The position numbers were made by a program, and so were the translations under genes. A stretch of 64,000 nt of DNA. Origin: an uncultured Candidatus Binatia bacterium. Its GTDB lineage: Bacteria > Desulfobacterota > Binatia > UBA9968 > JAJDTQ01. Positions 1 through 64,000 of this stretch are shown piece after piece (the first letter of the stretch is position 1; the number at the start of each line of letters is the position of its first letter). Location of the stretch: assembly GCA_965213675.1 (NCBI GenBank), contig OZ243916.1, forward strand, positions 2,528,001 through 2,592,000, in the 5' to 3' direction. The notes below the pieces were generated by a model. It was not told the origin of the DNA. It made no database searches and worked only from the letters and a program-made list of their open reading frames with translations.

Positions 1-474
1 CTGCGCGGCCACGGGCGCCGCTGCATCCTGCAGCAGGGTCAGCCCAAGAACGAGCATGGCGCCACCGAGGAGCGACGCCGAAATCGGTCGGAATTTCGAC
101 AGGGATTCGCTCACCACGGCAATTCCCGCAAGACCGAGCACGAACAGAGCAACGATCCTGACATCGAAGCTGACGAGCAGGATGAGACCTGTCATTCCGA
201 TACCGCCACCGAGAATGATCGCAAATCCGGTCGTCGTTGTGATCAGCCCCGAGCGCAGGATGCTCACCACAATAAAGACCAGACCCGTCATGCTCTGGGT
301 GGCGACGCCGGCGAGCACTCCCCAACCAGCCGCGGCAACGGGATTCCCGGTCAGGCGCAGCGCGACCCGGCGCAGCCGCCGGCTCGCCAGACTCTTCAGG
401 TTCTCCGTCAGGAACCACATTCCGAGGACGAAGAGCCCGAGCCCGCCGACCATACCCGCAAGAAGCGCCATCAT
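1..474 (-). CDS. Na/Pi cotransporter family protein (5' part; runs off the window)
   Basis: Not in the ORF track. Manual translation gives MMALLAGMVGGLGLFVLGMWFLTENLKSLASRRLRRVALRLTGNPVAAAGWGVLAGVATQSMT, matching the GGLGLFxxGM...T.NP...QS N-terminal pattern of Na/Pi cotransporters; the sequence is hydrophobic. Confidence 0.75.
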   Translation of the reverse strand, partial: MMALLAGMVGGLGLFVLGMWFLTENLKSLASRRLRRVALRLTGNPVAAAGWGVLAGVATQSMTGLVFIVVSILRSGLITTTTGFAIILGGGIGMTGLILLVSFDVRIVALFVLGLAGIAVVSESLSKFRPISASLLGGAMLVLGLTLLQDAAAPVAAQ

Positions 475-966
475 GGTCCGGTCCTCGCGGCGGCGATCTC
501 CGCCCGTGTTCGTGAAGGGAACGCTCTGCTCAGACAAGGCATGGTGAAGTTCCTGTTCGACATGGGGCTCACGCAGCAGCGGGTGTTCTCCGCGTGCCAC
601 GGGCTGAAGAAGCTACGAACAACCAGGATACGCAACCTTCCAGGAAACCGATGCGCACGTTGGGGCACGATCACTGGCGTAATGATCGAAGATGCAGTTG
701 GAGACGTTCCGGCGAAGCATACCGCGCCGGATTGTCGGACCTTAGACACTCCCAGGATGTATTTCAACTGACGCCCGCCGGACCGAATCCAGTGCTTCGT
801 TTCGCCAACAGTGGCGCTTCGGGGAGCGCCGCGGCAAGGAGCGGGAACAGAGCCGCGGCGGCCACGCCGGCTGCTCATCGTACGCCATCCATCGCCGCTG
901 TGCCGGATTGACAGGACCCCCGGCAACGCCTACCCTTTCGGCATGATCGAAGAAGGAGACGCCGCC

Positions 967-2202
967 ATGACCTTGGCCACCCACCCCCTGGATCCGGAGA
1001 AACAGCCCGCGCTTGTGCGCATGGACTCGTATGCAGAGTGGCGCGAACGCGAAGGCGCACCGCTCGTGGGCGGGGTCTTCATCGAGGACATGAAGGAGGT
1101 GGAGGTGGGTCCGTGGCCGCGCAAGGGGGACGGCGTCAAGGGCGCCCTGTGCTACCTAGACGGCGACAACGGCGCCGACGAGCACATCGTCGAGTTGCCA
1201 CCCGGGGGCTACACCGCGCCGTTGCGGCACATGTACACCGAGGCCATCTACGTGGTGTCGGGCCACGGCTCCTGTTCGGTATGGCGCGAGGGCGGGGAGA
1301 AACAGACCTTCGAGTGGGGGCCGGGCAGCTACTTCGTGCCCCCAACCAACGCCTGGCACCAGTTCTTCAACGCCAGCCTGTCGCAGCCGGCGCGCTGGTT
1401 CTCCGTCACCGACCTGCCGCAACTCTTTCGGCAGTGGAACAGCGAGCACTTCATCTTCAACAATGGCTACGACTTCGACGACCGCTACCAGGGCGAACCC
1501 GACTACTTCACGGCAGAGGCCAAGCTCTACAAGGGGAGGGTGTGGGAGACCAACTTCATCCCGGACATCCGCAAGCTGCCCCTCTACGAGTGGAAAAGCC
1601 GGGGCGGCGGCGGCACCAACGCCTTCATGGTCATGGGCTCCGGACTGATGGAGTCCCACGTGTCCCGCTTCGAGTCCGGCTACTACAAGAAATCCCACCG
1701 CCACGGCCCCGGAGCGCATCTGTACATCATCGAAGGCGAGGGCTACGTGCTCGCCCAGCGCGGCAACGAGGAGCGCATTCGCTGCGACTGGAAGGAAGGC
1801 AGCCTCTACCTCTCCGGCGCTGGGCAGGGCCTGTGGCTGCACCAGCACTTCAACGTGGGTGAGACGCCGGCAACCTATCTGGTGATGAACCAGGGACTGT
1901 CGCGCAAGTACGCGGTCAACCGCTGGCAGGCGCAGGAATCCACCGTGCTCCGCACCGGCGAGGTCAGCGGGAAGAAGGGCGGCTACCAAGTGGAGTATGA
2001 GGATGAGGACCCGGAGATCCACCAGATCTTCGAGGCAGAGCTGGCCAGGCGCGGCATCACCTGCCGGATGAAGAACATGGTGCCGTGGTGCACCGGCGCG
2101 GCCGGCGCCGAGGCCGTCAAGGTCCTGTTCCCGGACGAGCACGGCAACCTGCCGGGCGAGCAGGGCAACCTCCCGGACGCGGAAGGAAGCTTCATCGACT
2201 GA
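967..2202 (+). CDS. Bicupin metalloprotein (gentisate 1,2-dioxygenase-like fold)
   Basis: Two cupin motif sets: LRHMYTEAIYVVSGHG...WHQFFN and KSHRHGPGAHLYIIEGEG...LHQHFN. GAAGGAG RBS precedes ATG 967. Confidence 0.75.
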   Translation: MTLATHPLDPEKQPALVRMDSYAEWREREGAPLVGGVFIEDMKEVEVGPWPRKGDGVKGALCYLDGDNGADEHIVELPPGGYTAPLRHMYTEAIYVVSGHGSCSVWREGGEKQTFEWGPGSYFVPPTNAWHQFFNASLSQPARWFSVTDLPQLFRQWNSEHFIFNNGYDFDDRYQGEPDYFTAEAKLYKGRVWETNFIPDIRKLPLYEWKSRGGGGTNAFMVMGSGLMESHVSRFESGYYKKSHRHGPGAHLYIIEGEGYVLAQRGNEERIRCDWKEGSLYLSGAGQGLWLHQHFNVGETPATYLVMNQGLSRKYAVNRWQAQESTVLRTGEVSGKKGGYQVEYEDEDPEIHQIFEAELARRGITCRMKNMVPWCTGAAGAEAVKVLFPDEHGNLPGEQGNLPDAEGSFID

Positions 2203-2268
2203 CGACTGCCGGCGACGCCGTACTGCGCCGGCGCCGGAGCAACCCCACAAAGAGAACGAAGACCCGCA

Positions 2269-5004
2269 ATGAACGATCAACATTCCATGAACCCTTGTGG
2301 ACGGGGCCTCAGGCTGGTGCGACCCGTCATGGCGCTCGCGCTGCTGGCCGTCCTCACACTCGCCCTCCACGGTCCGGGCCACGCACAGAGCGGCGATCCG
2401 CCGGCGGATCCCACGCCGGACAACGAAATGGCGCAACGCTGGTGGAACACCCTGAGCCCGGAACAGATGGTCGCCGCCCTGTTCGGCGACAGCGCCACCG
2501 CGGAGCAGGCCACCGCCGCCAGGAACCCTTACGCCGGCCTGGACATGGCGACCAAGGGCTTGGTCAACGACGCCGCTTCCGAGATCTACGGCAACGGCGG
2601 CTTTCAAAGCGTCGGGGCGTGGTGGGAGTCCCTGGACTGCCGCCTCATGCGCGTGGCCGCAGGCGACGGCAACACCGCCGACCCGGAAAGCCCCTACTGC
2701 GCCCATTACCCCGGATCCGGACAGGATCGTTTGCTGGCGACCGAGCAGAAGGATCATGTGGACACGGTGGGCATGGCTCTCCTCGATTTGTCCGAGCCGG
2801 GTGTCTATCCGCCGGACATCACTCCGGCCAGACTTTGGTGGAACACCCTCAACGCCGATCAGATGGTGGCCGCGCTTCACGGCGACGGCGCCACTCCGGA
2901 ACAACGCGACGCGGCTCAACGCATGTACGCGGAGCTGGATCCCGAGACCAAGAAGCTCGTTCACGACGCGGCCGCCTCCATCTACGGCACCGGCCGTTTC
3001 AGCAGCGTCGGCGCGTGGTGGGAGTCCCTGGACTGCCGCCTCATGCGCGTCGCCACGGGTGACGGCAACACCGCGGATTCCTCCAGCCCCTACTGCGCCC
3101 ACTACCCCGGCTCCGGGTTGTCGCCGCTTCTGGGGACCGCCGAGAAAAACCACGTGGACAAGGTCGGCATGGCCCTCCTCGATCGCTCCGACCCCGGCGT
3201 GTTCCCGCCTGACAGCGACCGCGCCAAGGCTTGGTGGAATGCACTCAATGGCGATCAGATGGCGGCCGCCCTCTTCGGCGACGCCCCCACGACAGACCAG
3301 AATGCCGCGGCCCGCAACCCATACGCCGACCTCGACCCCGAGACCAAGAAGCTCGTCCACGACGCCACCGCCTCGATCTACGGCGCCGGCGGTTTCGACA
3401 GCGTCGGGGCGTGGTGGGAATCCCTGAACTGCCCCCTCATGCGCGTCGCCGCGGGTGACGGCAACACTGCGGATTCCTCCAGCCCCTACTGCGCCCACTA
3501 CCCCGGCTCCGGGTTGTCGCCGCTTCTGGGGACCGCCGAGAAAAACCACGTGGACAAGGTCGGCATGGCCCTCCTCGGCCGCTCCGACCCCGGCGTGTTC
3601 CCGCCGGTGGACGAGCGTCTCGGCCAGGCTGCCCGCGTCCTCCTGCCGGTGGTCACGCGCGCGATCCTGTCGAGCGCCGTGGACACGGTGGGCGACCGGG
3701 CTTACGCGCGTCTTGCGGGACCTGCCGCGGACGCGCCGGGTTTGAGCCTGGCGGGGAGCGCGAATCTGCCGGAGGCCTTGGCGCTCCATGGCAAGGCCAT
3801 GAACGACGGCGCGGCGGACCTGACGCGCCTGCTGGCGCGATCCTCCTTTGTGCTGCCGCTGAACGGCTCCGGCGATCCTGACGGGTTCAAGCTTTGGGGG
3901 AGCGGTGATTATCGCAACCTGTCCGGCGCGGCCAACCGCATCGACTGGGAGGGAAACGTCGTGAGCGCCCATGTGGGGACGGACGTCATGCTGCGGCGCA
4001 ACCTGCTGGCGGGCCTCGCCGTTTCTTTTTCCCAGGGCGCCCTCGACTACACGGATCGCATCGGCGGCGACGCGCGGGCGGGCGAGTACGAAACCGACCT
4101 CATCAGCCTCAATCCCTACGCGGGCTGGGTGCTGCGTTCCGGCATCCGGATCTGGGCGATGGCCGGACACGGCTGGGGTCGGGTTCGGCTCAACCACGAG
4201 GACTCGGACGAGGAACACTCCAGCGACATGACCCAGTGGTCGGGAGCGTTGGGGGTCCGCGGCAACCTCTATTCCAGCGGCGATGGCGCCACCGGCGGCG
4301 GGACGGTTCTGGACCTCAAGGGAGAAGGCTCGTTGGGACGGGGGGAGATTCACGGCTCCGCCAACATGGAAGAACTCACCACCACCGTCAGCCGGCTGCG
4401 GCTGGCGCTGGAAGGAACCCACACTCGACTGATTGGGACCGGTAACGTGCTGACCCCGTCGCTGGCGCTGGGCGTCCTCGCGGACGGCGGGTCCGGGCAG
4501 ACCGGCGCCGGGCTGGAGGTCGGCGGTGGCGTGAAGCTCACACAGACGTCTCTCGGTCTCACCGTGGAGGCGCGCGGACGAACGCTGCTGGCCCACGGCG
4601 AAGACGTGGAGGAATGGAGCGCCGGGGGCGCGCTCCATGTCGATCCCGGCCTGACCGGACAAGGCTGGTCCGTGAGCGTCGCGCCGTCGTGGGGCGTGAC
4701 ACCCAAAGGCCCCGGCGATCTCTGGCAACGCGGTCTGGTGGATGGGACCGGCGACCACTCGATGGATACCGCCATGCGCCTGGCGGGCGAACTGGGCTAT
4801 GGTCTCCACGCTTACGACGGGCGCGGCCTTGTGACGCCCTATGCCGGTTTCCTGCTATCCGGTCACGGTACGCGAGAGTACCGGGCGGGCGCGCGCGTGC
4901 GCGTGAAACCGTCCCTGGCCGTGGCGCTCCAAGGGACCCAGCGAAGGCAGACGAACGCATCGGTCGAGCACGGCGTCACTGTGCAGGCCTCTATTCGCTG
5001 GTAG
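2269..5004 (+). CDS. Autotransporter (type Va) with a passenger of three 132-aa Trp/Cys repeats
   Basis: Signal peptide ending HGPGHA-Q, three tandem repeats, then a C-terminal beta-barrel-like region (LWGSGDYRNLSG, AHVGTD, NPYAGW, TPYAGF) ending in an aromatic residue (IRW). Confidence 0.75.
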   Translation: MNDQHSMNPCGRGLRLVRPVMALALLAVLTLALHGPGHAQSGDPPADPTPDNEMAQRWWNTLSPEQMVAALFGDSATAEQATAARNPYAGLDMATKGLVNDAASEIYGNGGFQSVGAWWESLDCRLMRVAAGDGNTADPESPYCAHYPGSGQDRLLATEQKDHVDTVGMALLDLSEPGVYPPDITPARLWWNTLNADQMVAALHGDGATPEQRDAAQRMYAELDPETKKLVHDAAASIYGTGRFSSVGAWWESLDCRLMRVATGDGNTADSSSPYCAHYPGSGLSPLLGTAEKNHVDKVGMALLDRSDPGVFPPDSDRAKAWWNALNGDQMAAALFGDAPTTDQNAAARNPYADLDPETKKLVHDATASIYGAGGFDSVGAWWESLNCPLMRVAAGDGNTADSSSPYCAHYPGSGLSPLLGTAEKNHVDKVGMALLGRSDPGVFPPVDERLGQAARVLLPVVTRAILSSAVDTVGDRAYARLAGPAADAPGLSLAGSANLPEALALHGKAMNDGAADLTRLLARSSFVLPLNGSGDPDGFKLWGSGDYRNLSGAANRIDWEGNVVSAHVGTDVMLRRNLLAGLAVSFSQGALDYTDRIGGDARAGEYETDLISLNPYAGWVLRSGIRIWAMAGHGWGRVRLNHEDSDEEHSSDMTQWSGALGVRGNLYSSGDGATGGGTVLDLKGEGSLGRGEIHGSANMEELTTTVSRLRLALEGTHTRLIGTGNVLTPSLALGVLADGGSGQTGAGLEVGGGVKLTQTSLGLTVEARGRTLLAHGEDVEEWSAGGALHVDPGLTGQGWSVSVAPSWGVTPKGPGDLWQRGLVDGTGDHSMDTAMRLAGELGYGLHAYDGRGLVTPYAGFLLSGHGTREYRAGARVRVKPSLAVALQGTQRRQTNASVEHGVTVQASIRW
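2428..3606 (+). repeat. Intragenic tandem repeat, 3 units with a 396-bp (132-aa) period
   Basis: GACGGCAACAC occurs at 2665, 3061 and 3457 (396-bp spacing). The 3' halves of units 2 and 3 are nearly identical at DNA level. Confidence 0.95.
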
Positions 5005-5050
5005 CATCGCCAGCAGTCCACGCCGTCGTAGAATCGACAAGCGTTTCTCC

Positions 5051-5120
5051 CTTCGTCCTGAGCCCTTCGACAGGCTCAGGACAGGCTTCGTGTAGTGGAG
5101 CGGAACGAAGTCGAAGGACG
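5051..5120. repeat. REP-like palindromic element, family A (GTCCTGAG / CTTCGAC...CTCAGGAC / GAAGTCGAAGGAC)
   Basis: Nested palindrome GTCCTGAGCCCTTCGACAGGCTCAGGAC. Related copies at about 11652-11753, 27326-27370 and a partial one at 30423. Confidence 0.7.
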
Positions 5121-5132
5121 CAGGTTCAACCC

Positions 5133-6641
5133 ATGCACGACATCGCGGGCGAACACGATCACGAAGGGGCGGCGGAGCAGGAGGAAGATCATCCTCTATG
5201 GAAGCTCGACACCGTTACGCTGACCAGCGTCGGCATCGACGTGGGCACGGCCACGTCCCAGATTCTGTTTTCGCGCCTGGTGCTCCGGCGGTTGGGGCGG
5301 GAGCTGTCCAGCCGCTTCGTGGTCACCGAGCGAAAGACGCTCTATCTCTCGCCGATCCGCTTCACTCCCTACACCGCCAATCGTGAGCGCATCGACGACG
5401 CGGCATTGAGCCGGCTCGTGGACGAGGCCTACGACGACGCGGGCCTCAAACCGAATGACGTGAACACCGGCGCCATCATCCTGACCGGCGAGGCGATCCG
5501 GCGGGACAACGCGCGTGCCATCGCCGACCTCTTCGCCGATCAGCGCGGCGACTTCGTCTGCGCCACCGCCGGCCACAACTTCGAAGCCCTGCTGGCGGCG
5601 CATGGCTCCGGCGCCGTGGCCTTTTCCGCGGAACAGGACTGCCGCGTTCTCAACATCGACATCGGCGGCGGCACCACCAAGCTGGCTCTCGCCGAAGGCG
5701 GACGGGTGCTCGGCACCGCGGCCTTCCACGTGGGCGGACGGCTGCTGGCCACCGACCGCGACGGCGCGATTACCGTGCTGGAACACGGCGGCAGGACTCT
5801 GGCAAGCCACGTGGGACTCGACTGGAACGTGGGAGACCAGGCGCACGCGGACGACATCGAGCGCTTGGCCGATCACATGGCCGAGGTGGTGTTGACCTTG
5901 GCCGGCGGGCGCAAGGTCGGCCCCGAGCTGGAGCCACTGTGGCTGACGCCCCCCTTGGACGGAGTCCGCGATGGCGACGCCGTGGTCTTCTCCGGCGGGG
6001 TGGGCGAATACGTCTACGGAAACGAGCGCGAGTCCCACGGCGACATCGGCGCGCCGCTGGGCCAGGCTCTGCGGCGGCGCATCGACGCCGGCGCGCTGCC
6101 TGGCAGCCTGGTGAGCGCGCGCGAATGCATCCGCGCCACGGTGATGGGCGCCGCGCAGCACACCGTGCAGGTATCCGGCAACACCATCCATCGCTCCGGC
6201 GACGACCTGTTGCCGCGCAAGAACCTTCAGGTGCTGCGTCCGCCCGTCGACATGGAAGGCGACATCGACCCGGACGGCATGGCGCGAACCATCCGAAGCC
6301 ACTTCCAGACGTTCGACCTGGTGGAGGGCAATGCCGAGGCGGCTCTCGTATTCGCGTGGCAGGGACCGCCCGCGGCCCATCGCATCGCCGCGTTCTGCCG
6401 CGGGCTCCTGGAGGGCCTGCCGCAAACCGTGGCGCGGAAACGGCCCATCTACCTCGTGTTCGACCACGACATGGCCGGCTTGGTGGGCGCCATCCTCAAA
6501 CAGGACTTCGGGCTCGCGGGCGACGTGCTGGCCCTGGACGGCATCACGCTCCGCGATTTCGACTTCATCGACCTGGGCCAGGTGCTGCAGCCGTCCGGCA
6601 CGGTGCCCGTGACCATCAAGTCACTGGTGTTCCAGTTTTAG
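5133..6641 (+). CDS. EutA-like ASKHA-fold ATPase (ethanolamine ammonia-lyase reactivase family)
   Basis: Motifs SVGIDVGTATSQ, TGAIILTGEA, FVCATAG...AAHGSGA, NIDIGGGTTK and C-terminal VPVTIKSLVF. The upstream extension in the ORF track is read-through over the autotransporter gene. Confidence 0.8.
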   Translation: MHDIAGEHDHEGAAEQEEDHPLWKLDTVTLTSVGIDVGTATSQILFSRLVLRRLGRELSSRFVVTERKTLYLSPIRFTPYTANRERIDDAALSRLVDEAYDDAGLKPNDVNTGAIILTGEAIRRDNARAIADLFADQRGDFVCATAGHNFEALLAAHGSGAVAFSAEQDCRVLNIDIGGGTTKLALAEGGRVLGTAAFHVGGRLLATDRDGAITVLEHGGRTLASHVGLDWNVGDQAHADDIERLADHMAEVVLTLAGGRKVGPELEPLWLTPPLDGVRDGDAVVFSGGVGEYVYGNERESHGDIGAPLGQALRRRIDAGALPGSLVSARECIRATVMGAAQHTVQVSGNTIHRSGDDLLPRKNLQVLRPPVDMEGDIDPDGMARTIRSHFQTFDLVEGNAEAALVFAWQGPPAAHRIAAFCRGLLEGLPQTVARKRPIYLVFDHDMAGLVGAILKQDFGLAGDVLALDGITLRDFDFIDLGQVLQPSGTVPVTIKSLVFQF

Positions 6642-6691
6642 GAGCCTGTCGGAGTAGGGGTGATCGGCTCCTCGCCCCAACGGAGGATGCC

Positions 6692-7456
6692 ATGGCAGGA
6701 ATTCTTCTGGACAAGACGGGCGGCGTGGCGTCGGTGGTCCTCGACCGTCCGCCCCTGAACGTGCTCAATCTCACGTTGCTACGCGAACTGCGACAGGTTC
6801 TGGACAAGGTGGACCGGGACGACGGCCTGGATCTCGTGGAGATCCGCGGCGCGGGTGAACGCGCGTTCTCGGCCGGCGTGGATGTGAAGGATCACACCCG
6901 GACGCAAGTCCCGGAGATGCTCGACCTCGTGCACGGGGTCATTCGGAAGCTGATGAGCCTGCGGCAGCCCACCATCGCGGTGGTGGACGGCGTCTGCCTG
7001 GGCGGAGGCTGCGAGCTGGCGTCGTCCTGCGATCTGGTGCTCGCTTCCGAGGACAGCTCGTTCGCCACGCCCGAGATCACCGTGGGCTGTTTCCCGCCGG
7101 TGGCGCTGGCTCGCTTCTCCTCGCAGATCGGCTACCACCGGGCCGCCGAGATGATCCTCACCGGCCGCCGGCTTTCCGCCCGCGAAGCCGCGGCCATCGG
7201 GCTCGTGAACCGTGTGGCGCCGCGCCATCAACTCGGCGCAGCGCTGGAAACCCTCCGGGGCGAACTGCTCGACAAGAGCCGCGCGGTACTGCGCATCACC
7301 CTGAGAGGCCTGCGGGAGATCGGCCTCAAGGAATTGTCGGCCGCCCTCGACCGCTCCGAGGAAATCTACCTCAAGGAACTGCTGGAAACTGAAGACGTCG
7401 AGGAGGGCGTCCAGGCATTCCTGGAGAAGCGCATGCCCCGGTGGCTGCACCGGTAG
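6692..7456 (+). CDS. Enoyl-CoA hydratase/crotonase (resembles the dienoyl-CoA hydratase Dch)
   Basis: Motifs RPPLNVLN, AFSAGVDVKDH, CLGGGCELA and PEITVGCFPP. GGAGG RBS before ATG 6692. Confidence 0.8.
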   Translation: MAGILLDKTGGVASVVLDRPPLNVLNLTLLRELRQVLDKVDRDDGLDLVEIRGAGERAFSAGVDVKDHTRTQVPEMLDLVHGVIRKLMSLRQPTIAVVDGVCLGGGCELASSCDLVLASEDSSFATPEITVGCFPPVALARFSSQIGYHRAAEMILTGRRLSAREAAAIGLVNRVAPRHQLGAALETLRGELLDKSRAVLRITLRGLREIGLKELSAALDRSEEIYLKELLETEDVEEGVQAFLEKRMPRWLHR

Positions 7457-7620
7457 GCAACCGCCCTTGCGTGTGGCCGCCCCGCGAGCCAGAAAATCCA
7501 CCTCGTAGCCCTCACGGGTGCGTACGTAGGTCACCTCGCACCCGCGCCGCTCCAACTCGATGAGCACGGCGGTCTCGAGTGCGTGACCGATGTTGGCGCG
7601 GCCCGTACGGTCGAACTTGG
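7457..7620 (-). pseudogene. Remnant of an AAA_14/DUF4143-type ATP-binding protein C-terminus
   Basis: The minus frame reads FDRTGRANIGHALETAVLIELERRGCEVTYVRTREGYEVDFLAR (LE..V..EL....Y.RT..G.EVDF pattern). It lacks the N-terminal ATPase domain and is wedged between convergent genes. Confidence 0.6.
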
Positions 7621-7633
7621 GCGAACAGGCAGA

Positions 7634-8617
7634 TCAGGCGGGTTGGCTGTGCAAGGTCCGATGCACGGCTTCCACGATCCGCTCCTTGTCCGGGACGAAG
7701 AATTTCTCCAACGGCGGCGCGCATGGGACCGGCGCGTTGGGGGCGGCGACCCGCAGAATCGGGCTGTCGAGGTAGTAAAGGGCCTGTTCCTGAACACGGG
7801 CGGCCACTTCCGCCCCCACCCCGCCTTGCTCCACGGCTTCATGCACCACCACGAGGCGCGAGGTCTTCCGCACCGACGCCACGAGGGTGTCGACGTCCAG
7901 AGGCGCGAGGCTGCGGAGGTCGATGACCTCAACGGCGACTCCCTCGCCCGCCAGGGCGTCGGCCGCATCCAGGGCCGGCCCCACCATTCTGGAAACCGCG
8001 GCCACGGTCACGTCGGCACCGGCGCGAAGCACCGCGGCCTGGTCCATGCCAAGACCGCTTCCACCCTGGGGCGCCTCGGCCCGGGTGGAGTAGAGGGCCC
8101 GGTGCTCCACGAACAGCACCGGGTTGTCGTCGCGGATGGCGTGGCGCATGAGGCTCTCGGCGTCGGCCGGATTCGACGGCATTACCACCTTCAAGCCGGG
8201 GACGTGCAGGAACCAGGACTCCAGGCTCTGGGAATGATGCGCGCCCATATTGCCCTGGACGCCGCACTGCACGCGCACCGTCAGCGGCACCTTGAGTTGC
8301 CCGCCGGACATGTAATGGAGCTTGGCCGCGTGGTTGACGAGCTGGTCCATGGCCAAAGTGATGAAGTCCACGAACATGATCTCCACCACCGGGCGCAGCC
8401 CCGAAAGCGCGGCGCCGATGGCCAACCCCATGACCGTGCCCTCGCTGATGGGGGTGTTCACCACCCGGTGCGCGCCCAACTCCTCGGCGATGCCCTGGGT
8501 GACCCCGAAGGGCCCGCCGAGCGCCACGTCCTCCCCGAAGACGTACACCGACGGGTCATCCCGCATCTCCGCCAGAAGTCCCGAACGAATGGCTTCCAGG
8601 TAGCTCGATTCCGGCAT
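7634..8617 (-). CDS. 2-oxoacid/acetoin dehydrogenase E1 beta subunit
   Basis: Motifs FGEDV, NTPISE, RPVVEIMFVDF, GAHHSQSLE and EVIDLRSLAPLD. Confidence 0.9.
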   Translation of the reverse strand: MPESSYLEAIRSGLLAEMRDDPSVYVFGEDVALGGPFGVTQGIAEELGAHRVVNTPISEGTVMGLAIGAALSGLRPVVEIMFVDFITLAMDQLVNHAAKLHYMSGGQLKVPLTVRVQCGVQGNMGAHHSQSLESWFLHVPGLKVVMPSNPADAESLMRHAIRDDNPVLFVEHRALYSTRAEAPQGGSGLGMDQAAVLRAGADVTVAAVSRMVGPALDAADALAGEGVAVEVIDLRSLAPLDVDTLVASVRKTSRLVVVHEAVEQGGVGAEVAARVQEQALYYLDSPILRVAAPNAPVPCAPPLEKFFVPDKERIVEAVHRTLHSQPA

Positions 8618-8646
8618 GTTCACCTCACGGACGGGCTTGCGCCGCC

Positions 8647-9645
8647 TCACGCGCACACTTGCGTCGCGGCCTCCTCGGGCTCGGGCCAGGGAGACGCCAA
8701 CGCGAACTCCGCCGCCTCCTCCGCCAGAGCGCGCGCGTCCTGCTCCGCCTTCTCGAAGTCCTCGGCGGACGCGGCCCGGCGCCGCTTCAGCACCCGCGTG
8801 AAGCGCGCAATGGGGTCCTTCTTCTTCCAGTCGGCCAACTGCGACAATTCCCGGTACTTGCCGGGGTCGCCCTCATAGTGACCGCGGAGGCGGTAGGTGA
8901 GACATTCGACGAATGTCGGCCCCTTGCCAGCGCGGGCGTTGTCCACGGCCCGGCCCATGGCCTTGCGTACCGCCAGGATATCGTTGCCGTCCACGGTGGC
9001 GCCGGGGATGCCGTAGGTGCCCGCGTGCTGCGCCAGCCGCTCAACCCTGGTGTGGGCAGAGAGCGGCGTGAACTCGGCGTAGCCGTTGTTCTCGCACACG
9101 AAGATCACCGGAAGCCGCCACAGGCTGGCGATGTTCAGAGACTCATGGAAGGGGCCGGTCTGCCCCGCGCCGTCGCCAAAGAACACCACCGCCACCCGCC
9201 CGGCGCCCTTCTCCCGTGCCGCGAACGCCGCCCCCAGCGCCAGGGGCACCGTGCCGCCCACCACGCCGCTGGCGGTGACGAAGCCGGTCTCCGCGGCCAC
9301 CACGTGCATGGACCCGCCCTTGCCGCGGCAATAGCCGTTGGCGCGACCCGCCAACTCAGCCATGAGCCGGCTCACGTCCGCGCCCTTGGCGATGGCGTGT
9401 CCGTGGGAGCGGTGTCCACCGTAGACCATGTCATCGGTGTCGAGCAGCCCGCACACGCCCACCGCCACAGCCTCCTGCCCGATGCCGAGGTGCAACAGCC
9501 CGACGATCTCCCGCGCCGCGTAGAGCGCCGACACCTTCTCCTCGAAGGCGCGAATCACCCACATACGCCGGAGCAGCGACAGCAGGTCGCCACTGTCGTC
9601 CCCGCGGGTTGCCTGCCTGGTTCTCCCCCGCTTCGTTACCTTCAT
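8647..9645 (-). CDS. 2-oxoacid/acetoin dehydrogenase E1 alpha subunit (TPP-dependent)
   Basis: Motifs HLGIGQEA, HRSHGH, GKGGSMH, the TPP motif FFGDGA...ENN, and TYRLRGHYEGD. Confidence 0.9.
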   Translation of the reverse strand: MKVTKRGRTRQATRGDDSGDLLSLLRRMWVIRAFEEKVSALYAAREIVGLLHLGIGQEAVAVGVCGLLDTDDMVYGGHRSHGHAIAKGADVSRLMAELAGRANGYCRGKGGSMHVVAAETGFVTASGVVGGTVPLALGAAFAAREKGAGRVAVVFFGDGAGQTGPFHESLNIASLWRLPVIFVCENNGYAEFTPLSAHTRVERLAQHAGTYGIPGATVDGNDILAVRKAMGRAVDNARAGKGPTFVECLTYRLRGHYEGDPGKYRELSQLADWKKKDPIARFTRVLKRRRAASAEDFEKAEQDARALAEEAAEFALASPWPEPEEAATQVCA

Positions 9646-9741
9646 GTGACTTCTCCCGGTCCTTCAACCCGCCGTCTGATCCGACCGCCTTCACGGGCGA
9701 TCCCGTGACGTCATACCCGGTCCGATTGGCCCCTCCCCGCT

Positions 9742-9835
9742 CCTGGGTTCCCGCTTCCGCGGGAATGACGTATTCGTGTCGTCTCCGCACAGGGCGGTTT
9801 GGCACAGCCTGTTCCGGGGGAATGACGGTATGGGA
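9742..9835. repeat. REP-like element, family B (GTCATTCCCGC...GCGGGAATGAC)
   Basis: TTCCCGCTTCCGCGGGAATGACG at about 9748-9770 and a second arm at 9808-9829. The reverse complement of 9795-9832 resembles 48252-48290. Confidence 0.65.
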
Positions 9836-9848
9836 CGGTGGCGCCCCC

Positions 9849-11405
9849 TCAACTGCCCAACGAGACTGTCGGCCCGTCTGCCGCCAAGCGGCGAAACCGC
9901 GCCCGGTCGACCTTGAATGCGTGGGCCTCGGTGGCGGGCCACTGATAGAAGGCGTCCGGCACCTTGTAGCCCGGCAGGGTCTGGCGCAGCCACGCCGCCA
10001 GCGCCTCGGCATCGGGACCGACCTCGCGCAGCTGCACGAACGCGACGCAGCGCTGGCCGAACTCCTCGTCGGGAATGGGCACCACCACCGCCTGGTCGAC
10101 GCCGTCGTGATCGGTCAGAACGCGCTCGATCTCCTCGGGATGAATGGTCTCACCCCCGGAAAAGAAGCGGTTGTCGCGCCGCCCGATGACCGTCAGGTAC
10201 CCGTCCTCGCCGACCCTGCCGAGATCGCCGGTGGCGAACCAGCCGTCGCCTGTCAGCGGACGGCGCAGCTTGCCGCCATCCACGTAACCCATGAACAGGG
10301 TCTCTCCGGCCAACTGGATCTCCCCCTCTTCGCCGATGCGCAGCCGGCGGTGCGGCAACAGCTTCCCCGACGTCAGCCGCTGGGCCGTGGTGGAGCCCGG
10401 TCCCGTCGTGGCCACCTGCGACGCCATCTCGGTACAGCCGTAGCTCGCGAACACCGGCAGGCCGCGGGCGGCGGCGCGCTCCAAGAGTTTCAGCGGCACC
10501 GGGCTGCCGCCCAGGATAATGTAGCGCAACGCGGGGTAGCGCACGGACTCCGGCTGCCGCAACAGCCGGTGCAGTTGCGTCACCACCACCGACAGGTGCG
10601 TGACCTCGTACCGGCTCAGCACCGCGTCGAGTGTCTCCCCCCGGTCGGGCATCACCACCGTGGAGCCCGCCAGCAGGGACCGAAACAGGATGCCGAGCCC
10701 GCCCACGTGATACAGCGGCAAGTCCAGCAGCCAGCGATCACCGGGCTGGAGCGGCAGGTTCGTGTTGGAACCGGCGGCGTTGTAGTAGTGATTGCCGTAG
10801 GAGTGCAGCACCGCCTTGGGCGCGCCGGTGCTGCCGGACGTGAAAACGATGGTCGCGGGGCGGTCCAGCGGCATGGCGCGGTCCCGGTTCCGGCCGCCGG
10901 GCCGAACCGAAGCCGCGTCCGCATGGAGGCCTTCGCCGCTGTGGCCACCACCGGCTTCCTGCCCGTCGCCGTCCGTCAGGCTCGGCAGTTCGCCGCTCTC
11001 GATGACTCGGACATCCCCGTTCAGGACAGGCCGCCCGTCACCGCCGCCCGCCAGTCGCGCGCCCGCCGGGGCTTCCCCTGCGGATGTCTGCACGACCAGC
11101 CAGCGACAATTCACACGGCCCAGAAGGTCCGCCACCGCCCGCTCCGGAAGCCGCGTGTTCATGGGACAGCACACCGCCCCCAGGCGCAGGATCGCCAGCA
11201 GCCACACGAGGTAGTCCGGGCTGTTGGGAGCGCAAACGGCGATGCGGTCGCCGGGGTTGCATCCCGCCCGCTCCAACGCCGCCGTCACCCCGGTCACGCG
11301 CTGGTGAAACTCCGCGTAGGAGACAACCCGTGCGCCGCTGACCACCGCGGGCCGGTGGCCGCAGCGCTCGGCGGCTTCTTCGAGGGGGCAGCGAATCTCA
11401 GTCAT
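9849..11405 (-). CDS. menE: o-succinylbenzoate--CoA ligase
   Basis: AMP-binding motif FTSGSTGAPKAV, plus LPLYHVGG, SYGCTEMASQV, TGDLG and GRRDNRFFSGGETIHPEEIE. Lies downstream of menB and menA. Confidence 0.85.
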   Translation of the reverse strand: MTEIRCPLEEAAERCGHRPAVVSGARVVSYAEFHQRVTGVTAALERAGCNPGDRIAVCAPNSPDYLVWLLAILRLGAVCCPMNTRLPERAVADLLGRVNCRWLVVQTSAGEAPAGARLAGGGDGRPVLNGDVRVIESGELPSLTDGDGQEAGGGHSGEGLHADAASVRPGGRNRDRAMPLDRPATIVFTSGSTGAPKAVLHSYGNHYYNAAGSNTNLPLQPGDRWLLDLPLYHVGGLGILFRSLLAGSTVVMPDRGETLDAVLSRYEVTHLSVVVTQLHRLLRQPESVRYPALRYIILGGSPVPLKLLERAAARGLPVFASYGCTEMASQVATTGPGSTTAQRLTSGKLLPHRRLRIGEEGEIQLAGETLFMGYVDGGKLRRPLTGDGWFATGDLGRVGEDGYLTVIGRRDNRFFSGGETIHPEEIERVLTDHDGVDQAVVVPIPDEEFGQRCVAFVQLREVGPDAEALAAWLRQTLPGYKVPDAFYQWPATEAHAFKVDRARFRRLAADGPTVSLGS

Positions 11406-11467
11406 GCCGTATCTCAATCAGCCTCGATGGGTCGATGCGGTGCGCAATGGGTGATTACCTGGGAGCT

Positions 11468-11642
11468 TGCGCCGCAGAAACTCGCGAATGCGAAAATTCG
11501 CTACCGCCGTCCCTTCGGCCGCTCGATTGAGGAGAATATCATGTCATATTTGACGAAATCGAGCGGCCGAAGGATTTGACGAGATCAAGCGGCCGAAGGG
11601 ACGGCTGAAAGCGAATTTGCAGCCGTGAATTCCTGCGGCGCA
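11468..11642. repeat. About 175-bp imperfect inverted repeat (MITE-like/structured element)
   Basis: TGCGCCGCAG...AAATTCGCT...GCCGTCCCTTCGGCCGCT pairs with AGCGGCCGAAGGGACGGC...AGCGAATTT...CTGCGGCGCA. The AGCGGCCGAAGG arm is internally duplicated. Confidence 0.7.
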
Positions 11643-11781
11643 GGCGCCTGACCGGTCCTGAGCTTGCCGGAGGGATCGGGACCCACGGAAAGAGAATCGG
11701 CGGAACCCTGAACCTGACACGGTTTGTCCTGAGCGTAGCGAAGTCGAAGGACCTGGAATCAAATCCGGCGGACTCCTGGAT

Positions 11782-12708
11782 TCAGAGCATCCAGCCGATG
11801 GAGAACACGGCGCTGTACAGCAGAAGCAGCCGGGCGGTGTCGGCGAGGACGGGGTTCAATTGCGGGCCTTCGGCCGCGTAGAGGCGGCGGAACGCCGGCA
11901 GGGCCGCGGCGATCACGGCGACGGTGGCGACGGACCAGGGGCGCCGGCCCGAGGCGAGGTAGAGAAGCAGCGGCAGCAGGCACGCCACGACCACGGCCGC
12001 GATGTATTCGAGGCGGGCGAAGCCCGGACCGAAGCGCACCGCCAGCGTGCGCTTGCCGGTGCGGCGGTCTTCATCGGCGTCGCGGAGGTTGTTGACCGCG
12101 AGGATGGCGACCGACAGAAGCCCCGGCGCCAGGCCCGCGACGATGACGGTGGCGTTCACGCTCAGCGCCTGGACGTAATAGGTGCCGGCCACCGCCACGG
12201 GGCCAAAGAAGATCAGCACAAAGAAGTCGCCGAGGCCCAGGTAGCCCAGAGGGCGGGGTCCACCGGTGTAAAGCATCCCGGCCGTCACCGACAGGACGCC
12301 GATGAGGGCGGCGGGCCATCCGCCGCGCCACACAAGATAGAGACCGCACAGCAAGGTCAGCGCCAGCACCACGAGGATGCCGCGCTTCATCATGCCCGGG
12401 GACACGAGGCCGGCCTGGGTCACTCGAAGCGGCCCCTGCCGGGCCTCGGTGTCGGCGCCCTTTTCGAAATCGAAGAGGTCGTTGGCGAAGTTGGTGGCCA
12501 CCTGGATCAGCACGGAACAGGCCAGCGCCGCCAGCGCCGCGGGGGCGTGGAATCCGCCGTCGCCGTAGGCCATGGCCACACCGATCAGGACAGGGGCGAT
12601 GGAGGCCCAGAGAGTCTTGGGCCTGGCCGCCAGGATCCATACCGTGACGGCGCCTGGCGGTGCCGGCGCGTGTCCGCCACCGCCGGTTGGTCCAGCGGCC
12701 TGCCTCAC
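11782..12708 (-). CDS. menA: 1,4-dihydroxy-2-naphthoate polyprenyltransferase
   Basis: Motifs AARPKTL, NFANDLFDFEKGAD, YTGGPRPLGYLGLGD and NNLRDADEDRRTGKRTLAVRFG. Start codon uncertain. Confidence 0.9.
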   Translation of the reverse strand: MRQAAGPTGGGGHAPAPPGAVTVWILAARPKTLWASIAPVLIGVAMAYGDGGFHAPAALAALACSVLIQVATNFANDLFDFEKGADTEARQGPLRVTQAGLVSPGMMKRGILVVLALTLLCGLYLVWRGGWPAALIGVLSVTAGMLYTGGPRPLGYLGLGDFFVLIFFGPVAVAGTYYVQALSVNATVIVAGLAPGLLSVAILAVNNLRDADEDRRTGKRTLAVRFGPGFARLEYIAAVVVACLLPLLLYLASGRRPWSVATVAVIAAALPAFRRLYAAEGPQLNPVLADTARLLLLYSAVFSIGWML

Positions 12709-12831
12709 GGAACCCTTCGACCCTGTGCCTGGATGGTGCCTGTAACCATGCGACAGCCTGTGGCGTTGGGCGGGCTCGTACCTCAGGGCTTGTTCCGGGG
12801 CATCACTCTGACACCGGGGCTTGCGGCCGTT

Positions 12832-13653
12832 TCAGGGACGCTTGGGGAACTTGGAGAAGTCGGGCTGGCGTTTCTCCACGAAGGCGTTGCGTCCCTCCTG
12901 CCCCTCTTCGGTCATGTAGAAGAGCATGGTGGCGTTGCCCGCCAGCTCCTGCAGGCCGGCCTGGCCGTCGCAATCGGCATTGAACGCGGCCTTGAGGCAG
13001 CGGATGGCGATGGGCGACTTGGCGAGGATCTCGCGGCACCACTGGACCGTTTCCTCCTCCAGCCGCTCGTACGGCACCACCGCGTTCACCAGCCCCATGT
13101 CCAGGGCCTCCTGGGCGTTGTACTGCCGGCACAGGTACCAAATTTCACGCGCCTTCTTCTGGCCCACGATGCGCGCCAGGTAAGTGGCGCCGTAGCCGCC
13201 ATCAAAAGAGCCCACGCGCGGCCCGGTCTGCCCGAAGATGGCGTTGTCCGCGGCGATGGTGAGGTCGCACATGACGTGCAGCACGTGGCCGCCGCCCACG
13301 GCGTAACCCGCCACCATGGCGATGACGGGCATGGGGCAACTGCGCATCTGGCGCTGGAAATCCAGCACGTTCAACCGGTGCACCCCGGCCCCGTCCTTGT
13401 AGCCGGAATCACCGCGCACCTTCTGGTCGCCGCCGGAGCAGAACGCTTCCCGGCCCTCGCCGGTGAGGATCACCACGCCGATGGCCGGGTCGTTGCGCGC
13501 CTCGTCGAGCGCCTGGATCATCTCCTCCACCGTCAGCGGCCTGAAGGCGTTGCGCACCTCCGGGCGGTTGATGGTGATCTTCGCGATGCCGTCGGTCTTG
13601 TGGTACTTGATGTCGGTGAACTGTCCCGCTTCGGTCCATTCGATTACAGCCAT
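12832..13653 (-). CDS. menB: 1,4-dihydroxy-2-naphthoyl-CoA synthase
   Basis: Motifs [46 protein letters not shown] and [20 protein letters not shown]. Confidence 0.97.
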
Positions 13654-13775
13654 GGTCAAACCTCGATTCGACGAGTCTCGATTCGATCATTTCGACGAGA
13701 CTTTTCCGAGCGGCTTACCATATCCTGCGGGGTTTTTCTGTAGCGGGGTCGAGCGATTTCACCACGACCCGGTTG

Positions 13776-13850
13776 CCAGGAGCCTGTGGGGAACTGGACC
13801 CATTTCCCTGCCTCGCCGTAGATTCCTGATAAACCCGACAGGCTCCCAGG
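13776..13850. repeat. Short inverted-repeat element (GGAGCCTGT...ACAGGCTCC)
   Basis: Arms CCAGGAGCCTGTGGG and CCCGACAGGCTCCCAGG. A related arm, TAGGAGCCTGTCGG, is at 6639-6652. Confidence 0.5.
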
Positions 13851-13959
13851 CAGCGGAACGGGTGCGGTTCCGGCTGGGTGTGCCCCCTGACCGATAGTCT
13901 CCTCGAATCCACCCGAAACCGGCCTCTGTTTCGCGCCACGATGCGGCCGAACCGACAGG

Positions 13960-15084
13960 CTACGGGCCGGCCTGCACTCGCGTCCCCGTCTCCGCTGACC
14001 GCGCGACGGCATGGAGCACACGCTCGAAACGCAGCGCCACGGCGAAGTCCGGCCACGCGGGCACGTCGTCCGCAATGGCCTGGAGAAAGTTGGCGAGTTC
14101 AATGGTCTTGAGCTCGTTGAAACCCAGTCCGTGGCCCGGCGCCGGGCAGAACTTGCCGTAGCGCTCGTGGGCCGGTCCCGCCAGGATGGTCTTGAACCCC
14201 TGCTCGCCCGCCGGACCCTCGTTCTGGAACAGACGCAGTTCGTTCATGCGTTCCTGGTCCTGAACCAGCATTCCGGCGTCGCCGTGAAGCTCCCACGCCA
14301 AGTGGTTCTTGCGCCCCCAAGCGGTGCGCGACGACGAGATCACTCCGGTCACACCGCTCTCGAAGGCGACCAGCGCGGAGGCAACGTCCTCATTCTCCAC
14401 CGCGAGCCGTTCCCCTTCCGCGGCAGCCGGGCGGGTGGCGTAGTGGATGCGGCAGTCGGCGAGAACGCTGGCGATGTTTCCCAGCAGGCCGTCGGCCATG
14501 CTGACCAGGTGGCACATCATGTCCCCCAACACGCCCATACCGGCCTCGGCCCTGGCCGAGCGCCAGGTCCACGGCAGTTCCGGGTCGGCCTGGTAGTCCT
14601 CGTCGCACACGCCGCGAAAGAACAACGGTCGCCCGATGGCGCCGGAACGGAGCAGCGCGCGGGCGTGCTGGTACAAGGGGTTGCAGGTGTAGGCGTAGCC
14701 GACGATGGTCTTGCCCCTGGCCTTCGCCGCGGCCGCGGCCATGCGTTCGGCCTCGTCCAGGGTCAGAGCCAGGGGCTTCTCGCAGTAGACGTGCTTCCCC
14801 GCCGCCAGCGCGGCCATCGCCATCTCGCAATGGAACTTGTTCGGGGTCGTGATGGAGACGAGGTCGACATCGGGGTCATCCACCACCGCGCGCCAGTCAT
14901 CGGTGGCCTTGTCGAAGCCGCCTTGCGCGGCGTGCCGCTCGGCGACGGCGGCCTGCCGGTCGCACACGGAAATCAAACGCGGCGACAGTGGCGCATCGAA
15001 CACCGCCCGGACGGAGCGGTAAGCGAGCGTATGGCACTTGCCCATGAAGCCCGTGCCGATCAGACCGACTCCGATAGCGCGCAT
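13960..15084 (-). CDS. Gfo/Idh/MocA family oxidoreductase (probable inositol/cyclitol dehydrogenase)
   Basis: Motifs GLIGTGFMG, ITTPNKFH, HVYCEKPLA, GDMMCH and PAPGHGLGFNELK. Confidence 0.85.
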   Translation of the reverse strand: MRAIGVGLIGTGFMGKCHTLAYRSVRAVFDAPLSPRLISVCDRQAAVAERHAAQGGFDKATDDWRAVVDDPDVDLVSITTPNKFHCEMAMAALAAGKHVYCEKPLALTLDEAERMAAAAAKARGKTIVGYAYTCNPLYQHARALLRSGAIGRPLFFRGVCDEDYQADPELPWTWRSARAEAGMGVLGDMMCHLVSMADGLLGNIASVLADCRIHYATRPAAAEGERLAVENEDVASALVAFESGVTGVISSSRTAWGRKNHLAWELHGDAGMLVQDQERMNELRLFQNEGPAGEQGFKTILAGPAHERYGKFCPAPGHGLGFNELKTIELANFLQAIADDVPAWPDFAVALRFERVLHAVARSAETGTRVQAGP

Positions 15085-15201
15085 GCCGTCCCTCCACAAC
15101 GCGAACCGATGATTCGTTCATTGTAATGGATGGTCGGACGCGGGCCAAGACGACAAGCCGCGCCTGATCGAACCCTTCTGATCGGTGGGGCACTGTCGCG
15201 G

Positions 15202-15675
15202 TCACCACTTTCGATACGGCAGAAACTTCCCGCTGTAGGTGACGACGACTCGGTCGCCCTTGGGGTCTTCCTCCTTCTGGACGTCCAGCTCGAAGTCGAT
15301 GGCGCTCATGATGCCGTCGCCGAACATCTCGTGGATGATCGCCTTCATCGAGGTGCCGTAGATCTGGGTGATCTCGTGGAACCGGTAGATCAGCGGGTCC
15401 ACTGGAACCGTGCTGTCGAGAGCGCCCTTGGTGGGGATCTCCTGCAGCGCCGAAGCGACCTCGGAGGCCACGCCCTCGCCCAGGCCCACCGCGCCCACCG
15501 CCTTTTGAGCCTCTGCTTCGTCCATGGTTCCCTGTCCCATGAAGGCCGCGGCGACCCAAACCTTGTCCCGGCCCACGGCGGCGGCGATTTCCTGAAAGCT
15601 CAGACCCTTCTCCTTTTTGGCCGCCAGCATGATGTCCCTGGCCTCTTCCCTGCTCATCAGTTTTTCCAATGCCAT
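15202..15675 (-). CDS. cynS: Cyanase (cyanate hydratase)
   Basis: N-terminal HTH-like region followed by the cyanase signatures DPLIYRFHE, FGDGIMSAIDF and GKFLPY. Confidence 0.95.
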   Translation of the reverse strand: MALEKLMSREEARDIMLAAKKEKGLSFQEIAAAVGRDKVWVAAAFMGQGTMDEAEAQKAVGAVGLGEGVASEVASALQEIPTKGALDSTVPVDPLIYRFHEITQIYGTSMKAIIHEMFGDGIMSAIDFELDVQKEEDPKGDRVVVTYSGKFLPYRKW

Positions 15676-15732
15676 GACACTCCCTCCTTGAATTTTAGAA
15701 TAACTTCACGACGGATGGGGGCCGGCCCACCA

Positions 15733-16560
15733 TCAGTTCAGGGCCGGCCGCTCTCCGCTTCGGGCGCCGCTGATCAGGAACCGCAGCACATGGTTCCGGA
15801 TCCTCGTGTACTCGGGCAGTTCGATGACGGACTCCCGCGTGCGTGGACGCGGGATATCGACTTCAATGCAATCGGCAATGCAAGCCTCCGGGCTGTTGGA
15901 CATCAGCGCGATTCGGTCCGACAACAGAATGGCTTCGTCCACGTCGTGCGTGACCATGAAGATCGTATTTTCCGTCGCGCTCCACATGCGCACCAGTTCC
16001 TCCTGGATGACCCCGCGCGTGAGGGCGTCGATCTGCGCGAACGGCTCGTCCAGCAGCAGAATCTTGGGCTCCACGGCGAAGGCCCTGGCCAGGCCCACGC
16101 GCTGGCGCATCCCGCCCGACAGGTACGCCGGCCGCTTGGCCTCGGCTCCCTTCAAACCCATGAGGTCGATATATTTCTGCGTATGCTCGAGAGCTTGCGC
16201 CTTGCCCCAGTCGGGGTGGGCCGCGCGGACCCCGATGCGGATGTTGTCCAGGGCCGACAACCACGGCATCAGGGCAAAGCTCTGGAATACGACCATGCGG
16301 TCGAGCCCGGGGTCGGTGACCTCCCGGCCGTCGAGGATAATGCCGCCCGCCGAAGGCTTCTCGAAACCGGCCATGATGTTGAGCAACGTGCTCTTGCCGC
16401 ATCCGGAGTGGCCGATGGTGCTGATGAACTCCCCGCGCGCGATGCTCAGGCTGACGTCCTTCATGACGCAGAAGGAGTTCGACCGAGCCGTCCAGGAAGA
16501 AGCGCCGGCGGAGTCCCCGAAGTACTTGGTTACGTGGTCGATCTCTAAGAATGCACTCAT
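15733..16560 (-). CDS. cynD: Nitrate/cyanate ABC transporter ATP-binding subunit
   Basis: Motifs [29 protein letters not shown] and VTHDVDEAILLSDRI. Directly upstream of cynS. Confidence 0.85.
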   Translation of the reverse strand: MSAFLEIDHVTKYFGDSAGASSWTARSNSFCVMKDVSLSIARGEFISTIGHSGCGKSTLLNIMAGFEKPSAGGIILDGREVTDPGLDRMVVFQSFALMPWLSALDNIRIGVRAAHPDWGKAQALEHTQKYIDLMGLKGAEAKRPAYLSGGMRQRVGLARAFAVEPKILLLDEPFAQIDALTRGVIQEELVRMWSATENTIFMVTHDVDEAILLSDRIALMSNSPEACIADCIEVDIPRPRTRESVIELPEYTRIRNHVLRFLISGARSGERPALN

Positions 16561-16568
16561 GGCGCTGG

Positions 16569-17468
16569 TTACTCCGCGTAAGTGACGAGCTTGGCCAGGC
16601 GGTTGAAGCCGCTGTCCAGGATGACGCCCACCACGCCCACCACCAGAATCGCGAATATGACCCCGGAGATGTCGAGGTTGTTCCATTCGATCCAGCTCAG
16701 GTAGCCGACTCCCAGCTCGCCCAGGAGCATCTCGGCCGGGACCACCGCCACCAAGGCGCTGCCGAACGATATCCGGAGCCCGGCGACGATGGCGGGGGCC
16801 GCGGCCGGCAGCACCACCATGATGAGCCGGCGAAACCACGAGAGTTGCAACAGGCTGGCAACCCGAAGGTAATCCGTACGCATGGAGTTCACGCCAAAGG
16901 CGGTATTGGCCACCGTGGGCCACAACGAGGCCATGAACACCACAAGTATCGCGGTCATGGTCGGGTTTTGCACCGTGTAGAGAAGCAAGGGCATCCACGC
17001 CAGCGGCGATATGGGTTTGAGTAGCTGGATGAAGGGGTTGAACGCCTCGAACAGGGTGCGCGACAAGCCGATCACCATGCCGATGAGCACCGCCAGCACC
17101 GACGCCGCGGCAAAGCCGATGGCGAAGCGCGTGACCGTATAACGAATCAGGTGAGCGATGCCGTGGTCGTTGGTCCCCTTCTTGTGAAACGGGTCGGACA
17201 ACTCCTCTCCAACCTTCGCCATCACTTCCCACGGTCCCACCAGGCCCTTCACCTTGTCGGGGTTGTGGATATAACGTCCATCCTGGGCACGGACGATGTC
17301 GCCGTTGAATTCCAGGTTCATCAGCTGTTCTTCCGTGAGACCCGTCGGATCGAACGGGGCCCGGACGGTTGCGATGTGCCACGTTGCGACGAAGGTGCCG
17401 GTTACCAACAAGGAAATTATCAGGGAACCGGCCTTCCCCTTGAGCCGCAATAGTAACGAGTGCACCAC
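16569..17468 (-). CDS. cynB: Nitrate/cyanate ABC transporter permease (NrtB-like)
   Basis: Motifs PFIQLLKPISPLAWMP, LWPTVANTAFGV and GYLSWIEWN. AAGGAG RBS before GTG 17468. Confidence 0.85.
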   Translation of the reverse strand: MVHSLLLRLKGKAGSLIISLLVTGTFVATWHIATVRAPFDPTGLTEEQLMNLEFNGDIVRAQDGRYIHNPDKVKGLVGPWEVMAKVGEELSDPFHKKGTNDHGIAHLIRYTVTRFAIGFAAASVLAVLIGMVIGLSRTLFEAFNPFIQLLKPISPLAWMPLLLYTVQNPTMTAILVVFMASLWPTVANTAFGVNSMRTDYLRVASLLQLSWFRRLIMVVLPAAAPAIVAGLRISFGSALVAVVPAEMLLGELGVGYLSWIEWNNLDISGVIFAILVVGVVGVILDSGFNRLAKLVTYAE

Positions 17469-17479
17469 CGTCTCGCTCC

Positions 17480-18853
17480 TTACATGTTGTGGATGTCGAA
17501 GCTCGCCAGATACGCATCCGGCTTGGCAGGATCGAACACCTTGCCGTTCATCAGCGTATGTTTCGCGTAGGTGCTTCCGTGAGTCTCGTAGCCCTGTTCC
17601 TTGGAAATCCGGCCGCACTCGGATGCCAGATAGACCCGTTCGGCCACCGTCTTGTAATCGAAGTCACTTTTCACGTGTTTCCAGCGCTTCATCTGGGTGA
17701 GGATCCACACGGCCATGGAGTGCCAGGGGAACGGATCGAAATCGATACGATCAGGGACGTTCCTGATGTTGCCGAGCCCGTCGGCGAAGCGGCCCGTCAG
17801 GACCTGCTCCAGCACGATCACGGGCTGGTTCAGATAGTTCTTGGGAGCGATGGCCTTGGCGATGTCCTTGCGGTTACCGGCCTTGGAAGCGAAGTGCGTC
17901 GCATCGACGATGGACCGGAACAGCGCCTGGAAGGTATTGGGATAGGTGGAAGCAAACTCCTGCGAGATGGCGAACGCGCAGCACGGATGTCCATCCCAGA
18001 TCTCCTTGGAAAGCATGTAAATGTAGCCGGCGTTCTCGTACACCGCCCGCTGGTTGAAGGGATCCGGTGCAAGATAGCCGTCCACGTTGCCCGCCTTGAG
18101 GTTCGCTACCATCTCCGGCGGCGGCACCACGCGAATCTGCACGTCCTTGTCGGGGTGCACGCCTCCCTCGGCAAGGTAGTAGCGCAGCAGGTAATTGTGC
18201 ATGGAGTAACGGAAGGGCACACAGAATCGGAAGCCCTTCATGTCCGCGGCGCTCTTCACGCCCTTGTGCTTGTTGTGCAGCGTGATGGCCTGGCCGTTGA
18301 TGTTCTCCACCGCGGGCATCAGGTAGGGAACCTGTTTCGATCCCGCGCCCAAGGTGATGGACAGGGGCATGGGACTGAGCATGTGGGCGGCGTCCACGTC
18401 CTTGTTGATGGCCCAGTCGCGCACCATCGCCCAACCGGCCGCCCTGCGCACCTTGGCGTTGAGTCCGTGCTTCTCATAGAAGCCCATGGGTTCGGCCATG
18501 ATGATGGGCGTGGCGCATGTGATGGGAATGAAGCCCACGGTCAGGTCCTTCTTCTCGATGCCCTTCGCCTTCTCCTGTGCCAGGGCCTTGGCCGTGGCCA
18601 GCGGGAACACCGAGCTCAATACGGCCGCGGCCGTGCCGGAGCCGACGAGCTTCAGAAACTGTCTTCGGGCCATTTCGTTGTGGCCGAACACCGCGCGCAC
18701 CACCGCGCTCTCCACCGCGCGATCAATGATCGCCTCGGTTCCCTGGGCCTCGGTTTCGGCGCCATCGGACCCCTCCGGCTCATGCTGATGGTGCTCCGCG
18801 TGCGACAGATGGCTCTCGGGATCGAATGGATCGTCCAGACCAAATTTCGACAT
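17480..18853 (-). CDS. cynA: Cyanate ABC transporter substrate-binding protein (NrtA/CmpA family), Tat-like signal
   Basis: Twin-arginine motif ARRQFLK, plus GFIPITCATP, AVENINGQAITL, SMHNYLLRYYLA and DFDPFPW. GGAGG RBS. Confidence 0.88.
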   Translation of the reverse strand: MSKFGLDDPFDPESHLSHAEHHQHEPEGSDGAETEAQGTEAIIDRAVESAVVRAVFGHNEMARRQFLKLVGSGTAAAVLSSVFPLATAKALAQEKAKGIEKKDLTVGFIPITCATPIIMAEPMGFYEKHGLNAKVRRAAGWAMVRDWAINKDVDAAHMLSPMPLSITLGAGSKQVPYLMPAVENINGQAITLHNKHKGVKSAADMKGFRFCVPFRYSMHNYLLRYYLAEGGVHPDKDVQIRVVPPPEMVANLKAGNVDGYLAPDPFNQRAVYENAGYIYMLSKEIWDGHPCCAFAISQEFASTYPNTFQALFRSIVDATHFASKAGNRKDIAKAIAPKNYLNQPVIVLEQVLTGRFADGLGNIRNVPDRIDFDPFPWHSMAVWILTQMKRWKHVKSDFDYKTVAERVYLASECGRISKEQGYETHGSTYAKHTLMNGKVFDPAKPDAYLASFDIHNM

Positions 18854-18871
18854 CGTTCTGACCTCCACAAT

Positions 18872-18913
18872 AAAAAAAGGCGCCTCTTCCACTCGGGAAG
18901 AAAAGGCGCCTTT
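18872..18913 (-). terminator. Intrinsic terminator in the cynA leader
   Basis: Minus strand reads AAAGGCGCCTTTTCTTCC-CGAGT-GGAAGAGGCGCC-TTTTTTT, about 20 nt before the cynA start. Confidence 0.85.
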
Positions 18914-18942
18914 GCCCAGCCCTCGGTTGCAACGTTGGAACC
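18904..18942 (-). promoter_or_regulatory. ANTAR-target dual hairpin RNA motif
   Basis: GGUUCC[AACGUU]GCAACC and GGGC[AAAGGC]GCCU both have hexaloops with A1/G4 closed by C-G. The second hairpin overlaps the 5' arm of the terminator. Confidence 0.8.
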
Positions 18943-19047
18943 GTCAGGCTCTCCGACTCGATCAAACTTTCAATAACTCCGGCATTCCGCCGCACGGGAA
19001 CGTGCTCAACGGGAAGCCGGGACGGTCATCGTCTACGTGCAAATATA

Positions 19048-19063
19048 AGCAATTGCCGTGCCA
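19048..19063 (-). promoter_or_regulatory. Sigma-54 promoter (-24/-12) of cynABDS
   Basis: Minus strand TGGCAC-GGCAA-TTGCT matches the RpoN consensus TGGCAC-N5-TTGC. Confidence 0.85.
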
Positions 19064-19126
19064 CCCCTGAACCACCCCAGAACGCGGTCGCAACCGGCGT
19101 CCGTGTATCCGAACCGGGCAACGGAC

Positions 19127-19161
19127 TGCCCAAAATGTTTGCAGTGCCCAAACATCGAGCG
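19127..19161. promoter_or_regulatory. Possible NtrC-like enhancer sites
   Basis: TGCCCAAAATGTTTGCA (17 bp, ends resembling TGCAC-N7-GTGCA) plus a second TGCCCAAA half site, about 65-100 bp upstream of the -24 box. Confidence 0.45.
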
Positions 19162-19225
19162 TTTCCAGGGGGCCGCGGATGCGGCACATCCGGCCATGTG
19201 CGATGAACCGCGGGACACGGCCAGG

Positions 19226-19801
19226 CTACGCCATGTCCGCGGTGACGATCACCGCGCGGGCTATCTCGACCATGGACTTCCGCGTGTCCATGCTCCTCTT
19301 CCGCAGCAGGGCGAAAGCGTCCGCCTCAGACAGACCGTGGCTCTTCATCAGGATGCCCTTGGCGCGTTCGATGTCCTTGCGGACCTCCATGGCATGCTGC
19401 AGTTCCTCGTTCTGACGCCTCAGGGAGCGGACCTCCTCGAAGCGCGAGAGCGCCAACCCGATACACGGACGAAGTTCCTCCCGCCTCAGAGGCTTGATCA
19501 GATACCCCACGATCCCTGCCGCTATCGCCCGATCCACGGTCTCTTGTTCGTAGTGACTGGTAATCAGGACGATGGGGACGGGGCTCTCCTCCATGATCCG
19601 TCGAGCCGCACGGACACCGTCCAGGTCGGCAAGGCCCACGGCCATGAGAACCACGTCTGGCTTCGTCCGCCGAACCAGGGACAGGGAGGACGCACCATCG
19701 GACCCTTGACCGACGATGGTGAACCCCTCTTCGTTCAGGACACGCTCCAGGCGGGTCCGCGAGGGTGAATGATCGTCGATCAGCAAGACACGGCACTTCA
19801 T
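19226..19801 (-). CDS. Receiver-ANTAR antiterminator (NasT/AmiR-like), pseudo-receiver
   Basis: REC fold (VLLIDD...PDVVLMA...LITSH...GYLIKP), a coiled coil, then ANTAR RKDIERAKGILMKSHGLSEADAFALLRKRSMD. Confidence 0.9.
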   Translation of the reverse strand: MKCRVLLIDDHSPSRTRLERVLNEEGFTIVGQGSDGASSLSLVRRTKPDVVLMAVGLADLDGVRAARRIMEESPVPIVLITSHYEQETVDRAIAAGIVGYLIKPLRREELRPCIGLALSRFEEVRSLRRQNEELQHAMEVRKDIERAKGILMKSHGLSEADAFALLRKRSMDTRKSMVEIARAVIVTADMA

Positions 19802-19918
19802 CGGGCAGCCCTTCAGGAATGCTTTTGCGGTCAGGCGCGAAGGATCTCGCCGCCGGACCGCGAGAGGTCTCAAGAGTACTGGAGAGGACTCAAAGGTACT
19901 CAAAAGTACTCAATGGAA

Positions 19919-19934
19919 AGCAAACTCTGTGCCG
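19919..19934 (-). promoter_or_regulatory. Probable sigma-54 promoter of the ANTAR regulator gene
   Basis: Minus strand CGGCAC-AGAGT-TTGCT. Confidence 0.65.
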
Positions 19935-20013
19935 TGTCGCTGTCTCTTGTTCGTTCCGTGGACGGGGCCTGATGTTCTGTTTTCAATTTCAGCGATTGCG
20001 CTTATATTATTGG

Positions 20014-20035
20014 CTAGTGTGGTGTCTGGTTAATT
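20014..20035. repeat. 22-bp element end CTAGTGTGGTGTCTGGTTAATT (copy 1)
   Basis: An identical 22-mer occurs at 45567-45588. Confidence 0.8.
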
Positions 20036-20117
20036 GCCGCTGCCGAGAGGGCGCCAGCCGGTCCAACGCGCCGGCTTCGCCCAACGGTGCACGCACCCGG
20101 CGCGAAAGGAGGAACTC

Positions 20118-21068
20118 ATGAAATCGAGATACTTGTTGTTTGCTGTCGCCGCGTTGATGGCTTCAGGCTTGGCGATGGTCGCCAAGCCTGCCGCCGCGGC
20201 GGGTGAGAAATTCGTCCTGATCAGCCACGCGCCCGACAGCGATAGCTGGTGGAACACCATCAAGAACGCCATCAAGGTGGCGGGCGAGCAGATGGACGTG
20301 ACCGTGGACTACCGCAACCCGCCCACCGGCGATCTGGCCGACATGGCGCGCATCGTCGAACAGGCGTCGGCGGCCAACCCCGCGGGCATCATCGTCACCA
20401 TCGCCGACTTCGACGTGCTCAAGGGACCCATCACGGCCGCGGTGGACAAGGGCATCCCGGTCATCACCATCAATTCAGGCACCAAGAAGCAGTCCGAAGA
20501 CCTGGGCGCGCTGCTGCACGTCGGGCAGCCGGAATACGACGCCGGATTCGGCGCCGGCAAGCAGGCCGCAAAGGCCGGAGTCAAGAAGTTTCTGTGCGTC
20601 AACCACTACATCACCAACCCCGCCTCGGTGGAGCGCTGCCAGGGCTATGCCGACGCCGTGGGCGTGAAGCTCGGCCGCCAGATGATCGACAGCGGACAGG
20701 ACCCGGCCGAGATCAAGAACAAGGTGAAGGCCTATCTCAACAGCAATCAGGACGCCAACGGCATCCTCACGCTGGGTCCGACCTCCGCCCACCCAACCTT
20801 GGCCGCGCTGCGGGAGATGGGACTCGAGGGTGAGGTCCACTTCGCCACCTTCGACCTCTCGGACGAGATCGCCAAGGGCGTCAAGGACGGCACCATCGCG
20901 TTCGCCATCGACCAGCAGCCCTACCTCCAGGGCTATATGCCCGTGGTCATTCTGACGAACCTCGCGCGCTACGGCGTGCTTCCTTCCGGGCACATGAACT
21001 CGGGTCCGGGCTTCATCACCAAGAAGAACATCGCGCTGGTGGAGAAGTACGCCGGCGAATTCCGCTGA
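20118..21068 (+). CDS. Sugar (probably inositol) ABC transporter substrate-binding protein
   Basis: Signal peptide; SHAPDSDSWWNTIKNA, HVGQPEYDAG and FAIDQQPYLQGY; AGGAGG RBS; lies upstream of the iol genes. Confidence 0.88.
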   Translation: MKSRYLLFAVAALMASGLAMVAKPAAAAGEKFVLISHAPDSDSWWNTIKNAIKVAGEQMDVTVDYRNPPTGDLADMARIVEQASAANPAGIIVTIADFDVLKGPITAAVDKGIPVITINSGTKKQSEDLGALLHVGQPEYDAGFGAGKQAAKAGVKKFLCVNHYITNPASVERCQGYADAVGVKLGRQMIDSGQDPAEIKNKVKAYLNSNQDANGILTLGPTSAHPTLAALREMGLEGEVHFATFDLSDEIAKGVKDGTIAFAIDQQPYLQGYMPVVILTNLARYGVLPSGHMNSGPGFITKKNIALVEKYAGEFR

Positions 21069-21201
21069 ACGTCATTCACTTCCTCCAGAGAACGTCCTGA
21101 CGGCGGCGGCCAAGCGCTGCCGCCGGCAGGACACGCGTGGATCGGTTGAAACGAGCGGCCTGCAACGGCCTGTCCCGTTTGGAGGCCGCGGAGGAGAGTT
21201 C

Positions 21202-22299
21202 ATGGCCGACGAACGTTTGAAGGAGATGTCATCGCTCCGCCGCGCGATGATACGGCCCGAATTGGGCGCCATCTGCGGCACCATCCTCGTTTTCATATTC
21301 TTTCTGTTGGTAGCGGCCAACACCGGGATGTTCAGCCCGGAAGGGGCCATGAACTGGGGCATCGTCTCGGCCCAGTTCGCCATCATCGCGGTGGGCGCGT
21401 GCCTGCTGATGATCTCGGGCGAGTTCGACCTGTCGGTGGGTTCGATGATCGGGTTTGCCGGCGTCGTCATCGCCATCGTCTCGGTGCAGTGGGGCTTTCC
21501 GGTATGGACCGGCATCGTTCTGGCCTTCGCCATCGCCATCGCACTGGGCGCGCTGAACGGCTGGCTGGTGATCAAGACCGGGCTGCCGAGCTTCATCGTC
21601 ACCCTGGCGTTCCTCTACATCCTGCGCGGGCTGACAATCTTCCTCTCCATCGCCACCACCCGCAAGACCATCATCGGCGGCGTGAAGGAAGCCGCGGCCG
21701 GCGACTGGCTGGCGCCGCTGTTCGGCGGCAAGATCTTCAACGGCCTGTTCGTCTGGCTCGCCGACATGGGCATGATCGAGACCTTCACCCGCGGGCGGCG
21801 GGCGGGCGAGCCCATCGTCGACGGCATTCCCATGCTGATGGTGTGGGCCATCGTGCTGGTCATCGCCGGGCATTGGGTGCTGACCCGCACGAAGTTCGGC
21901 AACTGGATCTACGCCTCGGGCGGCGACGCCCAGGCGGCGCGCTACACCGGCGTGCCGGTGGACCGGGTGAAGATACTGATGTTCATGCTCACCGCGTTCT
22001 GCGCCGCGGTCTTCGCCACCTGCCAGGTGATGGAGTTCGGCTCCGCCGCCGCCGACCGCGGCCTGCTCAAGGAGTTCGAGGCCATCATCTGCGTGGTCAT
22101 CGGCGGCGCGCTTCTCACCGGCGGCTACGGCTCGGTGGTGGGCGCGGCCCTGGGCGCGTTGATATTCGGCGTGGTGCAGCAGGGCCTGTTCTTCACCGGC
22201 GTGGAGAGCAGCCTGTTCCGTGTCTTCCTCGGGCTCATCCTGCTCTTGGCGGTGATCCTCAACACCTACATTCGCCGCATGATCACGGGAGAACGATGA
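21202..22299 (+). CDS. Sugar ABC transporter permease
   Basis: Motifs [18 protein letters not shown] and [13 protein letters not shown]; multiple TM segments. Confidence 0.9.
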
Positions 22300-23117
22300 T
22301 GAGCGAACCACTCGTTGAAATGCGCGACGTCCACACGGACGACGCCTCGCTGATCGAACTGCGGGAAATCGAAAAGCACTTCGGCGCGGTCATCGCCCTG
22401 GCGGGGGTGTCCGTGGCAGTGTACGCGGGGGAGTGCCACTGCCTCCTCGGCGACAACGGCGCCGGCAAATCCACGTTCATCAAGACCATGGCCGGGGTGC
22501 ACAAGCCCACCCGCGGGCAGATCTTCATGGGCGGCAAGCCCGTGAACTTCGAAAGCCCGCGGGACGCCATGATGTCCGGCATCGCCACCGTGTACCAGGA
22601 CCTGGCGATGATCCCGCTCATGTCGGTGACGCGCAACTTCTGGATGGGGCGCGAACCCACCAAGGGCTGGGGGCCGTTCCAATACATCGACTTCAAGCAT
22701 GCCAACGAAGTCACCATGACGCGGATGGCGGAGATGGGCATTCGCCTGCGCGAGCCCACCCAGGCGGTGGGGACGCTCTCGGGCGGCGAGCGCCAGACCG
22801 TGGCCATCGCCCGGGCGGTGTATTTCGGGGCGAAGATTCTGATCCTGGACGAGCCCACGTCGGCGTTGGGCGTGCGCCAGACTTCCAATGTCCTGGCCAC
22901 CATCGACCGCGTGCGCAAGGCCGGCATCGGCGTGGTATTCATTACCCACAACGTGCGCCACGCCATGGCGGTGGGCGACCGCTACACCGTGCTGAACCGG
23001 GGCACCACCCTGGGCACGGCCTTGCGCGGGGAAATCCAGGCCGATGAGCTTCAGGACATGATGGCGGGCGGCCAGGAGCTGGCGCAACTCGAGGGCTCCC
23101 TGGGAGGCACCGTATGA
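22296..23117 (+). CDS. Sugar ABC transporter ATP-binding protein
   Basis: Motifs [16 protein letters not shown] and [13 protein letters not shown] overlap with the permease gene. Confidence 0.9.
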
Positions 23118-23154
23118 AAAGGACCCGCGCACGGCGCGTGAAACGGATCACCGC

Positions 23155-25230
23155 GTGAACCGGGCGCTGGACGTCATCGCCATCGGGCGGGCGTCGGTGG
23201 ACCTCTACGGCGCTCAGGTGGGCGGGCGCCTGGAGGACATGCGCTCCTTCCGCAAGTACATCGGCGGCTCGCCCACCAACACCGCCGCCGGGGCCGCGCG
23301 GCTGGGGCTCCGCTCCGCGGTCATCACCCGCGTCGGCGACGAGCACATGGGCCGGTTCATCCGCGAGCAGTTGCGCGCCGAAGGCGTGGACGTGCGCGGC
23401 GTCATCACCGACCCGGAGCGCCTCACCGCGCTGGTGCTGCTGGGCATACGAGACCAGGAACACTTCCCGCTGATCTTCTATCGCGAGAACTGCGCCGACA
23501 TGGCGCTGTCGCCGGACGACATCGATCCGGAGTTCATCGCCGAGGCGCGCTGCGTGCTCGCCTCCGGCACCCACCTGTCCCATCCCCGCACCGAGGCCGC
23601 CACCCTGCGGGCGCTGGACCTGGCGCGCGCGTCCGGGGCCAGGACGGTCCTCGACCTCGACTACCGCCCCAACCTGTGGGGGCTGTCCGGGCACGGCGAC
23701 GGCGCGAACCGCTTCATCGAGTCCGCCGCCGTCACCGCCAGGCTGCAACGCACCCTGGCGCGATTCGACGTGATCGTGGGCACGGAGGAGGAGTTCCACA
23801 TCGCTGGCGGCGCGCCCGACACCGTGGCCGCGCTGGCCCGGGTGCGCCAGGTGTCGGAGGCGACGCTGGTGTGCAAACGCGGCGCCGCGGGCGCCACCGC
23901 CTTCGAGGGACCGATCCCCGCAAGCCTCGACGACGGAGTAAACGGCGAAGCCATTGCGGTGGAGGTGTTCAACGTGCTGGGGGCCGGCGACGGCTTCATG
24001 GCCGGATTCCTCAAGGGCTGGCTCACCGGGGAGAACTGGGCAGGGACCCTGCGCATCGCCAACGCCTGCGGCGCGCTGGCAGTGTCGCGCCACGGCTGCA
24101 CGCCGGCCTATCCCAGCGCGCTGGAACTGCGCGACTTCCTGGAGAACGGGCCAGCGACCCCGGCGGTGCGCCACGACGCGCGCCTGGAGCAGCTCCACTG
24201 GGCCACCAACCGAACCAAGGCGTGGCCCATCATGCGCGTGTTCGCCTTCGACCATCGTTCGCAGTTCGAGGACATGGCGCGGGAACTCCGCCGGACCTCC
24301 GTGAAGGACGCGGCGCGGAAGCCGACTCCGGCGGCGCCTTCGGACACGCCATCCGGCAGCGGCGCGGCGGCGGCCAGCGCACTCGAAACAGGCGGACGCG
24401 CCGCGCCGGAGGACGCCGGTGAAGCGGCAGCAGGCGACGGCTTACCGCCAAGGGACGCCGCGGCGGCCCAACGCATCGGCGCCTTCAAGCGCCTGTGCCT
24501 GGAAGCCGCGCTTCGGGTCGCGGACGGCCGCGACGGCTACGGCATCCTGTGCGACAGCCGCCTGGGCCGCGACGCGCTGTACGCGGCCGCGGGCGCCGGC
24601 CTGTGGATCGGGCGGCCAGTGGAACGGCCCGGGTCGCGCCCGCTCCGGCTGGAGATCGGCGACGACTTCGGCTCGGCGCTGGCGGAGTGGCCCGCCGAGC
24701 ATGTGGTGAAGGCACTCTGCTTCTACCGCCCGGACGACCCGGAGGAGTTGCGCACCGGCCAGGAAGCCACGGTCAAGCGGCTGGCCGAGGCCGCCCGGGC
24801 CAACGCCCTGGACTTCCTGCTGGAGATCATCCCGTCCAGGTTCGGACGCGCCGGCGAGAACGCCACGGCCGCGGTCGTCGAACGGTTCTACACGATCGGG
24901 GTCTTCCCGGACTGGTGGAAACTGGAGCCCCTGGTCTCGGACACCGCCTGGCAACGGACGTGCGCGGTGATCGAAGCCCACGACCCACACTGCCGCGGCA
25001 TCGTGGTACTGGGCCAGGACGCGCCCTTCGAGGACTTGCAGGCAAGCTTCCGAGTGGCCGCCAGGCACGCCATGGTGAAAGGGTTCGCCGTGGGGCGCAC
25101 GATCTTCGGCGAGACCGCGCGCGCGTGGCTGGCGGGGCGCATGAGCGATGCGCAAGCCGTTACACGCATGGCGGAAAATTTCGCACGATTGTGTCAAGCC
25201 TGGGACTCAGCGCGGGTGGACGGACGGTAA
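23155..25230 (+). CDS. iolC: 5-dehydro-2-deoxygluconokinase fused to a DUF2090 aldolase-like domain
   Basis: PfkB motifs GGSPTN and NVLGAGDGF; C-terminal AFDHRSQF, PDWWKLEP and GFAVGRTIF. Confidence 0.92.
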   Translation: MNRALDVIAIGRASVDLYGAQVGGRLEDMRSFRKYIGGSPTNTAAGAARLGLRSAVITRVGDEHMGRFIREQLRAEGVDVRGVITDPERLTALVLLGIRDQEHFPLIFYRENCADMALSPDDIDPEFIAEARCVLASGTHLSHPRTEAATLRALDLARASGARTVLDLDYRPNLWGLSGHGDGANRFIESAAVTARLQRTLARFDVIVGTEEEFHIAGGAPDTVAALARVRQVSEATLVCKRGAAGATAFEGPIPASLDDGVNGEAIAVEVFNVLGAGDGFMAGFLKGWLTGENWAGTLRIANACGALAVSRHGCTPAYPSALELRDFLENGPATPAVRHDARLEQLHWATNRTKAWPIMRVFAFDHRSQFEDMARELRRTSVKDAARKPTPAAPSDTPSGSGAAAASALETGGRAAPEDAGEAAAGDGLPPRDAAAAQRIGAFKRLCLEAALRVADGRDGYGILCDSRLGRDALYAAAGAGLWIGRPVERPGSRPLRLEIGDDFGSALAEWPAEHVVKALCFYRPDDPEELRTGQEATVKRLAEAARANALDFLLEIIPSRFGRAGENATAAVVERFYTIGVFPDWWKLEPLVSDTAWQRTCAVIEAHDPHCRGIVVLGQDAPFEDLQASFRVAARHAMVKGFAVGRTIFGETARAWLAGRMSDAQAVTRMAENFARLCQAWDSARVDGR

Positions 25231-25240
25231 CGGAATGGTG

Positions 25241-25266
25241 GTCATTCCCGCTTTCGCGGGAATGAC
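25241..25266. repeat. REP-like perfect hairpin, family B
   Basis: GTCATTCCCGC-TTTC-GCGGGAATGAC between iolC and iolD. Confidence 0.75.
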
Positions 25267-25352
25267 GGTCGCGTATGTTGCTGCGTGGGGCGTTCGTTGG
25301 GAGCCATGACACGGCGGCTGTCGCGGTAATGCCGCGCAAGGATGAATCACCG

Positions 25353-27314
25353 ATGAACACGATCCGACTGACCGCGGCGCAGGCGCTGGTGCGTTACTTG
25401 AGCGCCCAGACCAACGAGGACGGCGAACGTTTCGTGGCCGGGGTGTGGGCGATCTTCGGGCACGGCAACGTGGCCGGGCTGGGCGAGGCCCTGTACCAGG
25501 CGGGGGACACGCTGCCGACGTGGCGCGGCCACAACGAGCAGGGCATGGCGCACGCGGCCATCGCCTTCGCCAAGGCCCACAACCGCAAGCGCGCCATGGC
25601 GGTCACCTCCTCCATCGGCCCGGGCGCCACCAACATGGTCACGGCCGCGGCGCTGGCCCACGTGAACCGCCTGCCCGTGCTGCTGCTTCCCGGCGACGTC
25701 TTCGCCAACCGCCTGCCCGACCCCGTGCTGCAACAGGTGGAGGACTTCGCGGACGGCACGGTCAGCGCCAATGACTGTTTCCGTCCGGTGAGCCGTTACT
25801 TCGACCGCATCACCCGTCCCGAGCAATTGCTTGCGGCCCTGCCGCGCGCCATGGCCACGCTCATCGATCCGGCCGGATGCGGCCCGGCGACCCTCGCCCT
25901 GTGCCAGGACGTCCAGGCCGAAGCCTATGACTATCCCGAAGGGTTTTTCGAGCCGCGGGCCTGGATCATGCGCCGGCAGCGGCCGGACGCCGGAGAATTG
26001 GCGCGCGCGGTGGAAGCCCTGCGGGCCGCCAAGGCGCCGCTCCTCATCGCCGGCGGCGGTGTGCACTACTCGGATGCGTGCGAGACGCTGGCCGCATTCG
26101 CCGAGCGCCAGGGCATCCCGGTGGCCGAAACCCAGGCGGGCAAGTCGGCGCTGCCGTGGACGCATCCGTGCAGCGTCGGCGCCATCGGCGTCACTGGCGC
26201 CGAGAGCGCCAACGCGCTTGCCCGGAACGCGGATCTGGTCCTCGCGGTGGGAACCCGCCTGCAGGACTTCACCACCGGCTCCTGGAGCCTCTTCCAGAAC
26301 CCCGATGTCCGCTTGGTGGCCATCAACGCGGCCGCCTTCGACGCCGCCAAGCACAGCACCGTTGCCGTGGTGGGGGACGCGCGCACGGTCCTGGAAGAAC
26401 TGGACGCCATCCTGGGTGAGGGCAGGCTGTCCGCGCTGTCATCGGAAACGCGCGCAACGCGGGCAAACTCCGGAACGAAGGGGAATGATCGTCCTGATGG
26501 GGCCGGCCGGCCCGTTGCAGGGGGACGCGAGACTTCCGTGGCATCGTCGCCGAAGGAATCGCCGCCGCGGGAATCATCCCTGGCGGGCATCAATGCGGAT
26601 TGGGACCGGACCGTGGACGCCGCCACCCGCGCTCCGGGCGGCGCAACCGTGCCTTCCGACGCCCAGGTCATCGGCGCCGTGCAACGCAACATGCCCGGCA
26701 ACGGCATTGTGGTGTGCGCGGCGGGCGGGCTTCCCGGCGAGTTGCACAAGCTGTGGCGCTCGCCGCGGCGCGGCGATTATCACCTGGAATACGGGTACTC
26801 ATGCATGGGCTACGAGATCGCTGGCGGGCTCGGGGTCAAGATGGCGCGGCCCGACGCCGAAGTGGTGGTGGTGGTGGGTGATGGCTCGTACATGATGATG
26901 AACTCGGAACTGGCCACGAGCGTCATGCTCGGCCTGAAGCTGACCCTCGTGGTGCTGGACAACCGTGGCTTCGGCTGCATCGACCGGCTTCAACGGGCCA
27001 CCGGGGGCGCGAGCTTCAACAACCTGTTGGACAGCGCCCGGCGCCAGACCCCATCGGCCATCGATTTCGCCGCCCATGCCGCTTCCATGGGAGCCATCGC
27101 GACCCACGTGGACGACATCGCGGGACTCGAAGCCGCCCTGGTGAAGGCCAGGGACGCGGACCGAACGTCGGTCATCGTCATCGACACGGACCCCGCGGTG
27201 GGCACGGGAGCCGGCGGCCATTGGTGGGACGTGGCCGTGCCGGAGGTGTCGGCGCGGGCCGAAGTGGCGGCCGCGCGCGAATCCTACGAAGCGGCGCTGA
27301 CACGACGCCGGTGA
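25353..27314 (+). CDS. iolD: 3D-(3,5/4)-trihydroxycyclohexane-1,2-dione acylhydrolase
   Basis: Motifs TIRLTAAQAL, IFGHGNVAG, HNEQGMAH, EYGYSCMGYEIAG, GDGSYMM and WWDVAVPE. Confidence 0.95.
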   Translation: MNTIRLTAAQALVRYLSAQTNEDGERFVAGVWAIFGHGNVAGLGEALYQAGDTLPTWRGHNEQGMAHAAIAFAKAHNRKRAMAVTSSIGPGATNMVTAAALAHVNRLPVLLLPGDVFANRLPDPVLQQVEDFADGTVSANDCFRPVSRYFDRITRPEQLLAALPRAMATLIDPAGCGPATLALCQDVQAEAYDYPEGFFEPRAWIMRRQRPDAGELARAVEALRAAKAPLLIAGGGVHYSDACETLAAFAERQGIPVAETQAGKSALPWTHPCSVGAIGVTGAESANALARNADLVLAVGTRLQDFTTGSWSLFQNPDVRLVAINAAAFDAAKHSTVAVVGDARTVLEELDAILGEGRLSALSSETRATRANSGTKGNDRPDGAGRPVAGGRETSVASSPKESPPRESSLAGINADWDRTVDAATRAPGGATVPSDAQVIGAVQRNMPGNGIVVCAAGGLPGELHKLWRSPRRGDYHLEYGYSCMGYEIAGGLGVKMARPDAEVVVVVGDGSYMMMNSELATSVMLGLKLTLVVLDNRGFGCIDRLQRATGGASFNNLLDSARRQTPSAIDFAAHAASMGAIATHVDDIAGLEAALVKARDADRTSVIVIDTDPAVGTGAGGHWWDVAVPEVSARAEVAAARESYEAALTRRR

Positions 27315-27325
27315 GGGTTCGAACT

Positions 27326-27370
27326 CCCTTCGACTTCGTTCCGCCAAGGCGGCGCGACGCTCAGGACGGA
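27326..27370. repeat. REP-like element, family A
   Basis: CCCTTCGACTTCGTTCCG...CGCTCAGGAC is similar to the reverse complement of 5100-5120 and 11725-11752. Confidence 0.6.
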
Positions 27371-27535
27371 ACCAACGCTTCCGGCACTCGATCCGGGTGC
27401 CGAGACGGAAGGACGACGTATCCGTGAAGAAGCGGCGTGACGACGGTGTCCCCATGTCGGGCCAACGGTTCCCGGACCGATGATCCACCGCTGCAACAGC
27501 CCCGAGCGGCCATCCTTCCGCGCCGAGGAAACCAG

Positions 27536-28429
27536 GTGATCCGCTACGGCACCAATCCCATCGCGTGGTCCAACGACGACGACCGCGGTCTGGGCGGCGA
27601 GATTCCGCTGGAACAGTGCCTGCGCGACGTTCAGCGCATCGGCTTCGAGGGCATCGAGAAAGGGCACAAGTTTCCTTCCGATGCGCCGGCCCTGGCAGCA
27701 ACCCTCCAACGCTACGGACTGACATATGTATCCGGGTGGCACTCGCTCCAACTGCTCGAACGCTCGGTGGAGAGTGAGAAGGCGGCGCTCCAGCCTCATC
27801 TCGACGTGCTGGCCGCCATGGGGTGCGCCGTGTGCATCGTGTGCGAAACCAGCGGCGCCGTGCATGGCCGCGCCGGCACGTCCATGCTCCGGCGGCCGAC
27901 ACTCGCTCCTTCCGACTGGGCGGGCTTTTGCGCGAACATCGAGTCCGTAGCCGAACACTGCCGCCGCGCGGGCGTGCAATTGGCCTACCATCACCACATG
28001 GGCACGGTGGTGCAGACCCTGGACGAGATCACCGCCTTCATGGCACACGCCGGACCGCACACGAAGCTGCTCCTGGACACCGGCCACGCGGCCTTCGCGG
28101 GCGCCGATCCCGTGGCGCTTGCGGAAGCTTACATGGACCGCATCGTTCACATTCATGCGAAGAACGTTCGCCCCGCCGTCCGTGACAAGGCGCTTGCGGA
28201 AGGGCTGTCGTTCCTTCAGGCTGTCCGTCTCGGCGTGTTCACGGTACCGGGCGACGACGAGGGCTGCGTGGACTTCCCCGCGGTGTTGCGCATCGCAGCG
28301 CGCCACCGCTACTCCGGATGGCTCATCGCCGAGGCCGAGCAGGACCCGGCGCAACGAGATCCGGTATATTATCAGACGTTGGCATTGAAGACGCTCCGCG
28401 CCATGGCGCGGAAAGCCGGGTTGGTCTAG
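27536..28429 (+). CDS. iolE: Myo-inosose-2 dehydratase
   Basis: Motifs GTNPIAWSNDD, YHHHMGT, LLLDTGH, GVFTVPGD and EAEQDP. GTG start preceded by GAGG. Confidence 0.95.
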   Translation: MIRYGTNPIAWSNDDDRGLGGEIPLEQCLRDVQRIGFEGIEKGHKFPSDAPALAATLQRYGLTYVSGWHSLQLLERSVESEKAALQPHLDVLAAMGCAVCIVCETSGAVHGRAGTSMLRRPTLAPSDWAGFCANIESVAEHCRRAGVQLAYHHHMGTVVQTLDEITAFMAHAGPHTKLLLDTGHAAFAGADPVALAEAYMDRIVHIHAKNVRPAVRDKALAEGLSFLQAVRLGVFTVPGDDEGCVDFPAVLRIAARHRYSGWLIAEAEQDPAQRDPVYYQTLALKTLRAMARKAGLV

Positions 28430-28484
28430 GGAAAGCCGTTACGAAACGTCATTTCCGCGCAAGCTCCTGGCGGAGGGAGGTTCC

Positions 28485-29297
28485 ATGAACAGCCTGTTAC
28501 GAAAACCGTCGGGGACGGCGGGCAAGATCGTCGACATCACACCCGCGGACGCCGGCTGGCGCTACGTTGGCTTCGCGGTCTACGCATTGAAGGCCGGGGA
28601 CACCGCCGGCGAGACCACCGGGAACCGCGAGGCCATCCTGGTGATGGTGGACGGCAAGGCGCGCCTGGCCACCCCCGAGGTCGACTTCGGCGTCCAGGGC
28701 GGGCGCATGAGTGTGTTCGAGCAGACCAGGCCGCACGCGGTCTACGTTCCCAACGGCACGTCCTGGTCGGCGCGCGCGGAAACCGACTGCACCATCGCCG
28801 TCTGCTCGGCTCCGGGCTTCGGCGGGCATCCGGCCGCGGCCATCGACCCGGACGGCATCCCGGTGCTGGAGCGCGGCAGGGGCGCCAACACGCGCTACGT
28901 GCACCCCATCGCCATGGACGACGCCGACATCGCCGACAGGCTGCTCCTCACCGAAGTGTTCACGCCCCAGGGCAACTGGTCGAGCTACCCGCCGCACCGC
29001 CACGACAGCGACCAGGGCGCGGACATGACCTATCTCGAGGAGACCTACTATCACCGCATCAACCCGCCCCAGGGGTTCGGCTTCCAGCGGGTCTTCACCG
29101 AGGACGGGGAGCTGGACGAGACCATGGCGGTTTCCGACGGCGACACCGTGCTGGTGCCGCGCGGGCACCACCCCTGCGGCGCGCCCTATGGGTACGACAT
29201 GTACTACCTGAACGTCATGGCCGGTCCCAGGCGGCAGTGGCGCTTCAAGAACCACCCGGACCACGACTGGATCTTCCAGCGGGACTCGAAATCATGA
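28485..29297 (+). CDS. iolB: 5-deoxy-glucuronate isomerase
   Basis: Motifs AGWRYVGF, GNWSSYPPHRHD, LEETYYHR and YYLNVMAGP. Confidence 0.95.
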   Translation: MNSLLRKPSGTAGKIVDITPADAGWRYVGFAVYALKAGDTAGETTGNREAILVMVDGKARLATPEVDFGVQGGRMSVFEQTRPHAVYVPNGTSWSARAETDCTIAVCSAPGFGGHPAAAIDPDGIPVLERGRGANTRYVHPIAMDDADIADRLLLTEVFTPQGNWSSYPPHRHDSDQGADMTYLEETYYHRINPPQGFGFQRVFTEDGELDETMAVSDGDTVLVPRGHHPCGAPYGYDMYYLNVMAGPRRQWRFKNHPDHDWIFQRDSKS

Positions 29298-29332
29298 ACG
29301 GGTCCGTCCGGTCCCGATGCCCAGGATAACGC

Positions 29333-30382
29333 GTGAGCCTCTCCACGGATCACACGTTGCCGAAAGGCGCCAGCGAGCCTGTCCGCCTGGGCCTCCTGGG
29401 AGCCGGGCGCATCGGACAGACCCACGCCCGCTCCGTCGCCGCCACGGAGCGCGCCCGGCTGGTGGCGGTGGCCGATCCCGTCGAGGCGGCCGCGGCCGCG
29501 GTGGCCCGCATGACCGGCGCCCGGGTGACGTCGCCCGACGCACTGCTGAGCGACCCCGCCATCGAAGGCGTCCTCATCGCCGCGCCCACCGACCTCCACG
29601 CGGACCTCATCGAGGGGGCGGCGGATGCGGCCAAGGCCATCTTTTGCGAGAAACCCCTCGACCTCGACCTGTCCCGCGCGCAACGGGGCGTCGCCGCCGC
29701 GGCCCGCCGCGGCGTGCCGCTCATGATCGGGTTCAACCGCCGCTTCGATCCCTCGTTCCGGCGCCTGCGTGAGGAGATCGACGGCAGGCGCATCGGCGAC
29801 GTGGAACTGGTGCAAATCACCTCCCGCGATCCCGCCCCGCCTCCCCTCGCCTACATCCAGCGCTCCGGCGGACTCTTCCGCGACATGATGATCCACGACC
29901 TGGACATGGCGCGGTTCCTGGTGGGGGAGCCCATCGTCGAAGTCAGCGCCACCGGCTCGGCTCTCGTGGACCCGGCCATCGGCCACGCCGGCGACGTGGA
30001 CACCGCGGTGGCGGTTTTGCGTTCGTCGGGAGGCCGCCTGTGCGTCATCTCCAACTCCCGCCGCGCCGTGTACGGCTACGACCAGCGCATCGAGGTTCAC
30101 GGCTCCGCCGGAATGCTCTCCGCGGGCAATCCCGCCGCCACGACAGTCACGCGGGCCGACGGCTCGGGTTTTGCCACCGACCCCCTGAACACGTTCTTCA
30201 TGGACCGTTACGCGGATGCGTACAGACTGGAGTTGGCCGCGTTCTGCGCCGTCGTCCGGGGCGGAAACGTGCCCTACCCCGACGGCGAGGACGGCCTCGC
30301 CGCCCTCGCCATCGCCGATGCCGCGTCCGAATCCCTGGCCACGGCCCGCACCGTGCCCGTCAGTATGATCTCGACCCCATAG
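29333..30382 (+). CDS. iolG: Inositol 2-dehydrogenase
   Basis: Motifs GAGRIG, CEKP, GFNRRFDP, ITSRDP, SGGLFRDMMIHD and YGYDQRIEVHG. Confidence 0.92.
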   Translation: MSLSTDHTLPKGASEPVRLGLLGAGRIGQTHARSVAATERARLVAVADPVEAAAAAVARMTGARVTSPDALLSDPAIEGVLIAAPTDLHADLIEGAADAAKAIFCEKPLDLDLSRAQRGVAAAARRGVPLMIGFNRRFDPSFRRLREEIDGRRIGDVELVQITSRDPAPPPLAYIQRSGGLFRDMMIHDLDMARFLVGEPIVEVSATGSALVDPAIGHAGDVDTAVAVLRSSGGRLCVISNSRRAVYGYDQRIEVHGSAGMLSAGNPAATTVTRADGSGFATDPLNTFFMDRYADAYRLELAAFCAVVRGGNVPYPDGEDGLAALAIADAASESLATARTVPVSMISTP

Positions 30383-30384
30383 GC

Positions 30385-30423
30385 AAAAAGGGCGGCCGGT
30401 GGTCTCGCCACCGGCCGCCCTTT
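30385..30423. terminator. Terminator hairpin between convergent iolG and coxG-like genes
   Basis: AAAAAGGGCGGCCGGTGG-TCTCG-CCACCGGCCGCCCTTT. Confidence 0.8.
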
Positions 30424-30469
30424 CCTTCGACTCCGTATCCCCGGGTCAAGCCCATGAGGACGGATCCGA

Positions 30470-30922
30470 TCAGTTCGCCGCCAACTCCTTCTTGATGTTG
30501 TTGATGAAGGTGTTGAGCATCTGGTCGGCCTTCTTGCGGATGATGGGCTGGCCGAACTCGCCGATCTTGCCGAGGATGTTGACGTCGGTCTCCACCGTCA
30601 GCTCGGTCTCGCCAGCGCTGATTTCCTTGAGTTCCATGGTGGACTTGCCGCGCATGGCGCCGGCCACGCGCCGGTCTTCGGCCTCGGCCCGGAGCGCCGC
30701 GCGCCAGGCGTCCTGGTCCTTCTCCTCCAGCACGATCTTGCCTTGCAGGCTCAATGAGATGGGGCCGACGCGGACCTTCAGGGTACCCTGGTAGGTTTCG
30801 TCGTCCAACTGCTCGACGTCCTGGACGCCGGGAAGGCAGGTGGCCACCCTGGGAATGTCCATAAGAAGTTGCCACAGGGGCTCGCGGCCCGCGGGCACGG
30901 TTGCGCTTTGACTGAATTTCAC
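30470..30922 (-). CDS. CoxG/SRPBCC family protein
   Basis: Motifs VATCLPG, LKVRVGPI and GKIGEFGQPIIRKKA. Confidence 0.85.
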   Translation of the reverse strand: MKFSQSATVPAGREPLWQLLMDIPRVATCLPGVQDVEQLDDETYQGTLKVRVGPISLSLQGKIVLEEKDQDAWRAALRAEAEDRRVAGAMRGKSTMELKEISAGETELTVETDVNILGKIGEFGQPIIRKKADQMLNTFINNIKKELAAN

Positions 30923-30938
30923 TCGATTCCTCCGTTGC

Positions 30939-31805
30939 TCAGGATGCGTTGGCGATGGCGGCCTCGAGCGCGCGCCGGACGAACACCGCGGCCATCTGCG
31001 TCTTGTAGGAGCCCGAGCCGCGGAAGTCGCTGACCGGGTCGGTGTGTTCCTTGGCCTTCTCGCCGGCTTCGCGCAGTCCCTCGGCCTTCACCGGCTGTCC
31101 CCGGAGCACAGCCTCGGAAGCCGTGGCGCGCACGGGCGTGGTGTTGACGCTGCCCATGGCGATGCGCACGTCCTGGATGGTGTTCCTGGCGGCGTCCAGC
31201 GTCACGACGGCGGCGGCGCTGACGGTGGCGTAGTCGTCGGCCGAGCGCGGCAGGAACTTGAGGTAGGCGGCGCCGGAGTTGGCCGCCATGAGCGGGACGC
31301 TCACGCCGGTGACGATTTCCTCCGGCTCCAGCACGGTCTCGTAGTAGTCGCTGAAGAAGTCCTCGGCGGCCACCGAACGGGCGCCGTTGGCGGAGCCGAT
31401 CTCGATGCTCGCGCCCAACGCGATATAGGTCGGCGGCGGGTCCTGGTTGGGATCAGCATGGGCCAAGCCTCCACCCACCGTGGCCATGGTGCGCACCCGC
31501 TGCGTGGCCACGTGGTGGTAGGTGGCGCCCAGTACCGGCAGCTTGCCCTGGACCAAATCCGAAGCGTCCAGGTGGGCATGGGTCACGAGGCCGCCGATGC
31601 GCACGCTGCCGTTGTTCTCCGAGATGTCGCTCAACCCGGACACGTTGCGCAGACTGATGACGCAACCCGGCTGCAGGAGTTGCTGCTTCATCATGATCAC
31701 GAGGGCGGTGCCGCCGGCGATGACCTTGCCGTCGGAGCCGGCTTCCTTGAGGTCCGCGTAGGCCTCGTCCAGGCTGCCCGGTGTGCGGTAGTCAAATGCG
31801 ATCAT
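30939..31805 (-). CDS. Molybdo-hydroxylase FAD-binding medium subunit (CoxM/CutM-like)
   Basis: Motifs IAGGTAL, VRTMATVGGGLAHADP and DFRGSGSYK. Confidence 0.9.
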   Translation of the reverse strand: MIAFDYRTPGSLDEAYADLKEAGSDGKVIAGGTALVIMMKQQLLQPGCVISLRNVSGLSDISENNGSVRIGGLVTHAHLDASDLVQGKLPVLGATYHHVATQRVRTMATVGGGLAHADPNQDPPPTYIALGASIEIGSANGARSVAAEDFFSDYYETVLEPEEIVTGVSVPLMAANSGAAYLKFLPRSADDYATVSAAAVVTLDAARNTIQDVRIAMGSVNTTPVRATASEAVLRGQPVKAEGLREAGEKAKEHTDPVSDFRGSGSYKTQMAAVFVRRALEAAIANAS

Positions 31806-31816
31806 TCCTCAACCCC

Positions 31817-32284
31817 CTACTTGGCGAACTCGTGCGCCTTCTCGATGGACTCGATGATCTTGTAATAGCCCGTGCACCGGCACAGGTTGCCCATCATCCA
31901 GTCCTTGATCTCTTCCTCGTTGGGCCGGGGGTTCCGGTCCAGGAGCGCCTTGGCCGCCACCACCTGGCCGGGGGTGCAGATGCCGCACTGAAAGCCGCCG
32001 TAGCGGATGAAGCTCTGCTGCACCGGATGAAGCTCGCCATCCTGGGCCAACCCTTCCACCGTGGTCACGTCGCGGCCATCGGCGAACACAGCCAGCGCCA
32101 GGCACGAACTCACCATCTCGCCGTCGATAAGCACCGTGCACGCGCCGCACACCCCCACGCTGCAACCTTCCTTGGTTCCCGTGAGGCCCAAGTCGTAACG
32201 GAGCACGTCCACCAGGAGCCGGTTGGTGGGAACCTCCAGCTCGTGCTCCGTCCCGTTGACGCGAAACTTGATCTTCTTGTCCAT
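31817..32284 (-). CDS. Molybdo-hydroxylase [2Fe-2S] small subunit (CoxS/CutS-like)
   Basis: Motifs GTKEGCSVGVCGACT, QCGICTPG and GNLCRCTGY. Confidence 0.93.
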   Translation of the reverse strand: MDKKIKFRVNGTEHELEVPTNRLLVDVLRYDLGLTGTKEGCSVGVCGACTVLIDGEMVSSCLALAVFADGRDVTTVEGLAQDGELHPVQQSFIRYGGFQCGICTPGQVVAAKALLDRNPRPNEEEIKDWMMGNLCRCTGYYKIIESIEKAHEFAK

Positions 32285-32538
32285 GAAATCCCTCTCTGAT
32301 CGTGAGGCTTGGTCTGTCTGCCGGCTGGCGGGGTCTGCGATGATTCCCGAATGCCGCCTCTATATAGGAAGAATCCCCGCAAAGTGCAACCGGCCCGGAG
32401 ACGGGTCAAACTGACGTTCCGGCGCCCGGAAACCGCGTTCGGCGGGCCGGCGACGGGAGCGCCATCCCTTGGAAATCGAGCGCGCTGGCGGCCTTGCTGG
32501 CGGCGCCTCGTCCCGTGACGCCGGGTCGCGATACCCCT

Positions 32539-33153
32539 TCAACTCCGGTCCGCCGCGCGGCGGCCACGAGGCGGAACCGCCTCCACGGGCTTTTCCATGA
32601 ACCGGCCGATGCGCGCCGCGAGGTCGTCCAGTCGCCTGCCTCCGCCACGGTCCAGCAACACGGACCCCGAGCCGATGAGCAGCAACCGCGCCGACCGGGC
32701 GGGAAAGGACTTCTCTCCCGCCGTGGAGCCGGCCACGGCGAACCCACTGTACACCTGATCGTCGGCAACCCTCAGGCCCACCACCTCGTCAAAGTCCAGC
32801 GTCAGCCGCCGGCGTATGAACAGGCTGCTGCGGGTCAGCGACACCGTGCGCGTGCGCCGGTCGATGCGGATGGTGCGCTTGAGGGTGAACAGGAACAGCA
32901 CCACCCCGAAAAGCACGACGTTCATGGTCGGGAAGTACCACAGATTCCCCACCGCGCTGTCGAGCCCGTGGGCGCGGATGGCCAGGAACACGGGCACCGA
33001 GAGGAGGAGCAGGAAACAGGCGATGCCCAGGCACAGCAACGCCGGAAAGCGTCCACCGCGCCATGCCAGGTTCAGTTCGTGGTCTCCGGAAGGTTCCGGA
33101 CGGAAACCGAGACGGTTGCCGATGGATTCGAAGTGTCGCGGGTTCCCTGTCAT
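32539..33153 (-). CDS. Hypothetical membrane protein (2 TM helices plus a soluble domain)
   Basis: Two hydrophobic segments followed by a beta-rich region; GC-rich third codon positions. Confidence 0.65.
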   Translation of the reverse strand: MTGNPRHFESIGNRLGFRPEPSGDHELNLAWRGGRFPALLCLGIACFLLLLSVPVFLAIRAHGLDSAVGNLWYFPTMNVVLFGVVLFLFTLKRTIRIDRRTRTVSLTRSSLFIRRRLTLDFDEVVGLRVADDQVYSGFAVAGSTAGEKSFPARSARLLLIGSGSVLLDRGGGRRLDDLAARIGRFMEKPVEAVPPRGRRAADRS

Positions 33154-33356
33154 GCGGGAATATGGCCACCCACAAATCGGTCATTGAACCGAAATGGCTC
33201 CCTGCCTCCGGACGTCACTGACATGAAACAACCCGGTTCCTGTGGTTGGCGGCCCGTGGGACCCACTTTCGTCCCCTCGTGTGCGACTCCAAGCCGGCAT
33301 GGAAGGTTCCCGCGCAGGCGGCAATCCAGGCACGCCGCGGGTGAACGGGGCTTCCA

Positions 33357-33536
33357 CTACTCCGGCTTCACCCCATGCTTGCGCAGCGCCCGGTCGGAGC
33401 GGTCGCGAACGTCCCGCTGGTTGCCTTGGGCCTGCGCGCGGATTTTCTCGTTGCAGGCCTCGCAGATGCCGCCACTCAGAGGCGCAACCCTGGCACAAAC
33501 CATGCAGCGGTCCTGTGGATCCAGTTCCTTGTCCAT
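33357..33536 (-). CDS. Small CxxC...CxxC (zinc-ribbon-like) protein
   Basis: MDKELDPQDRCMVCARVAPLSGGICEACNEKIRAQAQG. A TATGCT -10-like box lies 7 nt before the ATG. Confidence 0.55.
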   Translation of the reverse strand: MDKELDPQDRCMVCARVAPLSGGICEACNEKIRAQAQGNQRDVRDRSDRALRKHGVKPE

Positions 33537-33579
33537 GACGTGGAGCATATCCGACCTTGGGGGACGATCCAACAAGAAC

Positions 33580-34695
33580 TCATGGAGAGTCACGCCTCAC
33601 CGAGTCGATGCGTTCCAACACGATAAAGCCGTGGCTGTCCCGGACCCCGGTCACCGTCACCTCATCCAGCCAGTATGGCTTGACAATATCGTCTACGCCC
33701 GGCGGTATTCGAACTCCGTGGCTCTTCTTGTCGGCATCCACGATACGAACCGTCTCCTGACCCGTGGTGGCATCCGCCCACCGCAACACCCCTTGGACGC
33801 TGACCTTTTGAGAAACGGACACCATGTCAGGCGCCATGGATTCCGCAAGGTCGAGCTTCGACTCAAGCCTGACAGTTCGACTCTCGACACCCCGTGTGGC
33901 GGTCAAACCGACGAAACGCACCATATCGCCGTCAGGTCCGATCTTTTCGGCAAGCGAGGTAAAATTCGCGTAGTACGCATCATTTCCAATGCGTTGCCGC
34001 AATTGGCTTTTCCCTTCCAACTCGAGAACATCAAAGCAATCAAAGATCTCCCGTACCACCTCAGCGCCCTTGGCCATGCCAGGGAGACTCATTTGATCTG
34101 GCTGTCCTATATGCAAAGAGAATGCGAAACTGCCTTCCCGAGGAGTACCCATGAAAAACTCGTAGCCGCGAGTGACGGCCTGAGCAGGCCTGCCGCGAGC
34201 ACGGTAATCCATTCCAGCAATACGCTCCCCTGTGCGCAGCACCAGATTCCGGAAACTCTCCACACGAGGCATGATGGCCGTATACAACGCAAAGCCGGCA
34301 GCGACTACTGGTCCAACCACAGACACCTGAAACTCTTCCGGTTGAAGCGTGATTCCCCTCTTTGAAAGATGCCTTTGGAATTCCTCCTCTTCGAGGATTT
34401 CACGAATTTCATTCGCTATTTCGAGAGGAGGATTTCCGGCCAACCCCTGGTACGCCAGCCGTTTCGCCTCGGCCAACTCGCCGCACTCCAGCGCCAATGT
34501 GGCGGCACTCCGATACAAGACCGACCGCGTGGGCTCTTCCTCAAAGGATTGGAGAAGAAGCTGGGCGGCTTCACGTTCCAGTTCAAATGCCCGCCGCATG
34601 AGAGCGGAAGCTTCGCCACTCTGCATGCCCCGGCTGGCAAGCTTTGCCCGCTCCGCACAGCGCATTGCGGCGCGATGTGTATCGCGAACATTCAT
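33580..34695 (-). CDS. Hypothetical protein with an N-terminal TPR-like helical domain
   Basis: HRAAM...AFELEREAA...EPTRSVLYRSAATLALECGE...GNPP. Visibly lower GC than the flanks; ATGA overlap with the upstream gene. Confidence 0.75.
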   Translation of the reverse strand: MNVRDTHRAAMRCAERAKLASRGMQSGEASALMRRAFELEREAAQLLLQSFEEEPTRSVLYRSAATLALECGELAEAKRLAYQGLAGNPPLEIANEIREILEEEEFQRHLSKRGITLQPEEFQVSVVGPVVAAGFALYTAIMPRVESFRNLVLRTGERIAGMDYRARGRPAQAVTRGYEFFMGTPREGSFAFSLHIGQPDQMSLPGMAKGAEVVREIFDCFDVLELEGKSQLRQRIGNDAYYANFTSLAEKIGPDGDMVRFVGLTATRGVESRTVRLESKLDLAESMAPDMVSVSQKVSVQGVLRWADATTGQETVRIVDADKKSHGVRIPPGVDDIVKPYWLDEVTVTGVRDSHGFIVLERIDSVRRDSP

Positions 34696-35264
34696 CGCCG
34701 TATCATGGTTGATCGCGGGGTTCCGAACTCTACTACGATGACATAAGCGGGGATTCCCAGATAATCTGACTGTTTCGTCTGATCCGTCTTCTGCGTAACA
34801 CGCGCATTGAGTCTGGTGGAGTCGCCCTTTCGGATACCGGACACCTCAAGCCGCGCATCTCCCAACGAAAGTGGATCGGGTGATCCGCGGTCCGAGCTTG
34901 ATTCTTTCTCGTATAGCCAATAATCGAACCCGGAACCACGACGCGACCCAAGCCATTTCATGGCTCGCTCACCGATAGTGTATTCCGTAAACCCGTCGAT
35001 CAACAATACGGCAACACCGCATGCTCCCGCCTCTGTCGCGTCCTCGGGATCCCAGGAACGTCGGGCTTGCTCGGGATTACGCAAGGGCTTCCAGTGTATA
35101 TTCGGATCAGCCCGAACATTACCTTCGACGACGAGTTTGACCCCGCTTGAGTGACGGCAATCCTCAAAACAAATTATGGCGGCTTGCGCCATAATTCGGC
35201 CCACATCCGCCTCAACACCCGGCATACGCCCAGCGCCCAACGCTTCCAAGTGAATTGCCACCAC
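34692..35264 (-). CDS. Hypothetical protein, putative PD-(D/E)xK-like nuclease fold
   Basis: ATEAGA...GSGFDYWL...ARLEVSGI...RVTQK..QT..SD...VVEFG. AGGGAG precedes the GTG at about 35264. The nuclease call is inference. Confidence 0.6.
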   Translation of the reverse strand: MVAIHLEALGAGRMPGVEADVGRIMAQAAIICFEDCRHSSGVKLVVEGNVRADPNIHWKPLRNPEQARRSWDPEDATEAGACGVAVLLIDGFTEYTIGERAMKWLGSRRGSGFDYWLYEKESSSDRGSPDPLSLGDARLEVSGIRKGDSTRLNARVTQKTDQTKQSDYLGIPAYVIVVEFGTPRSTMIRR

Positions 35265-35574
35265 ACGCTCCCTGTGGGGATACCGATACTCCGAAACTAG
35301 GCAGACGCTACCGTTTCTGCCAGTGAGCACTCGTGGCGCGGAGGGCCATGTCGATTCGCCGCTCAAGCGCACGTATGGCCGCACCGCGAGACCCGTTCGC
35401 CGGGCGCCATGACTCCAGCGCTGAACATGGCAAGAGTGTGCCCGCGCCCCCGGCTCGCTGTCAACAGACTTCCGTCTCAAGCCAACCCACTGCCGCCTGC
35501 ACCGACACCATCCGGTCAACGATTGGTCCTTCCAACAGACCGACCTCGCGCAGTCATGTGCCTCCGTACCATTG

Positions 35575-36081
35575 TCACGGCACGACCCTGATCTGTGCCG
35601 GGCTCTCCAGGATCATCTCCAGCCCGTACTTGGGGTCGTCCTTGATGCGGCCGGTCAACTCCACCTCCTTTCCCTGGAACTGGTTCGGGGGTGCGGCCGC
35701 GCGCTCGAAGGCGCCGGCGGCGGACGAGAAGATGACCGCGGTGAAGGCGGACCGGGAAGGTCCGAAGTCCAGGAACCAGGTGTTGCTCCTGGACGAGTGG
35801 CCCACGCGGTACACCCGGCCCCGGACCCGCGCCAAGGCCCCGGCCAACTCCTGGAGCCGCTCGACCTCCATCACGTCGACTTCCGGCAACTCTCCGTCGC
35901 CGGCTGGATTCGTTCCGGTGGAATCGCCGCGAGTGACCGCGCCGTCCTCCCGTTCCCGCGCGCACGGCGCCGGTCCCAGCCAGCGCGTGTACACCAGATG
36001 CGCGAGGAAACCGGACAGAAATGCGCCGAGCGCAAGCGCCGCCAACGGAACGGAGAACCGCTGCAAGAAAGCTGCCGACAT
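35575..36081 (-). CDS. Membrane-anchored OB-fold domain protein
   Basis: N-terminal TM segment; VRGRV...FLDFG...FTAVIF...GKEVELTGRI...LEMILESPAQI. Confidence 0.65.
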   Translation of the reverse strand: MSAAFLQRFSVPLAALALGAFLSGFLAHLVYTRWLGPAPCAREREDGAVTRGDSTGTNPAGDGELPEVDVMEVERLQELAGALARVRGRVYRVGHSSRSNTWFLDFGPSRSAFTAVIFSSAAGAFERAAAPPNQFQGKEVELTGRIKDDPKYGLEMILESPAQIRVVP

Positions 36082-36263
36082 CCCTTGAACCTCCCCAACG
36101 GCAAGTTTGTCTCTCCGTAGGAGGAATCGGCGGGGTCGGCCGCGCCTTAAGCCGTGCGGGAGAATTTCGGCTGCGAACGCTTGGGGGCTAGTGTGGTTGC
36201 GGTTCTCGTGGGACAGGTCCGTGGCCGCGACCCGATCAGGCATGCGGATCGCTGTCGGACGGC

Positions 36264-37385
36264 CTACGGCCGGCACATCTCCAGGATCAGCCTCTCCATC
36301 ACGGCCTGGGGTTGGTGGCCGGAGGACTTGAGGCGGGCATCGGTGTCCCGGAGCAGCCGGAGGAAGGTCTTGAGTTCGGGCAAGGTGAATTTCTCCGCGC
36401 GCTGCAACGTCAGGTAGTTGGCGTAGGGGCTCGCAGTTGGGAGGCCCTCGGTGTCGGGCGGAACCTGCTTCTGGAACTCCGCGTAGGACATGCGCCGGCG
36501 CCAGACGTCGTGAAGCTCCCGGTCGAGGAGTTGGCGCGCGCTCACCAGGCGGCGCACATGGCTCGCGATGGCCCCCAGCATCATCAGTGGATACTCACCG
36601 CCAGCCATGAGACGGCGCAGAAAAACCAAGGCCCGGAGGGTATCCCGTTGGCCCAGGGCGTCGGTGAGATCGAACACCCAGCTTTCCGACTGGTCTGTGA
36701 AGATATCCTCGACGTCGGCTGCGTTCACCGTTTCCGCGTCGCCCGCATGGAGGATCAGCTTCTCGAGCTCCTGGTGCACGGTCCAGAGTTCGTTGCCGCA
36801 CCGCGACAACACCATCTCGCGAGCCTTGGTCTCGATGCGCTTGCGCGCCCGCCGCAGGTGCTGTTCGAGAAACGCGGCCAGCGACTCCCGGCGGATGCGT
36901 CCGCTCCGGTCGCGTTCCACCGACAGGTCCACGACGCACCCCTGACGACTCAACTGCTTGTAGGCGCGCCCGCGCTTGTCCGCCCTGGGGGCCAGCAGCA
37001 GCAGGCGCGCGCCGCGCGGCAGCCCGCGTTCAAGGAGTTGCGCGATCCGGTCCGGCTCCTCGGCCTTGCCGGAAGCGGGCGCCGGCTCGTTCCCCGCGTC
37101 TCCCTTGCGCTCGGGAGGCGCGAACCAGGGAACGTACTCCGCCACCACCGTGCAGGCCGGGGCGAAGAGCGACGGTGTCATGAGGGCGGTCTCGATTTCG
37201 CCCCACGGGACGGCGCGCGCGTCGAACCGGGAGACGGCGAGGCTCGCGCCCGAGCCGGGGGCGAGATGTTCCAGGATCGCCCGGCTCGCCCCCCGGACAC
37301 GATACTCGTCTCCGTGAAGCAGCATGATCGCCGGCCCCTCGCCCTGGCCAAGGGCCTGCAGGAGCGCTTCGATGTCTTGCGCCAT
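36264..37385 (-). CDS. holA: DNA polymerase III subunit delta
   Basis: Motifs LLHGDEY, TPSLF, QELEKL, VFDLTDA and D.RLKSSG...MERLI. Confidence 0.85.
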   Translation of the reverse strand: MAQDIEALLQALGQGEGPAIMLLHGDEYRVRGASRAILEHLAPGSGASLAVSRFDARAVPWGEIETALMTPSLFAPACTVVAEYVPWFAPPERKGDAGNEPAPASGKAEEPDRIAQLLERGLPRGARLLLLAPRADKRGRAYKQLSRQGCVVDLSVERDRSGRIRRESLAAFLEQHLRRARKRIETKAREMVLSRCGNELWTVHQELEKLILHAGDAETVNAADVEDIFTDQSESWVFDLTDALGQRDTLRALVFLRRLMAGGEYPLMMLGAIASHVRRLVSARQLLDRELHDVWRRRMSYAEFQKQVPPDTEGLPTASPYANYLTLQRAEKFTLPELKTFLRLLRDTDARLKSSGHQPQAVMERLILEMCRP

Positions 37386-37423
37386 GGATCACCGCGCCCG
37401 GGGCGGCGCCAGTGGGCCGCATT

Positions 37424-37651
37424 CTATCGTTTCGAAACCCACATCTGGTTCTTCTCGCTCCAGGCGTAATCCGATTTCCAGACTTTGAGACCGACCGTGA
37501 AATCGCCGCCAGAGCGGGAAAGGAAGACCTTCTGGGTCGAATGGGGGATGTCCACCCGCGCCACGGTCATCACCTGTCTGCGCAAGTTCCCTCGGATCAG
37601 AACGCGGTCTCCCACCTCCATCGTGATGCGTTGTCCCTTGGTGCGTTTCAC
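37424..37651 (-). CDS. Small hypothetical protein (KOW/SH3-like beta protein)
   Basis: MEVGDRVLIRG KOW-like start; fills the gap directly upstream of holA. Confidence 0.5.
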   Translation of the reverse strand: MKRTKGQRITMEVGDRVLIRGNLRRQVMTVARVDIPHSTQKVFLSRSGGDFTVGLKVWKSDYAWSEKNQMWVSKR

Positions 37652-37899
37652 GTCTTGACAGTATCACCGCCTGGACGGCCGCGCAATTTCGGGAGCCGTA
37701 CGAACCGCCGCCTCCCACGTCGCGGCCACAGCTTGACAAAGGGCGCGATGCTTCTCTATGAGAGACGAGGCCGGGATTACGGAACCGAGACGCTTGTTCG
37801 AACTGCCAGCCCGCCTCGCCGTTTCCTGCTTTACGACACAGAGAACGAGAAAGCCGTGCAGACCCGGCCCCGGGGGCGGGAGTTGCGCAGGAGGTCGCC

Positions 37900-38847
37900 A
37901 TGCGTTTCGTGACTTACAACTTTCAGAGCAAGCCCCATTTGGGCGTGATGACCGGCGCCGATCAGATCATCGATCTCCAGGAGGTTGCCAAGCGCTACCT
38001 GCCCGGCGACACCGCCGCCTATCTGGGCAGCATGCAGTCGTTCATCGAGGCCGGCGCCAAGGCCGTCAACACCGCCAGGAAGGCCGCCCGGTACGTCGGC
38101 GAACTCGATGCCAAGGGCGCCCGTAGGCTCGCCCAGACCAACATCCTGGTGAAGCGTAACCGCGTAAGGCTGCTGTCGCCGATCCCCGCCCCGCGAAAGA
38201 ACGTCATCTGTCTGGGAGTGAACTATCAAGAGCACATCGACGAGGGTGCGCGCGCGCGCGGCATCCAGTTCAACACGCCCGAGGCGCCGGTATTCTTCAC
38301 CAAGCCGGCCACCTCGGTGATCGGCGACCAGGGCAAGGTCCTCGCGCACGCCGTCACCAGCAAAATCGACTGGGAAGTGGAGTTGGCCGTGGTCATCGGC
38401 CGCAAGGGCCGGAATATTCCCGCCGCCAAGGCCAACGATTACATCTTCGGCTACACGGTGTGCCTGGACATGACCGCCCGCGACCTGCAGCGCCGTCACC
38501 TCCAGTGGTGGAAGGGCAAGTCCCTGGACACCTTCTGCCCGCTGGGACCGAGCATCGTGCACAAGAGCGCCATGCCCGACCCCAGGAACATCCGGCTCCA
38601 GTGCCGCGTGAACGGCGAGACCATGCAGGACGGCAACACGCGGGACATGATCTTCGACATCCCCACGACCATCGAGAGCCTGTCCGCCGGCCTCACCCTG
38701 GAACCCGGCGACATCATCAGCACGGGAACGCCGTCAGGCGTGGGCTTTGCCCGCACTCCGCCCATTTTCCTCAACGTGGGCGACAAGGTGGAAGGCGAAG
38801 TCGAGGGCATCGGCGTGCTGGAGGTCAAGATCGCGGCGGCGCGCTAG
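37900..38847 (+). CDS. Fumarylacetoacetate hydrolase family protein
   Basis: Motifs ICLGVNYQEH, FFTKP, DWEVELAVVIG, GKSLDTFCPLGP and GDIISTGTPSGVG. AGGAGG RBS. Confidence 0.93.
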   Translation: MRFVTYNFQSKPHLGVMTGADQIIDLQEVAKRYLPGDTAAYLGSMQSFIEAGAKAVNTARKAARYVGELDAKGARRLAQTNILVKRNRVRLLSPIPAPRKNVICLGVNYQEHIDEGARARGIQFNTPEAPVFFTKPATSVIGDQGKVLAHAVTSKIDWEVELAVVIGRKGRNIPAAKANDYIFGYTVCLDMTARDLQRRHLQWWKGKSLDTFCPLGPSIVHKSAMPDPRNIRLQCRVNGETMQDGNTRDMIFDIPTTIESLSAGLTLEPGDIISTGTPSGVGFARTPPIFLNVGDKVEGEVEGIGVLEVKIAAAR

Positions 38848-38999
38848 GATTGTGGTGTCTGCGCCGCAGGGCGGCATCCTGTTCGGCGGTAATGGATCAT
38901 CGTTTCTTCGAAGCCGCGCCGTCATGTGCCAGCCACTGGCGTCTCGTCCGGAAGATGCAATAATGTAACCAGTGCTGCGTGTGTTCGCGGGGATTACCG

Positions 39000-39200
39000 G
39001 TGGTCATCCGAATCAACGGCAAGGACAACGAAGTCGCGGTGGACATCAGTGTCGCCCAACTCCTGGAGCACCTGGAGATTCGGCCCGGACGCGTGGTGGT
39101 GGAACTCAACGCCGAGGTCGTTGCACGGGACGCGCACGGCGACACGCGATTGAAGGACGGCGACGAGGTGGAGATCGTGCACTTCGTGGGAGGCGGATAA
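39000..39200 (+). CDS. thiS: Sulfur carrier protein ThiS
   Basis: IRINGK...VVELN...[10 protein letters not shown]-terminus; directly upstream of thiG. Confidence 0.93.
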
Positions 39201-39204
39201 AGTC

Positions 39205-40014
39205 ATGACCGAATCCACGGCCCAAGCCTCGGAAGCGGACGCGCCCGATTGCCTGCGCCTGGCCGGCAAGGAGTTCCGCTCACGGCTGATCGTCGGCACC
39301 GGCAAGTACAAGGACTTCGAGGAGACCCGCAAGGCCATCGAGACCTCCGGCGCGGAGATCGTCACCGTGGCGGTGCGGCGCGTCAACGTCACCGACCCAA
39401 ACCAGGAAAACCTGCTCGACTACCTCGACCCCCGGAAGTTCACCATCCTGCCCAACACCGCGGGCTGCTACACGCCGGAAGAAGCCGTGCGCACCTGCCG
39501 CCTGGCGCGTGAGGCAGGGGTCGGCGACATGGTCAAGCTAGAGGTCATCGGCGACGACAAGACCCTGTTCCCGGACACGCCCGGCACGCTGGAGGCCGCG
39601 CGCCTGCTGGTGGCGGACGGCTTCACCGTGCTGCCGTACATCAGCGACGACGTGGTCACCGCGAAGAAGCTCGAGGACATGGGCTGCGCCGCGGTCATGC
39701 CCCTGGCGGCGCCCATCGGCTCGGGCCTGGGCATCCGCAACCCCTACAACATCCGTATCATCCAGGAACACGTGTCCATCCCCGTGATCGTCGACGCGGG
39801 CGTGGGCACCGCGTCCGACGCCGCCATCGTCATGGAACTGGGGTGCGACGGCGTGCTCATGAACACCGCCATCGCCGGCGCCAGGGACCCCGTGCTCATG
39901 GCCGACGCCATGAAGCAGGCCGTGGCAGCCGGACGCAAGGCCTTCCTGGCCGGACGCATACCCAAGAAGCTCTACGCCACCGCCTCCAGCCCCATCGAGG
40001 GAATGCTCACCTGA
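39205..40014 (+). CDS. thiG: Thiazole synthase
   Basis: Motifs [37 protein letters not shown] and [11 protein letters not shown]. Confidence 0.97.
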
Positions 40015-40123
40015 GCGCGGCCGCCAGCGGTCGTCGGTCCCGACACTTGAGACGCCGCAAGCTCCTCGACACTGGCCGGGCAGGCCCGCGCCAACCACCG
40101 CTTGCCCGCCGAAGAGCAGAACG

Positions 40124-40750
40124 TTGCGCACCATCGACTTCGACCTGTACCTCGTCACCCACCGCAACACCACGGCGGGCCGGGATCTGTTGTGGGTGCT
40201 GGAAGAAGCCCTGGAGGGCGGGGTCCGCGCCATCCAACTGCGCGAGAAGGACCTGGAGGCGCGCGCGCTCCTGGAGCTGGCGCGGAGAGTGAACGCACTG
40301 TGCCACCGCTACGGCGCGGAGCTGTTCGTAAACGACCGCGTCGACGTGGCGCTGGCCGCGGACGCCGCCGGCGTGCACCTTGCGGCAAACTCCCTGCCCG
40401 TGGAAATCGCACGGGAACTGCTCGGCCCCGACCGGAAGATCGGCGTCTCCACCCATTCGGCGGCGGAAGCGCGAGCCGCCGCCCAAGCCGGCGCCGACCT
40501 CATCGTCTTCGGCCCCGTCTACCCGACCCCCTCCAAACTTGCCTTCGGCGCTCCGCAAGGCCCCGCCGCCCTCAAAGCCGTCACCGACGCCGCGCCCATC
40601 CCCGTCTTTGCCATCGGCGGCGTCAAGCAGCGCCACATCCCCCAGATCAAGGCCCACGGCGCCGCGCGCATCGCCCTCATCTCCGCCATCTCCGAAGCCC
40701 CCGACCCCCGGACCGCGGCACGAGACATGCTCGCCGCGTTGCGGGCGTGA
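40124..40750 (+). CDS. thiE: Thiamine-phosphate synthase
   Basis: Motifs LYLVT, QLREKD, VNDRVDVA, GVSTH, GPVYPTPSK and AIGG. Confidence 0.9.
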   Translation: MRTIDFDLYLVTHRNTTAGRDLLWVLEEALEGGVRAIQLREKDLEARALLELARRVNALCHRYGAELFVNDRVDVALAADAAGVHLAANSLPVEIARELLGPDRKIGVSTHSAAEARAAAQAGADLIVFGPVYPTPSKLAFGAPQGPAALKAVTDAAPIPVFAIGGVKQRHIPQIKAHGAARIALISAISEAPDPRTAARDMLAALRA

Positions 40751-40870
40751 GCACGGGTCACCCCTTCCCCTGGTTTCCCGACCCCGGTCAGGATCCAGGA
40801 GCTGCGGCGCAGGCTCCTGGTGTCGAGTCCCAGGTTTGGTATATGGTTACAGCCCACGAGGAGGTACGCC

Positions 40871-41578
40871 ATGCGAGATTGGGAAGAGATCATCCCTGAG
40901 TACGACCGCCAAGTCTACGAGAAGGCCGGCTACACCGGAAAGCAACCCTTCGGACGGAAGCCCGCGCTACTCATCATCGACGTCATCACGGCCTTCACCG
41001 GCACCAGACCGATGGAGACCCTGGAGGCCATCGACGAGTTCCGGTCGAGTTGCGGCAAGGCCGCGTGGCAAGCGCTGCCGCACATTCGCAAGCTCTTGGC
41101 AGCGTGCCGCAGGGCCAAGGTGCCGGTGATCTATTCCACCAGCGATCCTGAATTCAAGGCCGTGTTCGGCAACGCCACCAAGCGCGCCAAGGAGCCCACG
41201 ACATCGAGCGACAAGGCGGTGGAGTTCCCGCAGATGATCCGGCCGCGCAAGGATGAATACGTGGTGCACAAGGCCCGCGCCAGCGCGTTCTTCGGCACCC
41301 ACCTGATCACCTATCTGACGCGCAAGAGCATCGACTCGCTCATCGTCACCGGCGCGTCCACCTCCGGCTGCGTCCGTTCCACGGTCATCGACGGCTACTC
41401 CAACGGCTATTCCGTGTTCGTAGTGGAGGAAGGCACTTTCGACCGCTCGCCCTTTTCGCACCTCGTGAACCTCTACGAGATGAACAGCAAGTACGCCACC
41501 GTGGTGACCCGGGCCGAGGCCCTGGCGTACGTCGAGTCGCTGCGCGCCGCGCCGGAACGCCGGGCGGTGGAGAGGTAG
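40871..41578 (+). CDS. Isochorismatase-family cysteine hydrolase (amidohydrolase)
   Basis: D-K-C triad motifs PALLIID, HKARASAFFGT and GASTSGCVR. GAGGAGG RBS. Confidence 0.88.
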   Translation: MRDWEEIIPEYDRQVYEKAGYTGKQPFGRKPALLIIDVITAFTGTRPMETLEAIDEFRSSCGKAAWQALPHIRKLLAACRRAKVPVIYSTSDPEFKAVFGNATKRAKEPTTSSDKAVEFPQMIRPRKDEYVVHKARASAFFGTHLITYLTRKSIDSLIVTGASTSGCVRSTVIDGYSNGYSVFVVEEGTFDRSPFSHLVNLYEMNSKYATVVTRAEALAYVESLRAAPERRAVER

Positions 41579-41785
41579 CGAGCGGCTCAGGAATCGGCTC
41601 CGTACGAATGGGCCGCCAGCCCGTCGGGTGCGGAGGTTCTGGCAGGACCCGAACGCGCGCCGAACAGACACCGCGGCGCCTGTCGGCCCTGGTCCAGGAC
41701 AGGGGCGCCCGGCCGGTCATCCCTGCGGGAGATCGTCTGGTCAGGGCTTTACGGCGCAGGCTCCCAGTCACAGCAGGAGAACTGA

Positions 41786-42583
41786 ATGAGAGACCTCGGA
41801 CTCAAGGACAAGGTGGTGCTCATCACCGGCGGCGCCGGCGTGCTCGGCACGGCGTTCGCCCAGGGCTTCGCCGACCACGGCGCCAGACTCGCCATCAACG
41901 ACCTCCGGGAGGAGAAGGCCCTGGAATGCATCGGCAAGCTTGCCGGTGACGCGGAAGCGATCCCTGCCCCCGCCGACGTCTCGGACGACGCCGACGTGGC
42001 GCGCATGGCGGCAGCCGTGGCGGAGCGCTTCGGTGCCATCGACGTGCTCGTCAACGCCGCCGCCGTGCAGGTCTACCCGCCCAAGACCATCAGCGAGATG
42101 GAACCCGGCGAGTGGGACTTCGTCCTCAACATCTGCCTCAAGGCCGCCTACCTCACCACCCGCCACGTGGCGCCGGTGATGAAGCGCCAGGGCGGCGGCA
42201 AGATCGTCAACATCGCCTCCATCGCCGGACACCGCGGCACCGCCGGCGGCTCCGCCTACAGCGCCGCCAAGGGCGGCGTCGTCATGCTCACCCGGCAGAT
42301 GGCCGTGGAACTCGGGCGCGACAACATCAACGTCAACTCCGTCAGCCCAGGTTTCACCCCCAACCGCCTCACCACGATCTACGAGTACGAAGCCATCGCC
42401 AAGGGCGCCAGCGAGGGCCCCGAGCCCGCCCACGCCGCCGGCGAGTTCACCCCGCCCGCCCTGGGCCGCAAGGGCGAAATCGAAGACTTCGTCGGCCCCG
42501 TGCTCTTCCTCGCCTCCCAATGGGCCGACTACATCACCGGAGCCGACCTGCCGGTGGAGGGAGGGCGCATGGCGGCGCGGTGA
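41786..42583 (+). CDS. Short-chain dehydrogenase/reductase
   Basis: Motifs TGGAGVLG, VNAAA, NIASIAG, YSAAKGG and NSVSPG. Confidence 0.92.
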   Translation: MRDLGLKDKVVLITGGAGVLGTAFAQGFADHGARLAINDLREEKALECIGKLAGDAEAIPAPADVSDDADVARMAAAVAERFGAIDVLVNAAAVQVYPPKTISEMEPGEWDFVLNICLKAAYLTTRHVAPVMKRQGGGKIVNIASIAGHRGTAGGSAYSAAKGGVVMLTRQMAVELGRDNINVNSVSPGFTPNRLTTIYEYEAIAKGASEGPEPAHAAGEFTPPALGRKGEIEDFVGPVLFLASQWADYITGADLPVEGGRMAAR

Positions 42584-42787
42584 GGCTTCGTCGCCTGGCA
42601 GTGGCTCGGTTGGCAATGCCGGGCTCCAGGAGCCATCCCTCGGATGGTTCAACGGACATGGGTCCCTTTCCGTTGGCCTTCGACCCATCCAACGCGGGCT
42701 GGGTGTGGGTAACAGGCTTGCCCGCACATGCAGCCGGCTGCTAGACTGGTACCCTGCCTTGGTTCCCGGCCGCCCACCCAACCAATC

Positions 42788-42863
<76 letters not shown>

Positions 42864-43098
42864 GTTGTGGGTGAGGCGAACGACCTCAACCGACCGATCA
42901 CCAAACTTGACGCGACGCGGTGACCGGACGCACCACCCCAACTGAAACACCTTCCGGAACATCCGCGGATCTGTCGGCGTCGGAAATGACCAAGACCGTG
43001 CAGGCCTAGGCTGCGTGAGTCCCTTGGTCGACCGATGACCGCCTCGGCGGCGCTCCAACCATTCCAGTGGTTAAGCGGTTCCTGGCGGACGCGCCGCG

Positions 43099-44160
43099 TC
43101 AGGAGGACGCGGCGGCGCAGGGGAAAGCGATGACGTCCACGGGGCGCACCGTCACGCGCACTCGGGTGCGGGCGGACAGAACGTGCGTGGAGGGCTGGCT
43201 GCTGCGAACGTGCGCACCCGACGGAAGGGTCACCTGATACAGGTTCTCGGCGCCGCGGAAACGCCGGCGCGCCACCACCCCGTTACCGTCCTCCGCGGGT
43301 TCCAACTGCACCTCGTCCGGCCGTACCAGAACGTCGACTCGCGTATCAGCGGGCAGTCCGGGATCGTTGGGAAACGTCCCCACCTCGGTCTTGATGCCGT
43401 CGCCCACCACCCCGGGAATGAAGTCCGACCGGCCCACGAACTCGGCGACAAAACGCGTCCGCGGCTGGCGGTAGAGCACCTCGGGCTCGGAGATCTGTTC
43501 CAGCACACCCCGGTTGAGGATGCCGATGCGGTCCGCCAGCGTAAACGCCTCTTCCTGGTCATGGGTCACGATAATGGCGCTGGTTTCCGACTCGTGCAGG
43601 ATCCGCAGCAACTCCTCGCGCATCTCCGCCCTCATGTCAGCGTCGAGGTTGCTGAAGGGTTCGTCCAGCAACAACACCAGGGGATTGGGCGCCAGCGCCC
43701 GCGCCAACGCCACGCGCTGCTGCTGGCCACCGGAGATCTCGTGGGGATAGCGGGTGGCCAACTCGTCCATGTCCACCGCGGCCAGCACCTGGCGCGCCGT
43801 GGCCTCGCGCTCGTGGCGCGCCGGCCCCCGCAGCCCGAACATGACGTTCTCCAGCAGGGTCAGATGCGGGAACAGGGCATAGTCCTGGAAGACCATGCCG
43901 ATGCGCCGTTTCTCGGGCTCGATCCACATGCCGTCGCCGGAGAGCGGCGCTCCGTTGAGCAGAATCCTGCCGCTGTCAGGCCGATCAAAACCCGCAATCA
44001 TGCGCAGGGTCGTGGTCTTGCCCGAGCCGCTGGGACCGAGCAGCGCCAGGATCTCCCGTTCCCCCAGTGTGAGGCTCACATGGGACACCGCGACCGGGGC
44101 GATGCGCGCATGGGTCTTGGAGACATCCTCGAGAGTGATCAGGGACACCGGCGTCCTCAC
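43099..44160 (-). CDS. Fe3+/polyamine-type ABC transporter ATP-binding protein (FbpC/PotA-like, TOBE domain)
   Basis: Motifs [34 protein letters not shown] and [12 protein letters not shown] overlap with trmFO. Confidence 0.88.
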
Positions 44161-45506
44161 GCTTCACGCACACCGGCCGGCGAAGCGCCCTCGCCGCACT
44201 CCAGCCACCAGCGGTCCAGGTCCCGTAGCGCCCGTTCCGCCATGAACTCCTTCTTGCGCCGGCCCTTCGTCTTGAAGGGCAGCGACGGGAAGAGCCCGAA
44301 GTTGACGTTCATGGGCTGAAAGTCCCGGCGCCCGGCATCGGACACGTAGCCGAGCAGGGCGCCCAGCGCCGTGGTGGCGGGCGGCGTCACCGGCCTGGCC
44401 CCGGCCATCAGCCGGGCGGCGTTGACGCCGGCGAGGAGGCCGGACGCGGCCGATTCGATGTAGCCCTCGACGCCGGTGATCTGGCCGGCGAAGAAAAGCC
44501 GCGAGCCGCCGCGCCACTGCAGCGTCGGCCACAGGTGCCGCGGCGCATTGATGTAGGTGTTGCGGTGCAGGCTGCCGTAGCGCACGAACACCGCCTTGGC
44601 CAGTCCCGGGATGAGCGAGAACACGCGCTTCTGCTCGGGATGGGTCATCTTGGTCTGAAACCCCACGAGGTTGTACAGGGTCCCCTCGCGGTTCTCCTGG
44701 CGCAACTGCACCACCGCGTAGGGCCTCTCTCCCGAAGCCGGATCCATGAGCCCGGTGGGGCGCATGGGTCCGAAGGCCAGGGTCTCGCGCCCGCGCCGGG
44801 CCATCTCCTCCACGGGGAGACAGCCCTCGAAAAAGCGCTCGAAGCTGCGCGCCGGCACCTTCTCCGCCGCCACCACCGAGTCCACCAGCCGGTAGTATTC
44901 CGCCTGGGTCAACGGCAGGTTCAGATAATCGCCAGGGTTCTCGTCGTAGCGGGACGCGCGAAACGCCACCGACGCATCCACGGACTCGGCGGTGACCACC
45001 GGCGAGATGGCATCGTAGTAGTAGAGATGCTCGGCCCCCAGCAGCTCCCGCAGGCGCTCCGAAAAAGGCGCCGAGGTCAGCGGCCCGGTGGCGACGATGG
45101 TCGGGCCCGGCGGAATGGAATCGATCTCCCGGCGCATCAGGCGCAGGCCCGGCAACGACGACACGCGTTCGGAAACGGCCTCGGCGAAGCGCACCCGGTC
45201 CACCGCCAGGGCGGAGCCCGCGGGCACCTGGTGCGCCTCACCGAGTTCGATCATCAACGAGCCCATGCGGCGCATCTCTTCCTTCAGCAACCCGGCGCCG
45301 GTGGTCAATGACAGGGAACGGAACGAATTGCTGCACACCAGCTCGGCCAGATGACCGGTGGTGTGCGCCTCCGTCCGGCGCGCCGGCCTCATCTCGTACA
45401 GGTCCACCGGCACGCCCCGCCGGGCGAGCTGCCACGCGGCCTCGCACCCCGCGAGCCCGCCGCCCACGACGTTGACGCGCCCGGTATTGTCACTCTGCGT
45501 GTTCAT
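44157..45506 (-). CDS. trmFO: Folate/FAD-dependent tRNA (uracil-5)-methyltransferase
   Basis: Motifs [41 protein letters not shown] and [10 protein letters not shown]. Confidence 0.95.
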
Positions 45507-45566
45507 GGGTTCAGACGCGAAGGGGCGGCAGACTGGATCTCTGCCGCCCCCACCGCAAACATCTCC

Positions 45567-45607
45567 CTAGTGTGGTGTCTGGTTAATTCGCGTCATAATC
45601 TGCGGGT
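45567..45607. repeat. 22-bp element end CTAGTGTGGTGTCTGGTTAATT (copy 2) with extension CGCGTCATAATCTGCGG
   Basis: Identical to 20014-20035 over 22 bp. Confidence 0.8.
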
Positions 45608-45667
45608 CTTGATCCATCCATACCACAAGGGCATGTCCAACGTAAGGCGTTCCTGGAATCCCGAACG

Positions 45668-46867
45668 TCACCGTGCGACTCCGGCGTTGCCAGCGACAGC
45701 CGCGTTCAGAGCCCATCTGTTTCCCGGCAACTGTCTGAGCAGGCCCTGAAGCTCCAGCTCCAGTAGAACCTCACCGACCTGCTGGGCAAGAAGACCCGTT
45801 CGGTCCATGATCTCGTCGATTTGCCGGGGGCCGGCCTCCAGAGTCCGCAGGACCGCGCCGGCCGCGCCACCGGGCAGTTCACGGGCGGGACCGTCCTCTC
45901 CCGATTCCACCGGCGCTCCCGGACGAGCGTCGCGTTCCGCGGCCTGCGCCGCCAGTTGGGGCGCGATCTCCTCAATGACATCGCTCACGTCCTCCACCAG
46001 CTTGGCTCCCTGCCGGATGAGCCGATGGGGGCCGCGGCTGCGGCTGGCGCGCGCCGGGCCGGGCACGGCGAAGACCTCGCGCCCCTGTTCCAGGGCCAGG
46101 CGCGCCGTGATGAGGGAACCGCTGCGTTCGGTGGCCTCCACCACCACCACGCCCAGGGACAACCCACTGATGAGGCGGTTGCGCGACGGAAAGTGGCGCG
46201 CCAGCGGACGCGTGCCCAGGGGATGCTCCGAGAGCACCGCGCCGCTCCCCTCGATACGACGGCTCAGGTCACGGTGCTCGGGCGGATAGGGTACGTCCAC
46301 CCCCGAACCCAGCGCTGCCACGGTCCAGCCGCCGCCGTCGAGGGCCGCCTCGTGGGCGTGGCGGTCGATGCCCCGGGCCATGCCGCTCGCCACCACGATG
46401 CCCGCCGCGGCCAACCCCCGGCACAGCAGCCGGGTCATCTCGCGCCCGTAGTCGCTCGGTGCGCGCGTCCCGACGACACCCACCGCCGCATACCCCGCCA
46501 CCTCCGGCGCCCCCCGGACGTAGAGCACCGGGGGCGGATCGTGTATGGCGCGCAGCCGTTCCGGATACGCCGGGTCCGTGTACCGCACCAGCCGCACCCC
46601 GGCTTCGCGCACCCGCCGCATCTCTTCCGCCACACGGTCCCACGCCGAGAACGCGAGCAGCCCTTTCACCGCGGGCCGGGTCAGCCCGTCAATCTCGCGC
46701 AACGCGCCGCGCCCGGCGAAGAACGCTTCGGTGGGGTCCTGAAAGGCTTCCGCGAGCCGCCGGAACCCTACGCAACCAAGGCCCGAAACTTCACCGAACG
46801 CGAGCCAGGCGAGGTCCCTCCGGCTCTCGCCCGCTGTCCCGTCGAACGCGCCCGCCGCACCGCGCAC
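45668..46867 (-). CDS. dprA: DNA-processing protein DprA
   Basis: Motifs YPERLRAIHDPPPVLY, VVGTR, SGMARGID, FPSRNRLISGLS and EATERSGSLITA, with a C-terminal wHTH (LLELELQG). The GTG start abuts the der stop. Confidence 0.93.
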   Translation of the reverse strand: MRGAAGAFDGTAGESRRDLAWLAFGEVSGLGCVGFRRLAEAFQDPTEAFFAGRGALREIDGLTRPAVKGLLAFSAWDRVAEEMRRVREAGVRLVRYTDPAYPERLRAIHDPPPVLYVRGAPEVAGYAAVGVVGTRAPSDYGREMTRLLCRGLAAAGIVVASGMARGIDRHAHEAALDGGGWTVAALGSGVDVPYPPEHRDLSRRIEGSGAVLSEHPLGTRPLARHFPSRNRLISGLSLGVVVVEATERSGSLITARLALEQGREVFAVPGPARASRSRGPHRLIRQGAKLVEDVSDVIEEIAPQLAAQAAERDARPGAPVESGEDGPARELPGGAAGAVLRTLEAGPRQIDEIMDRTGLLAQQVGEVLLELELQGLLRQLPGNRWALNAAVAGNAGVAR

Positions 46868-48210
46868 TACTTCTCTTCCTTGCCCGCGCGCGCCCGGAAG
46901 GTGAGGCGCAGGGGCGAGTGCTCCAGGCCCAGCTCTCCGCGCAGCGCCTTTACGAGGTAGCGCTGGTAGCCGGCGCCGAAGCCTTCGGGATTGTTCACGA
47001 ACAGGGTGAACGTCGGCGGGCGCACGTCCGTCTGCGTGGCGTAATAGATCTTCATGGGGCGCCCGCGAAGCTGCGGAGCGCCATGGCGCTCCGCAAGACG
47101 CCGCAACACCCGGTTGAGCACCGGGGTCTTGATCCACCGCCGCTGCCCCTCGCCCACCCGAATCACCGTATCCATCAGCCTGTTCATGCCCGAACCCTCC
47201 ATTGCCGACAAAGATACAATCGGCACGTGATCGGCGAACGGTAGCCGCTGGTGCAAAAAATTCCGGTATTCGCGCAGACTCACCTGTTCCGTGTCCAACA
47301 GATCCCACTTGTTGATGCCCAGGACCATGCCCTTGCCCCGCTGCGAGGCATAGGACATCACCTGTGCGTCCTGGTCGGTCACGCCTTCGGCCGCGTCCAG
47401 GAGATGGATGACCACGTCCCCGGCGTCCACCGAGCGCAGGGCGCGGCTCACGCTGTAACGCTCCACCGGATCCACCACCCGCGCCTTGCGCCGGATGCCC
47501 GCCGTATCGGTGAGGCGGCAAACCGTTCCGTTCCAGGTGAAATCGGCCTGAAGCGCGTCCCGGGTGGTGCCGGGCCGGGCATCCACCAGGGAACGGTCGT
47601 AGCCCAGAAGCCGGTTCACCAGCGTGGACTTGCCCACGTTGGGGCGGCCCACCACCGCCAGCGCCAGGGTCTCCACCCCATGGCGGGCACCCGCCGCTTC
47701 CCGTGGCAGGGCGTCCACCACCTCCTGCATCAGGTCCGCGACCCCGAGCCCATGCTCCGCCGAGAGCGGATAAAGGCGTTCCACCCCCAATCGGTAGAAT
47801 TCGTAGAGATCGCTTTCGCGCGGCCCGGTGTCGAGCTTGTTCACCGCATAGAACACGGGCTTGGAGGCCTGCCGCAGCAGTTTCACCGCAGCCGTGTCCG
47901 GCGGCATGGGGCCGGTGCGGCCGTCCAGAAGGAACACGATGACGTCGGCCTCGGCCACCGCGGTCATGGTCTGTTGCAGGATGCGCCCCTTGAGTCCCTC
48001 GCGCTCGTCCGGCTCCATCCCCCCGGTGTCCACCAGCACGAAGCCATGCCGGCGCCACGACACCTCGTTGTAGTTGCGGTCCCGGGTCACCCCCGGCTGA
48101 TCGCCCACGATGGCGCGGCGCGCGCGGCTCAGGCGGTTGAACAGCGTGGACTTGCCCACGTTGGGCCGTCCCACGATGGCCACCACCGGCAAATTTTCGG
48201 ATGTCTTCAT
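46867..48210 (-). CDS. der: Ribosome biogenesis GTPase Der (EngA)
   Basis: Two GRPNVGKST P-loops, DTGG/DTAG, NKLD/NKWD and a KH-like C-terminus. Confidence 0.97.
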   Translation of the reverse strand: MKTSENLPVVAIVGRPNVGKSTLFNRLSRARRAIVGDQPGVTRDRNYNEVSWRRHGFVLVDTGGMEPDEREGLKGRILQQTMTAVAEADVIVFLLDGRTGPMPPDTAAVKLLRQASKPVFYAVNKLDTGPRESDLYEFYRLGVERLYPLSAEHGLGVADLMQEVVDALPREAAGARHGVETLALAVVGRPNVGKSTLVNRLLGYDRSLVDARPGTTRDALQADFTWNGTVCRLTDTAGIRRKARVVDPVERYSVSRALRSVDAGDVVIHLLDAAEGVTDQDAQVMSYASQRGKGMVLGINKWDLLDTEQVSLREYRNFLHQRLPFADHVPIVSLSAMEGSGMNRLMDTVIRVGEGQRRWIKTPVLNRVLRRLAERHGAPQLRGRPMKIYYATQTDVRPPTFTLFVNNPEGFGAGYQRYLVKALRGELGLEHSPLRLTFRARAGKEEK

Positions 48211-48332
48211 GTTCCGCTTGATTCAGTGTCCTTGGCGGTAGAACGTCGCCCCACACCGTCATTCCGGCGGAACAGGCGTGTCAAAACTCCGCCTCCGAGG
48301 CGGAGTCCCGCATACGGGCGCCGCGAAGTCCG

Positions 48333-49262
48333 CTACAGTCCGAAGGCCGCCAGACTCCGCGGGTCCCGGCTCCAGCCGGGCGTGGCCTTGACCGCGAGTT
48401 CCAGGTAGACGCGGCAACCGAGCAGCCGTTCGAGGTCCTCCCGCGCGGCGGTGCCCGTCTCCTTGAGCGCCGCGCCACGCTTGCCGATGAGGATCGGCTT
48501 GTGGCTGTCCCGCTCGGTGTGGATGGTGGCGGCGATGACCACGAGGGCGCCGTCGTTCTTCTCCTCGAAGCGCTGCACCGATACTGCGGTGCCGTAGGGA
48601 ATTTCCTGACGGGTGCGCAGAAAGACCTTTTCGCGGATGATCTCCGCGGCGATGAAGCGTTCCGTCTGGTCGGTCAATTCATCCCCGGGAAAATAACGCG
48701 GCCCCACGGGCAACCGGTCGAGGATCCCCTCCACCAACAGCGGCACGTTCTCCCCGGTGCGCGCGCTGAGCGGCACGATCTCGCGCTCGGGCAGCAACGC
48801 CGCCAACCGCGCCATCACCGGCAATAGCCGCCCCTTGGCCACCGCGTCGATCTTGTTCAGCGCGATCAGGGTGGGGTGGCGGCTGCTGGCGAGGATCCCG
48901 GCGATGTCCTCGTCATCCCCGCGGATGCCGCCGCGCGCATCCACCACCCACACCACCGCCTCGACATCGCCCAACGAGCGCCTGGCCACATCCACCATGC
49001 GCCGGTTCAACAGAGAACGGGCGCGATGGATGCCCGGCGTATCCAACAACAAGATCTGACCCCGAGGGTCCGTCTTGATGCCCAGGATCCGGTTGCGCGT
49101 GGTCTGCGGCCGGGGCGAGACGATGGCGATCTTCTCACCCAGGAGCTGGTTCAGCAGCGTGGACTTGCCGACGTTGGGGCGCCCCAGGAGCGCGACGAAT
49201 CCCGACCGGAACTCCGCCGACTCCGGCGCGTGCCCCTCAAGCATGGCCTCGTCTTCCCCCAT
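48333..49262 (-). CDS. era: GTPase Era
   Basis: Motifs SGFVALLGRPNVGKSTL, PQTTR, DTPG, NKID, QEIPY and the KH motif IGKRG. Confidence 0.96.
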   Translation of the reverse strand: MGEDEAMLEGHAPESAEFRSGFVALLGRPNVGKSTLLNQLLGEKIAIVSPRPQTTRNRILGIKTDPRGQILLLDTPGIHRARSLLNRRMVDVARRSLGDVEAVVWVVDARGGIRGDDEDIAGILASSRHPTLIALNKIDAVAKGRLLPVMARLAALLPEREIVPLSARTGENVPLLVEGILDRLPVGPRYFPGDELTDQTERFIAAEIIREKVFLRTRQEIPYGTAVSVQRFEEKNDGALVVIAATIHTERDSHKPILIGKRGAALKETGTAAREDLERLLGCRVYLELAVKATPGWSRDPRSLAAFGL

Positions 49263-49365
49263 GGCGTCATTATGGCACGGCGGGCGACGCAAAGTGAATG
49301 AAAAAGAAGGATTGGCCACAACTTGTGACAGGAAATCTCATGTGACAGATCCTATGCAACGGGCG

Positions 49366-52300
49366 TCACCGTGCCCGGCGCACGTGCAGGAAGGCGCGCA
49401 ACGCCAAGTCCAGCAGGAAGACGCCGAGGCCGGCGGCCGCCAACGCCCACCAGATGCCCCGGACCGAGGCCGACGCGTCGGGGTCGGCGGTGAACAGGCG
49501 CCCGATGTCCTCCGACAGGGTGTCCGGGCGCAACACCTTGCCGCCGGTCTCCCGGGCCAACCGCTCCAGCAACTCGCGGTTGGCGTTCATGTCGCGATAC
49601 TCCCGCGAGAACGGAACGATGAACGGGATGGTGAAGGCGACCGCGGGCGCGCCGGGACGCGGCGGCAAGCCCGGCGACAAGGACGACGACAACGCCGGAG
49701 CGGACGCAGGCGTCGGGCCGCCCTCCGGAGCGCCGCCCGACGGCTGCTGGACGGTAAGCAGGTTGATGCCCCGGCTGGGAGTGGCGAAGCGGGTCTCGTA
49801 GCGGCCTGGCGCCACCTGCCGGAAGTGTTCCTGCTGCAAGGTCTCGTCGGCGCGGGTGAGCAGCCCCTGGAGATTCAGGTGGTTCACCGGCCGTCCCGAG
49901 GCCGAGAAGAAGTCCACCACCGCGCTCATGGACTCGCCCTCGCGCACGAAATTCGTGCGCAGCCGGTGGTCGGAGACGTTCCTCACCGCCAGCCGGGCCA
50001 TCTGCGCGGCCCACCTGGAGAACCCCGGCCACTGCACCCAGTGGCGCCCCCAGCGGCCCGACACATCGGAGGTAAAGGCGTACACCTGGCCCAGCCCGTG
50101 GCGCCACGAGACGAGCAACGGGTCCTCGCCGGCGCGCAGATGGACCTCGGCGCCGGGCTTCACGTGCGTCAGCACGTATCCCAGGATCGGCGGCAGTTCC
50201 GCGGTGAGCCCGCGCATGGGCCCCGCCACCCCCAGCGCCACCGGCGTCACGGTCTTCTCCACCAGCAGATCCCGCGAGATGAGCAGCGTCTCGGTGGTGA
50301 AGATCTGCGGGATGGTGCGCGGGTCCACGGTGGCGTAGCTGCGACCCTGGCCGCCTTGGGCGAGCCGGGTCATGAGCCGGCGATCGGCGTCGCCGCCGAT
50401 GGAGACCGTGGACACGGTGATGCGCTCCCCGGCCATACGCGTCACCTGCGCCACGAGGTCCGCCTTTTCGGTAAGCCCGTCGGACAGCACCAGCACATGC
50501 TTGATGGCGGCCTCCTCGGCGGCAAGGACGCGATGGCCTTCCACCATGGCCTTGAGGAGATCGGTGCCACCGTCGGGGGTGAGCCCGGCGACGTCCCCGG
50601 CGATACTCTCCCCGCCACCGGCCTGGCGGAACGGCACCACCCATTCCCAGTTGGAGTCGAACGCCAGGATGCCGATTTCATCGCCCGGATTGAGCAACTC
50701 GGCGGACGCCATCGTCGCGGCCTTGGCCAGGTCCAGCTTGGTGGTGCCGAAGGGGCCGCTGCCCATGCTGCCGGACTTGTCCACCACGAAGAGCAGCGCC
50801 ACGTGGGGCAGTTCCATGCGCACCGGCGGGCGCATCTCCACCGGCAGCGTCTGCTCCAGCGGCGTGCGGTAGTAGCCGCCGGCGCCGTAGCTGCGGGCGC
50901 CGCCGAGCACGATGAGGCCGCCGCCGAGATCGCGCACGAAGCGTTCGATACGCTCCATCTTCACTTGGGAGAGCTGGTAGGCCGGGACGTTGTCCAGCAC
51001 CAACAGGTCGAAGCCGGACAGTTCGGGCAGCGTGAGATTGGCCCGCGCCGGGGTCTTCTCCACCACCTCGTAACCCTGGACCCGGAGCGCCTCGGCCATG
51101 AAGCGGCGCGCCGCGTCCGCGCCGTGGAGGTAGAGGATGCGGGAAGGTCCCTTGACGCTGACGATGCCCTGCAACAGGTTGTTCTCGGCCAGCACGTCCG
51201 CGGCCGCCTCCACCATCAGCTCGTAGGTGTGCGTGCCGCGCCGCTCCACGCTGTCGGTGAAGCTGAGCCAGTTGGCCCCGGGAGCCAGTTCCCGGCGGGT
51301 GGAGCGGATCACGCGTCCGTCGCGCAGCAGGGAGATGTTCGCCGACGACGCCGCGGCGCTGGTGAGGGCGGCCTTGATCTCGAAGGTCTCGCCGCTGTCC
51401 ACCACCGAGGGCGCCTGGAAATCGGACAGGTAGACCTCGTTCCGGCCTTCCGCGAGGCTCACCGGATACGGCCACACGGCCACGCCGTGGGAACGCAGCA
51501 TGGGCAGCACCCGCTCCACCGAGCCGCGGTTCTCGTTGGCGTCGGAGATGAGCAGGATGCGGCTCTCGCGCCCCTCGCTCAACTCCCCCAAGGCCCCTTG
51601 AATGGCCGCCGCCAGGTCGGTGACGTCGCGCTCGGGCGGCGGCGGCAGCTCGCTCACCGGGATCTCCCCAGTGGGGAGAAACTCCCACTGGGGACGCCGC
51701 GCAAAGGCAAAGAGCCCCAGGCGAACCTTGGGATTCACCCGTTCCCGCGCGCGCTCCAGCACGTCCGCGGCGCGCGCGCGGGCCTCCTCTCCAACACTGT
51801 GGGATAGGTCCACGGCCATGACCACGTCCAGCTCGGGATCCTCCGCCAGCATGCGCGGGTTCACCAGCGCCAGCGCCAGAACCGCCGCCGCGGGAATCCG
51901 CAGCCACAGCGGCCGCAGCGACCGGCGCGCGCGGCACACCACCACACACTCCGCCAGGAGAAGGGCCAGACCCAGCGCCAGCAGCGCCGGCCACAGGTCG
52001 AAGCGCGCTCCCGGGACATGGCCGGCCGCTGCCGGCGCCGCCTCCGACGGCTCGGCCCGATACGAGGGGCGGATGCGCGACTCCTCCTCGCTGAACAGGT
52101 TCACCGCGAACTCGCCATCGCCGCGCGGCCCGCGGAACTGGTAGAAACCCACCTCCTCGGTGTCGCCGTAGGTGCCGGTGCGTTCCCGGGTTTCCACGGG
52201 TACGGTCTCGCCCGACGGGCTCACGAACACCAGTTGTTCCCCGTCCACGCCCACGTCGGCCACGAACGGCAGGCCCGCGGCCACCTGGCTGGCGGGAAAC

Positions 52301-53775
52301 TCCCGGGACGCCGGCCGGAACCAGGAGAAGGCGTTGCGCACCAGCAACGGGAACGATACCCGGAACGGAAGGTCCGAGCGGGCGAGGTCGAAGGCGAACA
52401 CCAGCGCCTTGAGGTCGCCCTCTTCCACCGCGTGGATCAAGGGGCCGCCGGCGGACGCCGCCAGGGTCACGCCCCTGCCATCGTCCACCGCAAGCGCCAG
52501 GGCGTCGCGCACCACCAGCCCATCGAGGCGCACCCCCGCAGTCAGCGGATGCGCGGCATCGGCCGCCGCCAACGCCGGCCGCGGGGTCACGCCGGCGACG
52601 CGGAGCCCCAATCCCTCCGGCACCGTGCGCAGCAGGATGAAGTTACCGCGCTCAAGGGGCGGCGCCGGCACCCGGTCGAGCATCACCACGTCATAGGCCG
52701 CCACCTGCTCGGTGACCCGATCCTCCGGGATGCGGTCGATGCGCGCCAGGGTCACGTGGGGGAAATAGCGCAACAGCCGCTCCAGATACGGGTTGCCGGG
52801 TCCCACGTAAAGCACCCGCGTGGGGCGCTCGTCCGGGAAGGACAGATAGGCGCGGTTGTCGGTCTGGAGATCGTCGTCCACGGCCAACAGGGCGGTGGCG
52901 CGCCCGCGCAGCGGCCCCGGCACGCTGTAGATAAGCACCTCGCGGGCGGACGGCCCGAGGGACAGCAGCGCGCGGCTCACCACCCGGTCGGCCACCGTGA
53001 CCACCAAGGGCGCATGTACCGGCTGCTCGGTGAAGTTCTGCACCAGCACCATGGCCTCGTACTCGTCGGCTTCCCCGGCTACCCGGCGGAACTGGAACCC
53101 CAGGATGCCGACGTTGTCGGCGCCGCCCTGCACCTGCGCCAACTCCAGGTAGGATGCCGCCCACGGCAAGTCCTCGATGCCCGCGAAGGCGCCGTCGGTG
53201 AGCACCACCACCCGGTGCGGCCCCTGGCGCTTGAGGAACGTGTGCGCCAGCAGCACCGCCTCCTTCACTGGAGCCTCGACGTCGGTGGCGGCCAACTCCC
53301 GCGCCGCGCGCCGCAGCCGGTCCCGGTCGCGGGTGAAGGGCTGGACCACCACCGGCTCCGCCGCCGCCCCGATGATCATCATGCGATCATGGGCGCCGAG
53401 CCCGTCGATGCGCCGGAGCAGTTCCTCCCGCGCGGCGTCGAAGCGCATGCCGGACGCGCCGCTTGCCTTCATGCTGGCGCTCTGGTCCATCACCGCCACC
53501 CAGTCGCGGGCGCCCGCGCCCACGCCCAGGAGCGCGGGCGCCGCCAGCGCGGTGATGACCGCGAGGGCCGCCAGAAGCTGCAGGATCAACGGCAGGTTGC
53601 GGTGCCAGAGCCAGCCCAGGCGGCGGCCCATGGGACGTTCCCGCAGCACCTTCTCCAGCAGGAACAACGCGGTCACGGACACACGTTCGCCCCTGGGCCG
53701 GAGACTGTTGAGCAGCAGGATCAGGGGCACCGCTCCCAGAAGCAGAAAGAAGGCGGTGGGAAAGAGCCAGAGCAC
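49366..53775 (-). CDS. Large membrane-anchored protein: BatA-like anchor, three VWA/MIDAS domains and GATase-like domains
   Basis: N-terminal double-TM anchor (LILQLLAALAVITALAAP); MIDAS motifs DQSASM, DLSHSV and DKSGSM; GGGLIVLGG..SYGAGGY; internal and C-terminal TM helices. Confidence 0.8.
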   Translation of the reverse strand: MLWLFPTAFFLLLGAVPLILLLNSLRPRGERVSVTALFLLEKVLRERPMGRRLGWLWHRNLPLILQLLAALAVITALAAPALLGVGAGARDWVAVMDQSASMKASGASGMRFDAAREELLRRIDGLGAHDRMMIIGAAAEPVVVQPFTRDRDRLRRAARELAATDVEAPVKEAVLLAHTFLKRQGPHRVVVLTDGAFAGIEDLPWAASYLELAQVQGGADNVGILGFQFRRVAGEADEYEAMVLVQNFTEQPVHAPLVVTVADRVVSRALLSLGPSAREVLIYSVPGPLRGRATALLAVDDDLQTDNRAYLSFPDERPTRVLYVGPGNPYLERLLRYFPHVTLARIDRIPEDRVTEQVAAYDVVMLDRVPAPPLERGNFILLRTVPEGLGLRVAGVTPRPALAAADAAHPLTAGVRLDGLVVRDALALAVDDGRGVTLAASAGGPLIHAVEEGDLKALVFAFDLARSDLPFRVSFPLLVRNAFSWFRPASREFPASQVAAGLPFVADVGVDGEQLVFVSPSGETVPVETRERTGTYGDTEEVGFYQFRGPRGDGEFAVNLFSEEESRIRPSYRAEPSEAAPAAAGHVPGARFDLWPALLALGLALLLAECVVVCRARRSLRPLWLRIPAAAVLALALVNPRMLAEDPELDVVMAVDLSHSVGEEARARAADVLERARERVNPKVRLGLFAFARRPQWEFLPTGEIPVSELPPPPERDVTDLAAAIQGALGELSEGRESRILLISDANENRGSVERVLPMLRSHGVAVWPYPVSLAEGRNEVYLSDFQAPSVVDSGETFEIKAALTSAAASSANISLLRDGRVIRSTRRELAPGANWLSFTDSVERRGTHTYELMVEAAADVLAENNLLQGIVSVKGPSRILYLHGADAARRFMAEALRVQGYEVVEKTPARANLTLPELSGFDLLVLDNVPAYQLSQVKMERIERFVRDLGGGLIVLGGARSYGAGGYYRTPLEQTLPVEMRPPVRMELPHVALLFVVDKSGSMGSGPFGTTKLDLAKAATMASAELLNPGDEIGILAFDSNWEWVVPFRQAGGGESIAGDVAGLTPDGGTDLLKAMVEGHRVLAAEEAAIKHVLVLSDGLTEKADLVAQVTRMAGERITVSTVSIGGDADRRLMTRLAQGGQGRSYATVDPRTIPQIFTTETLLISRDLLVEKTVTPVALGVAGPMRGLTAELPPILGYVLTHVKPGAEVHLRAGEDPLLVSWRHGLGQVYAFTSDVSGRWGRHWVQWPGFSRWAAQMARLAVRNVSDHRLRTNFVREGESMSAVVDFFSASGRPVNHLNLQGLLTRADETLQQEHFRQVAPGRYETRFATPSRGINLLTVQQPSGGAPEGGPTPASAPALSSSLSPGLPPRPGAPAVAFTIPFIVPFSREYRDMNANRELLERLARETGGKVLRPDTLSEDIGRLFTADPDASASVRGIWWALAAAGLGVFLLDLALRAFLHVRRAR

Positions 53776-53779
53776 GGGG

Positions 53780-54673
53780 TTATCCGGGTCGTCTTTCCTG
53801 GGTCAGGTAGCGCAGGACGAAGTCGTCAAAGGGGACGGCGCTGGTGGTGCGCCGGTAGTCCATGGCCTGGCTCTCGCAAAAACGCCGGGTGCCGTCGAAG
53901 TACGCTTCCAACTCCCGGTGGAAGCGTTCCGCCAGGTCGCGGTCGAGGAACACGCGCCGCTCCCGGTCGCTCTCCACGTCCACCAGGGACATGTCGCCGT
54001 CGGCCTCCAGGCGGTTCTCGCCCTCCCCGAGGACGTGCACCACCAGGACATCGTGCCGCTTCCGCGCCAGCTCCTCCAGCCCGGCGCGGCACCCGGCCAC
54101 GTCCAGCAGGTCGCTGAACAGCACCACCAGACCCGGCCGCGGATACTGTCGGGTGAAAGTCTTCATCGAAGACTCCAGGTTGGTGCGGCCTGCGGGAGTC
54201 AATTCCTCCAGAAAGTGAAACAGCGAGAGGATCTGGCGCCGGGTGCGCGCCGGCGGCAACTGCGCTTCCACGTCTCCGGCAAAGCCCATGGCCCCGACCC
54301 GGTCATGGGTCTTGAGGCCGATGTAGCCCAGTGCCGCGGCCACGTTCTTGGCGAACTCCAGCTTGGCCGGGTCGCCCTGAGCCATGGACAGGCTGGCGTC
54401 CAGCAGGAGATACACGGTGATCTCCTCCTCGGCCGTGAACACCTTGAGCAGCAGCCGCTCCAGGCGCCCGTAGACGTTCCAGTCCACGTAGCGCAGGTCA
54501 TCGCCGTGGCTGTACTTGCGGAAGTCCGAAAACTCCAGGCTGAACCCCTTGCGGATGGTCGGATGCTCGCCCCGGGTCACGCCCCAGCTCAAACGCTTGG
54601 CCACCAGGCGCAGCTTGTCCAGCCGCGCCAGGAAGTCGGGCTCGAGGAAGCGGTGCGCCTCGGCCTCCGCCAT
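53780..54673 (-). CDS. DUF58 family protein (MoxR-associated, VWA-like)
   Basis: Motifs SLEFSDFRKY..GDDLRYVDWNVYGR and DASLSM. Confidence 0.9.
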   Translation of the reverse strand: MAEAEAHRFLEPDFLARLDKLRLVAKRLSWGVTRGEHPTIRKGFSLEFSDFRKYSHGDDLRYVDWNVYGRLERLLLKVFTAEEEITVYLLLDASLSMAQGDPAKLEFAKNVAAALGYIGLKTHDRVGAMGFAGDVEAQLPPARTRRQILSLFHFLEELTPAGRTNLESSMKTFTRQYPRPGLVVLFSDLLDVAGCRAGLEELARKRHDVLVVHVLGEGENRLEADGDMSLVDVESDRERRVFLDRDLAERFHRELEAYFDGTRRFCESQAMDYRRTTSAVPFDDFVLRYLTQERRPG

Positions 54674-55704
54674 CAGGCGCGCACCTCCGGCACCCGCGCC
54701 ACGACCTCTTCCAGCACGGCTTCCGGCGCGATGCCCGAGGCCTCCGCCGCCAGGTTGAGCAGCAGGCGGTGGCGCAGGCTCGGCATCAGATCGCGGCGGA
54801 TGTCCTCGAACGAGACGTTGGGCCGACCGGAAAGCAGCGCCCGCGCCTTGGCCGCCAGGATGACCGCCTGCAGGCCGCGGGGGCTGGCGCCGTACTGCAC
54901 ATACTGGCGCGCCAGCTCGGTGCTGTGTTCGGTCTCGGAGTGGGTCGCCATCACCAGCCGCACCGCGTAGTCGCGCACCGCGGCGGCCAGCGGCACCGCC
55001 CGCACCGCCTCGCGCATCTCCAGCACGGACGCCGCCGCCAACACCTTGGCGAGGGCCCCGGACGGCGCGGCCGTGGTGAGATCGGCGATCCGCTCCAACT
55101 CGTCGTACGAAGGATACCGAACGATGAGCTTGAAGAAGAAGCGATCCACCTGCGCCTCCGGCAAGGGATAGGTCCCCTCCATCTCGATGGGGTTCTGGGT
55201 GGCCAGGACCATGAACGGGCTGGGGATGGCATGGAGCGCGCCGCCCGCGGTGACGCTCTGCTCCTGCATCGCCTCCAGCAACGCCGACTGGGTCTTGGGC
55301 GTGGCCCGGTTGATCTCGTCGGCCAGCACGATGTTGGCAAACACCGGACCCGCCTCGAACACGAACACCTTGCGTCCCGACGCGTCCTCGTTGACCACGT
55401 TGGTGCCGGTGATGTCCGCGGGCATGAGGTCAGGGGTGAACTGGATGCGCGAGAAGCGCAGGTCCATGAGTTCCCCCAGCGAGCGCACGATCAACGTCTT
55501 GCCCAGACCCGGCACCCCCTCCAGCAGGCAGTGCCCGCCGCACACCAGCGCGATGAAGACGCCCTCGATGAGATCCTCGTGACCCACCACGGCCTTGTGC
55601 ATCTCGCTCTTGACTTCTTCGAACGCCCGCTGTGCGCTCTCCATGCGGGCGCGCACGTCGTCGGTGGTGGTATTGTCGTGGGTTGCTTCCAGTGTCACGG
55701 CCAC
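54673..55704 (-). CDS. moxR: MoxR family AAA+ ATPase
   Basis: Motifs LEGVPGLGKT, RIQFTPDLMPADITG, DEINRATPKTQSALLEAMQE and ATQNPIEMEGTYPLPEAQ.DRF. Confidence 0.95.
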   Translation of the reverse strand: MAVTLEATHDNTTTDDVRARMESAQRAFEEVKSEMHKAVVGHEDLIEGVFIALVCGGHCLLEGVPGLGKTLIVRSLGELMDLRFSRIQFTPDLMPADITGTNVVNEDASGRKVFVFEAGPVFANIVLADEINRATPKTQSALLEAMQEQSVTAGGALHAIPSPFMVLATQNPIEMEGTYPLPEAQVDRFFFKLIVRYPSYDELERIADLTTAAPSGALAKVLAAASVLEMREAVRAVPLAAAVRDYAVRLVMATHSETEHSTELARQYVQYGASPRGLQAVILAAKARALLSGRPNVSFEDIRRDLMPSLRHRLLLNLAAEASGIAPEAVLEEVVARVPEVRA

Positions 55705-55800
55705 GTTGCTCCCCGAAAGCCGGCGGCGGCAGAACGCGGGCGCGGGCGGATCGGTGATCCGCTTCCACGTCCGCGCCCTGCGGCGGCGCGGGGCTTCCGA

Positions 55801-57213
55801 CTAAGGTGTCCCGGTCACCCCCAGGGACAGAAAATAGTTCTTGATGGTTTCCTTGAACTCGGCGGGAATCTCCGCGGAGGACAGTTCCGCCTCCACCTGC
55901 CGTTGATACCGCACCACCACGGCCTCCTCCGCCACCGTGCTCTCGCCCGGACGCGCCTCCCCGCGGAAACCGAATCCCCGGCTCGGCCCCTGCCCCAGGA
56001 GCCCTTGCAGATGGGTGCGGACGCGCGCCTGGAAGGCGGGGTCGAAGGGTTCCTGCCCGCCCTTGCCGGGCTCGCTGCCGGGTTGACGCCCGACCGGCGG
56101 CGACTCCTCCATCTCTCCCCGGGGGCCGCCGGGCCGGGCCGCTTCCGCGAGGGATTCGCCGGGCGCGTCCCCCGGCAGCAACTCCGTGAGAAACTGCTGC
56201 GTGGAAGCCAGCTCGCGCCGGTCCTGCTCTTGCCGGGCCTCCCGCTCCACGCGGTCGAGGAACTCGCGAACCTCCTGCTCGCTCATCTCCGAAGAGTTCC
56301 CGGGTTGCCGGTCCAGGGACGACAGGCCCATGGATTCCAGCATCTCCCCCCGGCTCTTGCCCTGGAAGGAACCGTCCGTCTGCCGCGTCCTCGTGCGCTG
56401 GAGCTGCTCCCGCAGCTTTTCCAGGGCCGCGCCGGACAGCACCGGCCACTCCAGGCCCGCCTCGGTGGGCCACGAGCGCGTCATGTCCTCCAGCACCTCC
56501 ACCATGGCCCCCACCGAGGCCTCGATGCCGGACCTGTCGTCCGTGGGATCGTCGAGCTGCCGTTCGGCCATCTCGCGCAGGGCCTCGGCCATGCGCCGGC
56601 TCTCGGCCAGGTCCTGCGCGCGCGCCCGCTCCTCCAGTTCCCGGGCGTGTTCCCGCAGCGTCTCGGCCATGCGCGACGCGGCCGACACCGGCTCGGGGGC
56701 GCCCCCCGGCGGCAGCCATAACCCGGCCCCGGCCAGCGCCACCAGCAGCGCGCCGGCCCAGGCGTGCCAGGAGCGCTGGCGTGGCAGCAACGGCGGGAGG
56801 GTCAAGCGCGCCAGCTTCCCGGCCGCTTCCTCCACCACCAGATCTTCCTCCGGACGGCGGCCCTCTTCCGCTTGGCCGTGGGAGCGGGACAGGATGTCCC
56901 ATGCGGTCAGCACGCGCTCCTGGAGTTCCAGACGGTCGTCCACCCGTTTGAGCGCGCCGAGGAAAGCGCCTTCGCGCCACGGGCGCAGCCGGAACACCGC
57001 CACGGCCGCCCCGGCGAACACCGCGGGCGCAAGCCAGAGCAGCGTCCCGTCCACCGCCGCCAGCGCGCGCGCCGCCGCCAGCGCGGCCGCCGCCAGCGCC
57101 GTGTAGAAGAGACTCTCCCACAACAGGCGCTCGCGCCGCTTGCGCCGCTCCCACCGGCGCAAACCGGCAAGCTTGTCGCGCAGCAGGGCTTCGGGTTCGG
57201 TCGGTTCGGTCAA
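55801..57213 (-). CDS. Hypothetical membrane protein with a coiled-coil/Gly-rich C-terminus
   Basis: N-terminal TM helices, D.RL.LQER..TA motif, C-terminal IPAEFKETIKNYF. TTGA overlap with the upstream gene. Confidence 0.7.
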   Translation of the reverse strand: MTEPTEPEALLRDKLAGLRRWERRKRRERLLWESLFYTALAAAALAAARALAAVDGTLLWLAPAVFAGAAVAVFRLRPWREGAFLGALKRVDDRLELQERVLTAWDILSRSHGQAEEGRRPEEDLVVEEAAGKLARLTLPPLLPRQRSWHAWAGALLVALAGAGLWLPPGGAPEPVSAASRMAETLREHARELEERARAQDLAESRRMAEALREMAERQLDDPTDDRSGIEASVGAMVEVLEDMTRSWPTEAGLEWPVLSGAALEKLREQLQRTRTRQTDGSFQGKSRGEMLESMGLSSLDRQPGNSSEMSEQEVREFLDRVEREARQEQDRRELASTQQFLTELLPGDAPGESLAEAARPGGPRGEMEESPPVGRQPGSEPGKGGQEPFDPAFQARVRTHLQGLLGQGPSRGFGFRGEARPGESTVAEEAVVVRYQRQVEAELSSAEIPAEFKETIKNYFLSLGVTGTP

Positions 57214-57980
57214 TTGTACCCTCTCTGTACCCGCCGGAGCCCCCAGGCCAGGAGCGCCAGCGCCGCCGCGAACACCACGCCCTGGAAGCCCCAGTGAATC
57301 AGCGAAGGAGTCCACCACACCCCCCAGCGCACCGGCGCGGCATCCATCTCCAGGGTGCCGAGATGATAGAGCAGAAACGCCACCGGGTTCAATGTCTGCG
57401 CCCACGCGCCGAAGGCGCCGGAGATGAGGAAGAAACAGACGAAGATCCAGCGAATGAAGACCCGGCGCGTGTCCGCCTTGCGCTCCCAGAAGGCCAGCCC
57501 CACGAGGCCCCAGATGCCGTAGCCCACGGCGTAGAGGAACAGCATGGGCAAGGTCGAGGCCATGTCCGGCAGGGGCGTGCGGGCGATGGCCGCCGACCAC
57601 GCCAGCAGCGGCGCGGCCAGGAGCAGCAGGACCAGCGCATGAACCAACAGGATGGACAGCAGGCCGCCCGCCACCGCGGCGACGCTCAGCCGTTCCTCCT
57701 CAAGCCAGTGGCGCAACGGCGAGAAGCGCCACGCCAGGAACTCCAGCCCGGCAAAGCGCAGGCTCAGGTAGACGATGAGCAGCAGCGAGGCCACCGTGGA
57801 AAACTTGAACAGGAAGGCCGGACCGATCCAGAAGCGGGCTTCCCCCGACGGGAGCACCAGCGCCAGCAACTGCAGCGCCCCGAGGATGCCCAGGTAGAAC
57901 AGGTAGGTGGCGCAGGCCTGCCCGTCCACCCAGTACACGGCCACGGCCTCGCGAAACACCGGATTGAGCCAGGGCCTCAC
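57210..57980 (-). CDS. Multi-TM membrane protein (ABC-2 permease-like)
   Basis: About six hydrophobic helices, starting WLNPVFRE; overlaps both neighbours. Confidence 0.65.
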   Translation of the reverse strand: MRPWLNPVFREAVAVYWVDGQACATYLFYLGILGALQLLALVLPSGEARFWIGPAFLFKFSTVASLLLIVYLSLRFAGLEFLAWRFSPLRHWLEEERLSVAAVAGGLLSILLVHALVLLLLAAPLLAWSAAIARTPLPDMASTLPMLFLYAVGYGIWGLVGLAFWERKADTRRVFIRWIFVCFFLISGAFGAWAQTLNPVAFLLYHLGTLEMDAAPVRWGVWWTPSLIHWGFQGVVFAAALALLAWGLRRVQRGYN

Positions 57981-59866
57981 GGGTCCTCCTCCTCGGCGCC
58001 CACGGGAAGGGCGACGCGGAACAGCTTGAAGTGGTGCGCCGAGACCCGCGCGTCGTCCGCCGCGAGCGCCGGTTCGTCGCCGCCGATCCAGCCGATGACG
58101 AAGGCCGCCTCCGGGTCGTCGGCCTCGCCGTCCGGGAACACCGAGTAGCGCAGCAGGAGCTGGCGCGCTTCATCGTCGAAGGTCACGTCGCGGGGCTGGT
58201 GCGGCTCCGCCGCGCCTTCCGGCGCCACGGCAAGCTCTCGCCGCAGCACCCCGCCCGGGGGCACGTCGCCGAGCTTGTACCCGCGTCCGCCCACCACGAG
58301 CCAGCAATCCGTGAACGCGCCGGCGCCGCGGTTGGCGATGCCGATCCGGTAGGTCTCCGCGGTGTGCTGCCAATCGATGCCCACGGGCGACGGTTCCAGC
58401 GAACGCAGCTTGAACAGCGCCGAGTTCCATTCCTTGAGCGGGACGTGGACCTTGGCGTGGGGCCGCCCCTGCCGCAGCACCAGCGAACTCCCGGCCTCGT
58501 CGCCAGGAGCGGGCACGAGGTCGAGCTGGCTCCACCCGCCCCGCAGACTGAAGGAGAAGTCCTTGTGCCGGGTGGCGAACAGGCCCACGTTGGCGTGCAC
58601 CGGCGCCACCTCGGACCACAGGCTGCCGTCCACCACGGTCGACGAGATCAGGATGCCGTCTGGCACGTGGCCGCCGCGGTCGAAGTACCCGTAGCCGCCC
58701 AATGCGGATGCCGCCACCAGTCCCGCGGGCACCAGCGCGAGCCGGTAGCCGGCCGCGGCGCTCCTCCAGTAGCGGAACCAGAGCAGCAGGGAGCCCACGT
58801 AGAGCCCGAGGGCCAGCAACAGCAACAGCGTGGGGGAGCGGAGGCTGGAAAACCCGAAGTTCTGGAGCAGGATGGCGAAAACCTCTCGATTCCACGCGCT
58901 CCACGGATCCGAGCCTCTGGGCGGCGGCTTCCCCAGCACTTCGCCGAGGAGCGCCGGAAGGCCCGTCCAGTCGGACACGGGCGGCCGGCCCACGTCCAGC
59001 GCCAGCCAGGCCACCCGGCCGGCGCCGTGATCGCGCTGCACCAGGATGGGCGCTCCCCCCTCCTCCACCAGCACCGTGCTGGCCGCATCCGCCACCGCAT
59101 CCTGAACGAGGAGGTCCGCGAGGGCGCCGCCGAACCGCGCCGACAGTTCGGGCAACGCGTCCACACGCTTCACGCCGCGCACCGCCACCGGCAACAGCGG
59201 CGCGGTGGCGCGGTCGCGGTACAAGGCGAAATGCGCCCCGCCCAGCACCGCGAGGGTCCCGCCCGACGAGAGCCAGCGCTCCAGCGCGGCGCGCTGGCGC
59301 CGGGACATGGCGCGCAGGGACTGTTCGTAGAGCATGATGGTCCACACCCCGCCGTAGGCGCGGGCCTCCTCGGGCAGATCGCTCAGGGGGATGGACACCA
59401 CCGGGACCGGAGTGTCGTAGGGAAGCGGAATGGCCGGAGCGACGTTGCTTCGGGTCAACAGCAACACCAGCGGCTGACCGGTGAAGCGCCCGCGCAGAGT
59501 GACGGCGGTCTCGTGACTCCGTCCGCCGCCCGTGAAGCGCAGCACCAGTGGCTGCGCCACCGTGTCCGGGTCAACGGTGACGAACAGCACCTTGCGGGCG
59601 TGGGCGGAGAGAAAGAGGTCGCGCTGCTGAACGAAGGAGTAGGAATCCATCCCGCGGGTGGGACCGCCGCGGGCCTCCACCACCTCCAACACGCCGCGCA
59701 CGGCCGCGCCGGAGTTCACCAACTCGATGCGCACCGGAAAAGGCTCGCCCAAGCGGAAGATGCCGCCGAATCCCGGCTGGGCATGGATCGAGACCTGCGC
59801 TGGCGCAGGAACGGCGAAGAGCAGCGCCAACGCCGCCATGCCGGCCGCGCCACTCCCGACAAACAC
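57977..59866 (-). CDS. Secreted/membrane protein with a GATase-like domain
   Basis: Signal peptide; PVRIELVN Ig-like start; QRAALERWLSSGGTLAVLGG; two central TM helices. Confidence 0.7.
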   Translation of the reverse strand: MFVGSGAAGMAALALLFAVPAPAQVSIHAQPGFGGIFRLGEPFPVRIELVNSGAAVRGVLEVVEARGGPTRGMDSYSFVQQRDLFLSAHARKVLFVTVDPDTVAQPLVLRFTGGGRSHETAVTLRGRFTGQPLVLLLTRSNVAPAIPLPYDTPVPVVSIPLSDLPEEARAYGGVWTIMLYEQSLRAMSRRQRAALERWLSSGGTLAVLGGAHFALYRDRATAPLLPVAVRGVKRVDALPELSARFGGALADLLVQDAVADAASTVLVEEGGAPILVQRDHGAGRVAWLALDVGRPPVSDWTGLPALLGEVLGKPPPRGSDPWSAWNREVFAILLQNFGFSSLRSPTLLLLLALGLYVGSLLLWFRYWRSAAAGYRLALVPAGLVAASALGGYGYFDRGGHVPDGILISSTVVDGSLWSEVAPVHANVGLFATRHKDFSFSLRGGWSQLDLVPAPGDEAGSSLVLRQGRPHAKVHVPLKEWNSALFKLRSLEPSPVGIDWQHTAETYRIGIANRGAGAFTDCWLVVGGRGYKLGDVPPGGVLRRELAVAPEGAAEPHQPRDVTFDDEARQLLLRYSVFPDGEADDPEAAFVIGWIGGDEPALAADDARVSAHHFKLFRVALPVGAEEEDP

Positions 59867-59870
59867 GGAC

Positions 59871-60359
59871 CTATTCGACGAAGGAAACGTCCAGGACCTC
59901 GAAGTTCCTGACCCCCGCAGGTGTACGCACCTCCACCAAGTCGCCCACGCGCCGTCCGATCAGCGATCGCGCCACCGGCGACCCGAGGGAGATCCTGCCC
60001 TCCCTGGGTTCCGCCTCGTGCTCGCCCACGATCATGTAGACGACGTTCTCGTCGGTGTCGTCGTCCACCAGCTCGACGGTGGCGCCGAACACGATCCTGT
60101 CGCCGGAAAGCCTGGAAATATCGATCACCTGGGCGCGCGCGATCTTGTCCTCCAGCTCGCGGATCTGCACGTCGAGCAGGGACTGGCGATCCTTGGCGGC
60201 GTGATACTCGGCGTTCTCCGACAGGTCGCCGTGGGCGCGGGCTTCCTCGATGTCGCGGACGTTCTTGGGACGTTCCACCGACTTGAGGCGCTGGAGATCC
60301 TCCAGCAACTGCTGATGCCCACGCGCCGTCATGGGCACGGAGGCGTCGTGGTCTGCCAT
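59871..60359 (-). CDS. greA: Transcription elongation factor GreA
   Basis: Motifs EARAHGDLSENAEYHAAK, FGATV and IS..SPVARSLIG. Confidence 0.96.
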   Translation of the reverse strand: MADHDASVPMTARGHQQLLEDLQRLKSVERPKNVRDIEEARAHGDLSENAEYHAAKDRQSLLDVQIRELEDKIARAQVIDISRLSGDRIVFGATVELVDDDTDENVVYMIVGEHEAEPREGRISLGSPVARSLIGRRVGDLVEVRTPAGVRNFEVLDVSFVE

Positions 60360-60434
60360 CTGACTGCACCTCTGCAAAAAGTTGCGGGCGAGCCGAGAGA
60401 CCTCCGCCCGCCCGTGGATTTCAGACAGTTCGGG

Positions 60435-60462
60435 AGTTTAGCATCCGTCCACGGGAAGTCAA
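60435..60462 (-). promoter_or_regulatory. Probable sigma-70 promoter for greA and the downstream operon
   Basis: Minus strand TTGACT-N16-TAAACT with a TG extended -10 element. Confidence 0.5.
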
Positions 60463-60557
60463 AGAAGGGGCCTTTGTCACCAGCGGTGCGTGGAACCGCG
60501 TTGCGCGAGTCTGTTTGACCGTGGCGGGCCGGGTCCTCAGTGGTCCGGTCCTGATTG

Positions 60558-61559
60558 TCAGGACACCCGCGGCGGGTCCGGCCAGGCGCGTTTGCCGGGG
60601 CCGAAGACGTGACAGGCGGTGCCGTGGCCGCCGTGGGAAAAGTCCAGCTCCGGCTCCACCTCGGTGCAGACCTGCTCGCGGAACGGGCAGCGCGGGTGGA
60701 AGTTGCAACCCGAGGGCGGGTTGACGGGGCTGGGCACGTCGCCCTCCAGCACCATGCGGTCCTTCTTGGGATTGGGATCCGGCATGGGCACCGCGGACAG
60801 CAGCGCGCGGGTGTAGGGATGGCGCGCATCCTTGTAGATGGCGTCGCTGGGGGCGATCTCCACCACCTTGCCCAAATACATGATCGCCACCCGATGGCTC
60901 ACGTGCTCCACCACCCGGAGGTCGTGGGAGATGAAGAAGAACGTGAGGCTCATGCTTTCCTGCAACTCCTGCAGGAGGTTGATGATCTGGGCCTGAATGG
61001 ACACGTCCAGCGACGACACCGGCTCGTCCGCGACGATGAACTTGGGCGACACCGCCAGCGCCCGGGCAATTCCGATGCGTTGCCGCTGGCCGCCGCTGAA
61101 CTCGTGCGGGTAACGCTCGTAGTGGTCCTCCCGGAGCCCCACCTTGTCGAGCAGCGCCATGACCTTTTCCCGGCGCTGGACGCCGGAGGCCATCTTGTGG
61201 ATCTTGAGCCCTTCGCCGATGATCTCGCCCACGCGCATGCGCGGGTTGAGGGAGGCGTAGGGGTCCTGGAAGATGATCTGCATGCGCCGGCGCAGATCGC
61301 GCATCTCGGCGCTGGAGACCCGCATGATGTCCCTGTTCTCGAACAGGATCTCACCGTCGGTGGGCTCGATCAGGCGCAGGATCGTGCGCCCCAGCGTCGA
61401 CTTGCCGCAGCCGGATTCTCCCACCACGCCGAGAGTCTCGCCATCCTCCACGGTGAGGCTGACCCCGTCCACGGCCTTGACGTCGCCCTTGCGCCGGGAG
61501 AGCAGGCCCTCCGCCACCGGGAAATACTTCTTGAGGTTCCTGACTTCCAGCAAGCTCAT
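60558..61559 (-). CDS. oppF: Oligopeptide/dipeptide ABC transporter ATP-binding protein (OppF/DppF-like)
   Basis: Motifs [34 protein letters not shown] and C-terminal GCNFHPRC. Confidence 0.9.
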
Positions 61560-61602
61560 GGGATTCCACGTCCTGTCACGGGCGCCACCGCGGCTGCCCC
61601 CG

Positions 61603-62565
<963 letters not shown>

Positions 62566-63105
62566 ATCACGCAGCCGCCGCCCTTCCCGCCGGCCCCAAC
62601 CTCATCGCAAGCGCGAACTGTATCAAAAAACGGTGGGGGTGCAAACGATTTTGCTCCCCGCAACCTTGCCTATGCGGGGCGGGCACCCGCCCGCAGACCT
62701 CGTCCGGCTGGTTCCGAAGGAGGCCCTGTTGCACCGCGGTCCGAGCCGTATGCGTTCTGGCGAGCTTCCTGATCCGGACTTCCCCCCGCGTGGCGGTAAC
62801 AAGGGCGTGGGGCCGTATGCACAGCTTTGAATACTGGCGGGATTCACGGTAGTGTAGGGCCTGAAAACGGTGGCGGATCAGAGGTCTGAAACGGCTGGCC
62901 ATTGCAACGGCAAGTCGTTGTTGCAGAAAGGACATTCTTCCACAGGCCGCAAGGGATACGGCGTCTGTCCATTGCATCGCGGTCTTGCCCCTCGGATGCG
63001 CTGCAGTCGTGGCCGGCATCCAGGAGCATTCCAGTCCCGCCCGGGACGATGTCGTTGGTCGTTCGGGCGTTGCGTACGGGGCTCGGGCGTCTTCAGGAGA
63101 CTACG

Positions 63106-64000
63106 ATGACGATCACCCCCACAGGTCGGGCCGTGGTTCATGCGGTGAGGGCGGCGTTCGTGGCCATGTGTGGCGCCGGGCGCTTGTCCGGGTCGGCGAG
63201 CCGCAGTTTCTCCTGCAACCGTTTCGATTCCGCTGCCGCCTGCGCCGCCACGGGTGTGCGTCCCGTCGTCCGCGGCCTGCTCTCGGCCCTCCTGGTCCTG
63301 CCGGCGTTGTTCATGTCGGCGACCGCCGCCGCGGAGCCCAAAGTCACCTTTGGCGCTGCCGCTCACAACAAGGCCGAGGACAACAGCGCCGGCGATCTTG
63401 CCGTTGTTGTGGCGACCAACAACGCAGTGAGCGCCGATCTCGCGGTCAGCTACACGCTCGGCGGTACGGCCACGCCGGGCACCGATTACACCATCAGCTC
63501 AGGGGCGGACTACGGCGCCCGGACCGGCGCCTTCACTATCCCGTCGGGGACGGCTGCCGGTATCTTTGTAGACGCCTTCAGGATCACGGCCATTTCGGAC
63601 GCGCTCCAGGACAGCAGCGAAACCATTGTCGTGACGATCGTCGATGGCGCCGGTTACGATCCCGGGACTACCAGCACGACGACCATCACGTTGTTCGAGA
63701 ACACCGGTAATGCGGCATTCAAGGTGGCCGGCGCCCCCGTAATGGGCGAGACCTTGACCGTGGAGCAGACCGTCGATGATCCGGATGGCAATGGCACGGT
63801 CCAGCATTATCAGTGGCTCAGGAAAAGTCCCGACGCGGAGGCGTGGACCCGGATTCTCGGCGCCACTCAAAGCGACTATGTGGTCCCCCGCATTGTCGTG
63901 GGGCAGGAACTGCTTGCAGCAATTACGTACATCGACGATCTGGGCGTCACCCGAACGGTTTATACGCCGCCGATCGGGCCGGTGGTCGAGTACTACACCG
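63106..64000 (+). CDS. Secreted Calx-beta/Ig-like domain surface protein (5' part; runs off the window)
   Basis: Not in the ORF track because it has no stop in the window. CAGGAG RBS, ATG 63106, signal-like LLSALLVLPALFMSATAAA-E; Calx-beta-like VSYTLGGTATPGTDYT...SETIVVTIVDGAGY; then GETLTV...DPDG...YQWLR...GATQSDY. Confidence 0.75.
   Translation, partial: MTITPTGRAVVHAVRAAFVAMCGAGRLSGSASRSFSCNRFDSAAACAATGVRPVVRGLLSALLVLPALFMSATAAAEPKVTFGAAAHNKAEDNSAGDLAVVVATNNAVSADLAVSYTLGGTATPGTDYTISSGADYGARTGAFTIPSGTAAGIFVDAFRITAISDALQDSSETIVVTIVDGAGYDPGTTSTTTITLFENTGNAAFKVAGAPVMGETLTVEQTVDDPDGNGTVQHYQWLRKSPDAEAWTRILGATQSDYVVPRIVVGQELLAAITYIDDLGVTRTVYTPPIGPVVEYYT

Follow-up and report, generated by a model that had tools for sequence, protein, structure and literature searches.

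What does a reactivase of the EutA family act on in a genome that carries no ethanolamine ammonia-lyase? The established role of EutA is to clear damaged cofactor out of EutBC in an ATP-dependent manner (PMC5821096). The question is raised by a gene in a stretch of 64,000 nucleotides, referred to here as the window (contig OZ243916.1, positions 2,528,001–2,592,000, assembly GCA_965213675.1). All coordinates given below are window positions. The source genome (labeled G000) is a 4.53-Mb assembly with 97.7% completeness and 8% contamination.

Open reading frame and domain scans place four genes at the locus, on the + strand throughout, as the original prediction had described them. The bicupin (967–2202), which is the proposed client enzyme, is 411 amino acids in length and matches Pfam Cupin_2 in two stretches (E = 3.3e-16). 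An autotransporter-like protein of 911 amino acids (2269–5004) lies between the bicupin and the EutA-like gene. The EutA-family ASKHA ATPase (5133–6641) is 502 amino acids in length, and the crotonase (6692–7456), a member of the enoyl-CoA hydratase family, has 254 amino acids (ECH_1, E = 1.3e-47). The bicupin and EutA-like genes are 2.9 kb apart. A promoter-like site is present at 5007–5034, before the EutA-like gene; the remaining counts in the promoter and terminator scan were near those of shuffled sequences, and this site is not evidence for a separate transcript. The co-orientation goes beyond chance. The cupin-to-EutA order of the window recurs at two further places in the same genome and is also found in other phyla.

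Profile searches for EutB and EutC returned nothing in the window, which agrees with the original prediction, and nothing in the complete 4.53-Mb assembly. Within the order, EutB was found in none of the 41 genomes searched (the source genome and 40 relatives), while PF06277 was present in all 41, with 2 to 11 EutA-family matches each. PF06277 matches were also seen in the control genomes of Caulobacter, Thermus, Deinococcus, and Bacillus; these vanish at E ≤ 1e-20 and were not counted as carriers. At the level of individual loci, an EutB profile built from five canonical sequences found no EutB at any of 84 EutA-like loci. The same profile identified EutB in six out of six canonical loci, all of which have eutB adjacent. 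Genes of the EutA family carry the annotation "ethanolamine ammonia-lyase reactivating factor". Since no ethanolamine ammonia-lyase was found in the lineage studied, this annotation is misleading for many genomes.

The window protein belongs to the EutA family over its full length, matching PF06277 with 395 bits (cut-off 27, E = 6.7e-118) at profile positions 2–475 of 475. Its scores fall short of the cut-offs of all four NCBIfam EutA equivalogs (PRK10719 models): the best model, NF007992, gives 329 bits against 598, and the other three give 196–244 against 769–952. Identity to the enterobacterial, clostridial, Listeria, and haloarchaeal EutA is 29–33% over approximately 95% of the length. A quick tree (LG+G4) was constructed from six eutBC-linked EutA sequences and 95 others, the window protein being among the 95. 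The six eutBC-linked sequences are split from the EutA-like sequences by a branch with an SH-aLRT of 100, which places the window protein in a non-canonical EutA-like clade. Neither eutBC elsewhere in the genome nor a grouping with canonical EutA was found. This branch of the family is large, with at least 150 clusters (50% identity) scoring more than 480 bits with the EutA-like profile; the six canonical EutA proteins score 313–398 bits, but against a different, smaller profile built from the four paralogues of the source genome.

Forty-six positions that are at least 95% conserved in the 95 EutA-like proteins are identical in all six canonical EutA proteins. Common to both groups are the ASKHA phosphate and adenosine motifs D36/G38 (phosphate-1, DxG), D176/G178–T181 (phosphate-2, DxGGGT), and G288/G289 (adenosine, GG), which are invariant in 91 sequences. 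Eight conserved residues are specific to the EutA-like clade and unlike those of canonical EutA, for example K183 (canonical N) and W409 (canonical A or G). The predicted model of the window protein (pLDDT 86.5) has the ASKHA fold, so that both the motifs and the two-lobed RNase-H-like fold of this superfamily are present. Every top Foldseek match is an ASKHA protein, the best being 1hux and 4eht at 14–17% identity; small-molecule kinases and activator ATPases fit about equally well, and ROK sugar kinases are among the top matches. Weak Pfam matches to BcrAD_BadFG occur in EutA-like proteins. A sequence search of the PDB with the window protein returned nothing close.

The bicupin is predicted to form a double beta-barrel (AlphaFold model, pLDDT 86.7) with His-type metal motifs in the C-terminal barrel. 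All 63 sequences compared have H244, H246, H292, and H294 in that barrel, and Y240 and K242 are likewise invariant. The ligand positions of the N-terminal barrel are variable (H88 in 31 of 63 sequences and H131 in 42 of 63). The distinctive conserved signature of the family is Y-K-K-x-H-x-H ... W-F-H-Q-H-F-N. Foldseek matches the model to MncA, oxalate decarboxylase, and gentisate dioxygenase, with TM of approximately 0.40–0.45, E values of 1e-13 to 7e-17, and 10–17% identity. The bicupin scores below the equivalog cut-offs for gentisate 1,2-dioxygenase (TIGR02272, 24 bits against 442.1) and 5-aminosalicylate dioxygenase (NF049978, 30 bits against 650). The PDB sequence search with the bicupin returned nothing close, and the protein atlas search returned only clusters labeled "hypothetical" or "cupin domain", with neither a solved structure nor a functional name for any member of the family. 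By these comparisons the bicupin is a member of a conserved, unnamed family.

Bicupin orthologues are 91–96% identical in five loci of the same genus. The source genome holds 11 full-length bicupin matches, representing nine distinct bicupins, only three of which are paired with an EutA-like gene. Most members of the family therefore have no adjacent ATPase. From the side of the ATPase, three of the four EutA-family paralogues in this genome adjoin paralogous bicupins (31–36% identity).

The neighborhood survey that the original prediction had called for, of EutA homologues without eutBC, covered 94 EutA-like genes at 84 loci in at least seven phyla, and co-occurrence with the bicupin was found. 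A bicupin lies within 300 bp on the same strand of 28 of the 94 genes, is divergently placed within 1.2 kb of 11, and is found elsewhere in the fetched flank of 14. For another 28, the fetched flank contains no bicupin and no PhtD-like gene; a bicupin and a PhtD-like gene are always absent from the flank in one clade of 12 rows (L006), which includes one paralogue of the source genome. Thirteen EutA-like genes abut a different protein, of approximately 330 amino acids, which is PhtD-like and has the SsuA fold. The EutA-like clade may thus have clients of different kinds. In the window's own clade, a bicupin is located upstream on the same strand in 10 of 10 rows, from Binatia, Verrucomicrobiota, Chloroflexota, and "delta" MAGs.

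Within adjacent pairs, the distance matrices of the two partners are correlated (r = 0.88 over 33 pairs), and none of 2000 Mantel permutations gave a value as high. Because the partner distances mirror each other in this way, the pairs are taken to have diversified as units. Two further pairs in the source genome follow the same pattern: for one (L007), an alphaproteobacterial pair is nearest for both proteins, and for the other (L008), an Acidocella pair is nearest for both. Conservation of the linkage in other genomes, on which the original prediction depended, is thereby borne out. On inspection by hand, both genes are in one reading frame in approximately 13 of the 28 adjacent pairs, compared with one third expected, which is unremarkable as a sign of same-frame or stop-codon read-through between the partners. 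Candidate cupin-EutA fusions were also considered, and six matches to longer proteins were obtained. Five are bicupin-bicupin tandems. A 900-amino-acid protein with PF06277 (P0126) contains long Arg/Ala-rich stretches and reads as a frameshifted read-through of adjacent genes, and it was not accepted as evidence for a fusion. Among the papers retrieved by literature searches, none was found on a bicupin and EutA-like pairing; those retrieved for EutA homologues deal with the ectoine EutA or with canonical eut.

Outside the genus, only the bicupin and EutA-like pair is conserved at loci of the window type. The autotransporter gene is present in three of six loci of the genus (the window, L012, and L013) at approximately 60% identity and absent from the other three (L009–L011). 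By this distribution it has been inserted between the partners in this genus and is outside the conserved module. No Pfam or NCBIfam model matched the whole 911-amino-acid protein. The autotransporter assignment holds when the last 367 amino acids are scanned alone, and only then, with the PF03797 beta-domain matching at 32.1 bits (cut-off 26, E = 1.3e-7, profile positions 12–123 of 255). A 396-bp tandem repeat with 2.6 copies is located at 2584–3607 in the passenger, and the protein has three repeats of approximately 132 amino acids. A signal-peptide-like N-terminus and a terminal Trp were recognized by eye.

The crotonase starts at the ATG at 6692, behind a GGAGGA motif, as read directly from the sequence. 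It is located 3' of the EutA-like gene in five of five loci of the genus and in none of L014–L016 and L077. Judged by its occurrence, it is conserved only within the genus and, like the autotransporter, is outside the conserved module. Among NCBIfam models EchA19 matches it best (165.6 bits, cut-off 400), and no equivalog cut-off was reached. The Dch model TIGR03189 gives 131.7 bits against 292.5, and thirteen other crotonase models score higher. Because the scores lie under both the TIGR03189 and EchA19 cut-offs, the earlier description of this gene as a "Dch-like" hydratase is unsupported, and it is better described as a generic enoyl-CoA hydratase. The AMP-binding gene adjoining the locus is MenE, a member of a menaquinone cluster. 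With a crotonase that is confined to the genus and not Dch, and a neighbor that is MenE, the aromatic or heterocycle catabolic module suggested by the original prediction finds no support at this locus. The genes flanking the pair vary by clade, among them crotonase, a PALP enzyme, a MoCo hydroxylase, or an ABC transporter, and the pair alone is constant. At proteobacterial loci there are genes for class II aldolase/decarboxylase, for beta-hydroxyacid dehydrogenase, and for transporters.

The EutA-like protein opens with MHDIAGEHDHEGAAEQEEDHP, the His/acidic tract quoted in the original prediction. This is part of a His/Asp/Glu-rich N-terminal extension of 26 residues (5133–5210, + strand; residues 1–26, MHDIAGEHDHEG...EEDHPLW), and model confidence is low for residues 1–12. 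Among the EutA-like rows, 80 of 94 have at least three His residues in the 45 amino acids that precede the first ASKHA strand, compared with none of the six canonical EutA proteins, which are without any such extension. Across 141 representative clusters, only 72 reached this count of His residues. The tract is missing from the L007 clade, though this clade is paired with bicupins. One EutA-like member also has a His-rich tail at the C-terminus. A gene for a NicO Ni/Co transporter is located at 9 of 84 EutA-like loci.

The His tract, the invariant His residues of the bicupin, and the NicO genes are probably pointers to metal handling by the EutA-like ATPase. For a putative assignment to the NTP-dependent metallochaperones, the observations are a His/Asp tract in the proportion of rows just given, intact ATP motifs, and adjacency to a cupin with a His site. 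The idea of metal loading gains support from the tract, which extends across the clade, together with the cupin site and the transporter genes, and it is stated here as a probable role.

The genomes compared show a pair that is conserved across phyla, that was duplicated and passed on as one unit, and that is independent of ethanolamine ammonia-lyase. Comparative genomics gives good support to the proposal that the client of this ATPase is a different one, namely the cupin: eutBC is absent from the genome, the protein falls in a separate clade, and in other genomes the two genes remain linked and have co-diversified. Physical contact between the bicupin and the EutA-like protein is something we infer. 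The best explanation is that the two genes form a cognate module in which the ATPase would be a maturation or reactivation factor for the cupin, probably a metal-handling one. We give this explanation an even chance of being correct.

Adjacency and co-diversification would fit obligate subunits equally well, and the EutA-like protein may instead be catalytic. It would then form a two-component ATP-dependent enzyme with the bicupin, the ASKHA part phosphorylating a substrate and the cupin completing the reaction. ATP-dependent hydantoinase/acetone-carboxylase enzymes operate as such two-component systems. One paralogue has a weak match to Hydantoinase_A (E = 4.8e-4), and the intact ASKHA motifs are in keeping with a catalytic role. 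The alignment to EutA is full length and includes the C-terminal domain, however, and the 46 invariant positions are held in common with a reactivase that acts on a protein. Bicupins in the source genome are three times as numerous as paired ATPases, some EutA-like proteins abut another protein family, and a catalytic subunit would leave the His-rich tails unexplained. On balance this explanation has a modest chance of being correct and is considered unlikely.

The two proteins could also be consecutive enzymes of a pathway, with an ASKHA small-molecule kinase and a cupin isomerase or dioxygenase using the same metabolite and no action of one protein on the other. The ROK sugar kinases among the Foldseek matches are consistent with this, as are the proteobacterial neighbor genes, which are typical of acid-sugar or aromatic-acid catabolism. 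Against it, the flanking genes change from clade to clade and only the pair is constant. The one-to-one co-diversification of paralogous pairs is also stronger than is usual for pathway neighbors, and a kinase has no use for a His/Asp tract. This arrangement is given a small chance. It is very improbable that the protein is still a B12 reactivase, serving an unrecognized cobalamin enzyme elsewhere or EutBC in trans with the cupin adjacency being incidental: it is a full-length EutA-family member, EutB is present in three of three cultured carriers tested outside Binatia, and the source genome has two B12-binding-domain genes, but EutB in those carriers is on contigs other than the EutA-family ones, the nearest B12-binding gene is approximately 28 kb from any EutA paralogue, EutB was found in none of the 41 genomes of the order despite the multiple EutA-family matches in each, and co-diversification with the bicupin would be left unexplained.

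If the ATPase is a maturation or reactivation factor for the cupin, the following mechanism may be envisioned. The bicupin would depend on a metal, bound by the invariant His residues clustered in its C-terminal barrel, and would probably be an oxygenase. On this client the EutA-like protein would act much as EutA acts on EutBC, with ATP binding and hydrolysis in the ASKHA core opening the client so that a wrong, oxidized, or missing cofactor could be exchanged. The cofactor would be a metal ion in this case, not cobalamin, and the His/Asp-rich N-terminal tract may hold or hand over the metal. A broader proposal is more tentative and is put at somewhat below an even chance. It holds that a large unrecognized branch of the EutA family, unrelated to ethanolamine or B12, consists of ASKHA ATP-driven metal-insertion or repair factors for cognate bicupin oxygenases and, in some operons, for a PhtD-like enzyme. 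If so, no metallochaperone or reactivase with this fold would have preceded them, and they could explain how cytoplasmic cupins gain or regain the correct metal.

The pairing points to an undescribed helper-and-client system. If the ATPase does mature or repair the bicupin, the principle of the reactivase would apply to metal-ion enzymes as well as to cobalamin enzymes, and the metallochaperones would gain a new fold. A practical rule would also follow, which is to co-express the cognate partner in order to obtain active bicupin. The bicupin family is expanded to nine copies in this uncultured Binatia genome, and the catabolic capacities of such bacteria are of environmental interest.

Several known systems resemble the pair in part. 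The activators HgdC/HadI and the BcrAD proteins include the top structural matches (1hux, 4eht) and are likewise ATPases acting on a partner enzyme. They carry a [4Fe-4S] cluster at the dimer interface and inject electrons, whereas the EutA-like protein, at twice their length and with the EutA-specific C-terminal domain, is only 14–17% identical. MncA (2vqa), OxdC, and gentisate 1,2-dioxygenase (3bu7) share the two-barrel cupin fold and His-type metal motifs with the bicupin; they differ in their low identity (10–17%) and in that the conserved His cluster of the window family is in the C-terminal barrel only. HypB, UreE/UreG, and CooC/CooJ have flexible His/Asp-rich tails, a nucleotide-hydrolyzing core, genes beside the client metalloenzyme, and occasional linkage to NicO-type transporters. 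They are SIMIBI/G3E GTPases or small metal-binding proteins of Ni/Co enzymes. The EutA-like protein resembles them in its His/Asp tail, predicted ATPase core, and metalloenzyme-type neighbor, and differs in having the ASKHA fold, so a metal role for it is proposed by analogy. The closest relative is EutA itself, with the same full-length Pfam family, the ASKHA nucleotide motifs, and the 46 conserved positions, and the mode of action is likely the same as that of EutA (PMC5821096), an ATPase working on a partner enzyme for cofactor exchange. The window protein differs from EutA in belonging to a separate clade that is never beside eutBC at the 84 loci, in the added His/Asp tract, and in having a bicupin as its partner.

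Four plus-strand genes occupy positions 800 to 7500 of the window, running from the bicupin through the crotonase as the original prediction gave them. The bicupin (967-2202) is a 411-residue two-barrel cupin with Cupin_2 matched in two stretches (E 3.3e-16). The second gene (2269-5004) encodes a 911-residue autotransporter-like protein. At full length this protein matched no family in the profile search; its last 367 residues, scanned alone, scored 32.1 bits against the autotransporter beta-domain (cut-off 26). Within the passenger, a 396-bp tandem repeat (repeat region 2584-3607) gives three copies of about 132 residues each with the pattern WWNTL...AWWESLDCRLMRVAAGDGNTAD...YCAHYPGSG, which matched no family. 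The third gene (5133-6641) encodes a 502-residue protein that matches the EutA family (PF06277) at 395 bits over profile positions 2-475 of 475 and has the His/acidic N-terminus MHDIAGEHDHEGAAEQEEDHP, as previously quoted. The crotonase (6692-7456) starts at ATG 6692, preceded by a GGAGGA motif. It scores below every NCBIfam equivalog cut-off, and its earlier description as Dch-like did not hold: the Dch model reaches 131.7 against a cut-off of 292.5 and is outscored by many generic hydratase models.

The minus strand carries E1 beta and E1 alpha genes (7634-9645) with no E2 or E3 gene nearby, followed by MenE (9849-11417; 390 bits, NCBIfam cut-off 330), a UbiA-family prenyltransferase (11782-12708), and MenB (12832-13659; 519 bits, cut-off 380). 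Taken together, these minus-strand genes are for the most part a menaquinone cluster and do not form an obvious catabolic partner.

The EutA-like protein was compared with canonical EutAs, the reactivating factors of ethanolamine ammonia-lyase (EutBC), from E. coli, C. difficile, Listeria, Cetobacterium, Brevibacillus, and a haloarchaeon, each of which adjoins eutB. Identity is 29-33%; the closest public relatives are Candidatus Binatia MAG proteins at 84-87%. In a 101-row tree, a quick LG+G4 search in which the canonical rows were flagged as long branches, the six canonical EutAs and 95 EutA-likes fall on opposite sides of a branch with SH-aLRT 100. At 46 positions that are at least 95% conserved among EutA-likes, all six canonical EutAs have the same residue; the ASKHA motifs D36/G38, D176/G178-T181, and G288/G289 are among them. 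Eight further conserved positions are specific to the EutA-like clade. The window protein reaches none of the NCBIfam EutA cut-offs, which, together with the tree, agrees with its predicted separation from canonical EutA. On identity, tree, shared positions, and these scores, it is a member of the EutA Pfam family, yet is not recognised as an ethanolamine ammonia-lyase reactivase.

The lack of eutBC observed in the window extends to the whole assembly. EutB and EutC profiles found no match in the 4.53-Mb assembly (GCA_965213675.1; 97.7% complete, 8% contamination). Its two genes for B12-binding domains do not adjoin an EutA-like gene. The EutA family is present in all 41 genomes of the same order, this one included, with 2 to 11 matches per genome, and EutB was found in none of the 41.

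The genome contains four full-length EutA-family genes with 40-43% mutual identity. Three form cupin-to-EutA pairs: the window pair and those at L007 and L008, where a bicupin 31-36% identical to that of the window lies directly upstream on the same strand. L006, the fourth paralogue, stands without a neighbouring cupin. The genes downstream of the three pairs differ (crotonase, PALP enzyme, or molybdopterin hydroxylase subunit). The bicupin family is expanded to 11 full-length matches, nine of them distinct on contig 1, and six bicupins are therefore unpaired (L097-L102; contig 1 positions 2761185, 3762500, 1288869, 3245244, 1902387, and 1593304). Their neighbours are amidohydrolase_2, M24 peptidase/creatinase, PALP, glyoxalase, amidase, nitrile hydratase alpha, and MoCo hydroxylase genes, along with E1 alpha/beta and acyl-CoA synthetase genes. 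The copy at 1902387 has an in-frame TGA and is duplicated on contig 19.

Other genomes were surveyed, one per species, with a paralogue-alignment scan. It matched 579 stretches; tblastn confirmed 538 of these, and the analysis went on with the best 80 loci, a sample biased to relatives of the query. These come from Binatota, Chloroflexota, Verrucomicrobiota, Alpha-, Beta-, and Gammaproteobacteria, Actinomycetota, and MAGs labelled 'delta', Myxococcota, or Thermodesulfobacteriota. With the window and the three other loci of its genome, 84 loci were examined, and all six-frame ORFs were scored with profiles derived either from the genome's own paralogues or from five canonical EutB sequences. 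EutB was found in none of the 84 loci; the same profile matched all six canonical reference loci. A bicupin scoring above 250 bits is present in 47 loci. Among the 94 EutA-like genes, a bicupin lies on the same strand within 300 bp for 28, in divergent placement within 1.2 kb for 11, and at some other position in the flank for 14. Another 13 adjoin a protein of about 330 residues instead, and 28 have neither partner. Twelve of these 28 belong to the L006-type clade; many of the rest are on short contigs or have a bicupin 5-7 kb downstream at the fetched edge. A NicO-type Ni/Co transporter gene is found in nine of the 84 loci.

Within the window clade the bicupin is upstream on the same strand in 10 of 10 rows and adjacent in seven. 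The autotransporter gene stands between the partners in the window, L012, and L013, three of six same-genus loci; it is about 60% identical among them, with flanking genes at 85-93%. Beyond the genus, conservation is limited to the bicupin and EutA-like pair. Tandem arrays of up to four bicupins upstream of one EutA-like gene occur at L078:2150-6926, L077:63-2797, and L084:4671-6951, and five database proteins (P0121-P0125, 723-830 residues) are bicupin-bicupin fusions.

For 33 pairs, same-strand adjacent or split by an insert, the p-distance matrices of ATPases and bicupins correlate at r = 0.88, a value reached in 0 of 2000 permutations and to which genome relatedness contributes. Within-genome paralogues are the informative cases. 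The nearest neighbour of the L007 pair is that of the alphaproteobacterium Terripilifer, and of the L008 pair that of Acidocella, for ATPase and bicupin alike; the window pair is nearest to other Binatia pairs. Each ATPase subfamily therefore travels with its own bicupin subfamily. The expected linkage in other genomes is thus borne out by the close same-strand pairs and the co-diversification. The bicupin and the EutA-like ATPase form a conserved, co-inherited gene pair independent of eutBC.

The protein of about 330 residues matches no Pfam entry, and its match to the SsuA family is weak. In 13 proteobacterial loci, including L020, L024 (3822-4811), L028, L035, L042, L043, L045, L050, L052, L058, L059, and L076, its gene precedes that of the EutA-like protein by 57-118 bp. 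The surrounding operon contains a BenC-like reductase, Rieske LigXa-like oxygenase, class II aldolase/decarboxylase, ABC transporter, IclR, and often NicO. This SsuA-like-fold protein, which resembles 4,5-dihydroxyphthalate decarboxylase, could represent another type of client for the ATPase. The L006 clade (12 rows from Binatia and 'delta' MAGs; L006 itself at contig 1:211006-212424) has no bicupin in the fetched flanks of any row. Its EutA-like gene adjoins a divergent DUF4175 gene and lies upstream of TPR and PYC_OADA/HMGL-like genes in eight loci. The clade retains the His/acidic tract and might serve the orphan bicupins as a general, unpaired helper.

The EutA-like clade retains the ATPase core and adds a clade-specific His/Asp tract, carried on an N-terminal extension absent from canonical EutA. 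In the 45 residues ahead of the first ASKHA strand, at least three His are present in 80 of 94 rows, H-x-H in 65, and an E-x-(H/N)-P-(L/M)-W-like motif in 61, where one row is partial and some contain residues from translation ahead of the true start; none of the three features occurs in the six canonical EutAs. At least three N-terminal His were counted in 72 of the 141 scorable among the 150 best representative EutA-like clusters. The L007 clade is without the tract, and one betaproteobacterial member also has a His-rich tail at its end. The His cluster of the cupin does not vary: H244, H246, H292, and H294, with Y240 and K242, are invariant across 63 bicupins, and H251 is present in 41. Ligand positions in the N-terminal barrel are variable.

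Database names of bicupin relatives ('quercetin dioxygenase-like cupin', 'hypothetical') give no function. One partial bicupin, P0089, is recorded at NCBI as 'ethanolamine ammonia lyase-activating protein', the only such name among the relatives. The name probably came from the adjacent EutA-like gene and is an example of how the pair is misannotated. In the literature covered, which lay largely outside subscription journals, no paper was found that describes an EutA clade linked to cupins or independent of eutBC.

PMC5821096 describes EutA as removing damaged cobalamin from EutBC with consumption of ATP. By analogy, the EutA-like ATPase would insert, exchange, or restore the metal of the bicupin, a reading we consider about evenly balanced. 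It is rather unlikely that the ATPase is an obligate ATP-dependent catalytic partner, and slightly less likely still that it is a pathway kinase. A B12 reactivase acting in trans is very improbable; EutB is present in three cultured carriers, but on contigs other than those of their EutA-family genes. The probability that the adjacency is due to chance is negligible.

The predicted structures are confident (pLDDT 86.7 for the bicupin and 86.5 for the ATPase), but their structural relatives are all generic. The bicupin model matches the fold of MncA, oxalate decarboxylase, vicilins, and gentisate dioxygenase at a TM of about 0.45, and the ATPase model matches that of ASKHA activators, kinases, Ppx/GppA, MreB, and EutJ.
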